Source: Octopus vulgaris (Eukaryota). From it: a DNA stretch of 64,000 bases. Positions 1 to 64,000 of this stretch are shown here, in pieces (position 1 is the first letter of the stretch; each line of letters starts with the position of its first letter). Location of the stretch: positions 75,640,001 through 75,704,000 of the forward strand of contig OX597827.1 of NCBI GenBank assembly GCA_951406725.2. Reading direction: 5' to 3'. Below the pieces are notes generated by a model. The model was not told where the DNA came from. It searched no databases and saw only the letters and a list, made by a program, of their open reading frames with translations. The translations under genes and the position numbers were made by a program.

Positions 1-81
1 GGCCTGGATCTGGTCAGTTTGAACATAAAACAGATTAAATATTTTAGCCGGATATGGCCGGTTTAAATACTAAAGGGTTAA
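1..81 (+). mobile_element. Right end of a piggyBac-like MITE (family P1), cut by the window edge
   Basis: Ends ...TACTAAAGGGTTAA and aligns with the 3' part of the full copy at 16837-17063. Confidence 0.7.
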
Positions 82-1033
82 GCATGTGCTTATTTTTGTT
101 AATGGTTAATCCAGCACTGAAGACTACATACAAAATAAAAAAAAAAAACAGGTCAACTGACGAATCGGCACGAAAAAAATTCACCAACTCACTCCAGCCT
201 CTGACCCACACATACATGCTCCATTCTGCCTTTTTTACTGCTACTTTTGTGGAATGGGCTACAGGTGTGATCAGGAGAGTTTGAATGTATGATAGTATGT
301 GTGGTGTGTGTTGTGTGCAGGGAATGGTAGTGAGATTGAAGAGTTTTAACTAATAATAGAAAACAAAAACAGCCCTCAACTAGATTGAGGTGGCGAGACT
401 TAGTATATCAGTAGTCCTTGATCTGTTTTACCAACAAATTACAATCAATTCACCTGATAAACCTAAGGTAGTTCACACAAGGATCTCATCAAATCAGTCC
501 TTCAGGTCATGTGAAAACAAAGATGAAAATTCTTTCTCTTGGAGAAGTTTTGTACATGCCTCCACCACACCACCCTATGCCTCCGCTCACTGTCTCACGC
601 TGGTTCTAAACAAACCACCTGAATATTCATTTCCCTTTCCTGGGACACACTCACACAATTTAGCTTCTACATTTTACCAGCTGAATAACAACAGTGAAGC
701 TCCCTCATGGAGTGTTTGTATTTATCCTGGCTCATTGAACTGGGTAGGATCAAATGACCAGTTCAGACTCAGTTAAGTACTTTAAGGAGACATGAACCAT
801 AATTCTTCATGAGCTAGAGGTCCAATAATGTATCTACCCTCTCACCATATCAAAACATAGTTGTGGTTGTTGTTATTGCTGATGTTGCAGCTACTGTTGT
901 TGTTGATCCCCATCTCAATTCTGACACAGCATCTGATCAAATGGAGTCTAGTTATGCTTTAACCCATCTTTATTTTATTCATAATCTATCTGGGGCTGCA
1001 TTATCTAATATTAGTGTAGTTGCTACAGTTTAG

Positions 1034-1560
1034 GGAAATACTTCCACCCGTCCATCCACCCCGCCCCCCATTTTCTCCAAATTTCTTCTTTTTTTTTCCA
1101 AAAATCCCCGTTTTCGGATACGGAGGTTTGGGAAAATTGCCAAAAATCGGCATTGTGAAAATTTACATCACCCCCTTTCCCCTGCAACTTCTTCAATTTT
1201 GGCTTTTTTCCGCAACACTAACCCTAAAACCCTAACTGAAAGTACAGAAATGTTTTGAAATTTTTGTCCGAATCTTGATGTCCGTATTTTTTCGCACAAT
1301 TAAAAAAGAAAAAAAATTCTTAATAAAAAAATTTTACAAAGATTTTGGGAAATTTTTTTCAGAATCATAATCTCCGTATTTTTCCGCATATTTTAAGTAA
1401 AGAAAAAATTCTGAAAAAAAGTTTAAAATGAAGGAAGTGGGGGTGGGAGGTGGAAATTTAGAAATGTCGGTTTTTGCCAATTTTTTGGCAGATTCGTATT
1501 CCCCGTAGCCGAAAAAAATTTTTTTAAAGGGTGGTTGGAGGGGCAGACGGAAGTCTTGCC
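1034..1560. mobile_element. Non-autonomous fold-back DNA transposon with 8-bp TSD
   Basis: Termini GGAAATACTTCC and GGAAGTCTTGCC are imperfect inverted repeats. CAGTTTAG is duplicated exactly at 1026-1033 and 1561-1568. Long imperfect inverted arms and internal direct repeats. Confidence 0.7.
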
Positions 1561-1713
1561 CAGTTTAGTTTATAATTACGAGCTACATTATTCAATAAAT
1601 CTTTCCTTTTTCTAAGACAGTTAAACGTAATTTGAAAGAGATTTGATTATCTCTCAGTAAAAGAAGCTTCTCTCGCTAATTATGTAAAGATAGATACTTT
1701 ATAACTCAATGTA

Positions 1714-2035
1714 CCTTGGGCAAGCGTCTTCTACTATAGCATCGGGCCGACCAAAGCCTTGTGAGTGGATTTGGTAGACGGAAACTGGAAGAAGCCCGTC
1801 GTATATATGTATATATATATATATGCGTGTGTGTGTGTGTTTGTCCCCCTTGTATTGCTTGACAACCGATGCTGGTGTGTTTATGTCCCCGTTACTTAGC
1901 GGTTCGGCAAAAGAGACCGATAGAATAAGTACTGGGCTTACAAAAGAATAAGTCCCGGGGTCGAGTTGCTCGATTAAAGGCGGTGCTCCAGCATGGCCGC
2001 AGTCAAATGACTGAAACAAGTAAAAGGGTAAGAGT
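1714..2035 (+). mobile_element. SINE family A, 5'-truncated
   Basis: Matches the full copy at 32165-32570, including the internal (TA)n(TG)n and the ...GACTGAAACAAGTAAAAG tail. Confidence 0.85.
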
Positions 2036-2287
2036 ATGTGAAATAGCTATTCTATTAAAGTTACCTCGCTTGAATTAAAATGTGTGCGCGCGTACGCGTA
2101 TGGTGTGTGAGCGCGTATACACTCGTGGGTTCAAATATTGCCTGTCTTCCTTTCTTGGAGGTTGAGAAAACAGTGTCAATCAATGCTAAGATATGTTTGC
2201 CTGATTCTACACTCAACCAGTGTTAGAAATGATAGTTTTCGTCGTTGTCATCCTCACCCGTCATCGATGTATACAGCGTTATTATCT

Positions 2288-2437
2288 ATTTCTTTACTAC
2301 CCACAAGGGGCTAAACACAGAGGGGACAAACAAGGACAGACAAAGGGATTAAGTCGATTACATCGACCCCAGTGCGTAACTGGTACTTAATTCATCGACC
2401 CGACCCCGAAAGGATGAAAGGCAAAGTCGACCTCGGA
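2288..2437 (-). mobile_element. SINE family B, 3' part
   Basis: Reverse complement of the GTCGACTTTGCCTTTCATCCTTTCGGGGTCGAT...AAAGAAATA segment of the copy at 12807-13036. Confidence 0.85.
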
Positions 2438-2640
2438 TACAGCGTTATTATCAATGAGTTCAAGAAAGCTAATCTGTGAGGTAAAAAAAAAAAAAAAAAA
2501 ACATTATAGTACGACCACTGAAACCCGTTACGGTTAGTGTCGTGCCATGAGAAGTTGTGAGCTCCGATGGTTCTTCGAAGAAGCCAGATATTGTCTTCAG
2601 CATCTGTACTCACTTCCCTTATAGGTGTAGAACATTTCAT

Positions 2641-2933
2641 GGTACGCCGTCGGTTTCGACGACGAGGGTTCCAGTTGATCCGGTCGACGGAACAGCCTGC
2701 TCGTGAAATCAACAAGTGGCTGAGCATTCCACAGACACGAGTACCCTTAACGTAATTCTCTGGGAGATTCAGTGTAGCCAGCTGAATGAGCTGGAGCAAC
2801 GTGAAATAAAGTGTCTTGCTCAAGGACACAACGCGCCGCCGAGAGTAGACCCTACGAGTGTAAACCAAATAGGATCTTCTGCGATTGAAACTGAATAGAG
2901 CTACCGCTATTCTAACCGCTAAACCACACGCCT
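2641..2933 (-). mobile_element. SINE with family C tail 1 and a different 5' body
   Basis: 2641-2772 aligns with 29128-29260. The remainder (minus strand GTGTCCTTGAGCAAGACACTTTATTTCACGTTGCTCCAG) is a different SINE body with a degenerate head. Confidence 0.65.
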
Positions 2934-4589
2934 TATATATAGAACCTTTACCTGATCGTATAAGTTCTTAAATTAGGAACATATGGGATCTAATATGTAT
3001 GGGGAGGAGAGGATTATTTTGTACGAAGTTAAACAATTCCTTTGATATTCACCGTTAATGTTGAAATTACTTTTATAAAACTGCCGGCCGTTAGAAACAC
3101 CAGATAACTAAGGCGGAGAGAATCGGTAGATTATCAGACAAAATGCGTTCAGTTGCCTCCTTTGGTGTTTTGAGTTCGAATTTCGTCTGTGACAAACACA
3201 CAAACACCAACATGTAAGTGCAGAAGCTTGTATGTGTATAATCTTATATCATAAAAGAGAAGCGTTATCTCCATTTGTCTGTCTATTACAACTTCTATCA
3301 GAGGAAAGGAAACAACGGGAGAAATTAAATTATAAGTCACGATGTATTTTTAGATGGAGGGGAAGAAAACATTGTTGCTGAGAAATACAATGTGTGAAAC
3401 ACGGAGAGAGGGAGGGAATATGTGTGTGGGTGCGAACCATAGTAACAAGTTTTGATTTAAAAAACGCAGGAATTTTAAGAACAAGTCAACACAATGCAAC
3501 ATAGCTTAAAAATAAGATTTCCATTATATAACAATGTAGGTATTTATTTATTTTTGGTTGCATGTGTGTTTGTCTTTCAACACAGACAATGTAGGACTTT
3601 CCTTTCACCATGACAAGAGAAATTCAGAGAGAGAGAGAAAGAGAGTGTGTGTGTGTGTGTGCAAAAGATAGAATTAAAATTTGGTTCATGATAAAAAGAT
3701 AAGTTGTTGAGAGAATCGATCCTTACATTGTGTTTTATTTACTTTGTTTAAAAAAATTATTTATTTTGTGTAAAAAAATTATTTATTTTGTGTTTTATTT
3801 ACTTTGCTAGGTAGTCGTTGTAGGATCGACTAGTCACGACTAGCTAGCGCGGATGCGCGACTACGCGAGTGCGCGCACCGGGACGACTCTTCTTAAATAG
3901 TACCATTGTTTCAATTTTCGGATACCAAAAACGACGAATTGCCTATTCTGCTATATCATCGGTTTGTATATTACGTTTCAAAGGAAATCGAAAATCATTT
4001 ATTTACAGAGAAAAGGGAGGAAGTATTTTCCTGAACTTAGACAACAAATAAATAACAAATGTGTTACTTATAAACGAAAAGTGAAAGTGGCATTTTTGTT
4101 TATTTTCAATTTTTTACATCTTAAACGGGGAATTCCCGCACAAGTGTGTCTCCACCCGATTTTTTCCCCTAAAACTTTCAGGAAAATAAATACATTTTAA
4201 CGAAATTTTCGACAAATTTCAGAAGCTGTAAATTCCGAAAATATAGGAATTTGTCGGGAAAAGTTTTTTTTACGGCGGGGATAAGGAGAGAAATTTCGAA
4301 AAATTCATACGAACCGACTTTTTTTCCTCGTAACTTTCAGAAAAATGGTTTTCAATGGAATTTTAAACAAACACGTTTCAAATGGCGTAGATTGCGATTA
4401 TAATGGAATTTCGAGTGGGGAATCCGTATGTCGACTTTCTTTCCTCACAACTTGCTGAAAATTGCGTATTTTTTAGCGAAATTTTCTGCAAATACCTTTC
4501 AGATGTTGAAGATTACAATTATATCGGAATTGTCGTGAAAAAAAATCGAGGGAGGGCGGATATTTCACGCACCTCTTTGCTTTCCCAAC

Positions 4590-4820
4590 CATATCGCTTT
4601 GGGTTCAGTCTTAAGGAATGGTACTCGAGCAAGTGTCTCCTACTACAGCCAACACCGCTTGGCAACCGGTTGTGGTTTGTTTACACCCCCGTACTTTAGC
4701 CGTTTGGCGAAAGTGAATAGAATAAATGCCAGATTTTAATAAAATAAGTACGGGGGTCGATTTGTTTGACTAAAAGGCGGTGTCCCCCGTATGGCCACAG
4801 TCCGATGACCGGAACAATTA
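4590..4820 (+). mobile_element. Degenerate, internally deleted SINE family A
   Basis: GGGTTCAGTC, GCAAGTGTC, GTTTACACCCCCGTA and GACTAAAAGGCGGTG occur in family A order. Confidence 0.6.
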
Positions 4821-6819
4821 AAACATAACACATACTAACATATTTTAAAAAAATATATATCAGAGATGAATTGGTCCGTATGGGTGTTTTTGATATGCTA
4901 CAAGGCCTTAGAACATAGCCATGTGGTCCCTGCTATTTCAAGCATGTGAAAGGACTGCGTAAAGGAGGGATTAATTTTGAGTTTGTTGAAAAGGGGTTAA
5001 GTCTGAAATAAAATAATAAAACAAATACGTATTCAAAAATTAGTATTAGCATTGTACTTACCTTTTTACAAAGATTTCCTGAGTAAAATGAGGGAAGTAA
5101 CCGTGTTTTTTTTCCTACCAAAACTTGGAATTTTGAAAAAATATAATTTATAGTATAACAGATCTGCACTACAAATTGTATTCTTATTTCACCTTTAAAC
5201 AATGTTCTTGATGGTATGAAATCCAAATTTTTTGCTATGAACACATACAAGTGTATGTGTTCATAGCAAAACGAAGTAAAAAGAAAATGACTGTTGAATG
5301 TAAAAGTGTTGTTTTTATACCTGAAAGTGGGTTGTTGTTTTTGTTTGTTTTTTTTCCGCCAAAGTGAAACTCGAAATTTTGAAAGAAATATGAGCCATGC
5401 ATAAGAGTTGTATATGTTCGAAATGTATATTGCTCAGCTATTTGAACAAATGAATTTTCAAACTTTCTACTTGTGTTACAGGAAGTGCACTTGTAAATAC
5501 TGCCGGAAACAATTTTCATTAAAAAAGGAGTCGATTTTTTTTGGGGGGGGGAAACAGCCACCTTTCATTTTCCTGAAAGTTAATAAGGAAAGATAGGTTT
5601 TTCAAAGATCTTCTTCTCACCCCTTCACTTTCTAGAAAAGTACCTCCACCAATACTCGTTTGTAGATAATTTCGTTTTCTAGAAAAACACTACACCTTTT
5701 TTATTTGCTAAGGAAAGCATTTTCATCTTGACTTTTGACATGGAACAGATGCAAGACAACAAAGAATGTTGCAATTTTTTGTCATTTTTATGTTTCCTTT
5801 TTACGCTGTTACAAATTTTTTGGCAGTACAAAAAAGGAAATCCCCCTCTTTAAATATAAACTACCTTCCAGGACAAAACTGAAAGTGCTTTACTGGACAA
5901 AAGAAATCAGTTATTTTTAATTTTTTTTAATTCACAGATCTTGTTTATCTGCTATCTTTTATCAAAATCCATCATAGGATAAGGCAAATATCTTTTGCAC
6001 TACAAATTGTATTCTCACTTCACATTTAAACAATCGTGATGGTACAAAATTAAATACTTGATGTGGCAGTGCAGGTGTAACGATTCTATGCACCAAATAA
6101 ACGACAGGAGAAAAGCATTAGTTTATATGGCCTTTATTTTATCATTACAATATAAGAAGCAATTTTTTCAAGTTGTTGTTGTACAAAGATTATCTGCAAT
6201 CCTGTTATCACTTCTGTATATAATTGAGTTCGTCTTTTGTGGACTGCTAAAAGAGGGATTGAAGAAGGAGAAAGAAAGAGTAAAAGAATTTATTTGTTTG
6301 TGTTGACAAGTAGAGAGGGTGTAACTTGTGTAGTCCCACAGTGACAAATCATGACTGAACTGCTCCTTTGTGTAGAGGCCGGGCAAAGAAGCAGAACTGG
6401 GTTTGGGTACTGTATTTATACATGTTGGAAAGCTGTAGGTTGGAGAAGAATGGAAAGTAAATGAATTTATCTCTGTTGGACTGACCAACTGGAATTTGGT
6501 AGATTGGAAACTGTGTGGAAGCCAGTTGTGTACACATTTGTGTGTGTGTGTGCATGAAAATTACAGAGTTATAGCCCAATTGATTAGGAATAGAAGTGCT
6601 AGAGAGACCACTGGAAGAGAAGTATCTAGCCAAAAGTAAATCATAATATTTGGCATTCATCAATGTGGGCAAAGCTTTTGACAGAGATGATCTTTCTCTG
6701 TTATCAGATATCTCTAATGAAGTGGGGAGTAGATGAGTGGCTTCTTAGAACCATAGGGTGAATGCCAAGCAGTACAGCATGTCATTTCCGAATTTCTGGC
6801 AGAGTGAATGGCATCATGG

Positions 6820-6962
6820 AGCTGTACTCTTTCACCACTCTTTCTTCTGTTGGCCTGCTCGCTTAGCCAGCGGGGTGGTGTCATTCAAAGGCTAAAATAA
6901 TGCAAACGCATTGTGACCAGCGATGTGTAACAACATCTGATGGTCTGGTCAGTCATGTGATC
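6820..6962 (+). mobile_element. SINE family C fragment with tail 3
   Basis: CTGTACTCTTTCACCACTCTTTCTTCTG matches the family C body. The following GGCCTGCTCGCTTAGCCAGC... tail recurs at 25938-26050. Confidence 0.65.
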
Positions 6963-6978
6963 ATATATATATATATAT

Positions 6979-7653
6979 AGGGTCATCTCATAAATAATGC
7001 GTTTTTTTTATACTTCTTTTCGTTTTTCAAAATTAAGATAAACAAAGTCCTTTTTGAATCTAAAATATACTCTCCTCCATTTTCTACAATGCTCTTCCAT
7101 CCATCTGGCAGACTCGCAAGGACCCTCTTCCAAAATTCACATATCCGCGATGAAAAATTCTCCTCCAATACTATTCTGACCATGTCTACAGCATTCATAT
7201 GATAATCAGATGGGGGAATGTCTGGTGAATATGGAGAGAGAGGCATCATTTCCCATTCAAACAGCTCCAACTTTTGGAATGTTATCCTCACTGTATGTGA
7301 CCGAGTATGATCCTGATGGAAGAACACCTTTTGCCTTGAAACCAAAGATGGTCGTTTTTCTTCTTGCACTGACTCAAGCTGCTCACAGTAAATCTCCTTT
7401 GTTATTGTTTGGTTTTGGTTTAAAAGTTGAAAGTGGACTAAACATTTTATATCCCACCAAACAGGTAGCAACACCTTTATGTAGGTGAAAACCTTCTTTA
7501 ACCTGAGATGCACTTAAAAGCTTGCACTACGAAGAAGGACAAGGTAAAATTACTACCTGCTTTCATAGCAAGTTGCTGCGGGTAGTTTATCCAGTCCCCC
7601 TCCAACTTTTAGTTCATGCAGTTGAAAAAACCACATTATTTGTGGGATGACTA
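6979..7653 (-). mobile_element. Internally deleted mariner (Tc1/mariner) transposon with both TIRs
   Basis: TIRs GGGTCATCTCATAAATAATGCG and CCACATTATTTGTGGGATGAC. ORF 6983-7513 has mariner motifs VWWD, FHQDH (for HDNA) and PYSPDIPPSDYH. Confidence 0.9.
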
Positions 7654-7693
7654 CACACACACATATATATGTGTTTATATATGCTTATATATG

Positions 7694-7924
7694 TATTTCT
7701 TTACTACCCACAAGGGGCTAAACATAGAGGGGAGAAACAAGGACAGACAAAGGGATTAAGTCGATTACATAGACCCCAGTGCGAAACTGGTACTTTATTT
7801 ATCGACCCAGAAAGGATGAAAGGCAAAGTCGACCTCGGCGGAATTTGAACTCAGAACGTAACGGCAGACGAAAAACAGCTACGCATTTCGCCCGGCATGC
7901 TAACATTTCTGCCAGCTCGCCGCC
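7694..7924 (-). mobile_element. SINE family B, full length
   Basis: tRNA-like head GGCGGCGAGCTGGCAGAA with B-box GTTCAAATTCC, core GCCTTTCATCCTTTC and AAAGAAATA tail. Confidence 0.9.
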
Positions 7925-8019
7925 TTATATATATGCTTATATATGTGTGTGTGCATGTGTTCATATATGTATATGCATGTTTGCGTGATGCATGATTGCT
8001 CCTAAGCAGAAAGACCCCC

Positions 8020-10123
8020 CCTCCCACCTAGCATAGATTAGTCAATAGTAACTTTAGACTCCAGGCCAGAACGATACCAAGACATAAAGCAATCTGGAAA
8101 AGAAAGATTTGGAAGATTAAGGACCCTTCATATGATCAGAGATTTAGGAACATCCTAATTCAGAAATTCGATGAAAGGGAGGAGGAGGAGGAGCTAAAGA
8201 CTTGTGAGAAAGAGGGCAACTGGGAATTGTTGAGGGGACAGTTTGCTGAGTGCCACAGACCCAATCTGTGGCTGATGCAAAGTTCTATCCAGACCTAAGG
8301 TAACGCGGTGGAGGAACAATGCAGTAGACAGGGCCATTAGAGTTAAGAAACAGGTCTGGAAGAATGGGGGTAATAGGGCACTGTATCAGATTGCCAGAAG
8401 GGATGCTGGGAGACAAGTATATCTAGCCAAGATAGATAGGGAGAAGCAGAAAAGAAGAAGTTTGCCTATGTTCAGCGATTTGAGGACCAAAGAACTGAAG
8501 TCTTTTGGTTTGCGAGACAGTATGTGAGAGAAAATCATATCATAGAGAGAAATGTGTCCGTATGGATGATGGTCCACTTGCATGTAATGATTCTGCAAAG
8601 AAAGAGGCTCAGAAGCACTATTTTGAAAGATTTCTGAATGTGGAGAATGAATGGGAGGAGGAGAGTCTGCAAAATGTTGACCCATTTGAGGGGCCAGGTA
8701 GCCAAATCGATAAAGCAATTAAGGACATGAAGACAGGGAAAGCCCCTCATCCCCTCAGGAATCACTACTGAGCTGCTTAAAATATCTGGCGGTGAGGTTT
8801 ATGGTCTAGTCACCCATATTGTAAATCAAATAGTTCTCAAAGGAGTCATACCCATTGACTGGTGTAGCAGCACTATAGTCAACTGCTACAAAGGTAAAGG
8901 TGATGCCTTAGAAAGAAATAATTACAGATGTATCAAATTGCTAGATCAGGTGATGAAAGTTATGGAGAGAGTCATAGCCCAACTAATTAGGGAAAGAATT
9001 TGCTTAGATGAGATGCAGTTTGGTTTTGTGCCAGAGAGAGGCACCACTGATACTATATTTCTAGTGAGGCAGTGGAGGGACCAGCTATCCGAATATACAG
9101 CTCCCTGGTAGATAAAGCAATTAAAGGTATGAAGCCAGGAAAAGCCCCCAGCTGTACAGGCCCTTTACAGAGAGGCCGTTAGTAAGGTTAGGATTGGCAA
9201 TGAGTATAGTGAAGAATTCTGGGGAGAAGTAGGCGTCCACCAAGGATCATTCCTCCGTCCCCAGGCAATAACAGAGAAATTCAAAACAGGTTGCCCCTGG
9301 GAGCTCCTCTATGCTGGTCCTCTTAGCAGAATCACTACCAGAACTAGAGAAGAAATTTCAGGTGTGAAAGCAAGGTTTAGAATCAAAAGGCCTTAGAGTC
9401 AATGTAGCAAAGACCAAAATTCTAGTAAGTAGGAAGGTGAACTCATCACACACCCCCTCAGGAGAAATGTTGGACATAAGAAGCATTGGATGTGGCATGC
9501 AGGAGAGACGTTTGCACTAGTATGGTCATGTACTATGGATGGATGAGGAGAGATGTGTGAAGAAATGCCACTCCCAAACAGTTGAAGGAATCCAGAGTAG
9601 AGGTAGACATGGGATGAGGTGGTCAAGCAGAGGCAATGATGAAAGACTGAGACCTCTGGAGATATACTGTGACTGCAAAGACCCGGCAAATAAAGTGAGT
9701 TTATGGCTCACAGGACGGCATGCTGTGCTTACCTTGGATCGTAGGGCAACCTGCTGTGCTTGAGAAGACCTATTGAGTCAAGTACATCATCAAAATATGG
9801 AAATTGTAGTTGTGATACCCATGCCGGTGGCACGTAAAAGGCACCATCCGAACATGGCCGATGCCAGTGCCACCTTGACGGTGGCACATAAAAAGCAACA
9901 ACTGATCATAGACGTTTCCAGCCTCCTCTGTCCCCTGTGCCGGTGGCACGTAAAAAGCACCCACTACACTCATGGAGTGGTTGGCATTAGGAAGGGCATC
10001 CAGCTGTAGAAACACTGCCAGATTAGACTGGAGCCTGGTGCAGCCTCCTGGTTTCCCAGACCCCGATCGAACCGTCCAACCCATGCTAGCATGGAAAACG
10101 GATGTTAAACAATGATGATGATG
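8020..10123 (+). mobile_element. RTE-clade LINE, degenerate and rearranged, with 3' UTR and (GAT)n tail
   Basis: Fragments encode IDKAIKDMKTGKAP, YKGKGDALE, YRCIKLLD, MQFGF and GCPWELLYA. Ends CCAACCCATGCTAGCATGG...TTAAACAATGATGATG. Many stops and frameshifts. Confidence 0.85.
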
Positions 10124-11050
10124 CAGCTACAGGAGAAATACATAGCCTAATATAAATTTCTGTACTTGGCCTTTGTTGACTTGGAGAAAGCCTTTGACAG
10201 GGTCCCCTGATCCCTTATCTGGAAGTCAATGTGAAAACTAAGGTAGACAAGCGGTTGGTGAGAGCTGTACAAGCTATGTACAGAGATGCTACCAATGAGG
10301 GTTGGCAACAAGTACAGCAAAGAATTCAGGATGCATGTACAGGTGCACCAAGAATCAGGGCTCAATCCACTCTTGTTCATCATAGTCCTCCAAGCAATGA
10401 CAGAGGAATTCAAGAAAGGCTGTCCCTGGGAGATCCTCTATGCTGATGACCTTGCTCTTATAGCTGAATCACTATCTGAACTAGAGATAAAGGGAACCTG
10501 TGGTAGATGTAGACCCACAATGACATGAAATGAAGTGGTGAACTTTGAGCCTGAGAGAGGCAATGACGAGTGACCAAGATCTTTGGAGATGCACTGTGCT
10601 TGAAAGGACTCATCGAGCCAAGTGCACCCGTGCTGGTGGCATGTAAAGAACACCTTTCGAGTGTTGGCCACACGGAAGCAAAGTGGCTGAGTTCCTTTCA
10701 AGTGTTAGGCCTCACAGAGGCAATAAGTGAGACCTTTGGCATTATGTAGTGTTTGAGAAGACCTGTAAAGCCAAGCAAAATCACCGTTGTGGCAGATACC
10801 AGTGTCATGCAAGTTGGCACCTATGCTAGTGACATGTAAAGCACTCTGGTATCACACAAATAGTACCTGTGCTGGTGGCACATAAAGGCACACGTCACAA
10901 TCTCAGAGTAGGTAACATTAGGAAGGGTGTCCAGCCGTAGAAAACCATGCTAAATCAGACTGGAGTTTGGCACAGCTTTCCAACATGCCAGCGTCCCAAA
11001 CAAACCATCCAACCTATGCCAGCATGGACAACGAACATTAAATGATGATG
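10124..11050 (+). mobile_element. Second RTE LINE fragment (RT core plus 3' UTR)
   Basis: Encodes LYLAFVDLEKAFDRVP, VHQ-SGLNPLLF and CPWEILYADDLAL, followed by the same 3' end. Confidence 0.85.
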
Positions 11051-11136
11051 ATATATGCGTGTGTTTATGTATATATGTGTGTGTATATATATGTATACAT
11101 GTGTATATATACATATGTATATATATATATACATAT

Positions 11137-11750
11137 GGGAACCCGTGGAAGAGGTAGACCCAGGAAAACCTGGGACGAGGTGGTGAAGCACGACCTTCGA
11201 ACTTTAGGCCTCACTGAGGAAATGACCAGCGACCGAGACCTTTGGAAATATGCTGTACGTGAGAAGACCAGGTAGGACAAGTGAGCCCAGCCCACTTATG
11301 CATGCCTTTCCTCCCTTGGACACAAAGACCTGTTGAGGCAAGCAAAGTCGATATAGAACCTCATCCGACGACAGGCACCCATGCCAACCCCCTTTGCTTG
11401 CGAAGACATGTTGGGGCAACCGAAATCGAATTGAACCAGCCAGGATCCCTGGACTGGTGGTACGTAAAAAGCACTATCCGACTTGTGGCCGATGCCAGCA
11501 CCGCCTCGACTGGCTTCCGTGCCGGTGGCACGTAAAATGCACCAATCCGACAGTGGCCAGCCTCGCCTGGCACGTAAAAAGCACCCACTACACTCACGGA
11601 GTGGTTGGCGTTAGGAAGGGCATCCAGCTGTAGAAACATTGCCAGATAAGACTGGAGCCTGGTGCAGCCTTCTGGCTTCCCAGATCCCCGGTCGAACCAT
11701 CCAACCCATGCTAGCATGGAGAACGGACGTTAAACGATGATGATGATGAT
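11137..11750 (+). mobile_element. 5'-truncated RTE LINE 3' end
   Basis: Encodes RGRGRPRKTWDEVVKHDLRTLGLTEEMTSDRDLW, typical of an RTE ORF C-terminus, then hairpin-unit UTR and (GAT)n. Confidence 0.9.
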
Positions 11751-12173
11751 ATATGTATATGTGTGTGTTTATATATATATATATATACACATGTGTGTAT
11801 GTGCTTGTGTGTATACAGACATGCACATTCTGTATTATGGGAACAGGACTAGTTCTAACTTCACTAAAGTTGAACAAGTTACCATTTTCCCTAATTAGAT
11901 CAACATGTTTGCTCAAGAGCTTATAACCTCACCTCAATTATTTTTGATCCAGAGTCCACTGAAGCTTACCCAGCTCACTCAACTCCATTATTGAGCCTGT
12001 CCTCCTCACTTGGCCCATTTCTCCCAAAAATGATTGGCATCTGGAATTCCCTCCCTGCAGCCATTAACTATCCTCTTGTTGAAGACCATTGTGTCGATCT
12101 CACCAGTCTTTGAGGACTTGCAAAGACTTTGTGCAGAACCCTCTTCACCAAAGCAAAAAATATTTAAAAATTG

Positions 12174-12322
12174 GGAGTGGCTGTGTGGTAAGTAGCTTGC
12201 TAACCAGCCACATGGTTCCGGGTTCAGTCCCACTGCGTGTCTTCTGTTATAGCCTCGGGCCGACCAATGCCTTGTGAGTGGATATGGTAGACGGAAACTG
12301 AAAGAAGCCTGTCATATATATG

Positions 12323-12363
<41 letters not shown>

Positions 12364-12585
12364 GTGTGTATATGTTTGTGTGTCTGTGTTTGTCCCCCTA
12401 GCATTGCTTGACAACCAATGCTGGTGTGTTTACGTCCCCGTCACTTAGCGGTTCGGCAAAAGAGACCGATAGAATAAGTACTGGGCTTACAAAGAATAAG
12501 TCCCGGGATCGATTTGCTCGACTAAAAGCAGTGCTCCAGCATGGCCGCAGTCAAATGACTGAAACAAGTAAAAGAGTAAAAGAAT
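12174..12585 (+). mobile_element. SINE family A
   Basis: GGAGTGGCTGTGTGGTAAG (A-box-like), GGTTCAGTCCC (B-box-like), internal microsatellite and family tail. Confidence 0.9.
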
Positions 12586-12806
12586 ATGCAATATTGTGTG
12601 TTATGTTAACACCTTATACTGAAACGTTGTTGGTATACTATCACATCTGTAGAGAAATTAGTTTTCTTTTATCTTTTAGTCAAGAGGAAAGCATGCTCTG
12701 ATTCCATATAAAGCCTGCAAGATTGGTAAATGGGAGAGAGTTATCCTAAAACTGGAGATCTGGGTCAAATGCTTGCAACAGGGTAGATTCTACTGAAGGT
12801 AAGCAA

Positions 12807-13036
12807 GGCGGCGAGCTGACAGAATCGTTAGCACGCCGGGCGAAATGCGTGGCCGTATTTCATCTGCCGTTACGTTCTGAGTTCAAATTCCGCCGAGGTC
12901 GACTTTGCCTTTCATCCTTTCGGGGTCGATAAATTAAGTACCAGTTACGCACTGGGGTCGATGTAATCGATTAAAACCCTTTGTCTGTCCTTGTTTGTCC
13001 CCTCTGTGTTTAGCCCCTTGTGGGCAATAAAGAAAT
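12807..13036 (+). mobile_element. SINE family B, full length; the empty site is preserved at 18115-18204
   Basis: Full head, core and tail. The two flanks are contiguous in the copy at 18115-18204, with an AAG duplication at the junction. Confidence 0.92.
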
Positions 13037-13279
13037 AAGATGCCAGGAGATGGTGTTAAGCCAAGCAATACGCTGATGGTTAGAGATAAAACATAAGCAA
13101 GGAAAAGGTTCTGAAGTGACAGCAGGTCTAGGTTGTGGATTGATGGCAAGTGGGGGTTAAAGTGGATTATGTTACAATAGATGTAGTTCTGAAGAAGAAA
13201 GTTCCAGAAGCTGGGATGAAGCTTCATATTTTCTCTGTAAAAGACACTGGATCTACTTTATAAAAGAAGAAATGGTGAA

Positions 13280-13339
13280 AGAAAACAAACAACACAAACA
13301 TTGTCTCAGAAATCTGAAGAGAAACTGAAGAATTTTATT
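13280..13339 (-). terminator. Probable polyadenylation signal of the ZNF gene
   Basis: Minus-strand AATAAA at 13339-13334 followed by a GU-rich tract (TGTTTGTGTTGTTTGTTTTC, 13300-13281), about 270 nt after the stop codon. Confidence 0.55.
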
Positions 13340-13605
13340 GAAGATGCGGTCACTTGTAAGCATTATGTACTAAACTGTACTAATGTTGGTATGCATGTGT
13401 TCTAATACCATTTGGAGACATTAAAAAAAAAATCAACAACATCAGGGAGTAATATTGGCGGTCTGGCTATTTCACGCAGAAGACATATACAAGTTAAGCA
13501 GACACACACACACAAAAAACAAACTCTTACAAATGAAGAAGTCTGTCCAATTGAATAAAGAAGAAAAAATGAATGAAGAAAGGTTTCTTCCATTATATTA
13601 GACAA

Positions 13606-15960
13606 CTATTTTATACCACTCGTTTCTGGATTCTGATTTGTAATGTTCTTTGAAGGAGCGTGCATAGCTTGTAAGTTATTCCACGGCAATTGTTTGCCTT
13701 GTTTTACTCCGCATGAATATGAACCTGCCATATTGGGCCAAGTGGAGGTGAGTAGTGGTGGCATGGGGAATCCGCGGGACCAAACATAATTGTTGTTCTC
13801 CCAACTCTGAGGCAGGCTGCTGTGGAGATAGGGAGATGTTGGTGCATGTGTTGGGGAAATGTTTGACACCTGAGGTCGTACAGCATGAGGCAGAACTTGA
13901 GGTAAGTCTCCGTGTGGCTGTGAAACAATACTCTGTTGGTGGTTGTGTTGCTGCAGAAGACGATCAGTGACCTTCATACTGGACTTCTGTACATGTGATG
14001 ACGATGACGGCATTTTGTTGGAATGGTGTGTTCCTTGGTGTGACTGTGCTGTAGCTGGGGGAGACGAATTATATGACATCGGAGATTTATCATGTCCAGA
14101 GTCCTTCATCATTGTTGCTGGGGGTGAAGCAATATGAGGTTGTTGCTTTGAACCTGAAAAAACCTCCCCATCACAGTTTCGATTCCCACAGTCATCATTA
14201 TTATTAGCGAGTCTGTGATTCTTGCCGCCCATATTAGAATTAACCCCTCCAGTTTCTCTATTCAGTGCTGATGCCATGGGGCACTTGTGGTTATTCAGAT
14301 TAGCTTTCTGTGCAAAATTCTTACCACACTGACCACAGGCAAATGGTTTTTCGCCAGTATGAGTACGTAGATGAGTCTTCAGGTTGCCTTGCTGAGAAAA
14401 TTTCTCATGACAAAATTCACATTCAAATGGTTTCTCACCTGTGTGAGTCCGCTCGTGAGTCTTGAGAAAAAATTGATTACAAAATGCTTTTTTGCAGAAA
14501 CTGCAGAAATACAAATCACCAGAGTGTAACCGTTTATGATCATTGAGATTGTTTCGTTGTGAGAAAGCTTTATCACAGATGTCACAGATGAACGGCCTCT
14601 CTCCAGTATGAATTCTTAAATGTGTTTTTAAGTTGCCCCTTTGGGCAAAAGTCTTATTACAAAATTGACAATCGTAGGGTTTGTCCCCTGTGTGCACCCT
14701 CTCGTGGTTTCGAAGAAAGAATTCATTGCAGAAGCCTTTCTTACAGAAGGTACAGTAAAATAACTCACCTGTGTGAATGCGCTCATGAATCTTCAAGAAG
14801 AACTGATTGCAGAAAGCTTTCTTACAATACTGACAGAAAAACAAATTGCCAGTATGTAATCTGTTGTGATCATTTAAGCTGTTTCTTTGAGAGAACGCTT
14901 TGCCACATACTTCGCAGATAAATGGTTTTTCACCTGTGTGGATCCTCAGGTGTGTTCGGAAATTCCCTCGCTGAGCAAACAGTTTGCCACAGTAGTCACA
15001 AGTGAATGGTTTTTCACCGGTATGAGATCTTTCGTGGTTCTCAAGGAAAAACTGGTTGCAGAATGCTCTCTTGCAAAACTTACAAAAAAACATATTACCA
15101 GTGTGGAAGCGTTTGTGATCGTTGAGGCTGTTTCGTTGCGAAAACGCTTTAGAACATATATCACAGGTGAATGGTTTGTCTCCGGAATGGATACGGAGAT
15201 GCAGCTTTAAATTGCCAGCTTGACTGAATGCTTTATTGCATATGGTGCATTGAAATGGTTTCTCTCCAGTGTGTACACGCTGGTGATTTCGTAGATGGAT
15301 CTGTTGGGCAAAGCTTTTGTTGCATATATTACATGAATATGGTTTCTCTCCAAGATGTACTTGTTCATGAACTCTGAGTGCAAACTGCTTTGTAAAAACT
15401 TTCTTGCAGAAAGCACACTCAAATATAGTTTGGTTGTGGCCAGGCAGCATCATGGTAGATGCTGGCATAGTTCGAGGGGTTGTAATCATGGTGGGTTGTG
15501 GGGACACTGATGTAAAAGCAGGGTGTGGCTGTGGCTGTAGTTGGGCTGCTTGAGGAGATTCGTGGGATGCATGGCTACTGTTGCTATCCAAAGCCAGGGA
15601 GTCATTACGAGATATGCAAGTGGAATCCTCAATAGGCTGTTGAGGGGCTGGAGGGACCATGTGATTATCTTGATTGTTATTGATAGGGATCTGATTTTGT
15701 GAAGCATTTGAGAAATCTTCTGATGCTACAGTAGCTGCAAATTCTTGTGCCACAGCACAATCTGTGCTGCTAGCTTCTGGGGTCTCCATTGGGTTACCTT
15801 CTACAGGTGGAGAACTAGAATGTTGCTGAAATGATTTACCAGGTAGACTGCTTTTATCATTGTTTTTCAAGTGGTTCATCTGATAGAGGGGTTGGTCATA
15901 AATGGCAGTTTGGCTTGCAGCTGTGTATGGTGTTTGCACCGGATACATATCTTCACTCAC
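13606..15960 (-). CDS. C2H2 zinc-finger protein, 784 aa, single coding exon; 13 C2H2 fingers plus a terminal C2HC finger (14281-15423); low-complexity Q/S/P/N-rich termini
   Basis: Uninterrupted ORF with tandem CxxC-x12-HxxxH units and TGEKP-type linkers. No KRAB/BTB/SET domain visible. Confidence 0.96.
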   Translation of the reverse strand: MSEDMYPVQTPYTAASQTAIYDQPLYQMNHLKNNDKSSLPGKSFQQHSSSPPVEGNPMETPEASSTDCAVAQEFAATVASEDFSNASQNQIPINNNQDNHMVPPAPQQPIEDSTCISRNDSLALDSNSSHASHESPQAAQLQPQPHPAFTSVSPQPTMITTPRTMPASTMMLPGHNQTIFECAFCKKVFTKQFALRVHEQVHLGEKPYSCNICNKSFAQQIHLRNHQRVHTGEKPFQCTICNKAFSQAGNLKLHLRIHSGDKPFTCDICSKAFSQRNSLNDHKRFHTGNMFFCKFCKRAFCNQFFLENHERSHTGEKPFTCDYCGKLFAQRGNFRTHLRIHTGEKPFICEVCGKAFSQRNSLNDHNRLHTGNLFFCQYCKKAFCNQFFLKIHERIHTGELFYCTFCKKGFCNEFFLRNHERVHTGDKPYDCQFCNKTFAQRGNLKTHLRIHTGERPFICDICDKAFSQRNNLNDHKRLHSGDLYFCSFCKKAFCNQFFLKTHERTHTGEKPFECEFCHEKFSQQGNLKTHLRTHTGEKPFACGQCGKNFAQKANLNNHKCPMASALNRETGGVNSNMGGKNHRLANNNDDCGNRNCDGEVFSGSKQQPHIASPPATMMKDSGHDKSPMSYNSSPPATAQSHQGTHHSNKMPSSSSHVQKSSMKVTDRLLQQHNHQQSIVSQPHGDLPQVLPHAVRPQVSNISPTHAPTSPYLHSSLPQSWENNNYVWSRGFPMPPLLTSTWPNMAGSYSCGVKQGKQLPWNNLQAMHAPSKNITNQNPETSGIK

Positions 15961-16756
15961 TCACACTCTTTCACGTTTTCTCAACCTTGAGCTTTTATAT
16001 ATTTGTCTGTGTATATAATATATACATATATATATATGTATGTGTGTGTAGATGTATGCTTTTACTATATATAAAGATGATATATGTGCAAGGTTTGACT
16101 GAGTGTCTATAAATGTGTGTTTCCTTATATACATATAGATGATGAGAGTGATGTTTACAATGTGTGCATGTATTTTAACGTTCGTTGCACTTTAAATAGT
16201 TTACTCAATAAATAAACTCCCTCAAATACAAAGGCAGATATGAAAGACAAGGTTGTCAGAATAGACAACACTGGTATATCACATACACATGTGTCATGCA
16301 GGATGGGTTTTTGGCAGAAATATTGCCCCGTTTCACACTCGCTATTTGAATACCACAAAATGGATCGACCAGTTCTCAGACAAAAACTTTCATAGCAAAA
16401 TCAAATGATAATAATAATAATGGTTATTGTACTAATAGCAACAATAACAATGACTGTGATGCTTTCACTAAGATGTTCGCTAGTTCCTCTGAATGGTGTC
16501 CATTACTTTTCATTAGAAATCTCACAAGAAGTAAGATGCTATTTCAGCAGTTTCAGACGTGACTGATGAGGCCAGTTCCGGTTGACTTAATACGAAGGCA
16601 GACAGTCGATGGTCGAACTGACGAAATGGCCAGATGTACATCACTTGGTTGTTTGTTGACCATCACTTATGAGTGACAACATGGTTTCTGTCCTTGGTTC
16701 TCTTCCGCTTCAGCAAAACGAAGAAGCCCCGATGGGCTGGAGGCACGGTTCTAACA
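15961..16756 (-). other. Probable 5' UTR portion of the ZNF coding exon
   Basis: Minus-strand polypyrimidine acceptor TTTTCCTTTTCTGTTCTTTTTGACAG (AG at 16758-16757). Largely non-repetitive sequence runs from there to the ATG. Confidence 0.5.
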
Positions 16757-16836
16757 CTGTCAAAAAGAACAGAAAAGGAAAACAATGAGATAGGTAGAAA
16801 GTTAAGGATTACGAAGGAAAAGATTTATGTCTTGTC

Positions 16837-17063
16837 TTAACCCTTTAGCATTCAGATTATTCTATCAAAAATAATGCATATTGATTCCCATTGATTTGAA
16901 TTAATCATGCATTATCTCATATCTTCAAAATATTTATGGTGTAATTACTTAATGTAGAATAACATTGTAGGGTAGGTGTGAGAGCCTGGATCTGGTCAGT
17001 TTGAACATAAAACAGATTAGCTATTTTGGCCGGATATGGCCGGTTTAAATACTAATGGGTTAA
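16837..17063 (+). mobile_element. piggyBac-like MITE family P1
   Basis: TTAA-CCCTTTAGCATT...AATACTAATGGG-TTAA: TTAA target duplication with CCC/GGG termini. Confidence 0.8.
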
Positions 17064-17387
17064 AATACAACACAATGGTACCAAGAAAGTTTCTTCGGTC
17101 ATTAGTAGTCTCCATATAGTCCTTAATCAGATCGACATTATAACCAAATTTACGTCAACAAAACTCCCACTTGACTTTAACACTTTTAACACCAACCCAT
17201 CCAAACACACCATTGCTTAACTCCATTTAACCAATTGCCACTTAAACCACCTGTATCCATCTTAAAATTAAAGTATTCATATTTAGTTGGGAGGCAAGAA
17301 TTCCATCGTAGATTTATGTAAGAACCTTTCGCTAAGTTTTATACTCTAATGAACCATCCAAAACTTTGTAAAATAGGGATGGAATAA

Positions 17388-17435
<48 letters not shown>

Positions 17436-17438
<3 letters not shown>

Positions 17439-17677
17439 GTGGCACGTAAAAAGCACCATCTGATCATGGCCGTTTGCCAGCCTCGTCTGGCACCTGTGCC
17501 AGTGGCACGTAAAAAGTACCCAATACACTCACGGAGTGGTTGCCGTTAGGAAGGGCATCCAGCCATAGAAACATTGCCAGATCAGACTGGGCCTGGTGCA
17601 GCCTCCTGGCTTCCCAGACCCCAGTTGAACCATCCAACCCATGGAAAGCGGACGCTAAACAATGATGATGATGATGA
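17436..17677 (+). mobile_element. RTE 3' UTR fragment
   Basis: Hairpin units, GTTAGGAAGGGCATCCAGC core and (GAT)n tail. Confidence 0.85.
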
Positions 17678-18052
17678 TATGTGTGTGTGTGAGAGAGAGA
17701 GGGGGAGAGAGAAGAAGGTTGTTAAAGTGATAGCAGTAGAGAAGACACAGTGGGACAGCAGTAGGCACTGAGCATCTCTTTGACTCAGACAGCGCATCTA
17801 GGGACATTATCAATTGTGTCCTTCCATTTTTAAGACAGGGTGTGATTTAACAGAGATTTGGTAAGCTATATGTAACACCACACAAAACCTCTTTCATTGA
17901 CATGCAGGACACCAGTGGTAGCGTTGATGTGTGTGTGTTTATGGTTAAGGTGGGAATGGTTACTGATAACATGGTCACTGGTTCAAATTTGGGAAACCCT
18001 TGCATTGTAAGAATTTAGAACCTTCAAGAGATATGATCTTTTTTTTTCTTAA

Positions 18053-18469
18053 TAGATAAAGCTATAAATAATAACATGAAGAATATAGTGTTAAAAAAAA
18101 TCACTTGGATGGAAAAAACTGGAGATCTGGGTCAAATGCTTGCAACAGGGTAGATTCTACTGAAGGTAACCAAGATGCCAGGAGATGGTGTTAAGCCAAG
18201 CAATGGATCTGTCATAGATGGATCTGTTGGGCAAAGCTTTTGTTGCATATATTACATGAATATGGTTTCCCTCCAAGATGTACTTGTTCATGAACTCTGA
18301 GTGCAAACTGCTTTGTAAAAACTTTCTTGCAGAAAGCACACTCAAATATAGTTTGGTTGTGGCCAGGCAGCATCATGGTAGATGCCGGCATAGTTCGAGT
18401 TAACTTCTTTTCATCCAAGGGGTTTTTTTAATGCAATATTCAACATGCTATTATTTGTAGTTTTATCTA
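18053..18469. repeat. Old inverted repeat (arms ~18053-18120 and ~18400-18469) enclosing a templated insert
   Basis: Left arm TAGATAAAGCTATAAATAATAACATGAAGAATAT...CTTGGATGGAAA matches the reverse complement of the right arm TAGATAAAACTACAAATAATAGCATGTTGAATAT...CTTGGATGAAAA. Confidence 0.8.
18215..18399 (-). pseudogene. 185-bp duplicated fragment of the ZNF CDS (finger 1 and part of finger 2)
   Basis: Identical to 15292-15476 except 2 substitutions seen by eye. Confidence 0.95.
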
Positions 18470-18694
18470 CTTTGAGTTTTACTGCTAAAAAAAAACAAAT
18501 AACATCTCATTATGTTTGAAAATGGCCAGCAGCTTCTCAGAGCTGAGCTATCTAAAACAGACTGAAAGGGAATTTTAGGCCTTGTAGGGTAGTGTTGGCT
18601 ATATGATGAAGGCCCACATTCCAGTAGGGAGCTTGATAGTTTTAGCTGTTGGTGTTCTTTGTTTTTGTTTTGCTTTTCAGCATCTACATGAGTG

Positions 18695-19415
18695 TAAGCG
18701 TCCTGAGAGAAATGTTGGGCATAAGAAGCATTGGATGCAGCGTGCAGGAGAGACGATTGCGTTGGTACGGTCATGTACTACTGATGGACGAGTAGAGATG
18801 TGTGAAGAAGTGCCACTCCCAAACTGTTGAAGGAATCCAGGGTAGAGGTAGACCCAGGAAGACATGGGATGAGGGGGTCAAGCATGACCTTCGTACTTTG
18901 AGCCTCACAGAGGCTATGACAAAAGACTGAGACCTCTGGAGATATGCTGTGACTTCGAAGACCCAACAAATGAAGTGAGTTCATGGCTCGCAGGACGGCC
19001 TGCTGTGCTAACCTTGCATCATAGAGTGACCTGCTGTTCTTGAGGAGACCTGTTGAGTCAAGTTCGTCAACATCAAAAAATTCGAATGGAAATTGTACTT
19101 AAGACACCCATGCCAGTGACACGTAAAAAGCACCGTTCGAGCGTGGCAGTTACTAGCGTCCATGTCAGTGACACGTAAAAGCACCAACCAATCGTGGTCG
19201 TTTGCCAGCCTGCTCTGGCTCCTGTGCCGGTGGCACATAAAAAGCACCCACTACACTTACGGAGTGGTTGGCGTTAGGAAGGGCATCCAGCTGTAGAAAC
19301 ACTGCCAAATCAGACTGGAGCCTGGTGCAGCCTCCATGGCTTACCAGACCCCGGTCAAACCGTCCAACCCATGCTAGCATGGAAAACGGACGTTAAATGA
19401 TAATGATGATGATGA
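18695..19415 (+). mobile_element. RTE LINE 3' fragment
   Basis: Region equivalent to LRWYGHV...RGRPRKTW, followed by hairpin-unit UTR and (GAT)n. Confidence 0.85.
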
Positions 19416-19884
19416 CATGAGTGTATACTAAACTAGAATAATCAGAAATGGAAGAGCAACACTCATGACTCTTTTTAGGGTTTTCAAAACTGGAGGGAGC
19501 AAGAGAGGACATTATCCTCTGACTAGAGGCTATCAAGGCTAACCCATGCTGTAGCAGAGGAAGTACCCTTAACTAAATCCCCTCAAAATTTTTTAACCAT
19601 TTCAAAACTTGATTGAAAGCTTCAGACAGTGTTTTCTAGTTTAGTAAACACTCATGTAGATGTTGAAAAGTGAATCCCTTGCCACTCTGTTTCAGGTGTA
19701 AAATCTTAGGGCAACATGCTCCATGCTACAAATATTTTGTTAATTCAGCTATAGATCTGTTCCAACAGAGATGACTGAGGCCATCTAACAATACACTCCC
19801 TACTCAAAAACATTCAACTATCAAGTGAAAGTGGTGCCTATTGTCCATAGGGTAGACTGAGGCTAGCACGTGAAAGAGGTAGTG

Positions 19885-20040
19885 GAGGATTCGATGAGGA
19901 GGACTCAGTTGTTTGATCCACTGAACTGCTTATTCCACGTAAGTGGCTGAGCAATCCACAGATATGTGTTCCCTTAACATAACTCTCAAGTAGAGTTGAT
20001 ATGACACTTGTGTATGACAAGGCTGTGACTTTTGAAATAC
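19885..20040 (+). mobile_element. Degenerate SINE family C tail 1 fragment (same orientation as the copy at 29128, i.e. element on minus)
   Basis: AAGTGGCTGAGCAATCCACAGATATGTGTTCCCTTAACAT aligns with 2714-2752 and 29205-29240. Confidence 0.55.
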
Positions 20041-20431
20041 TGACAGGATCCACCCAAAAGGCTTCTGTCTCACTGATTTCACTCTCAACTCAAGGTTATA
20101 AAAACTGACATTTGTCCAGAATGCCTTACAGTGGGATCAAACCCAGGACCTCAGAGTTACAAGGCAAACTTTCTAACCATTCAGCAAAACTTCACCTACA
20201 AGAGCAGAATACAGTAACAATAAAGAAAAAATAGAGAGTAAATGGAATAAAGAGGGACTAAGATTAATGAAGGAACTAATTGCAAATAGATTTAAGCATA
20301 CAAAATGTTTTTCCTTATGATTTACATTATCCTTGCCCTCATTTTTCCAAGCTGGCATGGGTTGTTTAGATATCAAAGAACCTTAACATTTGGTGTAGTC
20401 CTTGGCCATCTGGCACACACAACGACAAAAC

Positions 20432-20659
20432 TTAACCCTTTAGTGTTTAGACCAGCCATATCCGGCCAAAATATTCTACCTATTTTATGTTCAAACTAGT
20501 CAGATATGGTCATTCATAGCTATCTTATTGTGCCATTTTAAAAACAAACAATCACATTATTGAAATCTCAAAGCCATGAAATGATGCAAGATTAATTTTA
20601 CATGGTGTGAATACATAAACATTACATTTGACAGAATAATCTGAATGCTAAAGGGTTAA
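20432..20659 (-). mobile_element. piggyBac-like MITE family P1, inverted relative to 16837-17063
   Basis: TTAACCCTTTAG...CTAAAGGGTTAA. The internal sequence is a diverged reverse complement of the 16837 copy. Confidence 0.8.
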
Positions 20660-22019
20660 ACATTTAATTTTATTTTAACATGGTTTTCACATCTGAATGG
20701 ACTTTTTATTACAAACCACTTTACATGAACTTTACACTTCCACAGTGAATGAGGACTATGGCTACAGCATCCACACTCCTCTATTGCAGCCAATTGTCAG
20801 ACATGCTCAGCATTCATGAGGGACGCAGCAAACTCAGTCAGTGCTGGCTCAACCCACCCTAGGTGAATGCCATTACAAGTAAGTACAACCATTTTACATT
20901 GTAGACTTGGTATATTTTATAGTGTCACTGGCACACGTGATAGGACAAAAGAGTCCTTTTTATCCTCTATCAGTTTTTACGGTTTTTCAGAGCTGTAGCA
21001 GAGAAAAAACCCTGAAATTGTGTTTTATATAGACATTGTAATCATCTGCAGCAAATCTTTATCAACATCTCTCTTTCTATAGATATTTGTATGCGTGTGT
21101 GTGTGTTAGGATGCATGGGACTATGTGTGATGGAAAGCACTTGTGGACCTGGATAGGTTGCCTGTATAGTGCAGTGTCTGAGCCCATGCCTTCTCTCATT
21201 ATTTTTTTTTGACTTGGTAGAAACCCTGGTGATAGCAGTGTCTACTAATTGATGGGACCCAATGATGAACTATGAAACATTAAAACACCTGAAGATAGCC
21301 ATTGGGTAATAGATGACCACCTCCTAAAATCTTTCAAACACAGCAATAACTAACAGATGCGGTTTAGGGAGAGACATAAGGTAGAAAATCAGGTGATAGA
21401 AGAGATTCCTTACATATGAAGGCACACAAAGAATTGTTTGTGTACATCTCCTGGGTACAACAGTGAGTGTTAATATGATGGATACTAGTGGTGTCATCAT
21501 AGGAGACAAAATAACAAATTACTTTCTTTCAAGTAATTTTACCTCAGTGATGTATTTTCTAACTTTTTTGTAGTTGTTGTTGCTTAGGTCTTCCTGTTTT
21601 AAGACAGTAAGGCATGCTTTATGAGAGATTTAGCTGCTATTTTTAATGGATTGAATAAACATATACAGCAATCTGGGAACTTCTTCAAATTTGAAACTAT
21701 TAATGAATGCTCTTTAGAGACAAAGTTTTTAAAGACATATAAAACAAGATGGTTTGAGCCTTAAAAAACAGTTGTTTGATATAAGTTTACATACTTAAGG
21801 ATTTGTAAAATTAAAGTTGTGTCTAACTTTAGGGGATTATTTGGAGTAGCTAAAGGATTTCCTACTTTTATACTTTTATTATTGACAGTTTGTGCAGACA
21901 AATTCAATGATTCTGTTTTTCTACAAAAGCATAGAGCTTTACAAAGAAGCAACAGCAGAGACGTCGAACTAAAGGATCAAATTAAGAAAGTTTGCAGAAA
22001 GACTTAAAATAAGAAGGAA

Positions 22020-23222
22020 TTTAGCTATGATAGGATGCAGGTTGGATTTGTGCCAAACTACATCTACAAGAGAGTTCTTAGCCAAGAGTAAGCCTCTATA
22101 CTGAGTATTCATTGACCTGGAGAAGATCTTTGACAGAGTTCCACACTATGTCTGGTAGTTCTTAAGAAAACTGAGTGTAGATGAACGACTTGTAAGAGAC
22201 ATGCAAGCTATGCACAGGGAATAGGGGTTCTGTCAGGAAAATGAAAGTTAGCAATGAGTTCAGATAAATATCCCCTACTATTCATTGTAGTCCTCCAAGC
22301 CATAACTGAAGAATTCAAGGCTGGCTGCCTGTGGGAAATTTTTATATACTAAAGAACTTGTTCTGAGAGCCAAGTATGTAAAAGAATTGAGGAAGAGCTC
22401 TGAACATAAAGCAGAGCATAGAATCAAGAGGATTAAAAGAACTGGATTTATGCAATATGCAGTAAAGCTATAGGTAAGAATGTGAACTATGGGGGCACAT
22501 TACAAGTACACTGACAGAGAAGAGGAACTTTGTATGTAGCAGACACACAAGCATAATTAATAGTAGAAGCACCATGAAATAAATCCTTTCAAATGCTCAG
22601 AAAGATCTCTCATAATAACTAATAGCCCATTACCTAGATGAACTAATTAGCAATAGAGATAGAGTTTTGGTATTCCAAAAGCATGGTAGCCAGAGAAAGA
22701 AAGTAGTGGGAAAGTTCAGAAAGCTATTATCTCTTCTATCACCAGAAGGATTCTCTCCATAAGTAAGGACAGACTATGCAATATTCAGTAGTGAAATATG
22801 GGTCTTGGATGAAGTAGATGTGCAGAGGCTAGAAAGAAATGAAGCAAGTAAGCTCCATTGGATATGTTTTGTTTGTGTGCGAAAATGATGGAGCAGATAT
22901 GATCTAACAGAAAGCCTGGTTATAACAGGAATCAGCTGTGGAGTGCAAGAGAGAAGGTTATGCTAGTATGGACAGGTAACACAAATAAAGGATGACAAAT
23001 GGGTAAAGAAATGCCAAACAATCAAAGTGAAAGGAATCTGCAGAAGAGAAAGATCAAAGAAATTATGGAAAGAAGTGGTAAAGACTGATCGTAGGAATCT
23101 AAACTTTACAAAGCAAATGACAAAGGATTAAAGATTAAAACAAGCGTGAGGCTGAGTAGGAGAAGAATCATCCAACCCATGTAAGCATGGATAAAGAAGC
23201 ATAAAATAATAATCACGATGAT
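22020..23222 (+). mobile_element. Old, highly degenerate RTE LINE
   Basis: Traces of LQE-FLAK, FIDLEKIFDRVP, EEFKAGCLW and RRL-WYG. Ends TCCAACCCATGTAAGCATGG. Confidence 0.75.
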
Positions 23223-23465
23223 AACTAAAGATTAGACGTCTTACAACATGTACCAACCAAACTTACTGACACACCAAAGTCTCTTTGGATTTTATATATA
23301 CATGTATGTCAGTGACAATATATATGTAACTACAAAAATCAAAGCCATATAACAGAAGCAGGGTACATGTAAAAAGCATGTATCTTCTTCCAAGAAGTGT
23401 TTCATTAAAATGAAAGATATACACTGAAACTGGATTTGTTATTTACATTCACGAAGGAAACCCAT

Positions 23466-23518
<53 letters not shown>

Positions 23519-24042
23519 ATATATTTGTGTGTTGTGAATATCATGGTTAGTGCTCCAAAATTTAAGAGAATTTAAAATCAAGTCGGTTTAATACTGAGAT
23601 GACACTCAACACAGTTAAAAACAAAGATAAACATTACAAATTCTAGAAAGCAAAGAGGAAAACCATTGTTTGTCTGTGTTGACATATATTACAAGAAAGT
23701 TCGTAAAATGAATAATTTCAGAGTGACATGACAAGAGATTTTTGACAGTTTAAAACAGGGTCTTCCCTAAGATGCACGTTCATATATACAGACAGAATGA
23801 TAGATATAAATGCAGATATATATATATATATGCACAGCCTTTTTTCAGGGGGGAACAAACTGTAAAACAAAGTTGTAAACATAAACATGCATACACTTAG
23901 ACACTCGCGTTAATTTGCTGATGTTGGCAAAAAATATATATATTTTTAATACCTAACTACAACTGATATATTACTTTACAGATGCAGACAAATACACGCA
24001 CATAAACGTATGTATGCATATAATGAGAAAATACACACACAC

Positions 24043-24093
<51 letters not shown>

Positions 24094-24142
24094 ACGCACA
24101 TGTACACGTATAAACATATGTACATTACATGTATATTTGTGT

Positions 24143-24185
<43 letters not shown>

Positions 24186-24424
24186 CACACACACATACAT
24201 ACAAACATATATATATGAAATTCTAAGGTGAGTACAGTGAATTACCTATATTATCGCATACATTACATCACACACACACACATTCAATATAAAATCCATT
24301 AAACCTACGCACACACATTATATACATCAATATATGTACACAGAAACACGGATGTCTGAAAGGGGACACACCTTCATATATAAACAGACAGACGTTGTGT
24401 AGGAGATGCAAGGGTTAACCTTAC

Positions 24425-24640
24425 CCGCTCTTGTCATCCATCCAACCTGTATTCCACCCGCTAACCCCACTAGCCTCCACCCTCGACTGAAAGCCATGCG
24501 ACACATAGACGTCTGTCTGTAGAACTGCTCGTCCGTCCGTCTGTTGTTACGCGTGCCCGGCCGCCGAGATTGATGGTGCCTGCGACTAGGTGTGAACAGG
24601 GTGGAGAAGAAGGGAGGAGGAAGAGGAGGAGGTCGAGGAG
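24425..24640 (-). promoter_or_regulatory. CpG-rich candidate first (non-coding) exon and promoter of the ZNF gene
   Basis: CpG-dense unique sequence ending in a minus-strand donor GCGG|GTAAGG (GT at 24424-24423). Confidence 0.45.
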
Positions 24641-51293: not shown

Positions 51294-52278
51294 ATGTATG
51301 TATGTGTGTATATATGGAAGACACGTATTTATATAAATATGTGCAACTATACAGACACACACATATATATATATTTATATATATATATGTGAGAGGAAAG
51401 ACCACTGTCTAGACATTTGTGTGTGTGTGTGTATATATATATGCATGTATACGTATATATATATGTTTCCATGTATACATATATATACTTATTTGTATAT
51501 ATACATACTGATAAATATATATATATATATATGTAATCACCCATTTAAGATATATATATATATACACGCCTATATGTACATCTTTTACTGCAATATAACG
51601 TGTGTTTGTGCATATATATATATATAAATTTATATACAAAAAAGTAAATACATATATATATATATATATACGTGTGTGTGTATAATATATATATATATAT
51701 ATATATACACACATGGCTATGTATTTACATACACGTGTGTGTATTTATATCTATACACACCTATATATAAGTATATATACACGTGTGTGTATGCGTGTGT
51801 ATATATATGTATGTATGTATGTATATAGTGTCGTCTCTTCGTCGACTGTTGTTAAGAAGTGGGAACGTTAGCCTTTAAGTAGTGGTCGACATTTGGTGGA
51901 AGTAAAGAAACTAAGTAGAACTAGACAAGAGAGAAGTGGGGTAGCGGCGGGACATACACACAGACAGACAGACTGGCCGACATTGCGGAAACTGTGTGTT
52001 GGCCATCGAAGCAAGCAGCTTTGAGTCTGGCTTTCGATGATAGACCGACACAACCGACCAGACGAGACTCCATTGGAACACAGGACAGAGACTAGAGGCC
52101 ATCTTACATACACACACACACACACACACGCGCATACATACATACACACATGCAAATGTATTTTCATAGACACACACACTCACATATATGAGGAATACAA
52201 ACTCTGTGTTATAGACAGACACACACACACCGTCATTCACAAATGCTTTGAGAATCATTCACATCTACACACCCATTG

Positions 52279-52311
<33 letters not shown>

Positions 52312-52892
52312 GTATATGTAATACGCAGTCACACACGTATGCACTTTTATGATGTGCATATATAAACTGTTACACATGTATATATAAATACACAAAAGTT
52401 ATATATACATACATATATATATATATATATTCTATGTACACCCGTTTATACATATTCAACACACTTGTCACTAAGTTGCACAAGTAAATAACACATTCAC
52501 AACTTTAAACACACATATATATATATATCTGTCTATATATATATATATCTACCTATCTATCTATATATATATATATGTGTGTGTATACACATTTTAAATA
52601 TAAATATAAAAACGTTTGACACCAAGAGGTGAGTTAGTTTACTCCATCTTATGACATGACATACTTGGAATTGTTAACCATCCACCCCCACCACCCACCT
52701 CTACCCTTTCTTCCCCCCGCCTCCCTTCCGTTTTTAATTAGATACAATCTGCTACCCACATGTCTACCCCACCCTTATTTCTGACCCCACCTTACCCAGC
52801 CATCAGCACCAACCACCCCCTTTCATAATTCCATACCCCCTGTTGTCTATACTATGTTTTGTTGTTATTTTTCTCCGTTTCCAATCTATATA

Positions 52893-52933
<41 letters not shown>

Positions 52934-54073
52934 TCAATATATATATATATATATATACACTCATACATGTGTATAGTGTAAGACAGAAGAGATATAGATG
53001 TTGATAAAGACAAATAGAGAGGAAATAGTTAAAGAGAGAGGATAGGAGGAAAAAGTGGGGGTGGGGGGCAGAGTCTATTGTGTATGCGTGTGCGCGCGCG
53101 CGCGTACTGGGGGGGGGTAATTATGAAGACAGGTGGGTTGTTGATATGTCGATTAGAGGCTCCTTCCGGGAGTTCGAATTGCAGCAATAGTAAACTACCT
53201 TGTCTGAACAAATTGCCGAGAGGGGTGGTGCGTGTCTATGTGGCTGTGTGTGTGTGTGTGTGTTGGAGAGTGAGGGTAAGAAGACAGAAACCCCCCCCTA
53301 TAGGCACCACCACATGGGGTGGGGGGAATAAGCTAGATGGTAGGTAGCTCGACATGCTAGAAATATCACCCAAAATCTCCAACATCTTAAATGAAGGCGG
53401 TATGCAAGATAATGTCCTTGATACTCTTATAACTGTGGAATGTCTCATAAAAAATAATGCTTAAGTATCTGTATATGTATATACACAGCTGAGATTGCTG
53501 TGGATGTAACTTTAGAGCCTAGAGTTTCGTATCAAAGTTTGATTCTTTAGCTGTCATTGAGCTTTTCTTGTAGCAACGTTTATATATGCCCTGCTTTATG
53601 TATTGAGTTCCCCTTCCGTTTGTGGGTGTGTCATATATACATACTATATATATATATATATATATATATAGTTTATTTGGTGCATAGTTCACTCCTGCCA
53701 ACTGGTTGGTGTACTGGCCTTGAGAGTGATCAGCTGAAATACTTGGATTCATGTTCAAGGACCTCCTTGGCCTATTAACATGTTTGCCGAGGGCCTTTTT
53801 GTTTTTTGGTTTTTCTAGTCACAGTGAAGCGGGATTTGATCTTAGAGAAAGTACACAACTTATGACAACGTCTAAACCGTAGATTTCACGAAAAAGTTTA
53901 TATTAACAAAGTAAAAACATCTTAAACTAAGAATCCGATGGTGCAAAGGCATCTTGTCTACCGCTCTAACATTCCGTCAATCTAGGCCCTGGGCCGATAC
54001 CTTATTCATCGACCACGAAAGGATGAAAGACAAAGTTGATCTGTTTCTCTTTCTCACTCTCTCTATATATATG

Positions 54074-54104
<31 letters not shown>

Positions 54105-55631
54105 AAAGCTAGAGTGACAGGCAGGCAGATAGAGGTGTACACACGTCATCGGATGTATTGTTTATATACGTTGTAAACATTAATATCGACTGGCTTTGTG
54201 CACATTTTGTGTATGTGACATATATATAAATTGTGTCTGTCTCTGTCGGTTGATTGATACCTCTTGCTCGCAGCATATTATATTCTGATAGAAGAAATAG
54301 TTTCTCTATGAAACTTCAACAGCCATCAGTAAAAGCTTGAAAGGAAATTACGAAGTTTATTTGACAGGAATGTGGACACAAATATGTCCAACTCATCCGT
54401 GACACAGTGATAAGACGAGCAGAATAGTAAAAATTTACCATAATAATATGTTTTTTTTTTTACCATTGGCACAAAGGCTCAAAGTTAGGAGTTCGGCGTA
54501 GCTTCTTAAATGAATCTCAGAATTTGATTGATATATTTTATCAACTTGAATGTATAAAAGGTGAAGTGACCCACTGAAGGATTTTAAGCTATTGTAAAGG
54601 GCCATAACTAAATACTGCAAACTAATAAATTTTTTTTTCTGTGGGGAGTCCACTTTACCACATGGGGACACATTTTGGGAAAGGGGTGTAGTTAGTATGT
54701 ATCTCAATTATTGATTGGGGTAAGAGGAGCTTTTATGTGGTCTTTCCACCTGCTAGATATAGTAGCCAAATCCAAGGAAGGATACATTGGATAATGTAAC
54801 CCTCGATGCACTGCATCTGAAAGAAAAAAAAAAGACTAGAGGCACAGCTAAAATGCTTTTGGTCATTGGATTGCTGGATCAAAATTGACTCTGGACTACA
54901 CTTACCAAAGACATTGCTGCAGCATGGCCTAAGCCCAACATTGAGATTTGGGAAAGAGTGTCACTAAAAAGACCAAGATATTTTTGTCCAGCATTCCTCC
55001 TTTTTTTTTTTTATCAAGATTCCTGTTCTATGCTGTTCTATGTTGTACTGGTCCTTCCTTAGATGGCTCCTGTAGACTAAGACTGTCTATGTAAAAAATT
55101 TGCTTGCCTCTCACTTAAGTCTTCTGCATTTCTAGGAAAAGAGTTATTGTGTGTTGCTCCATGACCTTTTTTAAGGGACAATGTCACTAAGTCTGAGGGA
55201 GAGAGAGAGAAAAGAACTGATCCAGCTACTTTAGTTATCCAGAAGTAGGAAACATAGTTTACTTCAGCAGGAATTGAACTCGGAGCTCCAGTGGCCTGAG
55301 GTTTTGAATTTGAGGGTAGGTTGTAGTTGGTTATATCAATTCTTGTGCAACTAGTGTTTATTTTATCAACCCCAGGATGATGAAAGAAAGTCAGCTCCCA
55401 GCAGGATTTGAACTGAGAATGTAAAGGTTCTATCTAAATACACCAAAGTATTTTCTCCAGCCATTACCCTTAATATTGGTTTCTGATGTGCCAATTAGGG
55501 AGACTACATGGTGGTTTTGACTTGCCAATGATAACCAGCCGAATTACCCTCAGAACTTCATCCTGTCTTAGAAACCAAAGGTTACACTGGATAATGTGAC
55601 CCCAGTTGCACTGTCTGGAAAAAGACTAGAT

Positions 55632-56052
55632 CAGTGGTTCTCAACTGAGGTCATTTTGTCTCTTGGGGGTCCATATATGATTTTGCTGTTAAAATTTATG
55701 GGTAATAACTTGGTTGTACTTTTACTATACACAAAATATGTTAATTTTTTAATACAATTCCTGATATTTAACTATAAAGATATAATAGATTTTTGTTAAA
55801 CATTAACATTTTTGATACCAACCCGGCTAAAACCAGCTCTGTAGTACAAATGTCTTGTTTTCATAAGTTTTGAATTAAAATCTTCCACCAAACCCTAGTC
55901 ACAATTTATGTTCCTAACACTAGCTGAATGATTACTAAGTTATTTTGCTAAATTCTTTGTTATATTTAAAATTAATTGAAAGAAATATGGTAGTAAAAGG
56001 GTTAAATGGCTATGATGGTCCACCCAAATAAATTAGGAATCAAAGGGGTCCA
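55632..56052 (+). mobile_element. hAT-like MITE interrupted by a piggyBac-like MITE (55803-56005) and truncated by an RTE tail
   Basis: Starts CAGTGGTTCTCAAC and is collinear with 59817-60061 on both sides of the TTAA...GGGTTAA insert. Confidence 0.65.
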
Positions 56053-56340
56053 TCATCATCATATGTCTGTTTACCATGCTGGCATGGGTTGGACGGTTTA
56101 ACCAGAGCTGGTAAGACCAGGGGCTGCACCAGGCTACATTGTGTGTTCTGGCATGGTTTCTATGGCTGGATGCCCTTCCTAATGCCAACCACTCCATAGA
56201 CTGTACTGGTTGCTTTATATATGGCACCACCAGTACCAGTGCTCTTTATGATGTACCAGCATATTCTGCTGTGACAGATGGGTCTCCTTGAGTACGGCAA
56301 AGCACCAGATATCTCTGTCCTTTGACAACTCATTCATAGC
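56053..56340 (-). mobile_element. RTE 3' fragment
   Basis: (CAT)n, CCATGCTGGCATGGGTTGGA and GGATGCCCTTCCTAATGCC. Confidence 0.8.
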
Positions 56341-57099
56341 TAAAAAAAAAAAAAAGAGAACCATTGGTCTAAGTGGTCCTGACTGGAAAATGTTTGACTG
56401 AGCCAGGGTTGACCTGAGGTGAAACACCACCAACATAACGATATCTACAGTAAGCAGAAGGCCACAAGATAGGTAGTTGACTTAATTAAGCTTAGTATTT
56501 GACTAGTGTATAATTTCATTAACCTTGGAAGGATGAAAACAGTTGATTTTAGTTGGATTTGAACACAAAGCTAAACGGTCGTAATTGAATACCACAAAAC
56601 ATTTTGCCCAGTTCTGTAACTATTGTTATATTCTGCTCCTTATAACAATGATTATTATTTCTAACATAGAGATTCGGTACAGGGGGCTTAGTCAATTAAA
56701 TTGTCACTAGTACTTAAATAGTACTTTATTTATTGATCCCAGAAGGCTGAAATCCAAAGTTCAATTTGATGGAATTTGAACTCAGAATGGAAAGGGTTGT
56801 AATTAAGTAGCACCAGACATTCTGATGATTAAGCCAATCCACCACTTAATTCTCTCATGAGGCCTTGGACTCATAAGGCCAGAGCATAACCCTCCCCTGG
56901 ATGGAATGCCAGTCCATCACAGGGTTAACTTCCCAGTTATTACCGGAGCTTTATTTAAAAGCAACTCCAGAGGCAAGAAGATAACAGAAGTAAGAGAAAG
57001 AGTTATAGTGTGACTAATTAGGAAGAAAATTAGCTTATGAGATACAGTTCAGCTTTGTGCTAAGATGGGGTACCACATTCACCTTCTTAAAATGATAGA

Positions 57100-58510
57100 C
57101 TACAAGAGAAGTTTTTAGCTCATAAGACTAAGCCACAATACCTAGCATCCATTGACCTGAATGAAGCCTTCAAAAGAGTACTTTGCTTTGTTGACTGGTG
57201 GTTACTAAGAAAACTAGGTACAGATGAAAGGCTTGGTAGGACCACGCAATCCATGTACAGAACTGCTGTCACCTTGTTGACAGTAATTAGTTCAGCAAGG
57301 AATTTCCCTTGAAGGTGTGTGTCTACCAAGATTCTGTTCTGAGTATAACAATTCTTTGGGTCATGTATCCCAAAGACCTTATTCTCACGGCTGAAACTTT
57401 CAAAGATTTAGGAAATAAACCCCAAATATAGAAAGGAAGTATAGAACTGAGAGGGCTCCCCTGCCCCAAGTAAATTTAGCAAAAGAAGGCACAACTCTGC
57501 TCCCATCTGGAAAGTAAAAGTGCTTGATCTGCAGAAAAGGAGTTGGTAGGAATTCCATGTGTTATACCCAACATAAACTATGGGTACACAGGATCAATGA
57601 TCAGTGAAAATATCCTTGAAGTAAAATTGCAAATACTCACCAGTTGGTAGCTTTTGTTACTTAGAAAAGCCTAACTAGGAGTGGAGGAGGGTGTTCTGAA
57701 AGCTTAATAGCTAGAGTAAGAAGTGAGTGAGAAAGGTCCAGGGAGCTATTACCACTGTGAGCAACAAAGAGTAGATTCTATGATGACTATGTACAAAGTA
57801 CAATGTTGCACAGTAACAAAACCTGGGCCTTGAATACAGAAGATGTGCAAAGGGTAGAAAGACATGATGTGAGTACACTCCGATGAATGTTCAACATTAG
57901 TGTATAATCACAAATCACCTGAGGAAAAAAACTAGATGAGATGCAGTATGCCAGGGTTGACTGCAGTTGTATGGTTATGAAATGTGTATCGAGGCTGATA
58001 GTTGGATAAATAAGAACCAAGTGATCCATGTGGAAGGAAAATGAAGAAGACATGGGAAAAACTGATGAAAGCTGATCTCAGAAGACAGAACCTCATGAAG
58101 GAGATGAAAGGCTATTTTTTGTTTGTTTGTTTGTTCCTTCTCGAGCCATGCCTGGCTCATTAGGGCCCTAGTTCCGGTTTCTTGGCGTATAGGTTCCCCA
58201 CCTGGATGGGACGCCAGTCCGTCGTAGGTGAGCTGCAAGATGCAGGAGGAAAGAGTGAGAGAAAGTTGTGGCGAAAGAGTCAGCAGAAGTTCGCCATTAC
58301 CTTCTGCCGGAGCCATGTGGAGCTTAGGTGTTTCGCTCATAAACACACACATCACCCAGTCTGAGATTCGAACCCGCGATCCCTCAACCGCATGTCCGCT
58401 ACTCTAACCACTAGGCCATGTGCCTCCACACAGATGAAATGCTATGCTAAAGAAGACCCATCTGACCCGTGCAAGCATGGAAAAGTAGATGTAAAAATGA
58501 TGATAATGAT
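57100..58510 (+). mobile_element. Old degenerate RTE LINE interrupted by a SINE
   Basis: Traces of LQEKFLA, IDL-EAF-RV and GVGRNSM. The 3' end resumes at 58432 (GCAAGCATGGAAAAG...ATGATG). Confidence 0.7.
58128..58428 (-). mobile_element. tRNA-derived SINE family C with tail 2
   Basis: Minus-strand head GGCCTAGTGGTTAGAGTAG...GGGTTCGAATCTC; body shared with 29128-29500; different tail containing CGACGGACTGGCGTCCCATCCAGG. Confidence 0.85.
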
Positions 58511-58559
58511 ACAGACACTGATTATTATCATGCTGTATTGTATTGTAATATTGTATACA

Positions 58560-58865
58560 CATCATCATCATCATCATCGTTTAACGTCCGCTTTCCATGC
58601 TAGCATGGGTTGGATGGTTCAACTGGGGTCTGGGAAGCCCAAAGGCTGCACCAGGCCAGTCAGATCTAGCAGTGTTTCTACAGCTGGATGCCCTTCCTAA
58701 TGCCAACCACTCCGTGAGTGTAGTGGGTGCTTTTTATGTGCCACCGACACTGGTGCCAGACGAGGCTGGTGAACGGCCACGATCGGATGGTGCTTTTTAC
58801 GTGTCACCGGCATGGAGGCCAGGCCAGGCTGGCATCATCCACGATCAGATGGTGTTTCTTACGCG
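58560..58865 (-). mobile_element. RTE 3' UTR fragment
   Basis: (CAT)n, conserved core and three hairpin units. Confidence 0.85.
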
Positions 58866-59317
58866 CCAAACATACATGAAATATATAATGGTGATGGGTT
58901 GAAAAAAATCATTAGAGCCTCAGCCAAAGTGCCTTGTGATATTTAGTTTATAGTGTTTCATGTTCTGAGTTCAAATCCCACTAGAATCAATGTTACCCTT
59001 CATCCTCCCAGGGCCACTTGAATAAACTACCAGACAAGCACTGGAGTTGATTTATATTCCTATAAAGCATCCAGGAGTTCATTCCCACAAAAAGAAGAAT
59101 GAATGAATGGCTAATTGAATTGAAAGGGTATAAGATATCTCAATTGACAGCATTTTATGTTCCAAAAGTGTAATTTTGATTGGTAATGCTTTGAGAAGAC
59201 CAAATAACAAGCATACCATCATACATGAAAGCAAGGTAACTAAAGGAATAGATTACTAAACTACAGCCTTCGAAGGTCTTGAGTTCAAATCTGTTGCCAG
59301 TGTTTTATTGTATGTGT

Positions 59318-59548
59318 GGGCAGTGAGCTGGCAGAAACGTTAGCACGCCGGGCGAAATGCGTAGCCGTATTTCGTCTGCTGTTACGCTCTAAGTTCAAAT
59401 TCCGCCAAGGTCGACTTTGCCTTTCATCCTTCGGGGTCGATAAATTAAGTACCAGCTACGCACTGGGGTCGATATAATCGACTTAATCCGTCTGTCTGTC
59501 CTTGTTTGTCCCCTCTGTGTTTAGCCCCTTGTGGGTAATAAAGAAATA
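59318..59548 (+). mobile_element. SINE family B, full length
   Basis: Matches 12807-13036. Confidence 0.9.
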
Positions 59549-59816
59549 AGTATACATTTTAGTGTCCCTTTGTTCAGCTCCTTGCCACAACTAGGAACCT
59601 TAAAATCTGGGAATGGTATCCGTGATAGACTGACATTCTATCCCAGGGAAAATTTTCTGTTTTATCTGATTTATGCTATAAAACTGGAGCTTAGCACCAG
59701 CCACTGATAATAGTCCTTTAGGATGTATAAGATGTTAGGTAAGACTTTCTCATGGCCAAGAAAGATAACCCCCAGCAGATGCATATTGTACATGATGAGT
59801 TTTTTATGCCCTAGCC

Positions 59817-60061
59817 TGGTGGTTCTCAATTGGGGCCCATATGATTCTTGAGTGTTCACTGTGTCATTAAAATTTAATTGCAATAATTTAATTATATTTA
59901 TACAATACACAAAATATTTTAACAATTTTTTTATACATTTCCTAATAATATTTAATTCTAAAGATATAACAGGATTTTTTACACATAGAATGGCTATGAG
60001 GATCCACCCAAGTAACAGCAATCAAAGGGTCCATAGGCAAAAAAATGGTCGAGAATCATTG
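59817..60061. mobile_element. hAT-like MITE
   Basis: Termini TGGTGGTTCTCAA and GTCGAGAATCATTG; both 8-bp flanks contain CTAG (CCCTAGCC and TTCTAGTC). Confidence 0.65.
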
Positions 60062-60477
60062 TTCTAGTCAAATGAGGTAGGCAGCACCCATAATAATTTT
60101 TTTCAGGGTCATGGGTGCTTTTGACAGATAGAAGGAAGCTAATGATTCTCAGTATGAAGACCTGGGCTGAATTCTTGCAACAGAGTGAATCCCACGAAAG
60201 CCAGACAAGGGCCAGTTAGTGGTGTTAAACTGGGTGACATATTAAGACTACCACTCATATAATGTGTTTTCTCTTCAGCATGCTTCTACAGTTTTTTTCT
60301 CACGAGATGGTTAGATGACACTTGCTCTAAGTGTCAAGACCATAAAATAAACCACTTAAACACAAAGCCATGCCTGCACCCATTTAAGTCTGCATTGAGC
60401 TCTTACACACTTCAACTATCAAGAGGATTTTAAAGAGAACCAGAGTCCAAATCCAGTGGTAATGGTAGACCTAATAT

Positions 60478-60676
60478 CATCATCATCATCATTTAACGTC
60501 CGCTTTCCATGCTAGCATGGGTTGGACGGTTTAACTGGGGTCTGGGAAGCCCGAAGGCTGTACCAGGCCGGTCAGATCTGGCGGTGTTTCTACAGCTGGA
60601 TGCCCTTCTTAATGCCAACCACGCCGTGAGTGTAGTGGGTGCTTTTTATGTGCCACCGACACAGGTGCCAGACGAT
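60478..60676 (-). mobile_element. RTE 3' terminal fragment; empty site preserved at ~62300
   Basis: Interrupts ...CCTAATATCA|CTGGTGGAATC..., which is contiguous in the duplicate at 62254-62459. Confidence 0.88.
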
Positions 60677-61064
60677 TCACTGGTGGAATCTGGTCTAAGC
60701 ATGAGCATTTCCAGTTAGATGTGGTTTGTATTCCTAACAGTTAATGAATTAAGGTGATGTAAAGTATGCCCCAAAACGCAAAGAAATACCAGCATTAAAT
60801 TTGAATGAAGGACCAATGAACAAGTAGCCCAGTACTTAATTCACTAAACCACCTTTAGCCGAGATAGTCTTCTTAACAAGGTACACAACTCTACCTAGCC
60901 ATGCTGATAACTATGTAGTCATGGTTGAATGGGGATTATTAGAAAGAGCATTTAAGTGTAAAAAAATCTCTTGCTCAATTTATGCCAATGTACAAGTTTA
61001 CAAAACTATCAAACCTTTGCTGACATGGTAAAAATAATGATTAAAGATTTTTAATATAGTTAAG

Positions 61065-61435
61065 AGGCACAGGAGTGGCTGTGTGGTAAGTAGCTTGCTT
61101 TTCAACTTCATGGTTCCGGGTTCAGTCCCACTGCATGGCACCTTGGGCGAGTGTCTTCTACTATAGACTCGGGCTGACTAAAGCCTTATGAGTGGATCTG
61201 GTAGATAGAAACTGAAAGAAGCCTGTCGTATATATGTGTGTGTCTGTCTGTCTTTGTCCCCCCACCATTGCTTGACAACCGATGCTGGTGTGTTTACGTC
61301 CCCATAACTTAGCGGTTCGGCAAAAGGGACTTATAGAATAAGTACTAGGCTTACAAAGAATAAGTCCTGGGGTCTATTTACTCGACTAAATGTGGTGCTT
61401 CAACATGGCCGCAGTCAAATGACTGAAACAAATAA
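61065..61435 (+). mobile_element. SINE family A
   Basis: Matches 32165-32570. Confidence 0.88.
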
Positions 61436-61654
61436 ATAAAAAAAACATGCAACTCTGATGTGTTTGTCAGATCTGACCTACTGTCCAGATCAGTGGTTCT
61501 TGACCATTTTTGGTCAATGGACTCCTTTAATTTTTATTTTACTCTACTGGTTGATGTTTAAAAAATCCTATTTTGATGATTAAATATTATTAGGAATTGT
61601 ATAAAAATAATTGTTGAAATATTTTGTGTGTTGTAGATTATAAGCCATTTATTC

Positions 61655-62042
61655 ATTGTCATTATCATCACCATTTAACGCCCATTGTCCATACTGGCAT
61701 GAGTTGGATGGTTTGACTGGGCTGGCACACTGGAAGGCTGCACCAGGATCCAGTCTGATTTGGCATGGTTTTCTACGGTTGGATGCCCTTCCTAGTGCCA
61801 ACCACTCATAGAGTGTAATGGGTGCTTTTACATGATACCAGTATCTGCCACAATTTCGATTTTGCTCAGCTTGATGGCTACCACAGCTTCTGAAGCACGA
61901 CATGATACCAAAGGTCTTGGTCATTGCCTCTGTGAGGCCCAACACTCAAAAGGAGCTTAGCCACTTTGCCTCCATGAGGCCCATCACTCGAAAGGAACTC
62001 AGCTACTTTACCTCCATGAGGCCCAACGCTCAAATGGAACTC
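61655..62042 (-). mobile_element. RTE 3' fragment with ~42-bp tandem repeats
   Basis: Conserved core plus three GAGGCCCAACACTC...GGAACTCAGC units at 61935-62042. Confidence 0.75.
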
Positions 62043-62459
62043 TAAATTTTAACCAAAAACTAATATGGATTGTGATTGGTCTAGGTATTTAAAAAACTAT
62101 ACTTAAAACTAGGTTATGAGTTCAAGATACACTGTAGGCATTCTAATAAGCCTTGGTTGAAAATTGAATACTAAATTACCACATCACTGTTCGCCTGATC
62201 TGTGGAAAATAGATGTATTACCTTCTTGAAGCATTATTTGCGATATGGATACATTTAAAGAGAACCAGAGTCCAAATCCAGTGGTAATGGTAGACCTAAT
62301 ATCACTGGTGGAATCTGTTCTAAGCATGAGCATTTCCAGTTAGATGTGGTTTGTATTCCTAACAGTTAATAAATTAAGGTAATGTAGAGTATGCCCCAAA
62401 ACACGAAGAAATACCAGCATTAAATTTGAATGAAGGACCGATGAACAAGTAGTCCAGTA

Positions 62460-62850
62460 AGAAATTTGCTTCTCAACCACACAGTTCTGAGTTCAGTCCT
62501 ACTGTGAGGCACCTTGGGCAAGTGTCTTCTATTATAGCCCCAGGCCAACCAAAACCTTGTGAGTGGACTTGGTAGACAGAAGCTTGTATGGAAGCCCATC
62601 ATACATCTGTATATGTGTGTATGTATGTATAGATAGATATGTGTGTGTGTTTATGTTTGTCCCCCCACCACAACTTGATAATCAGTGTTAGCTTGTTTAC
62701 ATCCCCATAAATCAGCAGTTCTTTGGCCAAAGAGCCCCATAGAATCAGTACCAAGCTTTAAAAAGACTGGGGTCAATTCGTTTGACTAAACCCTTGAAGG
62801 TGTTGCCCCAGCATGACTTCAATTCTGTGGCTAAAACAAGTAAAAGACGA
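62460..62850 (+). mobile_element. Diverged SINE family A
   Basis: GGCACCTTGGGCAAGTGTCTTC...AAACAAGTAAAAGA. Confidence 0.8.
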
Positions 62851-63633
62851 AAGATAAATTGAAGATTATAGTCCTAGCCATACTAGAATTTTTGTCTCTT
62901 ACATGCCTGACAGCTAAGTGCCAAAACTGTTAATCCTCTGGAGGGTCCCCGTGCAGATATGAATCATATCTGTTTTAACAACAACTGTCCCGGCTGTGTA
63001 TGTTTAATCAGTGCACTTTTGTCAGTTAGACATCCTCGCAGTCAAACCAAGGCCGACTTTTTGTCTTTCGTCCTGCTCAGTTGGTAACAAGAAGAACCAG
63101 TCAAACACCAGAGTCAATAGAATTGAACATATTCTCATGCCAACATTCCTGCCCCGGTGCTTATGTTGGGCATTGTTATCAACATCATCATCATTAGCAG
63201 CAGCATAAACGAAAACCATTTTTTTTTTTTTTTTGCAGAGACTCAAAATTAATTTTTGTTGTGGGCGGGGAGTTACTGCATGAACTCCAGTTTATTGTTG
63301 GTATTTATTTTATCAACACTGCAAAGTGAAAATTAAATTGTCTGGCAGCATTTGTGTATTTATTTACTTTATATTTCAATGGCATCATTGGTCCAGTCAC
63401 TCATTCACTGCATTTCCAACAGCAAGAGTAACAAGGGAGTGTCTGTGTAATTTGATCCAAAATAAATATCACAGGGCCTTATTCAAAAAGAATTTTTGTT
63501 TTTTGGTTTTTGTTCAATATTTACATCTTTCTTCAACATACATCAGCTAAAAATACTCACATGCACATAAATATGTGTGTGTTTAGCTTTCTTTAATTAG
63601 CTACCTACTCTCTCTCTCTCTCTCTTTTTCTCT

Positions 63634-63668
<35 letters not shown>

Positions 63669-63732
63669 CCTTAAAAATGTTTTAACCCGAAGGCCGCGGC
63701 CATGCTGAGGCACCACATATATATATATATAT

Positions 63733-64000
63733 TGTGCCGGTGGCACATAAAAAGCACCATCCGAACGTGGCCGATGCCAGCGCCGCCTTCGCTGGCTTCC
63801 GTGCCGGTGGCACGTTAAAAGCACCATCCGATCGTGGCCGATGCCAGGCTCCCCTGGCACGTAAAAAGCACCCACTACACTCGCGGAGTGGTTGGCGTTA
63901 GGAAGGGCATCCAACTGTAGAAACACTGCCAGATCAGACTGGAGTCTGGTGCAGTCCTGGCTTCCCAGACCCCGGTCGAACTGTCCAACCCATGCTAGCA
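63733..64000 (+). mobile_element. RTE 3' UTR fragment, cut by the window edge
   Basis: Three hairpin units plus conserved core to CCAACCCATGCTAGCA. Confidence 0.85.

Follow-up and report, generated by a model that had tools for sequence, protein, structure and literature searches.

A two-piece copy of a zinc-finger locus between the arms of an old fold-back repeat in Octopus vulgaris, a candidate scar of break repair

Introduction

How does part of a gene's own coding DNA come to lie, almost unchanged, between the inverted arms of a fold-back repeat next to that gene, and does the copy move or serve any purpose there? We address this question for a locus of Octopus vulgaris within a window of 64,000 nt (contig OX597827.1), this window being the whole stretch of DNA that was analysed and the one to which all positions below refer. 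The original prediction took the locus for an old palindrome that had broken at its centre and had been repaired by serial template switching.

The copied pieces and the arms were measured by BLASTN and pairwise alignment within the 64-kb window, and positions 17725-18705 were compared with the assembled contigs of four of the 24 listed public runs (X1, X2, X12 and X10; organism C was left out), for which 32 of 1043 pieces were listed. X1, X2 and X12 are DNA-like runs, and X10 is an RNA run by guess only. The source sample may be X1 or X2. X12, from organism D, is independent of it, as its contigs differ from the window at 5 of 448 nt.

Results and Discussion

The insert and its donors

The host gene is represented by a C2H2 zinc-finger ORF of 780 aa on the minus strand (13606-15948), which has 13 fingers by strict pattern and belongs to Pfam zf-C2H2. 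Its protein has an exact match in the protein collection, and the 90% cluster to which it belongs also contains “zinc finger protein 665-like” from Argonauta hians. The fold-back that bears the insert lies 2.2 kb upstream of the host start codon. A minus-strand scan for splice motifs found an acceptor at 16756 as well as donors at 24372-25258, which together make it likely that the fold-back sits inside an intron of the host 5' UTR; the intronic position originally proposed is thus plausible as a reading of splice motifs. The four strong donor motifs clustered at 24372-25258 lie in a less repetitive stretch and likely mark 5'-UTR exons of the zinc-finger gene. At the other end of the gene, the sole AATAAA between 12500 and the host stop is found at 13334.

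Between the arms of the fold-back lie 285 nt composed of two pieces of this neighbouring locus. The first (18115-18204, plus strand) derives from downstream DNA, donor A (12748-13069, plus strand), and lacks the SINE that now interrupts that donor. Here 18115-18174 corresponds to 12748-12807 (59 of 60 identical) and 18172-18204 to 13037-13069 (33 of 33), with an AAG overlap of 3 nt and one mismatch in 90 overall. The second piece (18212-18399, minus strand) is coding DNA, and pairwise alignment places its source, donor B, within the coding exon (15289-15476, minus strand; 185 of 188 identical). Both copies had been recognised beforehand, with one mismatch for 12748-13069 without the SINE and two (at 18270 and 18386) for 18215-18399 against 15292-15476; the alignments agree and extend the coding match to 18212/15289, with three mismatches in 188. 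Across 278 sites the insert shows 4 differences from its donors; the parents are at 98-99% identity. The left part of donor A is itself a remnant of another repeat family and is multicopy, with 41, 50 and 43 contigs of X1, X2 and X12 differing at 18149. A 69% copy of this left part (12748-12807) is also present in the window at 60155-60228.

The donors are 2.7 and 5.0 kb from the insert. Coordinates, the signal at 13334 and the ends of the skipped stretch bear out the earlier description of them as more than 2 kb apart, one past the likely poly(A) site, and joined without GT-AG: read on the strand of the gene, the skipped 13070-15291 is not bounded by GT..AG. Both pieces keep the order and strand of their source, so that the insert equals 12748-15476 minus 2219 nt and minus the SINE. 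Because of this collinearity, one 2.7-kb segment lacking 2.2 kb explains the insert as well as two donors do; the two source pieces first described are real, but a single gapped segment fits them equally.

Integrity and copy number of the locus

We asked of the public contigs whether the junctions are genuine. The left one is crossed by an X12 contig (17878-18201; one other letter and one gap, with 237 and 87 nt on the two sides). Contigs of X1 and X2 cross the right one (18356-18582; one and zero other letters, with sides of 44 and 183 nt each), as does an X12 contig (18356-18478; three other letters, sides of 44 and 79 nt). The middle junction is crossed by an X2 contig (18175-18244) with no other letters, which reaches 30 nt past each edge of the filler described below, one below the 31-letter rule. 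Unspanned junctions had been named in advance as the sign of misassembly, and all three are crossed. With the outer junctions covered by contigs from three organisms and the middle junction by one contig, misassembly is very unlikely. No single contig spans the whole stretch among the 32 of 1043 pieces listed, and this is what would speak for an assembly artefact; set against the junction contigs in organisms A, B and D, the fact that X12 is not the source sample, and an insert that has its own substitutions and no SINE, its probability is negligible. The insert is older than the split of organisms A, B and D.

The contigs also bear on the number of copies. The junction contigs pass through the arm into the flank and do not stop at the arm edge, as for a single locus, and the X12 depths are alike (4.2 and 6.66, with 7.25 for the donor contig). 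These two observations point to a single copy, and the capture looks single-copy. In X1, the collapsed insert-plus-donor contig has a depth of 485 vs 150 for the junction contig, which is 3.2-fold where two is expected. This excess on the coding piece, together with arms that come from a multicopy inverted-repeat family, would suit a mobile Pack element, that is, capture linked to transposition of an active element or a loaded element that has moved and has other copies. We regard this as quite improbable: the two arms have diverged by about 20% and stand well apart from other members of the family, whereas insert and donors differ by 1.4%, the donors lie within 5 kb, the junction contigs run into the flanks of the same locus, and the X12 depths do not differ in this way. 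A second flank for the insert was not found among the 32 of 1043 pieces listed, which is a weak negative.

Some variants in the contigs deserve a separate mention. One X1 contig (depth 45) carries four extra bases at 18234. An apparent filler-free allele, with a joint from 18204 to 18215 in X2 and X12, was rejected: the X12 contig is the donor locus (13036-15423) by coordinate arithmetic, and the X2 contig is read likewise. Collapsed contigs of X1 and X2 have a C at 18270; this was considered as a donor allele, and bubble merging is the likely explanation instead.

The fold-back arms

The left arm extends over 18013-18114 (core 18053-18118, outer end uncertain) and the right arm, from the same dispersed, MITE-like repeat, over 18400-18523 (core 18405-18469). 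The cores 18053-18118 and 18405-18469 are 80.3% alike over 66 nt, in keeping with the figure of about 80% first estimated by eye, and a gapped extension reaches about 18013 and 18523. Their score of 60 compares with a maximum of 27 in 500 dinucleotide shuffles; of 313 control positions in the window, 22 exceeded this score, and several of the highest lie in AT-microsatellite tracts. Relative to other copies, the left arm has a small deletion just left of 18053, and loose ends there resemble the outer part of the right arm.

The run contigs show that the arms belong to a dispersed repeat family. A different base at 18087 occurs in 33, 39 and 28 contigs of X1, X2 and X12, and a shared other base at 18457 in 60, 75 and 53. 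Contigs less than 90% alike number 232 of 328, 254 of 378 and 171 of 253, respectively, totals that include two other repeats of the stretch. Other copies hold both arms around a different centre: 11 of the 14 listed joints lead from left arm to right arm on one strand, although the sides of these joints are only 18-34 nt long and AT-rich, which weakens this observation. All three DNA-like runs share two short native centres, of 8 and 38-40 letters, and the end of the longer of these resembles 18400-18423 by eye. The base that distinguishes the arms (18074/18448) is absent from the listed differences, so both arm types seem family-wide. Alternatively, the arms could be two independent, opposite insertions of one small repeat, or a host palindrome, with the capture falling between them by chance. 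The short sides of the joints and the failure to find a terminal duplication would allow for this, but the joints that run from left to right arm in other contigs, the native centres common to three runs, and the two arm types that seem shared by the family make it highly improbable.

The label “MITE-like” is descriptive, and membership in any superfamily is putative. Around the element, the search for a target-site duplication returned just 4-mer chance candidates. No second arm copy was found in the window at E <1 beyond short chance matches, and Rfam on 12000-20000 gave six matches, all far below the gathering score and on AT microsatellites, with none on the insert or arms. It had been argued at the outset that single-copy arms without a target-site duplication would count against capture by a transposon and would leave the reading as a repair scar; the arms proved to be multicopy, and no target-site duplication was found. 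The “old palindrome” of that account is indeed old, with arms about 20% apart, but it is a copy of a dispersed repeat and not private to this locus. No orthologous empty element was seen, as all three of the DNA-like runs carry at least one junction.

Further repeats surround the fold-back. Diverged genomic copies match the right flank (18508-18671; one or two contigs per run), and the fold-back may reach further right; another repeat covers 17791-17856. A small element whose ends read TTAA-CCC...GGG-TTAA, and which we take to be piggyBac-like, is present in two inverted copies (72%) at 16830-17063 and 20432-20659. Decayed copies (76%) of a transposase-like frame, presumably mariner-like, are located at 6980-7513 and 33953-34521, and fragments at 8731-9111, 34253-35615 and 37033-37935 resemble LINE endonuclease and reverse transcriptase frames by eye. 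An exact scan of metagenomes with the left-arm core returned two near-identical loci (L001 and L002, 1499-1526) with 28 nt in a bacterial open frame, which we presume to be a DNA polymerase III alpha subunit; we dismissed this match as chance.

Junctions and mechanism

The middle junction (18203-18214, plus strand) holds the most detailed record of how the pieces were joined. A 10-nt filler re-copying the adjacent sequence had been proposed here, and such a copy is present, with a refined parse. The 10-mer ATGGATCTGT occurs in the 64 kb only at 15295, 18203 and 18218. Donor A ends in AT, which is also 15295-15296; the copy then runs to 15304, where a T is reused and copying restarts at 15289. 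Aligned this way, the filler appears better parsed as a copy of 15295-15304 entered through the 2-nt AT, followed by a slip back to 15289, and 18214 would be a later CpG-type G-to-A change. Copying first landed at one point and later took in bases that lie upstream of it, which means that the filler was made with the template in reach and not by a later tandem duplication. The filler is thus templated from the immediate flank, with AT microhomology at entry and T at exit, and this direct-repeat pattern of templated insertion points to end joining of the polymerase-theta type, with the enzyme suggested by the pattern. At the left junction, AAAA is common to arm and donor, a weak match that lies within an A run, and the right junction has no provable microhomology, the element's own centre being lost.

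Polymerase theta is generally conserved in animals, octopus presumably included. With modest confidence, we favour a single break-repair event inside a long-dead inverted-repeat element as the origin of the 285-nt insert, its order of steps, enzyme and neutrality being our reconstruction. A MITE-like element with imperfect inverted arms would have inserted upstream of the coding exon and decayed. It would later have broken near its centre, losing its own spacer. Repair synthesis may have started on neighbouring DNA in cis, from AAAA (12748) for the left end and from 15476 for the right. Tracts of about 90 and 188 nt could then have been copied towards each other, or one strand could have jumped 2.2 kb forward; the sequence fits both. 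Theta-type end joining would have completed the repair by annealing at AT, extending 8 nt, releasing, and re-annealing at T seven bases back, leaving the filler. The product would have been immobile afterwards and likely neutral. The initial idea of a central break followed by serial template switching therefore survives in part: what stands is a repair scar whose filler is templated and whose pieces were copied in cis, with DNA the most likely template, but two-ended copying or a later deletion fits too.

The main rival is this later deletion, in which the full 12748-15476 (about 2.5 kb without the SINE) was copied first and a later break removed 2.2 kb and left the filler. Such a history would account for pieces that keep source order and strand; in the parts of the literature drawn on here, a filler templated from the flank is the usual theta footprint at a deletion (PMC8654963), and captures of up to 3,585 bp are recorded (PMC8277862). 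It requires two rare events, however, and in the same partial account captures are mostly short, with a median of 224 bp (PMC8277862). No long form was found among the listed pieces and joints of the three DNA-like runs, which proves little. On balance we rate the two-step history as rather unlikely.

A template of RNA has also to be considered, since both pieces are in the gene's sense and order and one is exon sequence. A read-through or long-3'-UTR transcript would have been reverse-copied into the break, with a template jump of the reverse transcriptase across the skip. Of the marks of a retrocopy, namely a splice junction, poly(A) tail or target-site duplication, none was found at the insert, the skip has no GT-AG, and donor A lies 265-590 nt beyond the sole AATAAA (13334; range 12500 to the stop). 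In X10, a 2700-nt contig would begin at 13348 if ungapped, which would leave donor A outside the main message and agrees with a DNA template, though as a very weak hint from one study. Taken together, this evidence makes the RNA route improbable.

Age of the capture and the SINE

The few differences between insert and donors (4/278), compared with arms 20% apart, suggest that the capture took place long after the element inserted. The SINE (12808-13036, plus strand), which has AAG on both sides and is about 92% identical to copies at 7694-7926 and 59319-59550, offers a second marker. The alignment with copies of the donor-A repeat family reaches 18174, and 18170 is not among the differences listed; the insert therefore retains the base typical of the family, and the AAG on either side of the SINE is a repeated stretch of host sequence. 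In X12, the donor contig starts at 13036 by coordinate arithmetic, and the SINE is probably present in that donor also.

Relative to the two window copies, the SINE has 8 private differences in 229 nt, just one of them at a CpG, and some may be subfamily marks. Against the 4/278 between insert and donors, this gives a Fisher p of 0.15, and a Poisson p of 0.02 if 4/278 is taken as exact. That the SINE arrived after the capture, as first supposed, is the simplest reading and a likely one, but with this Fisher value it is not established; a SINE skipped across the AAG repeat and a template allele without the SINE are the less probable alternatives.

Expression and possible use of the insert

The copied coding piece corresponds to host residues about 158-219, which cover finger 1 entirely and finger 2 for the most part, with the frame intact and a linker E changed to G. 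It holds a 59-codon ORF from an ATG at 18391, which stops at the filler. ORF products of 59 and 54 residues were absent from the protein collection, with none at E 1e-15 among proteins of 32-104 residues, a result with no bearing on function. When the gene-strand RNA of 18010-18525 was folded, the arms paired (-126.3 kcal/mol, z = -5.3, with 0 of 100 shuffles as stable). The right arm contains an acceptor-like motif (18484) and the left arm a weak donor (18105). The former was set aside as a special feature, as it is one of 11 such motifs in the 9.5 kb of 15950-25500.

At 18270, X10 has the gene's base only (two contigs including the 2700-nt one, depth 88.5/88.5); contigs drop rare variants, and silence of the insert is not implied. 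No high-identity contig over 18115-18214 is listed for X10. We also discarded the idea that the insert pairs with the gene's own exon as dsRNA: both are on the same strand, and a copy in sense orientation does not pair with the exon.

Nothing in these data suggests that the insert is used. A very improbable candidate is a 5'-UTR cassette exon of 380 nt, with a polypyrimidine-AG acceptor at 18484 (first exon base, right arm) and its donor at 18105 (left arm), which would carry the 59-codon uORF and whose inclusion would be set by the arm hairpin and A-to-I editing. If true, a dead transposon would have turned coding DNA of its host gene into a self-regulating switch. The original prediction of a route for finger shuffling is not borne out: the capture looks single-copy and is in sense, with no sign of later movement or of exon use, and X10 has the gene's base. 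Within the host ORF, an internal tandem repeat of ~330 nt (four fingers), 14434-14781 vs 14764-15111 at 69% alike, represents the ordinary route of finger gain.

Comparison with known captures

The comparisons in this section draw on parts of the papers cited. In a survey of animals, Tan et al. 2021 described 370 Pack-TIRs, mostly single-copy and formed by gap filling in old elements (PMC8277862). Their inserts have a median of 224 bp, 56.9% lie within 15 kb of the parent, and the median microhomology is 2 bp (PMC8277862). The resemblance to Pack-transposon capture noted originally holds in this sense, as the octopus locus works like the single-copy Pack-TIRs: a short host fragment (285 nt) lies between decayed inverted arms, with the break near the middle, a cis parent within 5 kb, microhomology at one outer junction, and captured exon sequence inside the host gene's region (PMC8277862). 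It is unlike them in being made of two pieces, with 2.2 kb missing between them and a templated filler at the join, and in an element that has no assigned consensus and for which no target-site duplication was found (PMC8277862).

Of the properties that define the group, the locus has an internal sequence within 100-5000 bp, a parent of >=90% identity, flanks that are one repeated inverted-arm element (with the caveat of the short joint sides), a close cis parent, a single copy (from run contigs; the X1 depth excess stands), and microhomology at a breakpoint. The survey's filter takes an insert-to-parent length of 80-120% and so excludes large internal gaps by design (PMC8277862); the octopus insert, at 285 vs 2729 nt for the full span, falls outside this ratio and enters it only if the pieces are taken singly. 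By analogy, we consider the locus a probable single-copy Pack-TIR, with its element unclassified and no empty orthologue seen. In the 12 supplementary files of the survey, “octopus” has 0 matches, and the row for the sea hare gives 0 Pack-TIRs (PMC8277862).

Plant Pack-MULEs are, in the same source, often multicopy, with distinct target-site duplications and distant parents (PMC8277862). The octopus insert shares with them a gene fragment of about 300 bp between inverted arms, but it looks single-copy, its parent is next door, and MULE features were not found (PMC8277862). Several loaded copies with distinct target-site duplications, which mark multicopy Pack-TIRs and Pack-MULEs, were not seen among the 32 of 1043 pieces listed.

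For the filler, the closest models come from flies and worms. When the fly uses alternative end joining, the fillers are frequently imperfect repeats of 5-8 nt templated by the adjoining sequence, and long ones become fewer in theta mutants (PMC2895639); in the worm, duplications with junctions of this type arise when theta joins SDSA intermediates that have failed (PMC8654963). The octopus junction agrees in its short filler from a few bases off the junction, its direct repeat, and its 1-2-nt microhomology in and out (PMC2895639, PMC8654963). It differs in that the fly and worm breaks were experimental, with mostly homologous-position repair, while in the octopus the long tracts were copied from non-homologous DNA close by and the enzyme is suggested by pattern (PMC2895639, PMC8654963). 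A literature search, with most subscription papers outside its scope, returned no octopus case of such capture.

Conclusions

Capture of gene fragments by break repair is already known in animals, and the octopus locus is of this known kind, to which it adds a two-piece form. On its own, it provides no new mechanism and no evidence for zinc-finger shuffling by capture. It is a clean, young, break-driven capture of a gene fragment in a cephalopod, a group without a match in the supplements of the animal survey that were drawn on here. This suggests that a count of captures of this sort is feasible in octopus genomes and that the theta-type scar is readable there.
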